A DNA stretch of 64,000 nucleotides, from positions 1-64,000 of the forward strand of contig CAWFGE010000010.1 of NCBI GenBank assembly GCA_963815195.1, given 5' to 3'. Each line of letters starts with the position of its first letter. Within the stretch, counting starts at the first letter, position 1. The position numbers and the translations under genes were made by a program. This stretch comes from an uncultured Planctomycetaceae bacterium (lineage in GTDB: Bacteria > Planctomycetota > Planctomycetia > Planctomycetales > Planctomycetaceae). Shown piece after piece: positions 1-64,000 of the stretch. The notes beneath the pieces are model-generated. The model was given only the letters and a program-made list of their open reading frames with translations, made no database searches and was not told the DNA's origin.

Positions 1-163
1 TCTTGTTGACGGCTTTGGCCCAGAGACGTGAAAGCTGCTCCCATCGCCGCCACTGGGTCTCGGGGAACGGGGAATGGACCGGCACTTGAAACTCCCGCAG
101 GCGATCGCGGAGAAGCACGGCCATGCGAACGACATGGCCTTGATTGTGTCTGTGATCGGGCAT
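1..163 (-). CDS. 5' part of a gene running off the window, directly downstream of the ubiquitin-like gene (possible E2-like/conjugation-associated protein)
   Basis: Open frame from ATG 163 (MPDHRHNQGHVVRMAVLLRDRLREF...) to the window edge, with AAGG upstream; function inferred from context only. Confidence 0.45.
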   Translation of the reverse strand, partial: MPDHRHNQGHVVRMAVLLRDRLREFQVPVHSPFPETQWRRWEQLSRLWAKAVNK

Positions 164-264
164 GGCGACGGACCTTGTAAAGCAGGGATGGCGATTGAAA
201 ACAACGGGGGCTGCCGGCAAAAGAGCCAACAACCCCCGCTGCGACGACGACGTGACTTTGGATG

Positions 265-486
265 CTACGCGGCCCCTTCGATTTTCCGCGGCGTGATGGA
301 AACGCGGTCGCCCTCTTGGAGCAAATAGCTCGCTTCGACGGGACCGCGGTTCAGGCGGATCAGGTAATCCTGAGGCGAAGCGTGCGGGACCGTCTTCTCG
401 AACAGCGTCTTGATCGTGGTGCCTTCGGGAAGTTCGACGGTGTCCGCGAAGCCGGCGCCTTGATTATTGATGACGAAAACTTTCAT
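265..486 (-). CDS. Ubiquitin-like / MoaD-ThiS beta-grasp protein
   Basis: 73 aa MKVFVIN...YLIRLNRGPVEASYLLQEGDRVSITPRKIEGAA; typical L.EGD.V.I.P..G beta-grasp C-terminus; RBS AAAGGA. Confidence 0.8.
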   Translation of the reverse strand: MKVFVINNQGAGFADTVELPEGTTIKTLFEKTVPHASPQDYLIRLNRGPVEASYLLQEGDRVSITPRKIEGAA

Positions 487-564
487 GGTGGGTTCCTTTG
501 ATCAAGGGAAAGTGAAATGAAGGTTCGGGAATGGGCGTCGCGCCGTTGTGCGTTCGAAGGGAAA

Positions 565-759
565 TCAGCCGGCGATGGCGGGGCGCTTCCGCTGCGGGAA
601 GATGTTGACGTGCCGCCGGGCTTCGAGTTCGTCCCAGTCGATGGGCGGCTCGCATTCGCGGTCGAGTTCTTCAACGGGCAGGAAGCCCCGCCGCGAGATT
701 TCGCTGACGGTTTCGCCGGTCGAGTGGGCCACGGCCCGGTTGAGATCGTTCTGTGTCAT
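565..759 (-). CDS. Small hypothetical protein (MTQNDLNRAVA...IDWDELEA), planctomycete-type
   Basis: 64-aa ORF with strong RBS AGAAGGAG, co-oriented in the operon. Confidence 0.7.
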   Translation of the reverse strand: MTQNDLNRAVAHSTGETVSEISRRGFLPVEELDRECEPPIDWDELEARRHVNIFPQRKRPAIAG

Positions 760-878
760 CGCTTGCTCCTTCTATGGGGGAGAGAAAGCGACCGCCCCAC
801 ACCGGGGCGATCGCGTAACAGATACGCAATCACCTCCGCAGTGCGGGGCGTATGTCTTAGAGGATTAAAACCCAGTCG

Positions 879-1256
879 TCATCGGGTCTTGGTGTTCACC
901 TTCTTTCTGGACTTCTTGGTATTCGTTTTCGCACCGTTGGCGGTGGATATTGCCTGCGTGGGATTCGGGGCGGCTTCCAGCTTCGAGGTCTCGGACTCGT
1001 TCGGTTCGCCGTTCAACTCGGCGATGCCGGGCAACATCGACGAGACCGGCGTCTCGATCGAAAGCCCCAAGGCTTGGCGGCGAAGCTCGTCGGCAACATC
1101 CTCCAGCCCCTGCTCTTCAAAGTCCTGGGCCTTTTGAAGCAGTTCGGCTTTCCGGTCGGCCTGCCGAACCAGAAACTCCGCTTCCAGCCCCAGGGCGGCA
1201 TCGGTGATCAACAGCGATTGCAGGCGTTCAATGATCTTTTTGAAAATCCAAAGCAT
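879..1256 (-). CDS. Hypothetical helical protein with Lys-rich tail
   Basis: Start ATG 1256 (or GTG 1259) after AAAGGAAA; MLWIFKKIIERLQSLL... Confidence 0.7.
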   Translation of the reverse strand: MLWIFKKIIERLQSLLITDAALGLEAEFLVRQADRKAELLQKAQDFEEQGLEDVADELRRQALGLSIETPVSSMLPGIAELNGEPNESETSKLEAAPNPTQAISTANGAKTNTKKSRKKVNTKTR

Positions 1257-1551
1257 CACGTTTTCCTTTGGGTTCGGTGGGATGGTTGCGGAGAGGCCCT
1301 TGCTTGGGGGCCAGCCAGTTTTGTTCCAGCCATTCGCGTTCCGCATCGAGAGCTTCAGAACGGTTTGCAAACGGTCCCAGCACGGGGCCATTGACCGGCG
1401 AAAGGTCCGCCGTCCATTGGCCGTCGTCGGTGGGTTCGACATGGGAACCGCGCTGGATCCAGAGTTGGCCCAGGGCATGCAGGTCAAGTTCTTCGCCATA
1501 AAGGCATTTCAGCGTTCCGTCGGGTGTGATCACGATCTGCATCACAGTCAC
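1228..1551 (-). CDS. Small hypothetical protein (YGEELDL...RGSHVEP...WTADLSPVNGPVLGPF)
   Basis: Overlaps the stop of the upstream gene (GTGA coupling); protein-like composition. Confidence 0.7.
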   Translation of the reverse strand: MTVMQIVITPDGTLKCLYGEELDLHALGQLWIQRGSHVEPTDDGQWTADLSPVNGPVLGPFANRSEALDAEREWLEQNWLAPKQGPLRNHPTEPKGKRDALDFQKDH

Positions 1552-4500
1552 CGGGGCTTGCGGATGATGTTCCGCCGGGGACGGTCCACCAGCAGATCAT
1601 CGAGGGCCTGCTGGACGCCGCCGAGTTGCCCGGCGACGCGTTCCCGCAGCTCGAGGTTCTCACGGAGCTGCTGCGGCTGGACGCCCCGGACAACGTCCTG
1701 GGCCTGGTTCACGAGTTCGTCGAGTTGCTCGTTGGAGCGGATGTTGAGCCGCTGGAACCGCTGGAAGAACTCGGTGAGGTTGGTGATCGCCGTGTCGCGG
1801 AAGACCTTGGGTTTGCCGTCCTGCTGACCGCTGAGCCGATCCGTGAGGTGTTCCACGAGATTCGCCAATTCATCGGTGAAGGCGGTTTCGGCCAGCCGCA
1901 CGGCTTCATCGAAGCGGGCCTGCATTCGTTCGCATTCCTGCCGATAAAGTTCCGGCGACAGCCGCTGGAGGTAATCGGGTAGGGTAGGCGGCCAGCGAGT
2001 TACCCATTGGGTACTTTTCCAACCGCCCCCCTCCGAACCGGACGTGCAACTTATCGCTGCATCCGGCTCTCCAGTATCAAGATAAAGCGCGGCCGTCATG
2101 CCGCCCGGCATGAATGGCCACGTGACAGCGTTCGCAGACCGTCAAGGTCTTGCGACGCAGCGCCATCATGATCTTCTTCCATTTGGGTTGTTCTCGTCCG
2201 TCTTTCCGATTGAGATCAGACAAACGTCGAATGTGGTGATTCTCCAAGGGCACGCCCTCAGCACCACAGAGTTGACATTTGTCGTAATGAAGACGGTCGA
2301 TCAAATCCTTTGAGCTTGAGAACACCCGTACGATTCGGTCTTCGATAGGCACGAAGCGTTGACGTTTCAGAGAAAGTCCGCCGAAATGCGTCACGAGGTC
2401 GGGCTTGTCTTTGCGGGGCACAATGACCCGAAAAGCATTGACCGGACCATGCTCAGTTTGAACTTTCACTTTGTGCTTTTTCCATAGCAATGCGCAGGAA
2501 CACCGGTGTTTTCGGGCCAGCGTTTTCACCATGGACGTTTCCAGCACCCAGTGGAGCTTGTTGAGCCGAGACGAGAGGTTGTGAGCCATTCGGTAATAGT
2601 TGACCAAACCTCGATAGACGGCCTGATAGTGAGAGACGATGTGAAAATCGCTCTGATTCAACAGACTATTCTTCCGGGCTGGTTTTCCTTTCGCTGAATA
2701 CTCCTTCACCTTCGCTTCGATGACGTCTCTTGGGACGTACAATCCCACATTGCCATTCACGCAGCGCATCAGGCCGCCCCCTTTACCGGGCGTCACCTTC
2801 GTGTCGTTGCTCATGACCTGAACTTCGTACCCGAGAAAGCGGGCGTTGCCTTGGCTGGCGTGGGTGATCAAGGTCTTCGATTCCGAGAGCGTCAGCTTGA
2901 GGGTTGTCCTCAAGAACTCCCGAATCTGTTCCTTGATTTCCACCGCTTCGGCTTTGGGTCCCGCAAACCCGAGAAGGAAATCGTCGGCATAACGCACATA
3001 ATGCAGACGGCGGTAGTTGGGGTCGTATGTGTCGCGGGAGGGAACTGTCCTTCGTTGTCGGACCAGTTCTTTGTATTCCTCCGCAGTCCACTTGTCCCGA
3101 CGGTGGTTGATCAGATTGTTCAACCGTTGCCATTCAGGATTCCCCCGCCGTCTCTTGCCGCGGTTATACCGGGGAAGAAGTTCCTGCTCGACAAACTGGT
3201 CCAGTCGATCCAGGTAGATGTTGGAAAGGATGGGCGAGCAAACACCTCCCTGCGGCGAACCGCTGAAGGTGTTTCCATAGACCCAGTCTTCCAAGTATCC
3301 CGCCTGGAGCATGGTTCTGATCAGTTTGATCAAGCGATTGTCGTGAATCTTTTCTCGCAGGATCGACAACAAGACCTCATGGTCGAGAGAGTCGAAACAT
3401 TGAGAAATGTCGCCCTCGATAAACCAGCGGGTTCCATTCCAATAGCTCACGTGGTGGAGGGCGTCATGGCATCCGAGGCCGGTGCGGAACCCGAAGCTCA
3501 GCGAACTGAACTGGGGCTCGTAATACAGTTCCAAGATGAATTTGATCATCTGTTGGACCAGTTTATCCGACCAACTGGGGATGCCGAGCGGACGGGTACC
3601 ACCCCGCTTTTTCGGGATATGGATGCGTCGGACAGGCTTCCAAATCCAATCGCCGTCCCGCAGGATTTGGGCGATGTGGCGGATCTTGTCCAAACTCATG
3701 CCGTCAACGGTTTCCCCGTCGATTCCCGGCGTGGTGGCTCCGTCATTCTTCCCGATCTTGGCATAAGCCTCAATGAGAAGATCCTCACGACAAATGTGGC
3801 GATAGACTCGCTCAAGATCGAGTCCTCGCTGTCCTCTATCCGAGAGAACTTCGACCAACTTATGGATGGGCTGCATTCGCAGTACTCCTAAAAAAACATG
3901 GTCTGTCATTCTCTTGATACCTGTCCCCCTTCGTCGTGTCCCGGACATTACTCCGGGCGTTTGGCTACTATGGGGACTCCGTTACCATAGGGCTCTCGCC
4001 CCTTAGGCAATCCCGTATTCCAACTAGTTTGACGTAATAGCAAGGGATTAGGATCTCCACTCAAGCTCTTGGGACCTCTCACTGAGATCCTGTCCTTGTC
4101 GGTGAACTTTCCTTCGGCAAACCACCGAAACCGAAGATCGACAAGGCAGCCCAACCGATAGTTCGTGTAGGTTGGGGAGGCGTCTTGCTCATGAGCTTTA
4201 GAGTTCAAGCAATCCAGCCTTATCCACTCCTTGCAGGACTCGCAACGCAGTTTCATAACGAACTTCCGAAAACTCGTTTACTTTCCAGACATGCTATGAT
4301 CAGATCATCCCTTTCGGAAATCACCTAGCCTGGTGTCCTCCAGGTATTGTTCACAACCTGGGTGTCTAAAACACAATCAAAACTAGCCGTAAAACGGCGC
4401 ACGCGGTTCCACGGAAGGAAACTCCCAGGCCACGTCGAACAGCCCGATCAGCGTCACCGGGTAATCGCTTTCGTTATAGAGATTTCCCAGGCGTTCCCTC

Positions 4501-4916
4501 GCCGCGGCTTTCAGATCATCAAAATCGCGATCGAGTTCTTCCACAGCTTCTTCCAACTCGGCTTTGAATGTGGTCATCTGCACGTTGACTGCGCCAATGT
4601 CGTCCTGCCGGATCAGCCGCAGGCCCGGCTCGGGGAACGGCAGACTGGAGGCCCGGAAATAGGACGAGGCTTTCGTCTTGATGCTGGTCACCGCCCGGAA
4701 CTTCGGATGCCGCACGTTGATCAATTTTTTCCCGGCGGAAAGATAATCCCCTTCGGCCCCGAACGATTCGGCGGCCTGAGCTTTCTGTTCGGGCGAAAGC
4801 GTTTTGCGGGTGCCGAACCACGTGAACGACAACCGCATCGCGGCCATCGTGGTCCGCAGGCGTTCGGCGGACGTTTGGTCATGGAGCGTGTGGGGCTCTT
4901 CGAGTAAACTGGCCAT
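1548..4916 (-). CDS. Intron-split gene (exon 1 4916-4403, exon 2 1978-1548), 314 aa after splicing; DUF3150-like helical protein
   Basis: Exon 1 ends GAA CCG C and exon 2 begins CC GAT TAC, giving ...FPSVEPPDYLQRL...; 514+431=945 nt, in frame; RBS GAGG before ATG 4916. The DUF3150 resemblance is from memory. Confidence 0.85.
1979..4402 (-). mobile_element. Group II intron (IIA, ML/LtrA-like class), 2424 nt
   Basis: 5' GTGCG at 4402; domain V GAGCCGGATGCAGCGATAAGTTGCACGTCCGGTTC (~2034-2070); domain VI and 3' end ...CCTAC at 1979; EBS1 GTGGTT (4125-4120) pairs with IBS1 AACCGC; EBS2 CACGAA (4167-4162) pairs 5/6 with IBS2 TCCGTG; delta G pairs with the first C of exon 2. Confidence 0.95.
2077..3876 (-). 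CDS. ltrA: Group II intron-encoded reverse transcriptase/maturase with HNH endonuclease domain
   Basis: RT0 TPGIDG, RPLGIP, IEGDISQCFD, PQGG, YVRYADD, domain X, C-terminal CQLC...HHIR...VCERCHVAIH; ATG 3876 after AGGAG. Confidence 0.95.
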   Translation of the reverse strand: MQPIHKLVEVLSDRGQRGLDLERVYRHICREDLLIEAYAKIGKNDGATTPGIDGETVDGMSLDKIRHIAQILRDGDWIWKPVRRIHIPKKRGGTRPLGIPSWSDKLVQQMIKFILELYYEPQFSSLSFGFRTGLGCHDALHHVSYWNGTRWFIEGDISQCFDSLDHEVLLSILREKIHDNRLIKLIRTMLQAGYLEDWVYGNTFSGSPQGGVCSPILSNIYLDRLDQFVEQELLPRYNRGKRRRGNPEWQRLNNLINHRRDKWTAEEYKELVRQRRTVPSRDTYDPNYRRLHYVRYADDFLLGFAGPKAEAVEIKEQIREFLRTTLKLTLSESKTLITHASQGNARFLGYEVQVMSNDTKVTPGKGGGLMRCVNGNVGLYVPRDVIEAKVKEYSAKGKPARKNSLLNQSDFHIVSHYQAVYRGLVNYYRMAHNLSSRLNKLHWVLETSMVKTLARKHRCSCALLWKKHKVKVQTEHGPVNAFRVIVPRKDKPDLVTHFGGLSLKRQRFVPIEDRIVRVFSSSKDLIDRLHYDKCQLCGAEGVPLENHHIRRLSDLNRKDGREQPKWKKIMMALRRKTLTVCERCHVAIHAGRHDGRALS

Positions 4917-4945
4917 AAATGGTTCCTCATTCGACAGGGGAGAAA

Positions 4946-6844
4946 GTGGTGAGACATTTGATCTTGGTGACCGGCTTGGTTTTTGCGATTTGCAGCGGTT
5001 GCAATTCCAAGGACAGTTCCACACACCCGCAGGAGGGCGAAAGTGGAGGATCCGCCGAGAACTGGTTGACCGTGCTCTCGGACCCGGCGGACTTGAAGCA
5101 GGCCCGGGAATTGGCGGAACGGTTGGACCGCGAACGTCTGGAAGCCATCCTGGGAAAACTCGATAACGCCTTTGTCGGCCTGGATGAAATCCGGCTTTTG
5201 CAAGCCCACGAAGAGGAAGTCCGCCGACGAATGCGCCCGCTCATTGAGCGGGGCGAGGTATCCCGGAACAGCATTGCGGCGGCATTTGTACTCTGCCAAC
5301 TTGGGGATTTCAGCGCGCTGCCGCACATCGTTCGTACCCTTGAAAGCGGCAGCGACGAGCAAAGGCTCAAGGTTCTCAGTGACTTAGATTATTCTCTGGT
5401 CAAACGGCCCGAAGTCCGTAACGACCAGAGGCTTCAACGAGCGCTTCTGGCGCAACTCGACCATGCGAATCCTGATGTGGTCAAAGCCGCCATTCAGGAT
5501 TGCGGTTCGCTGCACGTGCCCGGGGCAGCCGAGAAATTCGCCAAACTGCTGGATGGGGCGAATCCTCCCGATCCGGGCCGGCTGTGTTATTGGCTCAGTC
5601 AGCTCGATCCCCGACCGGAATTTCTGCGACGGGTGATCGGTTTCTGGAAGGACGAGAACCAGTCACTCGATCATTGGACGTTCGTTGCGCTTTCCGAATT
5701 TGCAGAGTGTGACGACGCCCAGACCCGCCAGGCGGCCCGGGAAAAATTGCGGAAAATCGTCGATGCGAAACTCCCCCAACTCAAAAACCCGGGGCATTTC
5801 GATTCTGGGCGATACCAATTGCAAGGGGCCATTGATGCCCTGGTCCAACACGCGACGAAGGACGAGACGGCGTGGTTGAAGTCCTTGCTTCGCGAACCGC
5901 TCTCCTCCTGGCGGAAAGGCAACGTGCTGTCGGCCCTGGCCCGTGTCGGCGGTGAGGAGGGGAAAGCGCATCTGTTCGAGGCGATCAAAGACCCGGAACT
6001 CCGAAGCAGTGCCGTCCCCGCCTTCGGTGAAGCCTTCGCCAACACGGGAAACTCCCGAGCCATCGAACGTCTGTTGAACATCGCCGCTGGCGAAAAGTCA
6101 TCACACCAGGCCGCCGAGATCGCCCTGGCTCTGAATCGGATCGGAGGGGAAGGAAAATCGGCGGCACTTCGGTTGGCCGACCGCTTGCAGGCCACTGATC
6201 GTCGGAACGTCATGTGGGCCGTCGAGGGCTGGTCGGCGGAAACCCAGATGGACGAAGTTGTGGAAACGGGCGCGATTGGGCGCGCCGACTACGAAAACGC
6301 CCTCCGGGAAATCCGGCAGGGAGAGTATTACGAACCGGACCAGCCCATCGGTTTGGAAAGCGTCCTATTTCACGCCAAGGTGGGCTTGGCGTTTGATGCC
6401 GAAACCGGACTACTGCCCTGCCGGCACGATCTGCTCCTGTTGGACTTTGCCGATGCCAGCAACGGCCTGTTCCAGCCCGCGGCCGTGAGCGAGCAGTGGC
6501 ACCAGCAGCACGCTGAAGATTACGGAGCCGCCTATACCCTGCAATTCATTTCTGAGGGTCGGCTGTATCGGGCACGGCTACGAAACTTCGGAGACTGGTA
6601 TGATGTGGAACGCATCGCTCAAACCATCAACCGCGCCTTGGCGGATGCGGGGCGAACCCAGCGGTTTATCGCCTTAGAGAGCGGCGATCAAACCGCGGAG
6701 TTTCTCTTCGGGGAACCACAGATCCTGACCGCACTGGCGAAGAAATTTCAGATCCCCCTTACAGACGATCTGAATCAGGCCATGCGGTCCGGGAAAGCGT
6801 TCGAGCAAAGGGCCATCGAAGCACTGGATGCCAACGCGATTTGA
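4946..6844 (+). CDS. Putative lipoprotein with HEAT-like repeats
   Basis: Hydrophobic N-terminus with ICSGC lipobox-like motif; repeated ALARVGGEEG/ALNRIGGEG HEAT-type segments. Confidence 0.7.
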   Translation: MVRHLILVTGLVFAICSGCNSKDSSTHPQEGESGGSAENWLTVLSDPADLKQARELAERLDRERLEAILGKLDNAFVGLDEIRLLQAHEEEVRRRMRPLIERGEVSRNSIAAAFVLCQLGDFSALPHIVRTLESGSDEQRLKVLSDLDYSLVKRPEVRNDQRLQRALLAQLDHANPDVVKAAIQDCGSLHVPGAAEKFAKLLDGANPPDPGRLCYWLSQLDPRPEFLRRVIGFWKDENQSLDHWTFVALSEFAECDDAQTRQAAREKLRKIVDAKLPQLKNPGHFDSGRYQLQGAIDALVQHATKDETAWLKSLLREPLSSWRKGNVLSALARVGGEEGKAHLFEAIKDPELRSSAVPAFGEAFANTGNSRAIERLLNIAAGEKSSHQAAEIALALNRIGGEGKSAALRLADRLQATDRRNVMWAVEGWSAETQMDEVVETGAIGRADYENALREIRQGEYYEPDQPIGLESVLFHAKVGLAFDAETGLLPCRHDLLLLDFADASNGLFQPAAVSEQWHQQHAEDYGAAYTLQFISEGRLYRARLRNFGDWYDVERIAQTINRALADAGRTQRFIALESGDQTAEFLFGEPQILTALAKKFQIPLTDDLNQAMRSGKAFEQRAIEALDANAI

Positions 6845-7283
6845 TTTGAGGTGTGTCAATAATGTCTATCTCTGCGCGATCTTCGTCGCGTCTCCTTCTC
6901 CAGGCTTTGCCACCAGTTGGGCGAAATTGTCCCTTCCGGAGTTGGTGCAAGCCTTTGACATGGTTATAGTCGGCGAGGCGCAGAGTAAAAACGGTCGTTC
7001 CATTCTCCGCGTCACCAGAGGTACGGCTTCAGCAAATCCACTCAACGGCCAGATCCCAGGGGGAAGACACGGGTGCTCGGGTTCACGCTCGCTCGGAAAA
7101 ACTGTTGCGCCGAATAATTGGGTCGAGTTTCTTCAAATCTTGGGCTCAACCGAAGAAAAACGAGAAGCCGCTCGGGTGTGCGTGGGGAATCAGGCGCATT
7201 TCAAACTTCCGGGTCTGACCGTAGAAATCGAACGCACCAAGATCACCGACAGTGATGGGCGAGTGGTTGACGTGATTGAATAG
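6828..7283 (+). CDS. Hypothetical or degenerate secreted-protein fragment
   Basis: 151-aa ORF with ATSWAKLSLPELVQAFDMVIVGE motif after a signal-like stretch; may be a mosaic. Confidence 0.3.
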   Translation: MPTRFDLRCVNNVYLCAIFVASPSPGFATSWAKLSLPELVQAFDMVIVGEAQSKNGRSILRVTRGTASANPLNGQIPGGRHGCSGSRSLGKTVAPNNWVEFLQILGSTEEKREAARVCVGNQAHFKLPGLTVEIERTKITDSDGRVVDVIE

Positions 7284-7391
7284 AATCCCTTGTTCGAGCC
7301 GTCGCGGTTTGATGCGGTGGCGCAGCGGCAGTTGCACTGGCTGAGCGACCTTGAAGTTTCAGGAATCGTCGCTGTGGTCGCGACCGCGGGG

Positions 7392-7540
7392 AGTCGAGTG
7401 GGAAGAAATCCTCGCCCTCTTGGACGAAGCCGACTAAGAGAACTGGCTGATCCTGGACCGCACGCAAGGCGACGACCACGCGGGCGAGATTCGCCGCGCC
7501 ATGCAATACCTCCGCAACGTCGCGGTCGAGTAAACGGTCC
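7392..7540 (+). pseudogene. 3' remnant of a sugar phosphate isomerase gene, paralogous to 40923-41071
   Basis: 14 mismatches over 149 nt by manual alignment with the end of the gene at 40276-41064; TAC became TAA. Confidence 0.9.
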
Positions 7541-7738
7541 AGGCACGAGCCATCAAATCTCCGGTTCGAGAAACACCCGTCGCACCCGATTGCGACAACA
7601 TGTGTCACACCTGTCTCGGCTCCGCGGGTTTTTTTCTCGGAATTTCTTCGAGGAATACAACGCGCTATGACAGGAGGAGTTACAAAAAACCACAACATCC
7701 GCCTGTCCAAAAAATCGCTCTGCAAGAAAACTAATTTG

Positions 7739-7766
7739 TTGACATTCCTCCACAGGCTCATATAAA
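7739..7766 (+). promoter_or_regulatory. Sigma70-like promoter upstream of the giant secreted protein gene
   Basis: TTGACA-16 nt-TATAAA in an AT-rich intergenic stretch. Confidence 0.5.
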
Positions 7767-7870
7767 CGGAAGAATCACCTCAATCAGATTTTCAATTCTC
7801 ACCCGTTCCATTCAGAACGCCGTCGGGTTCCGATCGACTTCTCCTTTCCCCGGCTCGAAAGGATTGTGCA

Positions 7871-10800
7871 ATGTTGATGATGGATTGGCTTGCTGCGCTG
7901 CGGATGTCTCGGAACCTTGCCCCTCCTCGTAAAGGACATCGGCGTCGAAACCGGCGGCTGGGATTTGCGATGGCGGCGGAAGTTCTTGAAATCCGGAACA
8001 TGCTGGGATCTCTGGTGTCTCCCGTCGCCGGCAGCTTGATGATAGACACGCTGTCCCAATCGCCTGGGGAAGCTTCGCCGCCGCTCACGGAAAGCTTTTT
8101 CAGCCATGACGGGGCCGATGGCATTCTTCCCAGCGAAACCCTATCGGCAAATAAAACCCTCTACGTCCAACCGGAAAATGCCCCGCTTACTTCCAAATTG
8201 AGTTCTGACAGCGAACAAGCCAGCCTGTCTAATGCCGCTCCCAGTTTGTCAGCCGCCGGCTCATCCCAGGCCCAACCCGGCATTCTGCCCGGCGTGTTGG
8301 ATGACGCCCTGACCTCAGCTCTGCATAGCCAATCCTCAAACTCCCCGTCACCAAGTTTCCTGCCGCCTGCCGGAATCACGCTCCCGGCAGCGACCAACTC
8401 GGAGATTGCGGACCAGAATGCGGCCGGCCAAAGCCCCGGCACGACGATCTCGCAATCGAGTTCCACAGGAAATGGAAACGCCCCCGCGTCCACTGGTACT
8501 TCGAGCACCGGCGACACCTCCGGCATCAATGCGAGCACCCTAAGCTCTATAAGCTCTATCAGTATCCCGGCGACCACGGATCAAGGTTCCATATCTCAAG
8601 GGGCGGCCCCGACGCAAGGCCCCACTCCGCGATCGCATGGCGAAATTCAACCTCTCCGGGTTAAAAGGCCGCAGAATCTCGTCCAAATCCGAGCCAGCGA
8701 TTCTTATGCCCACGAGGGCGGCAACCCGGGCGAATTCACAATCCAACGCACGCATGCAGCGAGCAGCTTGACTGTCGGATATCAAATCAGCGGCACAGCC
8801 ACCGAAGGACGAGATTACCCAAACCTCTCGGGAATCGTGACCTTCAATCCTGGAGAACGACAAGAGACCGTCCTGATCAACCCGTATGATGATCTGATCC
8901 CCGATAGCGGCGAAACCGTCGTGCTGACGCTCACGAGCGTATCTGACGGTCGTTATACCATCGACCCGGATCACCAAAGCGATACCGTGACGATTTATAA
9001 CACCGAGTCGGGCGGCGGTGTCTGGATCTGGGCGAGCCAACCTGACGCGTACGAAGGGGGAACGCCGGGCGAATTCACGGTCTCCCGCGACAGCGGCGGA
9101 GGCCAACTCGATGTGTACTTCTCCATCAGCGGGGCCGCGACTGAAGGCAGCGATTTTTACGATGTTGAAGCAGCGATTTCAATCCCGAATTCCGCCACCG
9201 AAGCAACGATCCTCATCAATCCCATCGACGATGGCATCTATGAAGGCGATGAAGATGTCGTGATCACTCTCACGGGGGTTTCCGATACCAGCTACACCAT
9301 CGATTCTTTCAACAACACCGACGCCGTGTGGATCCTCGACGACGAGACCTCCGGCGGCGGTTCGGGCGGCAGTGGCGGAAACTCGGCTCCGGTCGCGGAG
9401 GCCGACTACTACACTATTCTGCATGACCAAACCCTCACGGACTTCGCCCCCGGCGTGGTCGGCAACGATTGGGATATCGATGCCGATGACATCTCCAATT
9501 CTGCCACACTCGATGCGGGGCCGACCAATGGTACGCTGACCTACTTCAATTCCGACGGCTCGTTCGAGTATGTTCCCACCCCCGGCTGGACAGGGACAGA
9601 TTCCCTCACCTATCATGTCAACGATGGCTTGGTGGATAGCAATATCGCCACGGTGACGATCGACGTGACCAACGATCCGCCCAGTGCGTGGGATGATTAT
9701 TACAGCGTCCAGCACAATATCACGCTTTCCATCGCCGCGGCCGGTGTACTCGCCAACGACAGCGACTTCGACGGGGATCCCCTTACGATGGTGCTCGAGA
9801 GTGGCCCCTCCTATGGGACGCTCACGTGGAACGCGGATGGTTCGTTCGACTACACGCCCAATCCCGGATGGGCGGGAACCGACTCCTTTACCTATTTTGC
9901 CAACGATGGCGTCGCCAATAGCTCCACGCCGGCCACCGTGATGATTGATGTGACCAACGAGGCCCCCTATGCGATGAATGACAGTTTCGGAGTTCTGGCC
10001 AATTCCCCTGAATACAATTTGGCTGGAGGAATTACCGTTTCCGCGCCTGGTGTTCTTTCCAACGATACAGATGCTGACGGTGACTCACTCGCCATGTCAC
10101 TCGAAACCGATGTTTCAAATGGAACTCTGCAGTGGAACACAGATGGTTCGTTCACATACCTGCCGTACGAGGACTTTATCGGCACAGACACGTTTACTTA
10201 TCGGGTCACAGACGGCACTTTCTCCAGCGACCCGGCTACTGTTACTTTAAACGTGAGCAATCGAGTTGTGAGTGTCTATACACTTTGGGATGCCGACGAG
10301 AGTGGCCCGTCTGAGGGAGTCGTCAACATTGAACGTGCGGGAGATCTTTCCTCGCCGTTGCAGGTGGCGTACACCGTCGATACATCCGCCCCAGACTCAG
10401 CATCGCCGGATCTTGATTACACTTCTTTGACGGGGATCGTGACAATTCCAGCAGGTGTCCCGTCGGCACCCGTAACCATCACGCCAGTGGCTGATTCGCT
10501 TGCTGAAGGCAACGAATCCGTCATCATTAGTTTAGCCACAGACCCAGCCTACGCCATCGATACTGTGCTGAGTTCCGCTTCGTTGCTGATTCTTGATAAC
10601 GAGAATATTGTGTCGGTTGAAGCAACGCGTCCGTTCACCGACGAAGGAGATTCACAACCGGGTGTATTCACATTGAGACGTACCGGCGATTTGAGCGCGG
10701 CTCTCAGCGTTACATTCACCGTCGAAACCCCACCGACCGCAGCCACGCCGGACGACGATTATGTGTCGCTCTCGGGCACCGCCAATTTTTCCGTGAACGA

Positions 10801-13800
10801 AGACACCGTCGCAGTGGACGTACTTTCCGTCGATGATTCGATTGCCGAGCCTGTCGAAACGGTCGACATCCAGTTGGTGAGCGGTGTTGACTATAGTGTC
10901 GATCCGAATGCGGACGTAGCGGCGGTTGTGGTTGTGGATGACGAGCCCGTCGTGTCCATAGAAGCAACCGTTCCAGTTTCCAGTGAAATGGATACCTCGC
11001 CCGGCGAATTCACGGTTACACGATCCGGTTCTGCCGCGGGTGTCTTGGTCGTATATTATTCCATCGACACCAGTGGTCCGAATGCTGCGATTCCGATGAC
11101 GGATTATGTAGCTTTATCGGGTTACGTTACGATCGCGGATGGACAATCGTCAGCCACAATTTTGGTGACTCCGGAAGGTGACAGTCTCGTTGAAGGAGAC
11201 GAAATCGTTGATGTGACGTTGGATAGCGGCAGCGACTACCACGTCTCAACGACGAGTCCCTCTGCAACTGTCGTGATCGAGGATGCCGAGCCAGTCGTTT
11301 CGATCGAAGCAACTGTTGCGGAGGCGTCTGAGATTGGCCTGGTCAATGGCGAGTTCACTGTCACTCGAACTGGGGATACGACGAATTCTCTGGTCGTCAC
11401 GTACCAGGTTGACGTGAATGTTGAGTCACCGGCGACCTCTGGCGTCGACTACGTGACGCTTTCCGGAAGCGTGACCATCGAGGCCATGATGACCACCGCG
11501 ACCATCGATGTGCAACCACTCGCCGATGCAATCCCGGAGTCCATTGAAACAGTCGACGTCGTCGTACAGTCGGGATCTCTTTACAGCGTCGATCTGGAGA
11601 ACGATTCGGCTGTCGTCGAGATTTCCGACGCGGCTTCATACGTTTCAATTGAGGCCGGAGCGGATGCGCGTAGAAGAAGGGCTGCAATCAGGCGATTTTA
11701 CCGTGTCGCGATTTGGGGGAGACACGTCGATCCCTCTCACAGTCTATTATACCGTCGATCCAGGTGTCGGCACGGCTGCTACACCAGACGTTGATTACAC
11801 GGCATTGTCAGGCAGCGTCACAATTCCCGCCGGTGCCGCAACGGCATCAATTCTGGTCGATCCACTGCAAGATGCGGAAGCAGAACCTATCGAGACGGTC
11901 GACATTGCAATTACGACCACCGTGCCGCCCGGAGGTAGTCCTGCCAACTATCATATTTTTTCTTCAGAGAGCACGTCGGTCGACATTCTCGACAACGAGG
12001 CGTGGATCAGCGTTGTGGCTGACATTCCCGACGCTTACGAAACAAATGAGGTACCCGGTTCGTTCATGTTCCAGCGAGGGTATTCGTCTGACTTGCCACA
12101 GGTTACTGTCACATTCTCGATCGACCAGACTGTGGAAAACGCGGCAACATATGGTTTGGACTACAGCTTTCCAATTGGCAGCGTGACAATCATCGATCAA
12201 ACCTCGGAATCCGTGACTGCCAGCATCACTTTCGGGGAAGGTGAAACCAACATTTTCTTGCCGGTTTTGCCGGTCGATGATTTCGAGATTGAAGAGGACG
12301 AGGCGATCGAGCTTACCTTATTGCCGGACACCTACAGTCCAGCAACCTACCTAATTGATCCACTGTTGTCCATCGCCGTCGTCGTGGTGGCCGACGACGA
12401 CATCGACATCGATATCACCGGTCACCAACCAGGCACCATGGCTGCGCCCGGCGCCGCGGTCTCCGAAGCCGATGAAACGAATCCTGACAAACTTTGGGCA
12501 CCGGTCAACGACGACGACGATGACAATCCACAAGGCTTGAAGGACAATCGCGATACGACCATCGCGGCCGCTGACAACGATATTGTCAAGTTGACAGTCA
12601 AAAAGCCCGGTGTGGCAACCGGCTTCGTTGATTTGGACATCAAGCAGCACTCTGGAAGTTATCCAGATTCGGCGCTCGAAAACACAACTGCCGTTCGACT
12701 ATTCGACTCGAGCGGCAACGTAATTGCCAATAGCCTTTCCGTGGACCTTGCAGACCCGGAGGGACCGCTCGCCGGTCTGGCCACGGGAGACGTGGATTTG
12801 TTTCTTGAGGGACTGAGTTCCGCGTCGAAAGTCGTTGTCGCGGAGATCGGCTATCGCCTCGCTGCCGGCGCCGTTGCAGCTCGGACGGACCGAGTTGTCA
12901 TGCGTGTGGGCGGCGTCGATATCGATATTGACAGTCTGAACAACGACACCCGCGGATCAACAACCAGCGACGACGCCGAAGATGATCCAAGTAAGGCGGG
13001 ACGTTGGATACCGGTTAACAACTGGGATCGGGATGAAGATGGAGTCCCTGGATTCGCAGACGGAATTGATGTGAACAACAATCAGGGGCCGACGATGTCC
13101 TACGGAACTACCAAGTACATTCCGATGAGCGTAGGACTTCCCGCGCCCATCGATCTCACGAAAGCGAAGATCAGATTTGACTACCCGGAAGCCGACCCTG
13201 CAACCATCACCAAGGCCGGCCCGCACGACTATGGTGCTCCAGCCAGTGGTAAAATTACGATCTGGACCGAAGGCATATTTGTTGATGCAGCAAAGCAGCA
13301 AATCGACAGAAAACACGCAAATGTGAGCGCCGCCGCGAATCCAGGGCATTTCGTAAAGACGGGTGTGCAGCATGACGCCAGCACGTTGGGTTTTACTGGT
13401 ACGACTCGCACGATTACTTTGCGGATCGAAGGGCTGAATCCAAGCACGGCACAAGGTGTGGACACGATTACCATAACCGTTGATCCCGATGGCAGCGGCA
13501 CAACGTTGCTGACCGATGTCGTGCGACTCACCGTATTCGATTTCGATGCTGACATGGACAGTGACAACACCACCGGAACGCTCGGTGGTCCAAACCGGAC
13601 TAACAGCGAAGATCAGATTGAGGAAAAGGCCGGAGAGCCTGGTAAGACGATCCCGATCAACTGGGGAAATCGCGACGGTGATGGCTTCAAAGATTACCTA
13701 GATGGATTCAGCGTCGCGCTCGCCGGCGGCGGCGGCAATCATATGCAAAATGGCCCAAATCAAAGCGCTAAATTCACGCCGTTGGTCTTGGAAATCCCTG

Positions 13801-15623
13801 CCCCCGTGGATGTGACTACGGCCACACTCATGTTTAACTACTCCGCTTCCAACCCTGCCAATATTGATGTGGGCAATGGCACGCCCGCTGCGGGTAAGTT
13901 ACGCATTTGGACCAAGGATGGAAATGTGGGCCGCCGTGGTGAAGATGTCACAACCGCAATAGGTCCCATATTCGGCGATTTCGTGAATGCCGGCGTGACT
14001 TACACCGCAGATAGCCTTGGATTCACAGCAACCACGCGAACGGTCACACTCTTTGTCGAGGGGATTGAAGCGGGACAGATTGCCGGGACGGACGAGATTT
14101 CGATTCGGATGAGGCCCGCGGAAGGCGATTATTCACAATGGGACGACGTTCACTTTACGAGTTACGGTTTTGCCTTGCAGGGAAAGATCCAATACGATGC
14201 GGCCAGCCCAAAGCCGGTGCGGGGTGCCCTAGTCATCGCATATAACGACGATTTTGCGGGAGATACGCGTATTGGAGAAACATACACTAACGATGCAGGC
14301 AACTACTTCATTCCATTCTCCAAGGCTTTCGCTGACCCGTATGTAGTTGTCGAGACGGAAACACGCCCTGCGGGGCTGGGTGAGGGAAAAGTCAGACGAG
14401 CGTTTGTGGTTGAATCCTTCTCTCTTGGAATCAACTTTGAGGTGAAGCCTAGCGTGACCACTGCACCCACAATTAATACCCCTATTGGTACGGCCAACAT
14501 AGTGATCGGTTCAACAACTAATGACGAAAAGGCATTTTGGATATTTGACGCAGTGACAACAGCATCCCGATTTCACGCGACTCTACCCGGTGTACCCGTG
14601 GGAACCTATGACGTCAAATTTGATATAGTGGGGAACAACAGCTACGCCCAAAATGACACGATTAACATCTATGATACTCACTGGAATGATTGGGATACCA
14701 TAATCCACGAGTACGGTCATCTCGTAGCATACACCGCGGGATTCATGGAGTACCCGTGGACATTTCAGTTCTGGAATTTAGGAAACTATGAACATAGTTT
14801 GGGCGTCAACATGCGCGTAGAGCATCCCGGGGAGGACTTCACCGGGCTTCGAAAAATCGCCTGGAACGAAGGCTGGGCGAACTTTTATAGCATGATCGCG
14901 CAAGTTTCCATTCCACCTGTCATCAATACCAATGGGGGTGATGGACTGCTCTATAATAGACACGATCCGGAAGACCAGGGGAACTTTGGTGAGGACGAAG
15001 AACTGACGGTGATGAGGGCTTTATGGGATCTCTATGACCCAGTCAGCCCTGGCGGCCACGATCGGATTGAGATGGGCGTGGATGCACTCTTTAAACTGCT
15101 TGCCACAAAAAATATCAAAACACTCGACCAGTTGTGGGACGCGATTAAGGCCAATGCCGGTGGCAATAATAAACTGGTCATTGATTACGGGAGCCTGTTT
15201 GAATGGAACCATGTGTCACCTGAATCCGTTGGCACACGGCTCGCAATTGGCGGCGCCTTGGTCAACGCGTGGAGTTTGGGGAGTGATCCGGTTCCGATCT
15301 TCGAGTGGAAGATCCCAGTGAACTCCAATGGCGGACAATTGCTTGATCGCTTCGGCATCAAGATTTTCGACCAGAACTTTAAGCAGATCTTTGACAGCCG
15401 CACCGCGACCAAACCCTACCTCTCCACCGCACCAACAGTGGGGTTAGGCAGGGTTTCCATCAATAACACGACCAACGTTGCGCAACTACGTTTGTGGAAT
15501 GCAGATTGGCTACCACTTGCGCGTGCCCAACTTGGGAAGCAGATTCATATTGTCATTTATGGTGCCACGAACGAAACTGGAGATTACTGGAGCGAGATGC
15601 AGACGCTCACGATCAACCCGTAA
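7871..15623 (+). CDS. Giant secreted protein (~2580 aa, one frameshift near 11668): planctomycete E.LE.R.LL leader, Calx-beta repeats, tandem Ig/cadherin-like repeats, Asp-rich repeats and C-terminal zinc metallopeptidase
   Basis: AEVLEIRNMLG leader; many A.EG...FT..R...ATxGxDY..EG.E.V Calx-beta units; GVLANDSDFDGD...DGSFDYTP Ig units; IIHEYGH...AWNEGWANF; ORFs 7871-11794 and 11508-15623 join across GATGCGCGTAGAA. Confidence 0.85.
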
Positions 15624-15899
15624 CGGGGGAATCAGAATGCCGGAACCAGGCGACTGCGGTGAATTCCCGGTTCTCGCGGGGTTTTCGGGTCGAACGGGGA
15701 ATAAACCGGCTCCACTATGGGTCATCATTGATAGGAAGGTTTATGGACACCGGAAAAAAGCCAGCAAAATGCCCAACTTGGTCGATGCCGTCGTCGCTCC
15801 AGACGTCTCATCGACCATTGCGTATTTGTCAATCCAGTGCCAAGTCCGTTTACAACGACTCGCCCGTCCAGGCCGAGTCCATCGGGAGAATTCGGCGAC

Positions 15900-17088
15900 A
15901 TGACCAATCCGGAAATGAAACAGACAGACGATCCGCTTGATCAAAGCAAGCGTCCTTGCTGCGGCCGAACAACCTGGATTCTAATTCTCCTGACGGGCTG
16001 CACCTTGGGGTTTGGACTGTGCTCCGGATGTCCGTCGAAACCGGCCCTCACTGGCAAGCACGAACTGTCGCATTCAGGTAAGATAACAGCCGTGGCATTC
16101 TCGGCGGATGGCAAGCATCTGGCGGTCGGGACCAAAGCGGACACGAAGTATTGGCAAGGACAGACTCACAGTCTGGGACGGCAAATCGTTTGCAAAATTG
16201 TTGAAAGTGAGCGAAGAGCAATGGATCAACTCAGTGGCCTTTTCGCCCAATGGCAAGATTCTGGCTGTAGGTCTCGGATGCTATAACGACACCCGGCGCC
16301 CGGATGAATTCGTTCAATATCAGTCGCGTCCGGGACTCGTCAAGCTGTACGACACGTCGAGTTTTAAGGTCATCACTTCGCTGGACCAAGAGCGGGGAGT
16401 TCCTCATGTCGCCTTCTCGCCAATTGGAAAAACTCTGGCCGTCGCCATCGGAATTCATCCGTGCGAGCGTCCTGGCCGGGTGCAACTTTATGACACGGAC
16501 ACTTTTGAACTGAAAGCCACCTTGACTGGTCATCGGTTCGGAATTAGTGCGATGGATTTCTCTCCGAATGGCGAAATGCTAGCTACGGGCGATGCCGTTA
16601 TCGGTGGCGGACCATGCCCGGGAAAGGGAGACGAATTTAAGTCAGATAGAGGCCCCGGTGAAGTCCGCCTGTGGTCGATAAAAGACGCAAAGCAGGTCAA
16701 GGCGATCGAGGCACCGTTCGGCTCGGTTCTCAGCATCCAATTTTCACCTGACGGTCAGACAATGGCTATTGGTGGTATCGAACGTGCCGGGTTGATCGAT
16801 GTGGAGACCGGACAGCAACTCACAACGGCGAAGTTCGCCTCCCATTCCTTCAATTCTGTCGCCTTTTCTCCAGATGGCGAATTGCTCGCCATCAGTTCTT
16901 TTTACGCTGGCAGTCGTAAGGCGACCGAAGTCGGACTTTGGAATGTTGCCACTGGCAAGAAAATCGCTTCATTAGAGGACCAGCGAAGTTTGGGGGGCAT
17001 CAATCCAATGGAATTCTCACCGGACGGTAAGTTTTTGGTCGCCGCAATTGATTCAAAATTGAGAGTTCTGTCCGTTCCATCAAAGTGA
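15900..17088 (+). CDS. WD40-repeat putative lipoprotein (frameshift near 16140-16160)
   Basis: Hydrophobic leader with LCSGC; repeated VAFSPDG..LA...V.LW units spread over two overlapping ORFs. Confidence 0.8.
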
Positions 17089-17505
17089 GTCCCGTAGGGT
17101 TAAAAAATTGAAAGACCCATAAGTTGGCCGAACTTCATTGCCTTGCGCAGATGATTCGGTGCTCTCGCAATCGCTTTTTCCTGTCACAGCGAAAATTTTT
17201 TTAATTCGGCCGATTTTTTTGGGTGGCGCTGGCAACTTGTTGCCAGTGTTTTGGGAAGTCGGAAATTTCGATAAGCATCTGAGCCGCTGGTCGCCAGATT
17301 CGAGAAAATCGAATTCAGGGGCTGGCTGCCGAGGACGTTATTCTCGACAGACTTCGCTCGAAGAGATCAAAACGAATGACGAAGTCAGATTTAACAAACA
17401 AATTCGACGATTTTAAAAGGAGTATTTTCGTAAGCGTCCGACGTAACCATTCTTGACGGGTGGTTTACGCTGTGGGGATTTCTGAACTTCTCACAGCGGA
17501 GGCGT

Positions 17506-17874
17506 ATGATGGCTCATCAGCAGCGGCAGACGGAAGCGGTGTGGCGGGAGCGGTTGGGGCGGTTTCACGACAGCGGTTTGACGGCGAAAGCCTTTTGTGA
17601 ACGCGAGGGGGTTTCCTACTCGAACTTTCATGCCTGGAAGCGGCGGTTGGGATCGGGGAGAACGCAGTCCCCGTCTCGGGGTTCGGCGAATCGCTTGGAA
17701 AAAGAACCGTTGTTTGTGCCGGTGAGTGTGACGCCGAAAGCGGCTGCGGCCGAGGTGCGGATTGTGTTGCCGGGCGGGGCCGTGGTGCATGTGCCTTTGG
17801 AGGCGGACGAGCGGGTGCTGGCCTCGGTGATCGAAGCCGCGGCCCGGACCGGCCGGGAGGATTCGGCATGCTGA
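17506..17874 (+). CDS. tnpA: IS66 accessory protein TnpA (outer copy)
   Basis: WRERL...SGLTAKAFCEREGVSYSNFHAWKRRL...FVPV. Confidence 0.9.
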   Translation: MMAHQQRQTEAVWRERLGRFHDSGLTAKAFCEREGVSYSNFHAWKRRLGSGRTQSPSRGSANRLEKEPLFVPVSVTPKAAAAEVRIVLPGGAVVHVPLEADERVLASVIEAAARTGREDSAC

Positions 17875-18064
17875 ACCTCTCGCCTTTGGTCCGCGTGTTT
17901 TTGTGCACAAAGCCCACTGATCTTCGTAAAGGATTTGATGGTCTTTCGGGGTTGGTCGAAACCGGGTTCGAGGCCGATGTCTTGAGCGGTAAGCGTCCGA
18001 CGTAACCATTCTTGACGGGTGGTTTACGCTGTGGGGATTTCTGAACTTCTCACAGCGGAGGCGT

Positions 18065-18433
18065 ATGATGGCTCATCAGCAGCGGCAGACGGAAGCGGTG
18101 TGGCGGGAGCGGTTGGGGCGGTTTCACGACAGCGGTTTGACGGCGAAAGCCTTTTGTGAACGCGAGGGGGTTTCCTACTCGAACTTTCATGCCTGGAAGC
18201 GGCGGTTGGGATCGGGGAGAACGCAGTCCCCGTCTCGGGGTTCGGCGAATCGCTTGGAAAAAGAACCGTTGTTTGTGCCGGTGAGTGTGACGCCGAAAGC
18301 GGCTGCGGCCGAGGTGCGGATTGTGTTGCCGGGCGGGGCCGTGGTGCATGTGCCTTTGGAGGCGGACGAGCGGGTGCTGGCCTCGGTGATCGAAGCCGCG
18401 GCCCGGACCGGCCGGGAGGATTCGGCATGCTGA
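18065..18433 (+). CDS. tnpA: IS66 TnpA (inner copy)
   Basis: Same translation as 17506-17874. Confidence 0.9.
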   Translation: MMAHQQRQTEAVWRERLGRFHDSGLTAKAFCEREGVSYSNFHAWKRRLGSGRTQSPSRGSANRLEKEPLFVPVSVTPKAAAAEVRIVLPGGAVVHVPLEADERVLASVIEAAARTGREDSAC

Positions 18434-18786
18434 ACCTCTCGCCTTTGGTCCGCGTGTTTTTGTGCACAAAGCCCACTGATCTTCGTAAAGGATTTGATGG
18501 TCTTTCGGGGTTGGTCGAAACCGGGTTCGAGGCCGATGTCTTGAGCGGGCACTGGTTCGTATTTCTCAACCGCCGCCGCGACCGCGTGAAGATCCTGGCG
18601 TGGGACCATGACGGTCTGTCAATTTTTTACAAGCGCTTGGAGCGAGGGACTTATCAAGTGCCGCGCGAAGGGGAAGACCACGTGGAGTTGGACGCGGCCG
18701 AGCTTTCGATGCTGCTTTCGGGGATTGACATGACGAGTGCCCGCCGTCGCAAACGCTATCAGAAAAGCGAATCCCGCGAGCGATAA
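18427..18786 (+). CDS. tnpB: IS66 TnpB (inner copy)
   Basis: PTDLRKGFDGL...FVFLNRRRDRVKILAWDHDG...KRLERG. Confidence 0.95.
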   Translation: MLNLSPLVRVFLCTKPTDLRKGFDGLSGLVETGFEADVLSGHWFVFLNRRRDRVKILAWDHDGLSIFYKRLERGTYQVPREGEDHVELDAAELSMLLSGIDMTSARRRKRYQKSESRER

Positions 18787-18840
18787 ACCCGCTCAACATA
18801 TTTTCAAAAATCTTTTTTGTTTTGGGGAATAAACGCGAAG

Positions 18841-18879
18841 GGTGAGGGATCCTGTCGGAGGATTCCCTCACCTTTTTTT
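18841..18879 (+). terminator. Intrinsic terminator-like hairpin between tnpB and tnpC (second copy at 20914-20952)
   Basis: GGTGAGGGATCCT-GTCGG-AGGATTCCCTCACC followed by T7. Confidence 0.55.
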
Positions 18880-18893
18880 GCTTGTCGTGCTGG

Positions 18894-20587
18894 ATGACTT
18901 CGGACTCCTCACTTCCAGATGACTTGGCTGCTTGCCACGAACTGATTTGGCGGCAGCAAGTGGCGCTCACGCAAAAGCAGCATGCTTTGCAAGAGAAGCA
19001 GCATGCTTTGGAAGAGCAACGGCGCGTACTGGACGAAGTCGATGCGAACTATCACGAACTGCTTGAGGAACATGATCTCTTAAAGGCGGAGTTCGAGCAG
19101 TTTCGCCGCTGGGCTTTTGGGCGAAGGACGGAGCGCAACCGCGAAGCCGACGGCCAACGGCATCTGTTTGAACTGGAGCCGAGCGCCTCGCCCGTTCTCG
19201 ACGAAGAGGGCGTTTCCGAGGAAGAGCCGCCGGTTTCGCCCCGGCGAAAGAAACGCCGCTCGCAAAAAGACAAGCTTGAGCATTTGCCGCAGCGGCGGAT
19301 TGAACTCGACGTTCCCGAGGAAGACAAGCACTGCGAAACCTGCGGCGGCGAGAAGACGAAGATCGGCGAAGACGAACGCTCGGTGCTGCAGTATCGCCCG
19401 GCCGTCTTGGAAGTCGAAGTCTATGTGCTCCCCAAGTACGCTTGTCCGTGTTGTCAGGAGGGCGTGGTCAGCCCGCCTCCGCCGGAGCGAATCCTGCCGC
19501 GTTCGATCGCCGGGCCGGGGTTAATCAGCGAAATCCTTGTCAGCAAGTTCGGCGATCATCTGCCGCTTTATCGCCTGGAAGATCGTTTCACACGGCTGGG
19601 GCTTTATCTCTCGCGGAGCACGCTCTGCGATTGGACGCAAGCGGCGGCGGATTTACTCAAGCCGCTTTATGAGCGGATGCTCGCGCTCGTATTGAAATCC
19701 GATGTGATCTGGACCGATGACACGCCGGTGCGAATGCTCGATCCGAAGGCGGAGGGCGGCAGTCGGCTGTCACGGTTTTGGACTTACATCGGCGATGATC
19801 TCTATCCCTACTCGGTGTATGACTTCACCAAAAGCCGCAAGCGCGACGGCCCGGCCAAGTTCCTGGCGAACTATCAAGGCGCAATGCACGCGGATGCTTA
19901 CGGCGGCTATGACGGGATCGTGATGGGATCCAATGGGGCGATCGTGCGCATCGCCTGCGGGGCGCACATCCGCCGCAAGTTTGAGCAGGCGAAATCCAAT
20001 GCGCCGCGCGAGAGTGCGCAGATGCTGGAATGGTTTCGGCAACTGTATGACATCGAGGACCGCGCCCGCGAGGAGCCCGCGGAGATCCGTCACGCCCTGC
20101 GTCAGAAAGACGCCTTGCCAATCTTGGCCAAGATGAAAGCCTCCTTGGATGAACTGGAGGTGCGCGGCTGCCCAAATCGAAGCTCGGCCAGGCGGTGACT
20201 TATGCGCGAAACCAATGGTCGGCGTTCTGCCTTTATGTGGACGATGGCCGGCGGACGATCGACAACAACGTCAGCGAACGCACCTTGCGGGCTCAAGCCA
20301 TTGGAAGAAAAAACTGGCTGTTCTTGGGCCACGAGTCGGCGGGCCCTCGGGCCGCGGTGTTGTTTACGATCCTCGCGGGAGCCAAACGGCACCACCTGGA
20401 ACCCTGGGCCTATATGACCGATGTCTTGGTCAAGCTCGCCGCCGAGACCAGCGACCTGGACGCCTTGCTTCCCGACCGCTGGGCCGCCGCCCATCCCGAA
20501 CACGTGCTGAATTACCGCCTGGAAGAATCCCGCCAAAAACGCGCCCGCCAAAAAGCCAAACGAAGCCGCCGCCGCAAAGGCGAATAA
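18894..20587 (+). CDS. tnpC: IS66 transposase TnpC (inner copy; 1-nt frameshift near 20166)
   Basis: Coiled coil, C..CG Zn finger, KFGDHLPLYR, DDTP, ADAYGGY, IDNNVSER, GRKNWLF. Confidence 0.92.
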
Positions 20588-20966
20588 CCCCCTGTCAAAA
20601 CCGGGTGCTTACCTTGAGCGGGCACTGGTTCGTATTTCTCAACCGCCGCCGCGACCGCGTGAAGATCCTGGCGTGGGACCATGACGGTCTGTCAATTTTT
20701 TACAAGCGCTTGGAGCGAGGGACTTATCAAGTGCCGCGCGAAGGGGAAGACCACGTGGAGTTGGACGCGGCCGAGCTTTCGATGCTGCTTTCGGGGATTG
20801 ACATGACGAGCGCCCGCCGTCGCAAACGCTATCAGAAAAGCGAATCCCGCGAGCGATAAACCCGCTCAACATATTTTCAAAAATCTTTTTTGTTTTGGGG
20901 AATAAACGCGAAGGGTGAGGGATCCTGTCGGAGGATTCCCTCACCTTTTTTTGCTTGTCGTGCTGG

Positions 20967-22661
20967 ATGACTTCGGACTCCTCACTTCCAGATGACTTGG
21001 CTGCTTGCCACGAACTGATTTGGCGGCAGCAAGTGGTGCTCACGCAAAAGCAGCATGCTTTGCAAGAGAAGCAGCATGCTTTGGAAGAGCAACGGCGCGT
21101 ACTGGACGAAGTCGATGCGAACTATCACGAACTGCTTGAGGAACATGATCTCTTAAAGGCGGAGTTCGAGCAGTTTCGCCGCTGGGCTTTTGGGCGAAGG
21201 ACGGAGCGCAACCGCGAAGCCGACGGCCAACGGCATCTGTTTGAACTGGAGCCGAGCGCCTCGCCCGTTCTCGACGAAGAGGGCGTTTCCGAGGAAGAGC
21301 CGCCGGTTTCGCCCCGGCGAAAGAAACGCCGCTCGCAAAAAGACAAGCTTGAGCATTTGCCGCAGCGGCGGATTGAACTCGACGTTCCCGAGGAAGACAA
21401 GCACTGCGAAACCTGCGGCGGCGAGAAGACGAAGATCGGCGAAGACGAACGCTCGGTGCTGCAGTATCGCCCGGCCGTCTTGGAAGTCGAAGTCTATGTG
21501 CTCCCCAAGTACGCTTGTCCGTGTTGTCAGGAGGGCGTGGTCAGCCCGCCTCCGCCGGAGCGAATCCTGCCGCGTTCGATCGCCGGGCCGGGGTTAATCA
21601 GCGAAATCCTTGTCAGCAAGTTCGGCGATCATCTGCCGCTTTATCGCCTGGAAGATCGTTTCACACGGCTGGGGCTTTATCTCTCGCGGAGCACGCTCTG
21701 CGATTGGACGCAAGCGGCGGCGGATTTACTCAAGCCGCTTTATGAGCGGATGCTCGCGCTCGTATTGAAATCCGATGTGATCTGGACCGATGACACGCCG
21801 GTGCGAATGCTCGATCCGAAGGCGGAGGGCGGCAGTCGGCTGTCACGGTTTTGGACTTACATCGGCGATGATCTCTATCCCTACTCGGTGTATGACTTCA
21901 CCAAAAGCCGCAAGCGCGACGGCCCGGCCAAGTTCCTGGCGAACTATCGAGTGCAATGCACGCGGATGCTTACGGCGGCTATGACGGGATCGTGATGGGA
22001 TCCAATGGGGCGATCGTGCGCATCGCCTGCGGGTGCGCACATCCGCCGCAAGTTTGAGCAGGCGAAATCCAATGCGCCGCGCGAGAGTGCGCAGATGCTG
22101 GAATGGTTTCGGCAACTGTATGACATCGAGGACCGCGCCCGCGAGGAGCCCGCGGAGATCCGTCACGCCCTGCGTCAGAAAGACGCCTTGCCAATCTTGG
22201 CCAAGATGAAAGCCTCCTTGGATGAACTGGAGGTGCGCGTGCTGCCCAAATCGAAGCTCGGCCAGGCGGTGACTTATGCGCGAAACCAATGGTCGGCGTT
22301 CTGCCTTTATGTGGACGATGGCCGGCGGACGATCGACAACAACGTCAGCGAACGCACCTTGCGGGCTCAAGCCATTGGAAGAAAAAACTGGCTGTTCTTG
22401 GGCCACGAGTCGGCGGGCCCTCGGGCCGCGGTGTTGTTTACGATCCTCGCGGGAGCCAAACGGCACCACCTGGAACCCTGGGCCTATATGACCGATGTCT
22501 TGGTCAAGCTCGCCGCCGAGACCAGCGACCTGGACGCCTTGCTTCCCGACCGCTGGGCCGCCGCCCATCCCGAACACGTGCTGAATTACCGCCTGGAAGA
22601 ATCCCGCCAAAAACGCGCCCGCCAAAAAGCCAAACGAAGCCGCCGCCGCAAAGGCGAATAA
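20967..22661 (+). CDS. tnpC: IS66 transposase TnpC (outer copy; indels near 21950 and 22034)
   Basis: Near-identical to the inner copy. Confidence 0.92.
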
Positions 22662-22686
22662 CCCCCTGTCAAAACCGGGCGCTTAC

Positions 22687-22995
22687 GCCGAAACGGGGGC
22701 GGGCATCATCATCCGGGGCGGAATTGCCCACGGTGGCCCAGATGCCGAGATTCGCCGGCCCGCCCTAGAAGACGTGTGGAGTCGGGCGAAACTCGACGAG
22801 ATTCTTCCTGAAGGAATGTCGAGGGGCGAGTTGATCCTCCGCTATACGCTCTCTCACGCACACTGCGACACGACGATCGTCGGGACCGGCAACCCGTCCC
22901 ACTTAGAGGAAAACCTTGTAGCGGCGCAGCGTGGTCCGCTGCCTTCGGAGCTTTACAAGGAAATGACTGCACGTGTCGCAGACTTGGCCGATTGA
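22687..22995 (+). pseudogene. 3' remnant of an aldo/keto reductase truncated by IS66
   Basis: In frame from the IS end: AETGAGIIIRGGIAHG...LRYTLSH...TTIVGT.NP.HLEENL.AA..GPLP; no 5' half left of the IS. Confidence 0.8.
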
Positions 22996-23059
22996 AAGAC
23001 GACAGTGGTGATCGGTTCACACCCTTGGTCGTCGATGCCCGCGTCACGGTGTCATTCAA

Positions 23060-23284
23060 TTGGCGGTTCTCTTGGTGTGCGGCATTAAGATCGTACCGGG
23101 GAGTATTCTGAACCTCTTTTCCCCAGCCAATCTGCTTTCTATGGCGCTGATTGGAGGTTGGATCGCAATCCTTGGAATTGTGGTTTGTGCCCCGCCAAAC
23201 CCACCCCCTCATGGCCCGGCTGGAGACGGCGGATCGGTCGATGTACAGGTGCATGTGAATGGAAATCGGAAAGCGGGCGATTGA
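23060..23284 (+). CDS. Small membrane protein or fragment
   Basis: Two hydrophobic stretches in a 74-aa ORF. Confidence 0.3.
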   Translation: MAVLLVCGIKIVPGSILNLFSPANLLSMALIGGWIAILGIVVCAPPNPPPHGPAGDGGSVDVQVHVNGNRKAGD

Positions 23285-23317
23285 ATTGCTATCGTTCCCG
23301 CTGGCTTCCGGACCGAT

Positions 23318-26300
23318 TCAGAATCGCCGCTTCGATCTGCCCGGATTCGGCATCGCCCGCGGCGGCAATGCGGACGTGGGCCAGAGTTTTACATGGCCGT
23401 CGGATCCGGCGGAAGCCACGACCGACCCGTCCGCAGAAACCGCCACGTCAAAAATGTATCGCGATTCTTCCGTCTCCGATTGCGTGTGGCCTTCATAATT
23501 CGCCACGCGTTGGCGGGACTCGACGTTCCACAATTCCACCTTTCCATCAAAGCGGCCAATGACGATCGTGCGGGCGTCGGGCAGAAATGCGGCACACGAG
23601 GTTTCGCTGCCGATGGGAAGGCGGCCGGAGAGCTTTTTCTTGGGCACGTCGTAAACGAGCAATTCGGTTTGTGAGCCGCCCGCAATCAAAGTGCGGCCGT
23701 CGGGACTGAAGCGGACTTGCCGCATCTTTCGCGTGGGGCCGGGCAGGCTGGCGACTTCCTCGCCGGTCTTCACGTTCCAGAGCTTGACGTTGCCGGGCTT
23801 TTGATACTGTTTGAGATTTCCCGTCGCCGTCGCCAAGAGTTCCCCGTCCGGCGAAAAGGCCAAGCCGCCGATGACCAGTTCTTGCCGGGGCAGTTCGCGA
23901 ATCTTCTCCCGGGTCTCGGCGTTCCAAATCGAAACGCTCCCGTCCCAGGCCCCGGAGGCCATCTGTTTTCCATCGGGCGAAAATGCGACGGACATGTTTT
24001 TCTCATGCCCGGTTTCCACGCCGGCCAACAGGTCGAGCGACTTAGCATCCCACAAGAAGATTTCATTCTTGAAGCCTCCCGTCAGGAGAAGTTTTCCGTC
24101 TGGGCTGTAAACGCCCTCCGTGATGCCTTGCTTTTGGAATACGGTTTTCACAACCCGGCCCGTCTCCAAATCCCACAACCGAATCGCGCGGTCTTGATTG
24201 CCGGTTATCATGTGCTTGCCGTCGGGGGAGAACGCGACGAACCGAACTTCCGAATTCTTGGAGTCTTCGCCGGGGTTGAGATCCGCCAAGGGAGGAATGG
24301 GCGGTTCGAGACCTTGCCAGAGTTTTAAGGTCTTGTCGTAACTGCCCGTGACGATGGCCGTGGCGTTGGGAGCATACGACAGCGAGGTGATGACATCCTG
24401 ATGCCCTTTCAGCGTCTGCAGAGGCGAGCCGGTTTCGCCGTTCCAGATGCGGAGCGTGTTATCAAACCCGGCACTCGCCAAGGTGCGGCCGTGGCGAGAA
24501 AACGCCAGACACCACACCATGCCCGTGTGCCCTTTGAGTTCCTGCAAGCGTTCGCCCGTCGCCGGGTTCCAGAAGCGGATGGTTTTGTCTTCGCTCGCGC
24601 TCGCAACTCGGCCGCCGTCGGGCGAGAACGTGACCGCGCGCACGGCCGCGGTGTGGCCTTTGAGTTCGCGGAGCGATTTTTGCGTTTTCAGATCCCAAAC
24701 TCTTACCGTGCGGTCGCTGCCGCCGGAGACGAGATGCTTCCCATCCGGCGAAAACGCCAAGGACCGCACGGCCGCGGTGTGGCCTTCGAGAACGCCTTTC
24801 GGATTCCCGTCGGCGACGTTCCACAACCGGATCGATTTGTCATATCCGCCGCTCGCCAGGGTCTTGCCGTCCGGCGAGAAGGCCACCGAAAACACCCAAT
24901 TGCTGTGCCCTTTCAAGGTCCGTACGAGTTTGGCCGTTTCCACATTCCAAAGCTTGATCGTCTGATCGTAACTGCCCGTGGCCAAAGTTCGGCTGTCCGG
25001 CGAAAACGCCACCGTGGAGACCACGTCCTCATGATCTTTCAGCGCCGTCAAAAACTTTCCGGTCGCGGCCTCGCGGAGACGGACTGACGTGTCCTCGTGC
25101 GTGGTCACCACATAGCGGCCATTGGGCGAATGCGCGATGGCGAGCACGGCTTCCGGGGTGTCTTCCAAAGCTTTGTATGGCAGAAGGATTCCCAAAAGCA
25201 GGCCGGTGTCGGGGTTCCAAAGGCGGATCGTAGCATCCTCGGCCCCGGTCGCCAGGGTTTTTCCGTCCGGCGTAAACTCCGCGGAGAGGGCTTGCCCTTG
25301 ATGGCCGACCAGTTGCCGCAAGACTCTGTGGTCTTTCATCACATAGATCGTGCCGTCGCCGCACGCCGCCGCCATCCGGCCGTCGGGAGCATAATTGATC
25401 TCCCGCACCGGGCGGCCGGGCAGGTTCAGGACGGCGATTTGTTTTCCGCTGCGCGGTTCCCAAAAGGCGACGGTGGAACCAAACTCGCCGGTGGCGATTT
25501 CTTTCCCATCCGGTGAAAACTCGATCGCCGCAAACATCGGGCCGCCGGAATCGAACTTCGCGATCTGTTGGCCGCTTTCCACCTCGAAGACCAGCCCGCG
25601 GCCGAAGCGCGGGTTCTGAAGACTTCCGCCCGCCGCGACGAGCAATCGGCTGTCCGGCGAGAAGGCGATCTTCACGATTTTTTGAAAGGCGGACAATTCC
25701 CCCGTGAAGGTCCGCTCTTCGTCCCATCGGCCCACGGTCCACAAGAACAGTTTTGCCCCTTCCGTTCCCGCCGCGAGGTATTTTCCGTCGGGTGAAAAAT
25801 CCAAGCGGCCGACCCGCGAGCCGGTGCTTTTCTTCGCGACGACGTTCCAGGTTTTCGTTTCCCGAATCTCCAATTGGGTCTCCCAATAGGTGGCCGCGAG
25901 ATATTGGCCGTCCGGGCTGAACGTCAGCGATGAAACGCCTTGGGGCACCGGGTATTTCTTCAAGACCTTCCGGCCGGCGAAGTCATAGACCACAATCTGC
26001 CCCGCCGTGTTCCAGCGGCCGTATCCCGCCGCCAAGAGTTTGCCATCGGGAGAGAATGCCAGATCGCGGACTTCCAATTCCGCAATCGGATAGCCTCTGG
26101 GCTGTTTCTCAAACTCAACCGGTTCCTGGCCGAAGAAGGAATCCGGCTTCGCTTGTGTCGTCGCTTCGGCCTCGCCGGGCTTCGCAGCCTCGGCGACTGT
26201 GTTCGCATCTGTCCTTTGAGCGACCAACCGCGGCCAGGCGGAGAGACAAATCACCGCGGCGGCCAACAAGGCGCTTTTCCACAAACCCAATCGGGCTGAC

Positions 26301-26407
26301 ATTCCGTCTTGCAAAATCATGGTCAATCTCCGCTTCAGGAATTCCAAGTTTCTCATGCCAATTGCAGCCGACGGCAATGCCTGCGGAATGGCCGACCAGA
26401 AGTCCAT
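23318..26407 (-). CDS. Large WD40-repeat protein retaining only the tail of an M56/BlaR1-type peptidase domain (5'-truncated)
   Basis: ~20 GH...VAFSPDG..LASG..D..I.LW repeats; N-terminal DF...FLKRRLTMIL plus TM helix typical of the end of M56 domains; no HExxH present. Confidence 0.8.
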   Translation of the reverse strand: MDFWSAIPQALPSAAIGMRNLEFLKRRLTMILQDGMSARLGLWKSALLAAAVICLSAWPRLVAQRTDANTVAEAAKPGEAEATTQAKPDSFFGQEPVEFEKQPRGYPIAELEVRDLAFSPDGKLLAAGYGRWNTAGQIVVYDFAGRKVLKKYPVPQGVSSLTFSPDGQYLAATYWETQLEIRETKTWNVVAKKSTGSRVGRLDFSPDGKYLAAGTEGAKLFLWTVGRWDEERTFTGELSAFQKIVKIAFSPDSRLLVAAGGSLQNPRFGRGLVFEVESGQQIAKFDSGGPMFAAIEFSPDGKEIATGEFGSTVAFWEPRSGKQIAVLNLPGRPVREINYAPDGRMAAACGDGTIYVMKDHRVLRQLVGHQGQALSAEFTPDGKTLATGAEDATIRLWNPDTGLLLGILLPYKALEDTPEAVLAIAHSPNGRYVVTTHEDTSVRLREAATGKFLTALKDHEDVVSTVAFSPDSRTLATGSYDQTIKLWNVETAKLVRTLKGHSNWVFSVAFSPDGKTLASGGYDKSIRLWNVADGNPKGVLEGHTAAVRSLAFSPDGKHLVSGGSDRTVRVWDLKTQKSLRELKGHTAAVRAVTFSPDGGRVASASEDKTIRFWNPATGERLQELKGHTGMVWCLAFSRHGRTLASAGFDNTLRIWNGETGSPLQTLKGHQDVITSLSYAPNATAIVTGSYDKTLKLWQGLEPPIPPLADLNPGEDSKNSEVRFVAFSPDGKHMITGNQDRAIRLWDLETGRVVKTVFQKQGITEGVYSPDGKLLLTGGFKNEIFLWDAKSLDLLAGVETGHEKNMSVAFSPDGKQMASGAWDGSVSIWNAETREKIRELPRQELVIGGLAFSPDGELLATATGNLKQYQKPGNVKLWNVKTGEEVASLPGPTRKMRQVRFSPDGRTLIAGGSQTELLVYDVPKKKLSGRLPIGSETSCAAFLPDARTIVIGRFDGKVELWNVESRQRVANYEGHTQSETEESRYIFDVAVSADGSVVASAGSDGHVKLWPTSALPPRAMPNPGRSKRRF

Positions 26408-26460
26408 TTTTTGGTCAGGTCATACTCGCCATGAAAAGGCGGTGAGTCTTTCAGCTCACA

Positions 26461-26817
26461 TTAAAACGCTGAGTCCTTTATTGCAAATAGATTCTCAATG
26501 CCCGAGTTTGAGCGAAAGATCTCCAAGTCTGGTTCGGCCAAGAGCCGTTCCCGGTTTGTTAACGGGGGCTTGCCTTCCGCCGCCCGAATGTCCGCTTCAA
26601 AGTCCGCCTGAGGGACGAAGTGCCAGTCGAGAATATGGATGATTTGCCGCTTGCGTTTGCTTTTGGCGGGCGTGACGACGACGGAATGGACGTGGGGGGT
26701 TTCGAGGGTGTGGGCAGAGAGAAACCTCGGAGCAGACGAGGCCCGGCGATCCGTCGGAACCTGCGAGGGCTCACCGGCGACGCAGAGGAGAAAGAAGAGG
26801 GAAAGGAACGTCTGCAT
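26461..26817 (-). pseudogene. N-terminal fragment of a secreted hypothetical protein
   Basis: Signal-like MQTFLSLFFLLCVAG then IIHILDWHFVP; composition changes abruptly afterwards. Confidence 0.35.
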
Positions 26818-27070
26818 AACGATCTCAGGATACCACGGAACCTTGCCGGTTTCCCGCCCGAATGCGCGAGTTCGATCTCCGCCAAAGCCTGATCTTGGGC
26901 ACGGACACGAACGGAGGGGGTGTTGTTTTCCACCTGGGAAACCGGCGAATTCTGGACGCTGGTGCAGGGCTCGATGTGCAGCAACTGGCCGAAAACGTCT
27001 TGCTCTTTGCCAGATCGACTTCGAGCAATGCCGCGACCTCAGACGAAGAATGGTGGCACGTTCTCGCGAC

Positions 27071-27096
27071 TTTCCATTGGCGACAATGGAAACTCC
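27071..27096. repeat. Palindromic element TTTCCATTG-GCGA-CAATGGAAA-CTCC (copy 1)
   Basis: 25/26 identical to 31409-31434, same orientation. Confidence 0.8.
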
Positions 27097-27493
27097 ACGA
27101 CGTTCCCAGACGCCAGTCTTTGGAAATCGGGACACCTTCATTCGGAATTGGGAGACCAGCGTGAGACCAGCGCAACCGAAGTGCGTCATCCAAAATCTGA
27201 TCGGCTGGCACCATCAGTTGGACTTCGGCATTTGCAGCCTCGGTGTGTCGGACCGATGCGAGAAAGCGTCGCTGCGAAAAAGAAAGCACCGAATTGATTT
27301 CACCATTGGACTGCTCTGGCTTAACTGGGCAATCGTTTTGCGCGACCTCGACCGATGAACGATAATCCACCTTCGTAGAGGGGCGCTCCCTTGGTCGCTA
27401 ATCGCGCCAAAGTGTAAGATGGTCTTTTCGCCACCGACTAAGTCTCTGGCTCGTCGGCTACGACTATTCTACCCACAGCAAATAAGCTCCCAC

Positions 27494-28417
27494 ATGACCA
27501 CATTGGTTGAAAAACTCAAAGCGTTGGCCCCCGCGCAGTTTGAGAATGTCGTTTACGACCTCGTCACATCAGCCGGACTTCGGAATGCCGTGTGGCGGAC
27601 ACCTGGCTCAGACGGTGGTCGGGATATCGAAGGAGAATTTGTTACAACAGACTTCAGCGGGTTCAGCATAACTGCAAAGTGGTACGTGGAATGTAAACGA
27701 TACGAGAGTTCCGTTGATTGGCCTACCGTTTGGCAGAAAATTGCCTACGCCGATAGTCACAACGCAGACTATTTGTTGGTTGTAACTACGTCCGCATTAT
27801 CTCCGCAGTGCAAAACTGAGGTTTCGACATGGAATAAGAACCATCGCCGACCCTCAGTGCGATGTTGGGAAGGCAGTATTTTGGATCAGATCCTGACACA
27901 TTATCCTGGAATCCTCGTGAAGTATGGTCTCGCCCAAGACACCAAGCTTGTCCCGGCGTCGTTTATGAAGCTCTCCCAAGAAACGTCGAAGATAGTTCAG
28001 GCAGCGTATGGGGCATCGGAGATGCAGGAATGGGATAACCCGGCACTGGAAGCTGCGTCGGCTATGTCTGAACTTCTCACGGTGCGGATTAGAGACGCGG
28101 AAACGGAAGGCCGCATTGCCAAAACTCCTTTCATACTCAATATGGATCGCTTTCACTGGCTGTCGGTCAATGGTGATCCCGCGTTGCTCGGCGGCTTCGA
28201 CCGACACGGGCTGCGCACCGTGTTGGCACTTCTAAGACACGTGACCGGTTGCACTGTCGCGACCGCAGAATTGACACAAGGAGTCGTGCGTGTGACGCTT
28301 CCAACGGACTGCCTTCCGAACTCGACCGCTATGACTCTTTTGATAGAAGTATCTCAGTGGGGAGATATGGAGGTACGATTGGAAGAGCAGAACTTCTTCG
28401 TTTCCGGGAGACCATAA
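27494..28417 (+). CDS. Mrr-like PD-(D/E)xK restriction endonuclease with uncharacterised C-terminal domain
   Basis: QFENVVYDLV...TPGSDGGRDI...WYVECKRY...LLVVTTS, the Mrr_cat pattern. Confidence 0.85.
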   Translation: MTTLVEKLKALAPAQFENVVYDLVTSAGLRNAVWRTPGSDGGRDIEGEFVTTDFSGFSITAKWYVECKRYESSVDWPTVWQKIAYADSHNADYLLVVTTSALSPQCKTEVSTWNKNHRRPSVRCWEGSILDQILTHYPGILVKYGLAQDTKLVPASFMKLSQETSKIVQAAYGASEMQEWDNPALEAASAMSELLTVRIRDAETEGRIAKTPFILNMDRFHWLSVNGDPALLGGFDRHGLRTVLALLRHVTGCTVATAELTQGVVRVTLPTDCLPNSTAMTLLIEVSQWGDMEVRLEEQNFFVSGRP

Positions 28418-28419
28418 AA

Positions 28420-29149
28420 ATGTCCAACAGCGATCCGCTGCCAGCCGACTTAACGCTGCTCGCCAACTTCATTCACCAAATCATCAACCCTCTAAACGGA
28501 GTTATGGGCACTCTTGACAATCTGATCGATGGAACAGTACCAGTGGAAAAAAGAGACCAGCGGCTAAAAGCGACTCGCGCAACTTGAGGTCGCCACGATG
28601 ATCGTCCGGAATCTTGCGTACTTCACGGAACAGAGTTTGCAGCCCGGCACTCTTCCACAACGGGATTTATCCAAGACGTGCGTCATTCCGCAACTCGTGA
28701 TCGAAGCCGCGCAGTTTTTCCAAGAATCGGGATTACAAAAAGAGATTAGGATTGAGTTGACGGACTCTCATACGCAGTATGCTATACCCGGTTCGCCAGA
28801 GTTGATCCGACAAGTCTTTATGAACATCTTCGACAACGCCGTGAAGTACAGCGATGCCGGCAGCAATGTGAACGTCACACCCTGGATACAGAAAAAGACG
28901 AACGATTTAATCGTGGAAGTCTGCAACGCTGGGCCTGGATTCTCCCACAAGGAGTCAAAAACGATTTTCAACCCCGGTACACGAGGCACCGAGGCCGTGA
29001 ATTTGATCAAGTCCGGTACAGGCCTCGGACTTCACATCTGCAAGATGATTATCGAGGACTATCACCACGGCAAGATTGAAGCAGAATACTCGGAGTCCAC
29101 CCGGATCGTCACTATCCGGCTTCGATTTCCCAAATGGAGGACTACATGA
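28420..29149 (+). CDS. Sensor-less histidine kinase (HisKA + HATPase_c; frameshift near 28580)
   Basis: H-box FIHQIINPL, N-box VFMNIFDNAVKYS, G1 CNAGPGF, G2 GTGLGLHICK; ATG 2 nt after the nuclease stop. Confidence 0.85.
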
Positions 29150-29598
29150 TGAACCCGTCCCGGAAGGAAGACACTATTCTGCTCGCGGATGACGAACCGT
29201 ACAACTTGCAGTTCATCATCGATTTTCTTGAATCCCTAAATTACCACACCACAGTTGCTGATAACGTTGATAGCGCTATGCAACGACTCAATGAGCATAT
29301 GTTCCGAGCAGTCATCGTTGATTTAAGCATTCCGCTGTTGCCACCGCAGTCGCTCTTGAGGGAGCGCGATCTGATATTTCAGAAGTACCCTGGCCTTCTC
29401 GTCGCAGATTACGCCCGGAACCACGGTCATACTGGGAGACAGGTGATCGTCTACTCCGTACATGACGACGTGAACGTCGGCCAACTGGCCGCAAAACTTG
29501 GGTTCACGTACCTGCTGAAGGGCCGAGCACGCCTTTTGAAGGAAGAGATAAAAGACGTACTTTCTTTCGATCCGCTTTTAAAGCCCACGAAATCTTGA
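29146..29598 (+). CDS. Stand-alone response regulator receiver protein
   Basis: ILLADDE, VIVDLSIP (phospho-Asp), VIVYS, YLLKG; ATGA overlap with the kinase. Confidence 0.88.
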   Translation: MMNPSRKEDTILLADDEPYNLQFIIDFLESLNYHTTVADNVDSAMQRLNEHMFRAVIVDLSIPLLPPQSLLRERDLIFQKYPGLLVADYARNHGHTGRQVIVYSVHDDVNVGQLAAKLGFTYLLKGRARLLKEEIKDVLSFDPLLKPTKS

Positions 29599-30058
29599 AA
29601 CTCGCGTTGCATGCATCGGTCACATCGACCGACAGCGTTTGGAGAAACTCGAAACCGAGCGAAGTTGGACAACCTTCTGCCGTTTGCGACTCACGCGAAC
29701 TGCGGGAGCTGGCGGACACCGCTGGGGAAAAGACGAATCGCCGCCGGCCGTGTTTGCGTCGATCGCGAAATACCCGACCGGACTCGGAGAAAAGCGGAGA
29801 TTTCGGGGTTTCCCCGAAGGCGGTTTGTCCCGATCAAACTGCAGGACTCGGAACGCCAGCATTCCAGCATTTCATCCGCGAGTCCGTTGTCGTTCAAACG
29901 TTCAAGCCAACTCGTACGGCTTTTCTCGATACAGCGTTTTTTCTCCTGCGACCGTGTTCTTCGTGAATGGCGTTGACTATGTCGCGTCAGTCAAAATCGC
30001 TACTATTCGACTTCAGCCAATTCCCAAAAACACGTTTCACTGTTACGAAGGAGCAATC

Positions 30059-30412
30059 ATGGCCAAGAAGAAATCGCAAGGCCCCAGCAAAAGCCAAACT
30101 GTCCGCGACTACCTCACCGAGAATCCGAGCGCCACCGCATCCGTGGTGGTGCCCGAAATGGCCGAGCGGGGCATCAAGGTGAGCCCCGCACTGGTCAGCC
30201 AGGTCAAAAAGCGGATGAAGGAGTCCGGCCAATTGGATGGGCAAAAAGCGGCGACGAAGAAGTCGGGAAGCAAAAAGTCCAGCCCAAAGAAATCGGCACC
30301 AGCCAACGCGCTGACGGCGGAAAATTTGGTTGAAGCGAAGAAACTGGTAAATGAATTGGGCGGAATCGACCAGGCCCGCCAGGCGCTCAAGTTCCTGGAA
30401 GAATTGGGATGA
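30059..30412 (+). CDS. Lys-rich putative DNA-binding / nucleoid-associated protein, planctomycete-type
   Basis: RBS AAGGAG; N-terminal SKSQTVRDYL...VSPALVSQVK helical domain, K/S/A-rich linker, C-terminal LVEAKKLVNELGGIDQARQAL. Confidence 0.75.
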   Translation: MAKKKSQGPSKSQTVRDYLTENPSATASVVVPEMAERGIKVSPALVSQVKKRMKESGQLDGQKAATKKSGSKKSSPKKSAPANALTAENLVEAKKLVNELGGIDQARQALKFLEELG

Positions 30413-30432
30413 GCCCAAGCTGGCCCACAAAA

Positions 30433-30452
30433 ATGCCCCCTTGCGGGGGCAT
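30433..30452. terminator. Hairpin terminator between convergent genes
   Basis: ATGCCCCC-TTGC-GGGGGCAT with an A-run on the left (U-tract on the minus strand). Confidence 0.7.
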
Positions 30453-30456
30453 GGCT

Positions 30457-30582
30457 TTAAGCGGCCTTTTGGATTTTCTGGAGCGCTTCGATCGCGGCTT
30501 TCGCTTTTTCGATGCTGCCCAGCTTCTCCACGAACTGTCGCATTTTCAGGACGGCGTGTTCTTTGGGTTTGCTGTCGGCCAC
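30457..30582 (-). CDS. 41-aa mini-protein resembling the C-terminal helix of the neighbouring Lys-rich protein
   Basis: GTG after AAAGGAAA; MADSKPKEHAVLKMRQFVEKLGSIEKAKAAIEALQKIQKAA*; below the ORF-track length cutoff. Confidence 0.7.
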   Translation of the reverse strand: MADSKPKEHAVLKMRQFVEKLGSIEKAKAAIEALQKIQKAA

Positions 30583-30719
30583 CAGATTTCCTTTCTGAGA
30601 ATCGCGGCTTCGGGAAATATCCCTTTTGATCGGCAAGTGCGATTGTGGAAGTTGAACGAAGTCGGGCGGAGAGAATTACGCCCCATCTGAATTGAGCCGG
30701 GGCTGGGCCGCCCGTGGAG

Positions 30720-30945
30720 CCTAGGGTTTGTCGCCCAGTTCCGCCTGGAGTTGGTTAGCCGGCCTTTGATTTCGGCGATGGTCTGCTGATGCTGCGGGTC
30801 ATCGTAGGCGTTTTGAGATTCGTGCGGATCACCGGCCAGATCGTAAAACTCCCACCGCCGCTCGGGCGGCTGCTTGCGGAGGCCGTCGTAATAGATCAGC
30901 TTGTGCTTGGCGGTGCGGATGCCGTAATGGGCGGGACGCTCCGGG
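30720..30945 (-). pseudogene. C-terminal remnant of a sulfatase
   Basis: PAHYGIRTAKHKLIYYDG...WEFYDLAGDPHESQNAY; boundaries approximate. Confidence 0.7.
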
Positions 30946-31054
30946 CTGCTCGCGGAATAGCGGGAGTACATAAGACGGGAGTGATCCTCGCCGGTGCGGG
31001 ACCCTGCGAATGACCAGCGATGAGTTTTTCGGGCCGGCAAGCGGGAACCCGGAA

Positions 31055-31260
31055 ATGGAATCTGATCTTCGTCGATGGATTGCACGTTCGCGAGCAAGTC
31101 ATCAAGGACGCGCAGAACGCCATCCTCCACCTGTCATCCGGCGGCCTGGTCGTGCTGGACGACTGCTGGCGCGAAGAACAGCAGATCGTGGAGACTCCGG
31201 CCGGCCGATCCTCTCGCCGCCGACCGGGGACCGGAGATGTGTGGGAAAGCCGTCGTGGCG
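31055..31260 (+). pseudogene. Remnant of a class I SAM-dependent methyltransferase (Methyltransf_24-like)
   Basis: LIFVDGLHVREQVIKDAQNAILHLSSGGLVVLDDC; boundaries approximate. Confidence 0.65.
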
Positions 31261-31407
31261 GCCCAACGTCACCTGGGAGGTTTACCAGCAGGACACCAAG
31301 CGACTGTTCGATCGGTGGGGCCTCTTGGGGTTCCTGCCCCCACCGAGATAACGCCAGCGCCGTGACCCGCCCCGTCTCCCGTTTTTTCCATGTTCGCGGG
31401 CGGCGGG

Positions 31408-31434
31408 GTTTCCATTGGCGTCAATGGAAACTCC
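31408..31434. repeat. Palindromic element GTTTCCATTG-GCGT-CAATGGAAAC-TCC (copy 2)
   Basis: Perfect 10-bp arms; matches 27071-27096. Confidence 0.8.
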
Positions 31435-31628
31435 TCGCCTCTCGGTCCGACGGCGTTACCGCCAAGCCTCCTCGCAGCCGGCGGCGATTCTGACTAAATA
31501 GGGTCTCGCCAATCGCCCGCTCGCCGCCAAAAAGGTATCTCCGAGGGTATCTTTCGGCCAGGAAAACGAGCAAAGGGTTCTGCCGAATATCAGCGTAATC
31601 CTTTTGAGCATATTGGTTTGCGGAAAAG

Positions 31629-31702
31629 TGGTCCCTACAGGGCTCGAACCTGTGACCTCTTCCGTGTGAAGGAAGCGCGCTAGCCAACTGCGCCAAGGGA
31701 CC
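31629..31702 (-). tRNA. tRNA-Val (anticodon CAC), CCA tail not encoded
   Basis: GGTCCCT/AGGGACC acceptor stem, anticodon arm CTTCC-TTCACAC-GGAAG, T-loop GGTTCGAGCC. Confidence 0.97.
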
Positions 31703-31719
31703 TTTGGTCTTCAGAGTGA

Positions 31720-31748
31720 GTTTTATCCTATTGGTTGTGGGTTAGCAA
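31720..31748 (-). promoter_or_regulatory. Putative sigma70 promoter of tRNA-Val
   Basis: TTGCTA-17 nt-TAAAAC immediately upstream. Confidence 0.45.
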
Positions 31749-32154
31749 GCCGCAACCGAAGTGGCGAAGTGCGGGACGGGGTTTGTTTGGGTTTGGTGAA
31801 TTGGACCTTGTCAAGATTGGAAATCGTCGGCTTTTTCGTCAAGCTGGACGGGGCGCGGGAGTTTGGGGGGTGTAGGCTCGACGGCCAGCGCCGGATTTGT
31901 TAACAATCAAATCTCAGATTATTCCCCACTCGTATGCGGCACGCAGGTTGAAATGTCGAAACGGACGGACCAACTCGCGAGGGTTCCCCTCGCAGAACGC
32001 CGCGCGGTCGAACGATGTCTCTCGAGGCGGCGCGGGTCGGGCCGAGATGGCCCGCGAGATGCGGGAATTGGTTTATGGGGAGCAGGCCTATCCGCGTAAG
32101 CCGCACGATTTCGAATTAAAAAGCCAGGCAATAATTGGTAAAGCAGGTCAATCA

Positions 32155-34491
32155 ATGAAACGAAAACAATGGAACGGTTGGGGACTCGTCATCCTCTCGG
32201 CGGCAACATTCGCGAGCGCACAAGAACCCAACTCGCCGAACTATGGGTTTGGGCCTTTGGAGATCTTCAAGCTCGAAAAACGCTCGGAAAGCATGGTGGC
32301 GGGGGATTTCAATCACGACGGCCGGCGGGATGTGCTGCTGATCGACAACAGTCACAGCCGATTGGATCTGCTGCTTCAGCGGGCGGAAAAACCCGACAAG
32401 GACGATCCCATTGATTCGACCGATGTGAATGCCATCAAATACGATTGGCGGTTCGAGTATAAACAAGTTCCGGTGGATAAAGAGGTCTCGTCGGTCGCGG
32501 CGGGGGATTTTAATCACGATGGCAAAGACGACATCGCCTACTTCGGCGTGCCGGATCGTTTAATCGTGCGGACCCAAGGCGAAGGAACCGACTGGCCGGA
32601 GCTGCTCAACATCCGGCTCGCCGATGTGCCCAAATCGCCTTGGCTGATCGCGGCCGGGGATTTGAACCACGACGGCCGCGATGACCTAGTCGTTTTGGGG
32701 AAGACCGAAACCTATCTGATCTATCAGGAGGACGACGGCACGCTAGGCACGCCGAGCACGTTAATGAATACCTCCGACAAGCTCGCCCTCGCCCAGATCG
32801 CCGACCTCGACGGGGACGGTCTCAACGATCTGTGCTACACGGCCGACGACGACGGCAACCGGGCGCTGTGCATGCGGATTCAAACTCCCGACGGCCGGTT
32901 GGGGCCGGAGTGGGTCTTCGATTTGAACCGCCCGCGGTCGGTGACCTTGGGCGAGTTCGACGGCAAGCCCGGCAAAGAGATTTTCGTCGTCGATTCCCGC
33001 ACCAACCGCGTGAACGTGTTGAAGCTCGAACGCCCGGACGCCCAGAGCGAGGAACCGTTCTCTCGGCTGATTCAATACGGCTTCGGCGAGTCCGGGGCTG
33101 GCCGAGACCGCGAAATGGCGACCGGAGACATCGACGGCGACGGCCTGTTGGATGTCGTCGTCACCGATCCCTCCGCAGCGCAGCTTCTCGTGTTCCGGCA
33201 GCACAAGCGGCAAGGGTTGGACTCCGGCACGACTTACCCCGCCCTCGTGGGTGCCACGCAGGTGAGGATCGCCCAATTCGGGAAAGGCCCTGCGAGCGTG
33301 ATCGTCCTCAGCCCGCGCGAAAAGACAATGGGCGTCTCCAAGTTTGAAGACGGCCGGCTCACCTTTCCCACCTCGATGCCGCTGCCGATCGAACCCTTGG
33401 CGTTTGAAGTCACCGATCTCGACGGCGACAACACTCCCGAAGTCCTGTACCTCGGTGAAGCCCGCGACAAAGACCGCAGCGACGAGTATCAACTGGCCGC
33501 TCTGAAATGGACCGCGAAAGGCTGGGAAGATTTCGGCCTCGGCAAAGACAAAACGATCAAGATGGATTTGAACAGCGAACCCGAACGCCTCAAACGGCTC
33601 GATGCCAACCAGGACGGCCGGCCCGATTTTCTGGTGTTCTACGGCGGCGGCCGCACGCCGACGTTATTGCTGACCGACAAAGCCGGCGTTCCAGAGCGGA
33701 CCGAAACGCCGGGCGGGATTCAGTTGGGCGATGTGTCCCGCGAATCGGTGTTCATTAAACCCTCTGCGAAAGACAAATCCTCCGAGATCCCACAAGGGCG
33801 CTGCCTCGTCGCGCACGATACCTTCGCCCGCGAACTCGTTTTGGATAAGACCCACCAATGGCAGGTACTCGATCAATACAACGCCTCCGAAGCGAGCGCC
33901 CGCATCGCAGGCGTGGCCGCGGTGAACCTCGACGGCGAAGCGGGCGATGAAGTCGTGCTCGTGGACACCGGCATCAAAAAGCTCCGTGTGCTCCGCCGGC
34001 AGGATTCGCTCTATCGGCGGTGGAAGGAAATCGACCTGGGCGTGTTCCCCTTCGTCTCGACGCACGTCGACGACCTCAACGGCGATAAACAAGACGACCT
34101 CGTGATTTTCGGTCGCAGCAAGTTCGGCGTCGTTTACACGGGCCAGTCCAACTCGCAACTCAAGCGGATCGCGAGCTACGAAACCAAGCTCGAGAACGTC
34201 TATTTCGCCGACGTCGCCGTGGGCGACTTGAACGGCGACGGCAAGTCCGACCTCGCCGTGATCGACACCCGCGAGCACTACGTGGAGATTCTCCAGCACG
34301 ATGAAGAAGCCGGCCTCAAACACGCGTTGCATTTCAAGGTGTTCGAGGAAAAGAGCTTCACCCGCACCGGCGCCCCCGGCAACGAGCCTCGCGAAACGCT
34401 GATCGTCGACGTCACAGGCGACCACCGCGCGGACCTGGTCCTCTTAACCCACGACCGCGTCCTCTTATATCCGCAGGATGATGGAAAGTGA
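32155..34491 (+). CDS. Secreted FG-GAP/VCBS-repeat protein
   Basis: Signal peptide; many GDFNHDGRxD / DLDGDG Ca-binding repeats. Confidence 0.9.
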   Translation: MKRKQWNGWGLVILSAATFASAQEPNSPNYGFGPLEIFKLEKRSESMVAGDFNHDGRRDVLLIDNSHSRLDLLLQRAEKPDKDDPIDSTDVNAIKYDWRFEYKQVPVDKEVSSVAAGDFNHDGKDDIAYFGVPDRLIVRTQGEGTDWPELLNIRLADVPKSPWLIAAGDLNHDGRDDLVVLGKTETYLIYQEDDGTLGTPSTLMNTSDKLALAQIADLDGDGLNDLCYTADDDGNRALCMRIQTPDGRLGPEWVFDLNRPRSVTLGEFDGKPGKEIFVVDSRTNRVNVLKLERPDAQSEEPFSRLIQYGFGESGAGRDREMATGDIDGDGLLDVVVTDPSAAQLLVFRQHKRQGLDSGTTYPALVGATQVRIAQFGKGPASVIVLSPREKTMGVSKFEDGRLTFPTSMPLPIEPLAFEVTDLDGDNTPEVLYLGEARDKDRSDEYQLAALKWTAKGWEDFGLGKDKTIKMDLNSEPERLKRLDANQDGRPDFLVFYGGGRTPTLLLTDKAGVPERTETPGGIQLGDVSRESVFIKPSAKDKSSEIPQGRCLVAHDTFARELVLDKTHQWQVLDQYNASEASARIAGVAAVNLDGEAGDEVVLVDTGIKKLRVLRRQDSLYRRWKEIDLGVFPFVSTHVDDLNGDKQDDLVIFGRSKFGVVYTGQSNSQLKRIASYETKLENVYFADVAVGDLNGDGKSDLAVIDTREHYVEILQHDEEAGLKHALHFKVFEEKSFTRTGAPGNEPRETLIVDVTGDHRADLVLLTHDRVLLYPQDDGK

Positions 34492-34612
34492 TTTTCAACT
34501 GGTGAGCGGACCAACCTTCGGTCGGTGCCCGCGTCAGCCCCATGATCGTTTTGAAGGTCGTAAACGTTTCATTTGTTGGGCGTGACCAGCCAGCGTACGC
34601 TGGCCGCTCGCC

Positions 34613-35095
34613 TTACGCGGGGAACTGATTGGGGCTGAGCATCCATTCGAGGACCCCTTGGGCTTCGGCGACGGGGCCGTCGAAGCGGACACTGGCGATC
34701 GTGGCCGGTTGGAACCTGAGCCTTCCTCCCGCGACCAATGCGGCGGTGCACCAGCTCATGCGGGGTTCGTGGCCGACGACGGCGACTGTCTCCGCCTTCG
34801 TCGAGCGGAGTTCCTTGAGCAGTTCCTCGAGCGGCATTCCCGATCCGATCCAATGCCGGGCGTCTCCATCCGACAAATGCTGCCCGCTGGCCTCGGCAAA
34901 CAAAGCGGCCGTCTGCCGGGCGCGGACGAGCGGACTATAGAAAATGCGGTCCGGCACGATGCCCCGCTCCACGAGCCACATGGCCATCTTCGAAAACACC
35001 CGCCGGCCCCGATCGGTCAGCGGCCGCTCAAAGTCCCCGCCGGGCACGCTCCCCGGTTCGGCGGCGAAACTATGCCGGATCATCAAGACTTGCAT
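34613..35095 (-). CDS. sixA: Phosphohistidine phosphatase SixA family
   Basis: MIRH...ERPLTDRG...SPLVRARQTA...VVGHEP. Confidence 0.88.
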   Translation of the reverse strand: MQVLMIRHSFAAEPGSVPGGDFERPLTDRGRRVFSKMAMWLVERGIVPDRIFYSPLVRARQTAALFAEASGQHLSDGDARHWIGSGMPLEELLKELRSTKAETVAVVGHEPRMSWCTAALVAGGRLRFQPATIASVRFDGPVAEAQGVLEWMLSPNQFPA

Positions 35096-35136
35096 GGGAC
35101 CTGCCCACTAAACTGCGATACGGAAATCAACCGCGA

Positions 35137-35306
35137 AAATCGGAAATCCGAATCTCGAAATCCGAAACAAATTCCAATGCTCAAAATCCCAAGCCCCAAA
35201 CTGCGAATAGGCGGTCTCTTCCGAAATGGAAAGTCGATTTGTTTTGGACATTCGGATTTGGGATTTTGAATTTGTTTCGGATTTCGGATTTCGTGCTTCG
35301 AATCTC
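35137..35306. repeat. Intergenic inverted repeat built from AAATCCG/AAATCYC heptamer-like units
   Basis: Left arm AAATCCGAATCTCGAAATCCGAAACAAATTC mirrors right arm GAATTTGTTTCGGATTTCGGATTTCG. Confidence 0.75.
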
Positions 35307-35332
35307 CGTCCAAACACCACGCAGTATTGACA

Positions 35333-36772
35333 TTAAACCAATATGTTTCTGACGACCTCGCCGTGCACGTCGGTCAGGCGGAAGCGGCGGCCTTGGAATT
35401 TGTAGGTCAGTTTTTCGTGGTCGATGCCCAACAGGTGGAGCATCGTGGCATGCAGGTCGTGGACGTGCACGGGATTCTCGGTGATGTTGTAGCTGAAATC
35501 GTCCGTTTCGCCAAACGTCATGCCCGGGCGAACGCCGCCGCCGGCCATCCACATCGAAAAACACCGCGGGTGATGATCGCGGCCGTAGTCGTCGGGCGTC
35601 AGTCGGCCCTGGCAATACACGGTGCGGCCGAACTCTCCGCCCCAGACGACGAGCGTGTCTTTGAGCAAGCCCCGCTGCTTGAGATCCCGCACGAGCGCCG
35701 CCGACGCCTGGTCGGTGTCCCGGCATTGTTTTTCGATGCCCTTGGGGAGTTCCGTGTGCTGGTCCCAGCCGCGGTGAAAGAGTTGCACGAACCGCACGTC
35801 CCGCTCGGCGAGTCGGCGGGCGAGCAGGCAGTTCGCCGCGAACGTGCCGGGCTTCTTGGCGTCGGGGCCGTAGAGGTCGAAGATGTGCTCCGGTTCGTTG
35901 GAAATGTCAGTGAGTTCGGGCACCGAAGTTTGCATCTGGTAGGCCATCTCGTATTGGGAAATCCGCGTGGCGATTTCCGGATCGCCCCATTCCCGGAGCT
36001 TCAAGTGATTGAGCCGGGCGAGGTCGTCGAGCATCCGCCGGCGGGTGGATCGATCGATGCCTTTGGGATTGGAGAGAAACAGCACGGGATCGCCGATCGA
36101 GCGGAACTTCACGCCCTGGTATTTCGTCGGCAGAAATCCGCTGCCCCAAAGCCGGTCGTAAAGCGGCTGCCCGCCGCTGCCGGAGACGAGCGCGACGAAC
36201 GCGGGCAGGTTGGCGTTTTCGCTCCCGAGGCCGTAGGACAGCCAGGCCCCGATGCTCGGCCGGCCCGCGAGTTGGGCCCCGGTTTGAAAGAACGTAATCG
36301 CCGGGTCGTGGTTGATGGCTTCGGTGTGGAGCGAACGCAGGACGCAGAGTTCATCGGCCAGCTTCGCGGTGTGAGGCAAGAGTTCGCTGATCCAGGTCCC
36401 GCTTTCGCCCCGGCGTTCAAAGCGGTACTTGCTGGCGGCGACGGGGAAACTTTCCTGCGTGGCCGTCATGCCCGTCAGCCGCTGTCCGCGGCGAATAGAA
36501 TCGGGCAATTCGCTGCCCTGGAGCTTTTTCAAATTCGGTTTGTGATCGAACAAATCCAACTGCGACGGCGCGCCCGATTGAAACAGATAGATCACCCGCT
36601 TCGCCCGCGGCGAAAAATTCGGAAACGCGGCGGCAGCACCATTCGGTGTCTCGGCCGCCGGAAGATTCTCATTTCCCAAAAGCGAAGTAAGCGCCAAGCT
36701 TCCCAAGCCCAGGCCCGATCGCTTGAGGAAAGAACGGCGATGGAAGTCGGCCACGATCTGCTGTTCGGTCAT
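35333..36772 (-). CDS. DUF1501 domain protein (Tat-like leader)
   Basis: RRSFLK leader; [46 protein letters not shown]. Confidence 0.93.
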
Positions 36773-36892
36773 TCGATTTGTCCTCGGTCCATTCCAGCAA
36801 CGCAAATCGCTCCGGCACGGAACAGGTGCGCTGCGGATTGACCTAATATAACAGCAGAACAGGTCGGTTGACAGGTTCGGATCGATCGAGAC

Positions 36893-37089
36893 AGCCCCGA
36901 GGCGGCGATAGCAGAAGGTGATCCAAAAGAGACGGCACAGCCGCGAAGCGGCGACAGCAATGGATTCTGGGGAAACATTATGCCACTCGCGAAGAATCGC
37001 TGTCGCCGCTTCGCGGCTCATTGGGTTTGGGTGCGATTCGGATCTGCAGGCTGACGCCTGCAGCGATCTGCTGCCGCCGCTTCGCGGCT
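36893..37089. repeat. Nested REP-like inverted repeats (AGCCGCGAAGCGGCGACAGC family)
   Basis: Forward copies at 36893 and 36939, reverse copies at 36999 and 37071. Confidence 0.75.
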
Positions 37090-37179
37090 TCCTCTCTTGT
37101 TGGCCAACATTGTCCCGGCCACTCAGGCCAACGCAACACGCTACGAAACCAGGAGGCTTACGCCTCCCGCTCGCCGAAG

Positions 37180-39891
37180 CTACTTGTCCCAATCTTTGCC
37201 GACGGTCCAGCGGTAGTTGAGAACCCGGCGGCCGTTGGTCTGCTCGGCGCGGAGCCAGACTTCGTGGCCTTTGAGGGCGTCGGCGTTGGGGGCGAAATAC
37301 AGCTTCACGCTTTTGCCTTCGCCAAGCTTGGTGATGAGCGTCTTCTGCCGACGGGCTCCGGGAATGAACAGGCTGCATTCAAAGTTCAACATCTCCGTCG
37401 GCGAGGTTTTGTTGACGAGCGTCTGCTCGATCTCCAACAGGCCGTTTTCCAGCTTGCGATCGACGACCGTCAGCTCGACATCGCCTAAGCCAATCTCCAG
37501 CGGGCGGATGACGCGGAGGCGGTATTTTCGATCGGCGTCGATCTCCACGTCGATTGCCATCTGCTCGGTGCCCAGGGTCGCATTGGGCGGGAGCGTGAGT
37601 TGCACGGGCAGGCGGTAGGCTTCGTTCACGCCGGCCTGCAGCGCAAACGTCCTCGGCTCGACTTCCCACTCGGAGGGCACGTTCAACGTGACCTTGCCGC
37701 TCACGCCTTGGGCAAACGTGTTCCGGCCGAGAATGTTCTCCCGGTGCACGCCGGTGGCGCTCGCGAGCCGGCCGGTTTCAAACTGCATGGCCAGCCGCCA
37801 GCGGGCGATCGGCCCGGAGCAGCCGCGGACGACCAAAGGCATCGGCCCGACTTTCAATTCCTGCTGCCCCGTGTCGGGATTGACCGCGAGGTGTGTTTGC
37901 TCGCCCCACAGGTTGATCGCGGTGACTTCGGTTTCCGTCCCGAGGTAGATCGTCTCGGTCACCGGCTGATCGTTCCACACGAACATCACCACGTCCTTGC
38001 GGCCGTCGCGTTGAAACAGGAAGTTCCGGCTGCCGCCCGGCAATTGGAACGAGCCAAGATAACTCGCCCCCTGGAGCGCGAGCGCCGTCGTCCGCCACGG
38101 CAAGAACAACAGCGTCGGCGAGCCGTCGGGATTTAAGAGGCCGTGCTCCTTGTCGAGCACATCCTGAGCGAAGATGGCATCGGCCCGGTTCATCTTGGCC
38201 GCGACCATTCGCTTGACGAGATCCGCTCCGCGTTCTTCCGCGGTGTGTTTCGATTTGGCCAGCGGCTTGAGCAGCACCCACCGCGAAAATGCGGTCGCCG
38301 GCTGCCCGCCTTGAAACTCGATGCGGGAGTCCGGCGATTGGCCGAGCGATAAGAACGTCCGCGAAAGCCCTTTGTCATCCGGCAGCGGCGTGCCGGCGTC
38401 CCAAAAGACGCCGATCCGCGTATCCCGCCCGATGCGGTCGAACTGCCGCTTGATGGAACCCAGCGTCTCCGGCAGGTCCTGCATCCCCACGAAGCTGCCG
38501 TCCCGGTCGTCGCCCAATTGCCAATACTGCACCGTCGAGGAATACTTCGCGAGTACCGGATCGAGCGACGGCGACCAGAAGCCGGGCGATTGATTGAAGA
38601 TCTCGCTGATGCCGGTCCAGTTCGGAGCGAACTTGCGGCGAAGTTCAGGCGGCGGATCGTTGAGCAATCCCACCGGCTGGATCCGCCTGAGCGTGAGGAG
38701 TTCGAAGAACTGCGACAAGGCCCCCGAGCGGTCACTGTTGCCGGAATACACCGAACTCCACACGGGATGCTTGAGCCAGTTGATGCCGCCCTGAAGCGCG
38801 ACGTCGACCAAATCTTTCAATGCCAGATCGCCGGTGCCGTGAGGAAACGACCAGCCGAATTCCCCGTCGAGGCGATGATCGACCAGATCCAAAACGGCGA
38901 ACGTGGCCTGCTTCTGAAAGATCATCACGTCGTCGCGCCACAGCGAAGCCTGCACGCGGTAGATTCCATAATCTTGCGGCGCCAGATCCCAGGACACGGT
39001 CCGCGGCTTGGGCGGGCCGGCGGTTTGCGACGCCCGCTCTTCCCCATAAACCGGGAGTTCGACGCTCCGCTCGTCCCGCACCCGGCCCCGGCTGTCGATC
39101 ATCGTCAAATCCAACCGGTACGCCGGCTGGACCGGCACCGCCGCCGGCAGCGACAGCCCCAGCGGAGGACACGCCGGAAACAGCACCGGCGGCAAGGCAT
39201 CCAATCCGCTCAGGCGGGTTTCGATTTTCACGGGCGAGCCGGGTTCGACAAATTGCGTGCGAAAGTTACTGACCAGTTCCAACTGCGGCAGCCGGCCCAT
39301 CCACAAGTCGTCGAACCACGCCTCGCCTTCGATGTCCGCGGAGGCCCCGTTGACGAGATGGCAGCCCACCACGACGAACCGCACGTCGGAACGAGGCGTA
39401 AGCGGGCCGATCCGCACTTGCTGCCAATCGCCAAACGTCCCGCTCACCGGGCGGGTGAGGAAGCGTTGAATCCGCTGGCGTTTGTGGTTCAAAAACGACA
39501 GCGAAATCACCGCGGCGTCGTTTTTTAGCTTTCGCGTCTTGATGAACGCTTGGAAAACGTACGCGTGCAAGGGATCGATCCGCCACACGGGCGAATAGAG
39601 AATCGCCGGCCCGCCGTTCGCTTGAAAACTGAGGCTCTGCCCGCCGTGCTTGCCTTGGGCGCGGTCGATCTCCACCGGGATGTAATGCGGGAAATCGCGG
39701 CCGATCCGCCGGGTCCAATCGTCCGGCTGCCGGTCGTAATCCAAGTCCTGATTGTTCTCAAACGAGAACCGAAACACCTCGATGGCTCCGGTGAAGGGGT
39801 CATCCAGCTCCGCCGCCGCCGCCGGATTCCCCCAGGCGATCTGGTACAGGGCCCAGGCAGCCACTAAGATGACGTAACGCGATAAGGGCAT
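37180..39891 (-). CDS. Large secreted protein with N-terminal carbohydrate-binding-like domain (conserved-looking hypothetical)
   Basis: 903-aa ORF, signal peptide, PDDW...AWFDD CBM-like segment; RBS-like sequence upstream is weak. Confidence 0.8.
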
Positions 39892-40147
39892 GAAGGAGTC
39901 TTCGGTGTTCGAGAAAAACCGTTCGAACGATCAACCGGAACGCGATAGCGACCGGTGGGTTTGAGGGAACCGGGGGCGGACCGCCCTGCGGCTAATAAAT
40001 CGCAGGCGATTCAGTACAAATCGGACAATCGATTTCCCCAAATGCAGCCAATCGCCGACCGCAGCGGTTCTGCGGATTCGACCGATTGAACCGCGGATTT
40101 GCGAACGTCAGTCGTTCAAAACGTTTGGAGAATGATTGGGTGACTTG

Positions 40148-40218
40148 AGAGCCGCGCACGAAGTAAGCGGTTTGGTGACTTCAGCGATCGCAAGACCGCT
40201 TACTTCGTGCGCGGCTCT
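40148..40218. repeat. REP-like palindrome AGAGCCGCGCACGAAGTAAGCGG ... CCGCTTACTTCGTGCGCGGCTCT
   Basis: Perfect arms of 23 bp or more; same family at 54022-54143. Confidence 0.9.
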
Positions 40219-40275
40219 TTTAACGACTGAGTGGAATTCAGATTTTCAGAACATTTTTGAGGTTCATTTTGCGAT

Positions 40276-41064
40276 ATGTTTCCGCTTCGAATGGCAGTGG
40301 CAACCCGCGCGCTTCAGGAACCGCTCAAACGGGCCGTGCAGACGGCGGCGGAAATGGGCGCCCAGGGCGTGCAGTTTGATGTGCGCAACGAAGTCCGGCC
40401 CGGCGAACTGACCGAAACCGGCCGCCGGCAGTTGCTGCACTATCTGGACGAACTGAACCTCAGCGTGGCCTCGGCGGTGTTTCCCACCCGGCGGGCGTTT
40501 TACGATCAGGAGGAACTCGAAGCCCGCATCGCCGGAGCCCGGCAGGCGATGGAATTCGCATTTCAACTCAAATCGAACGTGCTCACGCTGCGCATCGGCC
40601 GCATCCCGGAAGATGCGGACTCTGCCGAATACGAAATCCTCCGCAACGTGCTCAATGACCTGGCTCGGCACGGAAACCGCGTGGGCGTGACGCTGGCTGT
40701 CACCCCGACCCGCGACGAGCCCGCTCGCTTGCTAGAATTCTTAAAGCAAATCACCCAAGGCCCCGTGGGCATGAATTACGACCCCGCCAACTTTGTAATG
40801 GCGGGTTATCATCCCGCCCGGGCCCTCGAAACGCTCGCGGATTACCTTGTGCACATCCTCGTGCGCGACGGCGTTCGCGACATCGACGGCGGCGGATTGG
40901 AAGTCCCCGTGGGCCGGGGGGAAGTCGAGTGGGAAGAAGTCCTCGCCCTGTTGGACGAGGCCGGCTACCAGAACTGGCTGACTCTCGACCGCACGCAAGG
41001 CGACGACCACGCCGGCGACATCCGCCGCGCGATGCAATACCTCCGCAACGTCGCGGTCGGGTAA
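40276..41064 (+). CDS. Sugar phosphate isomerase/epimerase (xylose isomerase-like TIM barrel)
   Basis: AAEMGAQGVQF...NYDPANF...VPVGRGEVEW..VL..L...GY. Confidence 0.88.
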   Translation: MFPLRMAVATRALQEPLKRAVQTAAEMGAQGVQFDVRNEVRPGELTETGRRQLLHYLDELNLSVASAVFPTRRAFYDQEELEARIAGARQAMEFAFQLKSNVLTLRIGRIPEDADSAEYEILRNVLNDLARHGNRVGVTLAVTPTRDEPARLLEFLKQITQGPVGMNYDPANFVMAGYHPARALETLADYLVHILVRDGVRDIDGGGLEVPVGRGEVEWEEVLALLDEAGYQNWLTLDRTQGDDHAGDIRRAMQYLRNVAVG

Positions 41065-41254
41065 ACGGTCCGCGCGAAAGTCGTCAAAACTCGGGTTCAA
41101 AAAACACCGATTATATCGAATCTGCCAGCCAGGCCGGTGTGAATCTGTAAATTCCCCTTGAACTCTTGCTGTTTCTCTTTGCGATTGCTTCCGGATGCGC
41201 CTACTGTCGGACTTAGGCGTATTCTGTGGGATATTTCCAACGTGGAGAGAATTC

Positions 41255-44200
41255 ATGCGGCAAAGATTGTCAGGGTTGTCCCGGCGGAGAGCTTGGCGGC
41301 GGGAGTTGAGTTTCGCCTCGGAAATCGAGCTCTTGGAAGATCGAACTCTTCTCGCCGTCGCGGGGCTAACGGGAGATCCCACCGATTATGCCGCGGATAG
41401 CATCCTCGTCCGCTACCGCGATGACAATCCCCACGAGTCGGCGGCCCCACAGAGTTCAGTGGGGAATTTTTTCACCGATGTTCCGGGTCTGCGAGTGGTG
41501 CATCTCAGTCAAGGCGTGACGGTGGCCGATGCCGTGGCGGACTACCGCTCGGACCCGAACGTGCTGTATGCCGAGCCGAATTACCTGGTCCATGTGGATC
41601 AGATTCCGAACGATCCGCAGTTCGACGCCCAGTGGGGCATGAACAATACCGGCCAAACCGGCGGCACGGTCGACGCCGACATCGATGCCCCTGAAGCCTG
41701 GAACTTCAACACCGGCCACGGCAACACCCTGGTCGCCGTGATCGACACCGGCGTGGACTACACGCACGAAGATTTGGCCCAGAACATCTGGGTCAATCCC
41801 GGCGAGATCCCCGGCGACGGGATCGACAACGACAACAACGGGTTCGTCGATGACATCCACGGCTACAATTTCGCCTACGGCAACGGCAACCCCTTGGACG
41901 ACCACGACCACGGCACGCACGTCGCGGGCATCATCGGGGCGGTGGGCAACAACGGCGTGGGCGTCGCCGGCGTGAACTGGGACGTCAAAATCATGGCCGT
42001 CAAGTTCCTCGACTACAGCGGCAGCGGTTCCATCAGCGATGCGATCCAGGGGATCTATTACGCGGTCAACAACGGGGCCCAGATCTCGAATAACAGTTGG
42101 GGCCTCAACGGAGCCTATTCGCAGGCCCTCCAGGATGCCCTCGAATACGCCCGCGACGCCGGGCACATCTTCGTCGCCGCCGCGGGCAATGGAAACAGCG
42201 CCGGCGTGGGCCAGAACAACGATCTGATCCCCTTCTGGCCGGCCAATCACGATTTGGACAACGTGGTTTCCGTGGCGGCTCTCGATCACAACGATCAAAT
42301 CGCCAGCTTCTCGAATTACGGAGCCACCACCGTCGATGTGGGCGCTCCGGGCGTGCATATCTTGAGCACGACTATCGACGACACCTACAGCACGTTCAGC
42401 GGCACCTCGATGGCCACGCCGCACGTCACGGGGCTGCTGTCGCTCATCTGGGACCAGCATCCCGATTGGAATTGGCAGCAGGTTCTCGATCGATTCTATG
42501 AAACACTGGAGCCGGTGGATTCGCTGCAGGGGATCACGGTCACCGGTTCGAAAATCAACGCCGCCGCCGCGGTGGGGCCGGATGTCACGGGGCCGCAGCT
42601 CAGGTTCACCGATCCCAGCGGGTTCATTTTCGATCCGATCCGTTCGATCCGCGTGCAAGCCAGCGAAGCCTTGGACCCGGCGAATTTCGGGCCCGAAAAT
42701 ATTTTGAGCTTCATGGGACCCAACGGCGAGATTCCCGTCACCGATGTGGTCCCCGTGCCGGGCGAACGCAATCGCATTTTCGAGATCCAGTTCCCGCTTC
42801 AGGATGTGATGGGGCCGTACCGCTTGACGTTGGGCGGCGGCATCACGGACATGGCGGGGAATGTGTTGGACCAGGACCGCGACGGCATTGGCGGCGAAGC
42901 GGTCGATGACACCTTCGATGCCGCGTTCGATCTCGTGCCTTTTTTCTCCAAGCTCGATTTTGGAACCTCTTCGTCGCCGGTGCAAAAAGGCTTCCAGCGG
43001 GTCGATCCTTCGATGGCTTACACCTCCGAGCGAGGCTTCGGTTGGACGGCGGGCACGATCGACACCCGCGACCGCGGGGACAATTCGGGCGACGATCTGA
43101 CGCGGGACTTCGACTATGCCACGGGAAGTGCGGAACTCGCGGTGGATGTCCCCGCCGAGCCCGCGGTGTACGACGTGACAATTACGATGGGCGACGGCTC
43201 CACCGGCACTGGGCCGCGCGACGACATCGCCATTTTCATCGAAGGCCAGCAACTCGCGACCGTCACCACCAACCCAGGCGAATATGTCGTCACAACGTTC
43301 CAGGTGACGATCTCCGACGGCCAGTTCAACCTGCGGTTGGAAGACCAGGGCGGCTCCGATCCGCTGGTGCTGATCAACGGGCTAGTGGTCGAAGCCGAGG
43401 GCCCGGACCTCGTCGGCCCGCGGGTCGTCAAATCCGTGCCCTCGACGGAAACCTCCGGACCGCTCGACCGCTTCACGATCACCTTCGATGAAGCCGTCGA
43501 TCCCAACAGCTTCACCACGGCCGATGTCATCAGCTTGACAGGGCCGTCGGGAGCGATCACGCCCACGGAAGTCCGCGAAGTCGCACCGACGATCTTCGAG
43601 ATCCTGTTCGCCCCGCAGACCGAACTCGGAGAATACAGCCTGACCATCGGCCCCGACATCGCCGACCTCGCGGGCAATCCGATGGACCAGGACGAAGACC
43701 GCGTGAACGGCGAGCCGCTTCAAGATACTTACAGCGCCTCCGCCGAGCTGGTTCCGATCCAGCCCTTCGACACGCAGTACGACTTCGGCGTGTATAACTC
43801 TCCCGTGGCGGCGGGTTATGTGCAGGTTTTGCCGAACACGACGTACAACAGCACGCAGGGCTTCGGCTGGGTGAGCGGGGCCATCGACGGCCGGGACCGC
43901 GGAGCGACCACCGGCGACGAGGCGACCCGCGACTTCAACTTCACCCCCCTCGGCACGTTCGTGGTCGATGTGCCCTCCGATGCGGTGTATAACGTCACGA
44001 TCACCATGGGCGACGGCCTGGGCTATGTCCGCGATGACATGGGCGTGTTTCTGGAAGGCGAACTCGTGGATTCCGTCACCGCCGACGGCACCCAGTACGC
44101 GGTGCGGACCTATCAAGTCCGCGTGACCGACGGGCAGTTGACCTTGAAACTGGACGACCTGGGCGGCGATCCGCTGGTGATGATCAACGCCCTCCACGTC

Positions 44201-46138
44201 GCCACCGCGCCGCCCGATACAAGCGGCCCGCAAGTGGTCGGCCTCGAAACCACCGAAGTCTTGGGCACGCTCGATCAGATGGTCGTCGTGTTCAACGAAA
44301 CCGTCGATGCCACCACGTTTACCCCGGGCGACGTGGCGAGCCTCGTCGGGCCGGATAACACCGAAATCCTCGTGACGAGCATCGAGCAGCTTACCGGGAC
44401 GAAGTTCGCAATCCACTTCGATGAGCAAACCGCCTTTGGAACCTACACCGTCGTGTTGGGGCCGGAGATTCGCGATCTTGTCGGCAACCGCATGGACCAG
44501 GACGGCGACGGCACCGATGCGGAAGTCCCCGACGACCAGTTCACCGGCACGCTCATGCTCTCGCCCCGGCCGCCGTTCGAGGCCCATCTGGATTTCGGCA
44601 CCTCGAGTTCCCCCGTCGCCGCGGGCTATTCGCAGATTTTGAAGAACACGAGCTATAACGCAGGGACCGGCTTCGGCTGGCTGAGCGGAGCCGTCGACAG
44701 CCGGGACCGCGGCGGAGCCAACGGCGACGATGCGACCCGCGACTTCAACTTCACCCAGTTGGCCACCTTCGCCGTCGATGTGCCCGAGGCGAGTTCCTAT
44801 CAAGTCACGCTGACAATGGGCGACGGCCTGGGTTATGTGCGGGACGACATGGGCATTTTTCTCGAAGGCACGTTTGTGGATTCGGTGACCGCCGACGGCG
44901 TCAACTATGCCGTCCGCACCTACACCGTGACCGTCACCGACGGACAGTTGACATTGAAATTGGACGACCTGGGCGGCGATCCGTTGGTGATGATCAACTC
45001 GCTCGACATTCTCGAAGTCGGCCCCGACACGACCAGCCCCTATGTCGTCAGCGTCGATCCCAGCGATGAGATCCCCGAAACACTCGACCGCTTCACCGTC
45101 ACTTTTGACGAGACGATGGACTCGGCGACCTTTACGCTCGACGATGTGGTGAATATCCAAGGGCCGAACGGTTCGATCACGCCCACGGCCGTCAATGCGC
45201 TGTCCGGATCGCAATTCGAAGTCGTCTTTGCCCCGCAAACCACGCCCGGCAATTATACCCTGACCATCGGCCCCGACATCAGGGACCTCGCGGGCAATCC
45301 CATGGACCAGGACGGCGACGGGACCGGCGGAGAAAATCCCGACGACCGCTTTCAAACGACGGTGGCGCTCATTCCCCGCCCGCCGTTTGTGGGCCTCTAT
45401 GACTTCGGCACCGCCACCTCGCCCGTCGCGGCGGGTTATACGCAGGTCCTGAAGACAAGCGCCTACTCCGCGAGCGCGGGCTTCGGCTGGCTGAGCGGTT
45501 CCGGAGTCGACAGCCGCGACCGCGGGGCTTCCACGGGCGATGACCTCACGCGGGATTTCAACTACACCCCGTACGGAACCTTCGTGGTCGATGTGCCCGC
45601 GGCCGGCGATTACGAAGTGACGATTACGATGGGCGACGGTCTCGGTTACGTCCGCGACAACATGGGCGTCTTCCTCGAAGGCCAGCAGGTGGATTCCGTC
45701 ACGACCGATGGCGTCAGCTATGCCGTCCGCACTTATACGGTGACCGTCACCGATGGACAACTCACGCTGCTCTTGGACGACCTGGGCGGCGATCCGTTGG
45801 TGATGATCAACGCCCTCGAAGTCCGCGAGATCGTCCAGACAACCGCTTTGTCCGTGACCGAACCTTCGAGCGCCGGAACATCGATCGAAAGCGTCCCGGG
45901 GCCGGTGTCAGTGAATGCTCTGGAAGGAATTTCCCATCACCACGGCAACCCCATCGGCATTTCCTTGCCCGCGGGTGCGAATGGCAATCCGGAATCCTCA
46001 CCGCCAAGCCCCGAACTCAAACCGCCGCTACCGGCGAGAGAGGAGGTCCTCGAACAAGTCTTCTCCCAAAGCTGGCCGCTGATTCTGGAACAACTGGACG
46101 GCAGCGTCTTGGGGTCAGTCGGTCCAAATTTCGTGTGA
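41255..46138 (+). CDS. Secreted S8 subtilisin-family peptidase with four Ig-like + galactose-binding-like repeat modules
   Basis: ELLEDRTLLA leader; VAVIDTG, HGTHVAG, AAAGN, SGTSMATPHV; 4x (I.DLAGN.MDQD.DG...DFG..SSPV..GY...GFGW). Confidence 0.93.
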   Translation: MRQRLSGLSRRRAWRRELSFASEIELLEDRTLLAVAGLTGDPTDYAADSILVRYRDDNPHESAAPQSSVGNFFTDVPGLRVVHLSQGVTVADAVADYRSDPNVLYAEPNYLVHVDQIPNDPQFDAQWGMNNTGQTGGTVDADIDAPEAWNFNTGHGNTLVAVIDTGVDYTHEDLAQNIWVNPGEIPGDGIDNDNNGFVDDIHGYNFAYGNGNPLDDHDHGTHVAGIIGAVGNNGVGVAGVNWDVKIMAVKFLDYSGSGSISDAIQGIYYAVNNGAQISNNSWGLNGAYSQALQDALEYARDAGHIFVAAAGNGNSAGVGQNNDLIPFWPANHDLDNVVSVAALDHNDQIASFSNYGATTVDVGAPGVHILSTTIDDTYSTFSGTSMATPHVTGLLSLIWDQHPDWNWQQVLDRFYETLEPVDSLQGITVTGSKINAAAAVGPDVTGPQLRFTDPSGFIFDPIRSIRVQASEALDPANFGPENILSFMGPNGEIPVTDVVPVPGERNRIFEIQFPLQDVMGPYRLTLGGGITDMAGNVLDQDRDGIGGEAVDDTFDAAFDLVPFFSKLDFGTSSSPVQKGFQRVDPSMAYTSERGFGWTAGTIDTRDRGDNSGDDLTRDFDYATGSAELAVDVPAEPAVYDVTITMGDGSTGTGPRDDIAIFIEGQQLATVTTNPGEYVVTTFQVTISDGQFNLRLEDQGGSDPLVLINGLVVEAEGPDLVGPRVVKSVPSTETSGPLDRFTITFDEAVDPNSFTTADVISLTGPSGAITPTEVREVAPTIFEILFAPQTELGEYSLTIGPDIADLAGNPMDQDEDRVNGEPLQDTYSASAELVPIQPFDTQYDFGVYNSPVAAGYVQVLPNTTYNSTQGFGWVSGAIDGRDRGATTGDEATRDFNFTPLGTFVVDVPSDAVYNVTITMGDGLGYVRDDMGVFLEGELVDSVTADGTQYAVRTYQVRVTDGQLTLKLDDLGGDPLVMINALHVATAPPDTSGPQVVGLETTEVLGTLDQMVVVFNETVDATTFTPGDVASLVGPDNTEILVTSIEQLTGTKFAIHFDEQTAFGTYTVVLGPEIRDLVGNRMDQDGDGTDAEVPDDQFTGTLMLSPRPPFEAHLDFGTSSSPVAAGYSQILKNTSYNAGTGFGWLSGAVDSRDRGGANGDDATRDFNFTQLATFAVDVPEASSYQVTLTMGDGLGYVRDDMGIFLEGTFVDSVTADGVNYAVRTYTVTVTDGQLTLKLDDLGGDPLVMINSLDILEVGPDTTSPYVVSVDPSDEIPETLDRFTVTFDETMDSATFTLDDVVNIQGPNGSITPTAVNALSGSQFEVVFAPQTTPGNYTLTIGPDIRDLAGNPMDQDGDGTGGENPDDRFQTTVALIPRPPFVGLYDFGTATSPVAAGYTQVLKTSAYSASAGFGWLSGSGVDSRDRGASTGDDLTRDFNYTPYGTFVVDVPAAGDYEVTITMGDGLGYVRDNMGVFLEGQQVDSVTTDGVSYAVRTYTVTVTDGQLTLLLDDLGGDPLVMINALEVREIVQTTALSVTEPSSAGTSIESVPGPVSVNALEGISHHHGNPIGISLPAGANGNPESSPPSPELKPPLPAREEVLEQVFSQSWPLILEQLDGSVLGSVGPNFV

Positions 46139-46214
46139 TGGTGCTGCCCTCAAAATCAAGGCCGGCGGCTAGCGCCAGCCGCTCACTTTTACGTTCTGAG
46201 GGTTTGGATTCTCG

Positions 46215-48005
<1,791 letters not shown>

Positions 48006-48159
48006 GGGATAGCCAATCTCTCTATCTATTGAGCTCGAACGGTAAGTGCAAAATTCTTGAACCGCGGATAACGCGGATTTTCGCGGATAAAAATGGAACG
48101 ATGATTCAAATGGAATCCAAGTTTTTGCCGCGAACTGCGGGTATAATCCCTTCTTTAGA

Positions 48160-51100
48160 TCAGCGATTCCCGCACCCCTGGCAAAGCCAGTGGCACACCT
48201 TGTTACGGACTTGCGCCTTCGCGCGAGATGTGTTTTCTTCGACGACCGGCGCACCGGGCAAAAGCTGAGCCTTGGGGTCTTCCGGGGGTTTATCCAACAG
48301 GAGAAACGCGAACAAGTCCACGATTTCCTGCGGTTTGAGTTGCTTTTCGATGCCTTCGGGCATCAGCGAGACCTGACTTTGCTTGACGGCGGCGACTTCG
48401 TTCCGCGGGATCGTTTCCAACTTGCCGCCCTGGACTTTGAGCACGATCCGCTGCTCGCTGTTTTCCACGACCAAACCCGCCAGCACCCGGCCTTCCTCCG
48501 TGGCCACGGTCAGCGGTCGATAGTCCGACCCGATGACCAGACTCGGATCGAACACGTTGGACAAGAGTTGGTCAAACGAAGCCCGGCCGTTCGAGGTAAT
48601 GTCCGGCCCGACCTCTTTGCCCTCGCCGTAGATTTTGTGGCATTGAGCGCAGAGCTTGTTGAAGGCCACGCGGCCGCGGATGGCATCGCCGGGCGTGGTT
48701 TGGATGAGGTTTTTCATCTTGGCGACGAATTGCTCCCGCGCGGGGTCGCGGCCCACGCGAACCACGCCCCAATGCTCGCGGACCGCTTTCGCAAGCTCCG
48801 CATCGTTCTGCGCCAGGAGCTTTCGCACCTGATTGATGTTCAACACGCTCGCCGGAAGCTTTTTTGTACCGATCGCGGCCAGCAGCGACTTGCTCCAACC
48901 GGGCCGCTGCGTGAGCAGTTCCACCGCTTTGGGTTGGAGATCGTTTTCCATCCGCGGATAAGCCGAGAGCACCACGACCGCCACTTGATCGGAAGACACG
49001 CGGCCCAACTCCGCCAGAGCGGATTCGCGAAGTTCCAAAGGCTGATTCTTGGAATCCATCAAAATCGGCTGCACATCGGAGAGGACATGCTCGTCCTTGG
49101 CCGAGACCAACGCCTGTAGCGCCTGGAGCCGATGCTGCGGCGCGAGTTTGCGGTTCGCCAGCAACACACGGCAGGCGGCGATGGCACGAGGTTCTTTCCA
49201 CGAAGCCGCAAGCCCCAACGCATCGAAGAACAACGGGTTATCTTCCGGGATGCCGAATTTGACGATCTCGGCCAACTGTGGATCGAGCCGAGACTGCAAA
49301 ACCTTTAACTCGTCGCCCGCCAACTCGCGAGTTTGCACGCGCTCGGCCAGGAGCTTCAAACAGGTCTGGGCGGCGTCCCGGTTGGACTTTGGATCTTTCA
49401 GCAAAGCCGTGAGCAACAGCCCCACGCTCTCGGCACCCGTTTTTTTGATGGCCAATATCCGATCCACCACCCGCGGCAGGATGCGCACCACCGCAGGCTT
49501 TTGGAGCAATTGCTCCTTCAAAATCGCCTCCAAAAACGGCCGGCTGTTTGTTTCCAAGAGCGGATGCAGGTTCTGCCAGACAATATGGGGAATCACCGGA
49601 TCATTGCCGGCGTTGGAAAGCACGGCGAGCAGCGTGGGAATTGTTTCCACGGCGTCGAGCTTCGGAGCCGCGATTGCGACCTGGAGTTTGACATCGGGAG
49701 ACGGATCATCCGAAAGGGCTGCGACGCCAGCGGCGATCAGCGGTTTCACCTTTCCGAAATTCCCCGCCGCCCGCACACCCCACGCGCGAAGGCTGGGACT
49801 TTTATGCGAGAGCAACTGCGAATGAAACTCCGGCCGCAGGCTTTGCGTCCCCACAATCGCGAACAACGCATGCATGCAGGTCTTGTGCGGCACCTCGGAA
49901 TCGAGCACCAACTCTTCCAGCTTCGCATTGGCCGCGGGGTGGTTGCGTTCGGCTAGCAGCCGCTGGGCGATGTCGCGGTAAAATACGTTCGGGCTTTTCA
50001 AGCGTTCGATGAGTTCGTCGTCGGTTTCTTTCGCGAGATTGAACTTCTTCGCCCGCGGCGTGTTTTTGTAGCGGATGCGATACAGCCGGCCGTGCAGGCG
50101 GTCGAGGCCCTTCGGATCGCGGCGGGCATCTTGATAGCAGTGATAGCGGTCGTACCAATCCAAAACCCACAGGCAGCCGTCGGGTCCGGTCTTTTGAGCG
50201 ACGGGCATGAACCACACATCGTTCGCGGTCAGAAAATCCGGCCGGGGCGTGGCGAAGTACGTGGAACCATCCCGGCGGAGGGTATCCACATTGATGCAGC
50301 CGCCGTGGATGTTGCCCATGTAGAGATGGTCGCGGTATTCCTTGGGATACGCGTCGCTGTCGAAATAATGAATCCCGCAGTAAGCCGCCATCTGGTGCTG
50401 GTGCTTGACGATGGAGCCGAGCTTCCAAGTGAACGGCGGATAGGGGCCGCCCTGGCGATGGTAATAACCGCTTTCCGTAATGTGCCAAAGATGGTCGATC
50501 ACGCAGGCGCTCAAAAACGCGCTGCCTTCCGGATCCCAGGCGATGCCCCACGGATTGCTCGTGCCCTCGGCGAACACTTGAAACTCCCGCGTTCGCGGAT
50601 TGATCCGAAACAGAGCGCAGGTGAATGGAAAGCCTTCGGGATGATCTTTCGCATGCGGGGACGACGGCGGATATTTGACGTGGCTGTGATTGAACACGCC
50701 GTTTAAGCCGTACAGAAAACCGTCCGGCCCCCAGGTCAACGAGTTGGGCAATTCGTGCGTATCCGCGCGGCCGAAGCCCGTGACGACGACTTCCCGGCGG
50801 TCGGCTTTCAGATCGCCATCGGTGTCTTCGAGAAACAGAATGTCCGGAGCATTCGCGACCCATACGCCGCCGAAGCCCACGGCGATCCCGGAAGGAATAT
50901 TGAGCCCGTCCGCGAAGATCGTCGTCTTATCGATCGTGCCGTCGCTGTCGGTGTCTTCCAGAACTTTCACGCGGTCCCGGCCTTGGCCCGGCGAGGAGCG
51001 GGGATACTCGAGCGACTCCGTGACCCACACCCGGCCCTGTTCGTCGAAGGTCATCGCCACCGGGTTCACCAAATCCGGCTCGCTCACGACCAGTTCGACC

Positions 51101-51276
51101 GAAAAACCTTCGGGCACGGTCATCTTCTTTATGGCTTCCGCCGGAGAAAGCGGCGGCCCCGGTAGCTTGGTTTGCTTCCGCGGGATGAACGTCTCCTGGG
51201 CGGAAAGCGAACCGGCAAAAAAGAAAACCAGCCCCGCGCCGAGCCAGACGGGAAGAACAGAGTTGAGCGACTTCAT
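48160..51276 (-). CDS. PVC-type heme-binding CxxCH membrane-bound dehydrogenase-domain protein
   Basis: [12 protein letters not shown], beta-propeller, HEAT region, CAQCH...VGPD, SLMPEG. Confidence 0.92.
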
Positions 51277-51512
51277 GGAGCAACCTCGAATCGCGGAATG
51301 GAGAAATCGGTATTTGGCCGATTGTAGCGCGAAACGAGAACGAGAATCAACGCGCTCGGCCGAGTGAAGGCAGAGGCCCTCTGCAACGCAGCCAGCCCCA
51401 AGTCAGCCGAGCTTGAGCCGAGTCGGTTCGATCCGAACTGACAGAGCCAACGGCGATTCCGCCCTGGCCAAAAACGTTTCCGATTGGGAGACCGCACCTT
51501 GGTCCGGTGCCC

Positions 51513-53094
51513 TTAACGTTCAATCGGCTCTTTCTCAAAGTCGCTGGGCGAGACCCAGCCGGCTCTGAGTTTTTCGCCCTTCATGTAGCGTTCGTAGAAG
51601 CCCCGACCGTCGGGGTTGGCGTAGAGGTATTCCTCGAACACATTCCCCTTGCCGAACATCCGCGGGTCGCCTTGTTGTTTGAGTTCCGCCGTTAGTTGCT
51701 TCTGCAATTTCTGCTTGATCTCGGCGTGCTGCGAGTCGTTCGCCAGGTTGTGCAGGCAATCGGGATCGGTCTTCAGATCGTAAAGTTCTTCCGCCGGGCG
51801 TTTCCCGAAGCAGAGTTCCCAAAATTTCCCTCCTTCAGACATCGTGCGGCCTTGAAGGATCAGCGTTTTCGTCGGGCCGCCGTCGCAGTTGAGGTAACCG
51901 GTTTCGGGATTGCCGCCCGGCCAGCGGTCGGTCTCGAAATTCCGGACGTAAAGCATGCCGTTCTTCACGATGCCTCGGATCGGATAACCCCAATCGTGCG
52001 GCCGGCCGATGTCGTGGCGTTCCTTGCCCACGAGCACATGATCCCGCTGCGGGTTGACCTGCCCGGATTTTTCCGAAAACAAAATGTCCGTCAAGCTCCG
52101 CCCGGGCGAAGGGGACATGCCGGTGTCATCCCACTTGAGTCCCGCGACTTCGACGAACGTGGGGGCGATGTCGGCGAAGCTCACATAATCCTCCACCACG
52201 CGGCCGGGGTTTTTGAGGCCCCGCTTCCACATGATCGCCATCGGCACGTGGTTCGAATAATTGTAAGCCTGCCCCTTGCAGCGCGGAAAGGGCATCCCGT
52301 GGTCCGAAGTCGCGACGACGAGCGTGTTGCCCAAAAGGCCGCGCTCGTCCAAGGCGTTGAGCATGCGGTCCAGGTGATGATCGAAATGCTCGACTTCGAC
52401 CGCGTAGTCCAAAATGTCGTTGCGGACGGTCTCGTTGTCCGGCCAGAAGCCGGGGACGTGCCCGATGTCTGTAATCTTCTTGCCCCGCTCGGCTCCCGCG
52501 CCTTTTTGATAGCCCCGGTGCGGTTCGGTGGCTCCGTACCAGAAACACCAGGGTTTGTCCTTGGGGGCGGCTTTCAGGAAATCCTCGAAGTTGCTCGCGT
52601 AGTCGTTCGCGCTGACGTTGCCCACCTCCGGCTTCGCCTTCCGGCGATTGAAGCCTTGGCCGGTCATGGGCCGCGGTTTGCCGTCGGCGGTCTTCGCGAC
52701 GCCCGGCCCCCAGCCCTTGCCAGTGTAGCCCACAAAGTAGCCGGTCTCGGACAGCACCTCGGTATAAACTTTGAACTTCGCGGGAAAATAGCAAATGTGG
52801 TTCGCGGCATCTTCCAACTGCCAGGAGTTCCGCCCGGTCAGCAAAATCGACCGCGACGGGCAGCACTTGGCGTTCGGCGTGAAGGCATTCGTAAACCGCA
52901 CCCCGCCCTTCGCCACCCGGTCAAAGCCCGGCGTATTGACCCACTTGCAGCCATCCACGCTCGAATGCCCATGCGACCAATCGTCCGCCATCGCAAACAA
53001 AATGTTCGGCTTCGCGTCTGGGGCATCGGCGGCGACAGACTCTTGTGCCGATCAAACCCAAAAGAAGAAGAAAGCAACAGCGGTAATATCTCAT
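51513..53094 (-). CDS. Sulfatase (heparan N-sulfatase-like); frameshift in the signal region near 53050
   Basis: [41 protein letters not shown]. Confidence 0.9.
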
Positions 53095-53284
53095 GATCCA
53101 AGCCTCGGCCAAGATTCTCGAATGAAACACAGCCCATCGTTTCGTTCAACAATATCCACTTGGGCGCATTCCCGCCAGCGCTGCCCGGCGAACCCCCGCC
53201 CCGGCAATTGTCACCGCTTCCGTTCTGCGATAGGATCCATCTCATCGATTGATCCACTCTTGGTTAGCACAGGGAGATTCCACG

Positions 53285-53999
53285 ATGAGATTCACAAGTT
53301 GGCTGGCGGTGCTGTGTTTGATCTCGGCGGGAGCGAGGGCAGCGGACTATCCGCCATTGAAGGGAGAATTCCAGCCTAAGAAGATGATGAATGGCTTGCC
53401 GTTGGTGTTCTCGGACGATTTCGACTCCGGCAAAGCCTCGCACTGGGAACCCACCGACAAGTCCGCCTGGACGGTGAAAGACCAGGCCGGCAACAAAGTG
53501 TATGCCCTCACCAAAAAGAAAAGCGACTTCAACCCGCCCACGCGGTCGCCGTTCAACCGCTCGCTGGTGAAAGGCGTCGTCGTGGAGAGTTTTGTGTTCG
53601 ATGTGCATCTGCAATCCACGCACCCCGATTACGCGCATCGCGATTTGTGCCTGTTCTTCGGCTATCAGGACGATTCGCATTTGTATTACGTGCACTTCGG
53701 CAAGAAGACCGACGACCACGCCAATCAGATTTTCATCGTCAACGACAGCGACCGCAAAAAGATTTCCACCAAGACCACGCCCGGCACCGATTGGAACGAT
53801 GAATGGCATCACGCCCGGATTGTCCGCGACGCCGAGAGCGGTAAAATCGATGTGTACTTCGACGATATGAAAACCCCGGTGATGACCGCGAATGATAAAA
53901 CATTCTCCGACGGGCCGCGTGGGCGTGGGTTCCTTCGACGACACCGGCCAGTTCGATCGGATCTTGCTGTATGGGAACAAAGTCGAAACCGACAAGTAA
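53285..53999 (+). CDS. Secreted beta-jelly-roll protein (DUF1080-like); frameshift near 53913
   Basis: Signal peptide, FSDDF, WHHARI...I.VYFD; alternative frame continues GRVGVGSFDDTGQFD. Confidence 0.75.
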
Positions 54000-54021
54000 T
54001 TTCAGTAGTTCCAAAAAAAGC

Positions 54022-54143
54022 TTGGTTTCCCTAGAGCCGCGCACGAAGTAAGCGGTTTTTGTTGGTTTCCTTAGAGCCGCGCACGAAGTAAGCGGTTTTT
54101 CAAGATCAGAGAACGCAAGACCGCTTACTTCGTGCGCGGCTCT
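54022..54143. repeat. REP-like cluster: two tandem 40-bp copies plus one inverted copy
   Basis: TAGAGCCGCGCACGAAGTAAGCGGTTTTT twice, then CCGCTTACTTCGTGCGCGGCTCT. Confidence 0.9.
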
Positions 54144-54191
54144 CGCCTTTCTCCGCGGCGGTTGGAAGCCGACGCGACGAAGAAGAATGGC

Positions 54192-55085
54192 ATGAGTCTG
54201 TCTCCCTATCATTTGGGCTGCCCGGTTTGGGCGAATCCGCAGTGGGCGGGTTCCTTCTACACGAGGAAAGCCGCCCGCGCGGACTTCTTGCCGCAGTACT
54301 CCCAGGTGTTTAACACCGTCGAAGTCAGCAGCACGTTTTATGCGATCCCGCCGATCGAAACGGTGCGCCGCTGGGCGGACGAGGTGCAATCCGGGTTTCG
54401 GTTCTGCCTGAAGTTCCCGCGCGTGATCAGCCACGACAAAAAGCTCATCAGCGTCGGCTACGAAACCTCGGCCTTTCTGGAACTCCTGAAAGTGCTCGGC
54501 GAGGCGGAGCGTTTGGGGCCTGCATTTTTGCAGTTGGGGCCGAATTTCTCCGCGCGGGATTTTCCCCGGCTGCGGGCGTATTTGGAACGCCTGCCGCGGG
54601 ATTTTCCTTATGCCGTCGAAGTCCGGCACGCCGATTACTTCGACAGCGGCCGGCATGAGTCGGCCCTCAATCAGATGCTGGCCGAGTTGCAGATGGACCG
54701 CGTGCTGCTCGACAGCCGGCCCTTGTTTTCCGCCCCCGCCAGCACCGAAGCCGAGGCGCGTTCCCAGGAACGAAAACCCCGCGTCCCAGTGCGTTACGAC
54801 ACGACGGCCCAATCGCCGCTCGTGCGGTTGATCGGCCGCGATGATTTAAGCACGCTCGTCCCCTGGGTTGAAGAATGGGCGAAGATCGTCGTCGATTGGC
54901 TCGAAGCCGGCAAAACGCCGTTCGTCTTCACGCACACGCCCAACGACATTTACGCCCCCGCGTTCGGCCGCTTGTTCCACGAAGCCGTCCGCCGGCACCG
55001 CCCCGCCGTTCACGCCATGCCCGATTGGCCCGCCGAGACCGAACCCCCGCCGGTGAAGCAACGGCGGCTGTTCGGGGAGGATTAA
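54192..55085 (+). CDS. DUF72 family protein (YecE-like)
   Basis: LGCPVW...YSQVFNTVE..TFYAIP...FRFCLKFPRVISH...AVEVRH. Confidence 0.92.
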   Translation: MSLSPYHLGCPVWANPQWAGSFYTRKAARADFLPQYSQVFNTVEVSSTFYAIPPIETVRRWADEVQSGFRFCLKFPRVISHDKKLISVGYETSAFLELLKVLGEAERLGPAFLQLGPNFSARDFPRLRAYLERLPRDFPYAVEVRHADYFDSGRHESALNQMLAELQMDRVLLDSRPLFSAPASTEAEARSQERKPRVPVRYDTTAQSPLVRLIGRDDLSTLVPWVEEWAKIVVDWLEAGKTPFVFTHTPNDIYAPAFGRLFHEAVRRHRPAVHAMPDWPAETEPPPVKQRRLFGED

Positions 55086-55801
55086 CCAGGTTCAGGGAGG
55101 TTTCGGAACCGTTTTCGAAAGATGACGATCGCTCCCGCCAGGCCGACGCCCAAGAGCAGAAGCGACGCGGGTTCCGGGTTGGCGATCACCGGGGCATCAT
55201 CGGGGGGATCGACGAGGCCGGAAACAACCGAATACGCCGAGAGAGGTTCCATAGGCGGCGTGACCATCGCTTCGTAAAAGCTTCCCGAAAAGGTTTGCGG
55301 TGCCGGAACATTCGGGCCGTCAAAGGTGACATCGAACCGAGCGCCGGCGAAATCCCGGCCCAGGACGTGCATCCGCTCGACGTCGCCGTTTCCGACCATC
55401 TTGTCCACATCGATTGCGAAGCTGAAGGTTTCACCGGGATTAAAGTTTGTGAAGTTCAAAGTAAGAAGTTGCGAGCCGTCGAAGCTGGATCCAAAAGGCG
55501 TCGGCGCGGAAAACGTGCCCCCAGCGGGCATCGTCAGCACCTGAAAGTCACTGCTGGGATTGGTGCCAGCGCCGTTGCTGGCCGTGTCAAACAGCAAATC
55601 GCTGGGCAATTGGATGGAAATCCCGGTGATACCGATTCCCGAGTCAATCGCCGAAGTATTCGTGATCGTGAATAGATCGCCGGTCCTGTCGGCACCTTGT
55701 GTTTCCATAAATGTGGCGAATGCGCCAACAGAAACGAACCCGGCCCGCGCACTGCTGCACGCCAACAAGGCAGCTAACATCAAAATCCAGACGTGTTGCA
55801 T
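55082..55801 (-). CDS. PEP-CTERM sorting-domain protein
   Basis: Signal peptide; C-terminal NPEPASLLLLGVGLAGAIVIFRKRFR. Confidence 0.9.
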   Translation of the reverse strand: MQHVWILMLAALLACSSARAGFVSVGAFATFMETQGADRTGDLFTITNTSAIDSGIGITGISIQLPSDLLFDTASNGAGTNPSSDFQVLTMPAGGTFSAPTPFGSSFDGSQLLTLNFTNFNPGETFSFAIDVDKMVGNGDVERMHVLGRDFAGARFDVTFDGPNVPAPQTFSGSFYEAMVTPPMEPLSAYSVVSGLVDPPDDAPVIANPEPASLLLLGVGLAGAIVIFRKRFRNLPEPG

Positions 55802-56242
55802 AAACGTGTCCTAAAGTGCATTCGCTTGGTGATCCCACTCTGTGGGAAGAGGTTCTCTATCTCGCCTGCATTTTCTGAATTTGGCAGATTCGACATATTA
55901 TGCCGATGGGTCGATTCCAATGTAATCGGAAAAAAGTGGATAATTGTCTAAGTGTTTTTACTATTATCCCTAGGGGTGGTCGGGATTTTTTATCTGTAAA
56001 TGTGTATTTTTCGGGCCTCGACTGAGCAATTTTCCCGACGTTCGGTTGAGGAGGAACTCCCCGGCAATACCGTGTGGATTGTGTTTCCAAGGGAGGGCAA
56101 CTCTGGCTCAGTAAGTACGGGGTCAAGGTTCCTCATTTTGCTAAACCGGACGCGTTTTTACTGTTCAAGATTCAATCTCAGGTTAGAATAAATGGGGTTT
56201 CAGATTCGCATTTGATCCATTCTCTTTTGAGGGAACAGCGAC

Positions 56243-58995
56243 ATGTCGGAAGCTCACATGTTATGCCCGGCTTGTGAGACGCGGATTCGGTTTCCCTCCG
56301 GACTGCCCGACCGGGATTGGATTGAATGCCCGCGTTGCGGCGAAGAAATCCCGCTCAGCCGTCCTTCGCGTTCCGTCAGGCCGGCTCCGGGACGTGCCGC
56401 GCGGAGAGACCGCGACGTGGATGACTTCGAATCCCCGCCGCGCACCCGAAGAGAAAGCCCCGCTCGCCGGCGGCCGGAGGCCGCGCGGTCCGAACGGCCG
56501 CGCGAACGGCGCTCGAAGTCCGAAGGCGGCTCGGCCGGGCTGTGGATCGGTTTGATTGGCGGGGCCGTCGGCGTGTTGGGATTGATCCTGGGCGTGATCT
56601 TCTTTGTCAGCTCCGGCAAAGACGAAGCCGCCCCCGCGGGCAGGCCCGATCAAATCGCCGGCGCCGCCGAAAAAAACCCGGCCATCGACAACGGCAATCC
56701 TGCCAATCCCGTGCAGCCGTTCGCTGCCAATTTTGCTCCCAACGGACCGAATGCTGCTCCCGTCGCCGGCGGCGATCCGACTCCGACAATGGGGCCGGGG
56801 CCTGATGGAATTATCCCCGCCCCGCCCGCCGCGGGCCATCAGAATCCCGTCGCGGGCGCCGCGAACACCTTGAAATACGGCTGGAAACCCGGGCAGCAAT
56901 TCGCCTACCGCACGACCGTCAAGGCGGAAGTCGGAGACGAGTTCAGCGAGGTTCACGGCTTGAGCCGCTATAAAGTCGTCGCCCGCGACGCCGCGCTTGC
57001 ACGGCTGGCCGAGGAAGATGACGAGGGAGAAAAGCAGGGCTCGGGCACCGGGTTCGTGGTGCATCACGACGGCTACATCATCACCTGCGCCCACGTTGTC
57101 GATGATGCCGACAAAATCGAAGTCGAACTCGGCAACCGGAAATACGCGGCCCGCGTCATCGACATTAACAGCCAGCGGGACGTGGCGCTCATCCGCATCG
57201 CCGCCCGCAATCTGCCCGTGCTGCCGTTGAGCGATTCGTCGCGAATTGAACTTGCGCAGCCGGTGCGGGTCGTGGGCTTTCCGCTGTCCGACGTTCTGGG
57301 CACGAGCATCAAGATCACCCAAGGCAGCGTGGCGGGCTTCATCGACCGCAAAACCGGGCGGATGATCCAAGTCGATGCCAGCATCAACCCCGGCAACAGC
57401 GGCGGTCCCTTGGTGAACGATCGCGGCGAAGTCATCGGCGTGGCGAGTGCTATCTATGTTGGTTCGGAGATTTCCGACGTCGGTCTCGCGGTCCCGGCCA
57501 ACGAAGTGGCCGCCCTGATGCAAAAACACAACATCGCCCCCCTCGCGCAAGGGGCCGCGGCCCGGCTGGAAGGGCCGGAACTCGCCCGGCGGGTCACGCC
57601 GTCGGTGGCCTTTTTGAAAGTCACCGTGGGTTCCGAGAAGAAAAACAGCCAGGTCCTGGAATACTCCAGTTCGCACACGACGAGCAAACGGCGAAAAGAC
57701 GGCCGGCCCATCATCGGCGCATCGGCCAATGGGTCGGCATCGGACCGCGGCCGGATGATGGTGGACGACTTCGGCAGCATTCTGTTCGCCGAGAGCTCCC
57801 AGGACAATCTGCCCTACGGACTGGGGCCGCTATCGCACCTCGCGATCGAGCCTTTGTCTCCCCAGGGGGAATCGTCCTGGGCCACGCAGCGGTTGACGAC
57901 CATCACCCACGTCCAGCGCGATCAATCCCGGTACGATCCGTTCTCCCGCTTCGGTCCCAGTTCGTCGTTTCGGTCGCGTGCCCGCTCCCGGTTCGCAGGA
58001 CCCGCGGAGCATTCCGCGTCCGCCCAGCCCGTTCGATCGGGGCGGCAGCGAGGTGAAAAAAGTCTATCTCGCGATGGAAATCGCCGCCTACGAACTGGCG
58101 GAAACCAATCCCCAAACCCAGGTCATCAACAAACACTACGATTTCCGCACCGTCGACGATCCCGACCGGCCGCATTTGCGTCTGTTTGGCGATGGGAGCA
58201 TTCGCTTCGACCGCGGCAGCCTGCTCTGCGACCAGATCAGCTTTCGCTTGAGCCTCCAACTCCGCGCCGACGATGGGTCTTCGGTGCAAGTGCCCGTCGA
58301 GGTTCTCTGCGAACGGCTCACCGATCAGGAACTCGAGGATTTCAACCGCCGCACCGCCGACCTCGTCAAAAAGTCCCAGCAGCAAGCCGAAGCCCGGGCG
58401 GCAATGACGATCGACGACCATATCGCCGCGATCACGGATCCCAAGACACCCACTTCGGACAAGTCCTATTCTCTATCGCGGCTCAAAACCATGGCCCCCG
58501 ACGGCCAAGAAGCGCACTGCGGTCTTGGCCGCCGTCAAACCGAACCTCGACAGCAAGGACGTTTCGGTCCGAAACGGCTCGATCGACGTCTTCGGACACT
58601 GGGCGACTGAGGCGGAGGCACAAACCTTGATCGACCTGTTGACCCACGCGGACGCCAGCGTTCGATTTTCCGTCATTCGCGCCTTGGGAAACCTTGGCGG
58701 AGCCAAGGCGGTCGAAGCCCTCGCCGGGCGGTTGACCGTTTCGCCCGACGGCGGCATGGCGTCGTCGGCCCTGCAAAAGATGGGAGACATCGTCGAGGAA
58801 CCGGCCTTGAAATTGATCGACCACCCCGACGAGCGGGTGCGGTATCAAGTCTACCGGATTCTCGGTAAAGTCGGGGGAGCGAAAAGTTTTGCGGCCCTCA
58901 AAAAGAAAGCCCAGACCGAGCCGAACATCGCATACCGCTCGATCGCCAATTCCGCCATGCAGGACATCCAACGCCGCGTGAAGACCCTGAATTGA
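56243..58995 (+). CDS. Membrane-anchored trypsin-like (S1C) serine protease with N-terminal Zn ribbon and C-terminal HEAT repeats; frameshifts near 57975 and 58503
   Basis: CPAC...CPRC, TM helix, GSGTGF, TCAHVV, DVAL, INPGNSGGPL; continues through ORFs 57978 and 58525. Confidence 0.85.
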
Positions 58996-59100
58996 CCCAT
59001 CGCAAGCCCCGGCAGAACGTAGCGCAGGCCGCCGCCCAGTTCGAAAAGAAGGCAGGCGGGAGCCGAATGCTGGTGGGCGTCGCGTCGAAAGGACTGCTCT

Positions 59101-60666
59101 ATGACAAACTTGCTGATGTCGCGTTCGGAAGCGGATGGCGTTACGTTCGATTTGGCGGACGTTGAGCCGGCCGCGGAAGCCTTGCCCACCGTAAAGACAC
59201 ATAAGGCGGCGCAGTCCCTCATCGGCGGGGTGATCGAAGCGTGCTCGGACTACACGGCCGATTGTTGCGAAGACATCACAACCAATCCGCTGGTGACGGC
59301 CGTTCAACTCGCCTACAACCAGCACCGGCCTTTAATTCTGTCTCCGGACATGATCTGGCTCACGATCCTCCAGGGCGTCAGCGCTCACGTGGAGCAACAT
59401 GCGGACGAACTCTCGATCAAGTTGCTCAGAAACCCTGACGAGCGCAGGGCGGTCCTCGTCTCCACGAGCGATTTACCGCCCGGTTCTCCCGAGAACCCCT
59501 GGGGCGACTTGATCAACGAGAGTGCTACGGACGTCGAGAGCATTCTCACGCCGCGTGCCGCCAGCTTATACTCGCTGCAGTTTTCGACATCGACACAGGC
59601 CGATCGGATCGCGAAGAATCTGGCCATGCTTTCGGGGATGCGAAAGTTCATGTCGTTTCTCGATGGTTGGGCCATCTGTGGGATCCCCTCCCTCACGCTT
59701 GAGGGTCGTCCCGACGACTGGGAGCAACTTCGACGCTCGCTCGATTTGCTTGATGACCTCGGGCTGGACTGGTGGCTGAAGCGGTTGCGCCCCCGGTGCG
59801 CTGAGTTCGTCCGTGCCGCAGAAGGGAAACCGAATCTCGACCACTGGAGTCGGATCTATACAGCGACCGAAGCAATGTGCGGTAACGAGTGGGTGAGCGG
59901 CTGGATCGCCGACTTCTTTCCGTACATGAAACGCTGTGCCATCGGGTTGCCTAGAAATCCATCCTACGAAAAGGGCAGTGGTCTGGATCCGATCTTGACG
60001 GACTTGCCAAGCGGTTTGGCGGAGGTTCCCTTCCGATGTCGGCGCGGGACGATCATGCGGTTGCTGGGCGGCTTTTTGGGAATCGAGCAAAAAGCGGATT
60101 CGCTTGCGCTTCGCCCTCGAATTGGATGGGCGGTGCGTCGTCAGACGTCCTTCGAGGCTTTGTTGGATCGCGTGGCCGAGTCCGATCGCTGCCAATTTGC
60201 GTCCGGCGCCTTTGAGGGAAGTCCGCTGCTGAGCACCCCAAAACTGAAACAATTCTTTGCGCGTTTCGACGGCTTAGAGGTGCGATCAACAGAAGGTCGC
60301 CTGCTGTGCGAATTTGAATCGATCGAAGAAGTCCACGAAGTCTGCCGCCAACAACCGGGGTCCGATTTGCGCCCGCTCATTTTCAACTGTTTCGCCAGGC
60401 TTCCGGATGGCCGCTCCCTTGGATGCAGGTCCATTTACTCTGAAGCGGACGAACGGTTTGCATTTTTCCTGGCGGATCAGCGCGTCCTCGAACCGCAGGG
60501 ACAGTGCCAATTGATCTCGAATGATTTCGAGCAGGTGTTGACGTGGATCATGGAATGCGAGGACGGCACGCTCGACAAGGCGCCTTCATTCCACCCGATC
60601 GCAACGGTCGATCCGCGCGACGAGGCGATCTACGATTTGCTTGCGCCACTGGGCCGTCCAGATTGA
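59101..60666 (+). CDS. DUF4419 domain protein with C-terminal extension
   Basis: AYNQHRPLILSPDMIWLTILQG, FSTST, CGIPSLTLEG..DDW, SGWI..FFP. Confidence 0.85.
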   Translation: MTNLLMSRSEADGVTFDLADVEPAAEALPTVKTHKAAQSLIGGVIEACSDYTADCCEDITTNPLVTAVQLAYNQHRPLILSPDMIWLTILQGVSAHVEQHADELSIKLLRNPDERRAVLVSTSDLPPGSPENPWGDLINESATDVESILTPRAASLYSLQFSTSTQADRIAKNLAMLSGMRKFMSFLDGWAICGIPSLTLEGRPDDWEQLRRSLDLLDDLGLDWWLKRLRPRCAEFVRAAEGKPNLDHWSRIYTATEAMCGNEWVSGWIADFFPYMKRCAIGLPRNPSYEKGSGLDPILTDLPSGLAEVPFRCRRGTIMRLLGGFLGIEQKADSLALRPRIGWAVRRQTSFEALLDRVAESDRCQFASGAFEGSPLLSTPKLKQFFARFDGLEVRSTEGRLLCEFESIEEVHEVCRQQPGSDLRPLIFNCFARLPDGRSLGCRSIYSEADERFAFFLADQRVLEPQGQCQLISNDFEQVLTWIMECEDGTLDKAPSFHPIATVDPRDEAIYDLLAPLGRPD

Positions 60667-60970
60667 ATCCACACCGGCCCGTCTTTCACGACCAGAGATA
60701 ATGAAACCTACGATAATTACGAGGAGTCAAACGAATTCCTTTTTTTGGTTCCCCAGGCGCGAGGAAGATGATTCTCAAAAAACAATACCAAGACGACAGC
60801 GACGCGACGATTGTTTCCATCAGTAGCTGTAGGGCCGGATGTGGCGGGCTTTGAAAATCAAACGACAATCTTGGTCGCCACAGGCCTTTGCGAATCACAC
60901 GACAATTCAGGCCGGCACAGCCGGCCCTACTCGGCTCTTAGCATGCCGAAGATGCTGGAAGATCAACGTA

Positions 60971-62108
60971 ATGCCGAAGAAACTGCCGAAAGAGAAATCC
61001 GGGGTGGTGAAGTATCACACCGGAAAATTCCCGCCGAAGGAGATTGACTGGTCGCGGCTGGTGCCGTTGATCGGCCCGGCAAACGCCGCGTTGGCGCGGT
61101 ACGACGGTTTGCTGTCGGCCATTCCCAATGCCAACATTTTGCTCTCGCCGTTGACGACGCAGGAAGCCGTTCTCTCGTCGCGGATCGAAGGGACACAGGC
61201 GACGATGGGCGAAGTGTTGGAATACCAAGCGGGGAAGGAAGCGGTTGATCCCGCGAAAGAGGCGGACATTCAAGAGGTCTTGAACTACCGCAAAGGGATG
61301 CGCAAGCCGTCGAAGCGCTCGACAAATTGCCGTTGTGCGGGCGGGTCATTATGCAGGCGCATGCCATATTGCTATCGGGCGTGCGCGGCCACGACAAAGC
61401 GCGGGGCAAATATCGAACGATTCAGAATTACATCGGCAAGCCGGGGCGTCCGATTGAGGAAGCGCGGTTCGTCCCGATTGCCCCGGAGAAGATTCCCGAT
61501 GCGATGAGCCGTTGGGAAAAGTACCTGCACTCGACCCAGCCGGACGCATTGGTTCAATTGGCTATCGTCCATGCCGAGTTCGAGTCCCTGCATCCGTTTC
61601 TCGACGGCAACGGTCGCGTGGGGCGGATGCTGGTTCCGCTGTTCCTGTTCGAGCGGAAGCTATTGCATACGCCGAATTTCTACGTCAGCGAGTATCTGGA
61701 ACGAAACCGCCAGGAATACTACGACGGTTTGCTGTCCGTCTCGGAAAGTGACGATTGGACGGGTTGGTGCGAGTTTTTTCTGGCGGCGATGACGGAACAG
61801 GCTGTGAAGAACGAGCAGAAAGCCCGGCAGATTCTCGATTTGTACTCGGCGAGGAAAGAACAGGTCGTGCAAGCGACGCGCTCGCAGCATTCGATTGCCG
61901 CTCTGGATTTTCTGTTCGACCAGCCGATTTTCAACTCCTCAGACTTTATCAAGTCGTCCGGGATTTCCGCTCCGTCGGCGCGGCGGATTCTGCGCAGCTT
62001 TCCGATTGCGGGATGTTACGAACGATGCGAGAAGCGAAGGGGGCGCGGTCAGCGGTGTTCGGTTTTCCCGAATTGCTCAACATTGCGGAGGGACGCAAGG
62101 TTTTTTGA
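60971..62108 (+). CDS. Fic-family protein (class II-like) with probable C-terminal winged helix; frameshifts near 61300 and 61993
   Basis: SSRIEGT inhibitory motif, HPFLDGNGRVGR Fic motif, C-terminal ...GISAPSARRIL..L...G.L. Confidence 0.9.
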
Positions 62109-62117
62109 CGATCACGG

Positions 62118-62365
62118 GTGATCGACGAAGCAATTTGCCGATCACAAGAACTAAATTATGATCGACAAATTGCTTTGTGGATCACCGGTGATCGGCAAAC
62201 GGTTTTGCCGATCACGAAACGAGAGTTGGGTCCGACAAACGGCGTTGTCGGCCACGATGCAAGAGATTTGGCCGCCAAATGAAATTGGCGGACACAGATG
62301 GCCGACAAATAAAATTGCGGGCCATGAAATGGCGGATCTGGCCGACAACACTGGATTGGCAGATT
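62118..62365. repeat. Array of seven imperfect 28-bp palindromes separated by 12- or 2-bp spacers
   Basis: Units start at 62118, 62158, 62188, 62228, 62268, 62298, 62338; best unit GTGATCGGCAAA-CGGT-TTTGCCGATCAC. Confidence 0.8.
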
Positions 62366-62455
62366 GGTGATTGGTAGTGAGTAAGGCGGGCTGTGCCGGC
62401 CTTTTCAGAACATACGACAATTCTGGCCGGCATCGGCACTACGAGGAATCTAAAA

Positions 62456-63877
62456 ATGTCTCCCTTGCCACGACAACACATTACTTATCCCGCCACCCGG
62501 CGCGAGTTTCTGGAAACCAGCGGGCTGGGTTTCGGGGCTTTGGCTTTGTCTTGGATGATGCAGGAGGACGCCGGGGCGGCGAAGGCGCGGCCGCTGGCGC
62601 ATTTTTTGCCGCGGGCGAAGAGTGTGATCTGGTGCTTTATGGAAGGGGGGCCGAGCCATTTGGATTTGGTGGACCCCAAGCCGCTACTCGATAAATTGGC
62701 GGGGCAGCCGTTGCCGGCGAGCTTCAAGGAGCCCATCACGGCGATGGGCGAAAAGGGGGCGCCGCTGCTGAAGGCGCCGCGGACGTGGACCCGGCACGGC
62801 GAATCGGGGCTGTGGGCTTCGGAGTGGATTCCGCACATCGCGAGCTGCATGGACGACATCGCCGTCATCCGCTCCTGCCATACCAACGGCATCAACCACG
62901 CGGGCGGCGTCTGCCAGATGAATACCTGCATCAACGTCGCCGGGCGGCCGTCGTTGGGGGCGTGGGTCAACTTCGGCTTAGGCTCGGCCAATCAAAACTT
63001 GCCTTCGTTCGTCGTGATGTGCGACAGCTCCGGCCGGCCCGTCAACGGCCCCCGCAACTGGGGCAGCGGCTTCATGCCCGCGAGCTATCAGGGCGTCCGC
63101 ATCGAAGGTGCCAGCGACGAACCGATTGCGAACCTCAACCCGCCCAAGGGTTATTCGGACAGGCAGCAGCGGGAGAAGCTTTCGCTCCTGCAAAAGTTCA
63201 ACCGCGAGCACGCCCAGACCCGCCGGCAGCAAACCGAACTCGACGCCCGCATCGAGAGCTACGAACTCGCCTTCCGCATGCAGGCCCAGGCCCCGGAAGC
63301 CGTCGATCTGTCCCAGGAAACCGACGCTACGCAAAAACTTTACGGCCTCGACCAGAAAGAGACGAAAGTCTTCGGCCGAAATTGTCTCCTGGCCCGCCGG
63401 TTGGTCGAGCGGGGCGTGCGGTTCATCCAGCTTTACAGCGGCACCGGCAGCAAATGGGACGCCCACACCGGCATCGAAAAAAATCATTCGGGCCTTTGTA
63501 AATCGATGGACCAGCCGGTGGCGGGGTTGCTCAAAGACCTCAAGCAGCGCGGGCTCTTGGAGGAGACCCTCGTGATTTGGGGCGGCGAGTTCGGGCGGAC
63601 TCCGATGAGCGAAAAAGGCGACGGCCGCGACCATAACCCCACCGGCTTTTCGATCTGGATGGCCGGCGGCGGCGTCAAAGGCGGCCAGACGATCGGGGCC
63701 ACCGATGAATTGGGCCTTTATGCGGTCGAGGACAAAATGCACGTCCGCGACATCCACGCCTCGATCCTGGGCCTGTTGGGTCTCGACAACATGAAGCTGA
63801 CCTACAACCACAAAGGCCGCCCCGAACGCCCCACGATCAACGAAGGCAGTTTTAACCGGAAGTTGATTGGGACATAG
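62456..63877 (+). CDS. DUF1501 domain protein
   Basis: TRREFL leader; [44 protein letters not shown]. Confidence 0.93.
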   Translation: MSPLPRQHITYPATRREFLETSGLGFGALALSWMMQEDAGAAKARPLAHFLPRAKSVIWCFMEGGPSHLDLVDPKPLLDKLAGQPLPASFKEPITAMGEKGAPLLKAPRTWTRHGESGLWASEWIPHIASCMDDIAVIRSCHTNGINHAGGVCQMNTCINVAGRPSLGAWVNFGLGSANQNLPSFVVMCDSSGRPVNGPRNWGSGFMPASYQGVRIEGASDEPIANLNPPKGYSDRQQREKLSLLQKFNREHAQTRRQQTELDARIESYELAFRMQAQAPEAVDLSQETDATQKLYGLDQKETKVFGRNCLLARRLVERGVRFIQLYSGTGSKWDAHTGIEKNHSGLCKSMDQPVAGLLKDLKQRGLLEETLVIWGGEFGRTPMSEKGDGRDHNPTGFSIWMAGGGVKGGQTIGATDELGLYAVEDKMHVRDIHASILGLLGLDNMKLTYNHKGRPERPTINEGSFNRKLIGT

Positions 63878-63932
63878 ATTTGTGAGCTGAAGACGATCTA
63901 ACGATTTCGAGTTAACTTAATGGAATTGCTCC

Positions 63933-64000
63933 ATGGATTTCGTCAATTGCCCGCACTGCAATGCAAAGGTTCGGCCGGAGCGAATAGAGAAACATATAAG
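63933..64000 (+). CDS. Start of a possible zinc-finger protein (runs off the window)
   Basis: MDFVNCPHCNAKVRPERIEKHI, a C2H-type pattern. Confidence 0.45.
   Translation, partial: MDFVNCPHCNAKVRPERIEKHI

Follow-up and report, generated by a model that had tools for sequence, protein, structure and literature searches.

The window analysed in our study, a stretch of 64,000 nucleotides from an uncultured Planctomycetaceae bacterium (contig CAWFGE010000010.1), contains at positions 27494-29598 a trio of genes on the forward strand, namely gene A for a nuclease (27494-28417), gene B for a kinase-like protein (28420-29149) and gene C for a receiver (29134-29598). Gene A is followed after 2 nt by the ATG of gene B at 28420, and the stop codon of B overlaps with the ATG of C as ATGA at 29146-29149; an alternative ATG of C lies upstream at 29134. 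The preliminary description of this DNA had reported three tightly coupled genes with this gap and overlap, low in GC and near a tRNA, and all of these observations were reproduced. The GC content of the cassette is 0.510 in comparison to a genome mean of 0.598, and a value as low is found in 0.6% of 4198 equal-sized genome tiles. A tRNA-Val(CAC) on the reverse strand (31628-31702), 2 kb downstream of the cassette, forms the probable integration site, and 39 nt of its 3' half are repeated exactly at the start of contig C5. The ORF beside this repeat resembles an integrase by eye. A 1.3-kb module (29612-30926), separated from the cassette end by 13 nt, shares 95.7% identity with part of contig C11, and that copy likewise adjoins a tRNA-Val. 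The scan for promoters and terminators gave results at chance level.

In this copy, gene B is split by a 2-nt deletion at 28578/28579 in comparison to the relatives L001, L047 and L048, leaving two pieces at 28420-28587 (55 aa) and 28580-29149 (189 aa). In nearly all relatives B is intact and sensorless. Neither a public contig nor the reads of three runs span the break. Of 86 paralogue loci in the assembly, 19 appear frameshifted (~0.16 per kb, a count which includes true pseudogenes), and single-base indels distinguish two IS66 copies that lie side by side in the window. Due to these two observations an assembly error is the likelier cause of the break in B. The three-gene reading of the preliminary description holds, the frameshift being absent from the observations stated there.

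Gene A codes for a protein of 307 aa with an Mrr-type PD-(D/E)xK nuclease domain and a predicted pseudo-histidine-kinase module at its C-terminus. The Pfam domain Mrr_cat (PF04471) was found at residues 9-113 with an E value of 5e-14 and 53 bits against a cut-off of 21. The nuclease domain, residues 1 to ~140 (27494-27913), holds E17, D40, D44 and E66-x-K68, and the catalytic residues are conserved among the family members (D in 64/64, E in 60/64 and K in 64/64), pointing to an effector and not to a sensor alone. The structure model of the full protein has a pLDDT of 95.6, and the fold of its N-terminal domain matches the catalytic domains of AspBHI and MspJI (AspBHI, E 7e-7; Z 14.0, rmsd 3.0, 139 residues aligned). 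Neither Pfam nor the structure model gave a receiver domain in A; none of the 64 members matched NCBIfam, and no PHROGs were found for A or C at 1e-25. One record, P0259, the only nuclease-receiver fusion found, was rejected as a true fusion; it has the nuclease first and looks like an internal deletion.

The extra C-terminal domain of ~160 aa which the preliminary description had seen on the nuclease corresponds to residues 146-307 (27929-28414). Folded alone, this tail gave a model with a pLDDT of 92.7, in which a helical hairpin leads into a small alpha/beta domain. In the Foldseek search all 36 matches listed were histidine kinases or phytochromes, the best with an E value of 1.6e-3 and none at or below 0.001. 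VIA-align placed HprS (Z 7.9, rmsd 3.0, 93 aligned), SrrB (Z 7.9, rmsd 2.9, 96 aligned) and PrrB (Z 7.8, rmsd 2.9, 100 aligned) at the top, and DivL had a Z of 7.0, all of these Z values being below 8, a range that can also result from a common arrangement. A conserved His is absent from the tail; whichever alignment column is taken, His occurs in 16 of 81 sequences at most. The comparison of the tail with the cognate kinase B by HHalign revealed no profile similarity (probability 0.1%) and gives no support to a recent duplication of B. An ESM Atlas match of the tail to ABC-3C CTD10 (0.78) was below the reliable range and was dropped. With the tail profile 221 representatives were matched; among the 150 listed, 101 had a long N-terminus, and 100 of these 101 carried the same nuclease domain, with no effector swapping seen among the matches listed. 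From these consistent though middling fold matches, the tail is predicted to be an old histidine-kinase core with a DHp-like hairpin, a shortened HATPase-like domain and no conserved His.

This tail would also distinguish A from the type IV restriction enzymes. A shares with AspBHI and MspJI (Mrr / type IV) the Mrr_cat domain and fold as well as the lack of a cognate methylase, but the match is restricted to the catalytic domain, and the predicted pseudo-kinase tail occupies the place where a reader domain would sit. The modified-base reader domains of type IV enzymes are SRA or winged helix domains, and none was seen in A; the best fold matches of the tail are kinase cores and not modified-base reader domains. 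Moreover, the trio differs from type IV enzymes in its two obligately linked signalling genes.

The preliminary description had proposed that the nuclease tail is the kinase input or the target of the receiver, and had suggested co-folding of the three proteins; of these, A was modelled with C. The complex of two A and two C chains was built from the sequences of the intact relative L001 with paired alignments of 64 rows. It scored 0.79 in comparison to 0.00 for the best of three controls, a set without an unrelated receiver. Of 157 solved complexes, 116 attain this mark, as do 2 of 215 mismatched pairs, counts which apply to the A-C complex only approximately. At least 85% of the contacts are common to the runs, and the partners have pLDDT values of at least 86. 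In the model, receiver residues 10-21 and 118-126, forming the alpha-1 helix and the beta5-alpha5 loop, would contact hairpin residues 163-175 and 181-194 of the nuclease together with parts of its small domain. Receivers dock real kinases through the same two elements. The modelled contacts (167-14, 170-17 and 174-21 for A and C, respectively) are in a register that parallels residues 268, 271 and 275 of HK853 on RR468. Because of this parallel, K166 of the tail, conserved in 57/64 members, would be placed near the H+4 position, beside the phospho-Asp. On the receiver, W/F27, K129, G130 and R131 are conserved at the modelled interface, and the interface columns of the tail are barely more conserved than its other columns (0.35 vs 0.32). 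The pass of the complex may come from memorised solved kinase-receiver pairs. The fold searches and the complex model together support the tail as the predicted target of the receiver, and the receiver probably gates the nuclease through it.

Gene B codes for a sensorless HisKA-HATPase_c protein. Its H-box His, H19, is preceded by 18 residues, with no sensor and no TM segment, in agreement with the earlier observation. By Pfam, HisKA lies at residues 12-46 below the cut-off and HATPase_c lies in the second piece of the split gene. The relatives are mostly ~234-266 aa long, with a few longer open frames of up to 308 aa. The structure of B is a standard DHp-CA arrangement, and ESM Atlas placed it with generic kinase clusters. 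The N-box (N130, N134, K137 and Y138), R183 and the G2 glycines are invariant in 64/64 members, and so are the H, Q, N and P of the H-box, H-Q-x-x-N-P. Two canonical features of HisKA autokinases, an acidic H+1 residue and the G1 Asp, are absent; H+1 is Gln in 64/64, and at the G1 position Asp is found in 0/64, with G/S/N/C instead. On the other hand, the HisKA phosphatase signature, Thr or Asn at H+4, appears in all members as Asn (64/64). In CrdS, the E372Q variant has lost its kinase activity but remains competent as a phosphatase, a function for which the H+4 Asn is required (PMC3510030). BumS is likewise described as phosphatase-only with acetyl or carbamoyl phosphate (AcP/CP) as donors (PMC12469816). 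B is favoured as a brake on account of the H-Q-x-x-N motif, the missing G1 Asp and the CrdS and BumS precedents; within our model, a mainly phosphatase B braking C and a working kinase stand at about even chances. The tacit assumption of the preliminary description that B is an activating kinase appears doubtful, the H-Q-x-x-N being the signature of kinase-dead, phosphatase-competent HisKA proteins.

Gene C codes for a single-domain receiver. Pfam gave Response_reg, and receiver motifs only were found (D19 D20 E21, the phospho-site D63 and K129), with no output domain and no HTH; the D-D-E, phospho-Asp and Lys are kept in 64/64 members. An insert of ~20 aa after D63 recurs across the receiver alignment A3, in line with the earlier account of a receiver with an insert and without an output domain. 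Two single metagenomic records, L066 (595 aa) and P0260 (552 aa), are in-frame A-B fusions, and A and B may therefore contact each other directly.

The homologues of A numbered 294 at E <= 0.001 among 2041 candidates, and the profile search of A gave 41 genome loci, 80 of 88 metagenome loci and 7 viral loci. The single-sequence receiver search of genome contigs confirmed 0 of 179 pattern matches, whereas the alignment-based search succeeded. At loci with at least 2150 nt from the A start, duplicates included, the A-B-C order was conserved at 37 of 38 loci from genomes and at 52 of 53 from metagenomes. The exceptions are L039 (broken) and L085 (without B and with a short A), which are read as decayed or misassembled. 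The trio is also present in 5/5 viral loci with full-length A, the other two viral loci being short weak matches. The trees of the three genes are congruent, with 21/32, 21/32 and 19/30 supported splits in common, in comparison to at most 1 common split over 100 shuffles. The conservation of the trio across genomes, which the preliminary description had put forward as a check, is thus borne out by the linkage and by the trees, and the trio is almost certainly a functional unit. Clustering the flanking ORFs of 121 loci and the window revealed neither a fourth conserved gene nor a cognate methylase conserved with the trio. Within the window, no methyltransferase was recognised among the flanking ORFs, which were inspected by eye and in part also scanned, and the earlier statement that no cognate DNA methyltransferase is adjacent stands.

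The GC content of the cassette is below that of its flanks in 32/32 genome loci (median -15 points), and each of 24 genomes has one cassette match. Neither 400 further genomes from the same phylum as the window, nor 30 relatives, nor 50,697 records of GenBank phages gave a cassette match. Among plasmids, 1 of 72,556 records holds the cassette. This sole plasmid copy sits between a LysR gene and an IS5. Going by record titles, the hosts belong to Planctomycetota, alpha-, beta-, gamma- and delta-type proteobacteria and Verrucomicrobiota. The cassette is sporadic and self-contained and has spread horizontally.

In three viral (prophage) loci the cassette lies within ~2 kb of endolysin genes, and in one viral locus it lies ~2.4 kb from gajAB (Gabija). 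Locus L124 is phage-like by eye only. The neighbours were scanned with PADLOC at 1e-20 over up to three ORFs per side, called by our own heuristic. After dropping generic matches, specific defence neighbours were found at 8/39 genome loci (ThsB, PDC-S01, ZorD-like, PDC-S05, PDC-S31, PDC-S33, type I RM and LmuA) and at 7/35 metagenome loci (DRT, ZorB, GajB, PD-T7-5, SIR2, PDC-S06 and a type II MTase). The matches discounted as generic were RtcR (L023), mad3 (L031, L041 and L094) and RT (L041); the mad3 match of L031 reads as UvrA and the RT of L041 as a group II intron. Matches in 4 of the 23 matched same-contig control regions (136 ORFs) were all judged generic, these being mad3 three times, a partial mad2 and DpdF (L145), the last presumably RecQ-like. 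Following our own removal of generic matches, defence neighbours occur at 6/23 loci vs 0/23 controls (p 0.022), or 6 vs 1 if the full-length DpdF match of the control is counted, and the raw counts are 8/23 vs 4/23 (p 0.31). Most of the cassette neighbours (129 ORFs) are housekeeping or unnamed genes. The co-location with defence islands suggested as a further check is hence only modest. An anti-phage role of the trio is likely, on the indirect evidence of the prophage cargo positions and of this modest enrichment.

The preliminary description did not recognise the arrangement as a named system, and none of the libraries and papers covered gave a matching name. The PADLOC run which it had suggested yielded weak matches to candidates, each spanning a portion of the profile (M58A 3e-11, M43B 3e-12 and M60B 6e-6); assignment to PDC-M58, M43 or M60 was rejected, since each gene matches a different candidate, and the main text of Payne et al. 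has no passage on PDC-M58/M43/M60. No description of the trio was found in the literature searched; the DefensePredictor tables may hold a relative, and Burroughs and Aravind 2020, cited by Kaur et al. 2021 for receiver domains in conflict systems, could describe the trio.

One of the closest known systems is Detocs, which has a long sensor kinase, DtcA, with the phospho-His at 645 and TPRs given in a figure legend (Rousset et al., bioRxiv 10.1101/2023.01.24.525353). Three genes, a histidine-kinase core, a stand-alone receiver, a cell-killing effector and the phosphotransfer chemistry are common features, and some Detocs members have an endonuclease effector, as the trio has a nuclease. By its receiver motifs alone, C would match the stand-alone receiver DtcB. 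There are also differences. DtcA has a large N-terminal sensing region whereas B has 18 residues before the His and looks phosphatase-type; DtcC is a receiver fused to the effector, whereas the effector of the trio has no receiver and carries the predicted pseudo-kinase tail; and DtcB is a buffer, whereas the single receiver of the trio is the predicted switch. No Dtc rows appeared in PADLOC for 64 B and 64 C members, in a release whose Detocs models are unconfirmed. The trio works like Detocs but fails the Detocs architecture, and on the described features it is not a member because it is without the sensor region and the receiver-effector fusion.

Three other systems share parts of this design. 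Ambrosia is a cluster of five genes with two-component and nuclease functions and proposed transcriptional control (bioRxiv 10.1101/2025.09.30.679545). It is an anti-phage cluster and, like the trio, combines two-component genes with a nuclease, but none of its XRE regulator, methylase, REC-wHTH and HNH nuclease is conserved in the trio, where the nuclease is of the PD-(D/E)xK type. The DivL pseudokinase of Caulobacter binds DivK~P (PMC4211667), and thus a catalytically dead histidine-kinase core is reused for a single-domain receiver, as is predicted for the trio. DivL controls the signalling of the cell cycle and can be recognised as a kinase in which Tyr stands in place of His, whereas the tail of A belongs to a nuclease protein, its catalytic-type domain is shortened and it has no detectable profile similarity to its cognate kinase. 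In BumSR, a histidine-kinase-type phosphatase acts on a phosphodonor-loaded receiver, which is the logic proposed for B and C; however, BumS senses metabolites, BumR is a transcription factor and no nuclease is present (PMC12469816).

Taken as a whole, we lean slightly towards a model in which the trio is an abortive anti-phage nuclease system switched in trans by receiver phosphorylation, with B as the likely brake. The stand-alone receiver would dock on the predicted dead-kinase domain fused to the Mrr-type nuclease, and B, mainly a phosphatase, would keep this receiver unphosphorylated while small phosphodonors or cross-talk load it. Infection may disable or overwhelm B, so that phospho-receiver accumulates and could be read by the pseudo-kinase, with the conserved Lys166 at about H+4. 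The nuclease dimer would then be licensed to cut DNA, and the infected cell would die. Such a nuclease would normally be off, and this is the proposed reason why no methylase is needed. It can further be speculated, as a rather tentative extension, that the trio stands for a new class of immune 'guard', where a phosphatase-only B erases the receiver phosphate, a fossil-kinase nuclease reads the phospho-receiver, and infection is detected via disturbance of the phosphodonor pool or phage attack on two-component signalling.

The same wiring with opposite logic is unlikely. B would then be a working kinase, constitutive or switched by contact with a phage protein, and the phospho-receiver would either be an antitoxin whose hold on the nuclease ends once ATP or protein synthesis gives out, or, as in Detocs, phage-triggered phosphorylation would turn the nuclease on. 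The invariant His, N-box, R183 and G2 glycines (64/64) and the standard DHp-CA structure of B fit a working kinase, and HQ-type kinases may exist naturally, which also counts for it; yet the G1 Asp is absent in 64/64 and B has no sensor domain to receive a signal. Moreover, Q at H+1 abolishes the autokinase activity of CrdS (PMC3510030). Quite improbable is a pairing of A and B via their hairpins, in which B would act straight on the nuclease, or the nuclease domain would be a sensor of foreign DNA that passes its signal to B, with C reduced to a phosphate buffer like DtcB. Such pairing reportedly occurs in the RetS-GacS heterodimer. The fusions L066 and P0260 and the DtcB precedent point in this direction, but the fusions may be lost stop codons between neighbours, the complex model predicts A itself as the docking partner of the receiver, and the conserved catalytic residues suggest an effector.

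An equally gated module serving a purpose other than defence, that is a selfish addiction module acting by post-segregational killing or a stress-suicide switch, is a still slimmer prospect. Cassettes inserted on their own amid housekeeping genes or next to IS elements, with defence neighbours at only about a fifth of loci, would suit it; the cargo positions in prophage lysis regions, the neighbouring Gabija, Zorya, Thoeris, DRT and type I RM genes and the near absence of the cassette from plasmids (1/72,556) do not. That the trio is a chance juxtaposition or a decayed remnant without joint function is very improbable. The frameshift of B in the source assembly is the point in its favour, and this is set against an indel-rich assembly, an intact B in nearly all relatives, and the near-universal linkage and congruent trees by which it is largely refuted for the family.

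Our preferred reading, the trans-switched nuclease, poses a testable question, namely how infection is detected by a system without a sensor domain. The cassette of ~2.1 kb has intact copies in cultured bacteria and is thus easy to test, and it could serve as a phosphorylation-controlled kill switch. The defensive two-component systems known to date act through a receiver-effector fusion (Detocs) or by proposed transcriptional action (Ambrosia). A nuclease gated in trans via a repurposed kinase fold would, if true, be a third wiring, and the principle of a pseudokinase as reader would pass from Caulobacter development into immunity.

A 39-nt stretch of the 3′ half of the tRNA-Val gene (window 31629-31667) was found again, exactly, at the start of another contig (C5), where it is followed by ORFs which, judged by eye, resemble an integrase, an excisionase and a helicase. 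Because of this exact repeat and the ORFs that follow it, the 39-nt sequence is suggested to be an att site and window 1-31.6 kb to be an island at tRNA-Val. A gene of the histidine-phosphatase superfamily (His_Phos_1, window 34613-35095, minus strand), which we take to be SixA-like, is located on the tRNA's core side; no linkage with the cassette was apparent.

Between the cassette and the tRNA, a 1.3-kb module (window 29612-30926) is repeated on contig C11, where the copy adjoins another tRNA-Val, and further similar stretches are present on four other contigs. The module encodes a Lys-rich small protein of 117 aa (window 30059-30412), which gave no match in the Pfam search at 1e-8 and is possibly an island-borne DNA-binding protein. 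Directly upstream of the cassette, a multi-propeller WD40 protein of 1029 aa is encoded on the minus strand (window 23318-26407); this gene has a DNA paralogue on contig C13 with 74% identity, and was not conserved as a neighbour at the other cassette loci. The window also carries IS66 copies in tandem (17430-22686) and a 560-nt inverted duplication (17430-18548). The transposases of the tandem pair share 99.6% identity but are disrupted by single-base indels at differing sites, and a third IS66 copy is located at ~445-447 kb of the same contig.

Among the relatives, an intact, GC-poor cassette adjoins thiC in an Akkermansia muciniphila MAG (L017:7995-10057), and thiC-like genes also adjoin the cassette at loci L034 and L095, making this neighbourhood a possible recurrent insertion site. 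At L085:1024-2428, adjoined by gajB, the cassette copy has no kinase gene, and its nuclease is shortened to 277 aa with the receiver directly 3′. This kinase loss together with the nuclease damage, in a single case only, would fit the kinase gene product acting as a brake. Some cassette receivers (L018:9634-10233, L022:9636-10244, L023:9676-10263 and L033:1910-2539, as well as records P0257 and P0258) have long Lys/Arg-rich C-terminal tails, which are probably disordered and could serve as nucleic-acid binders.
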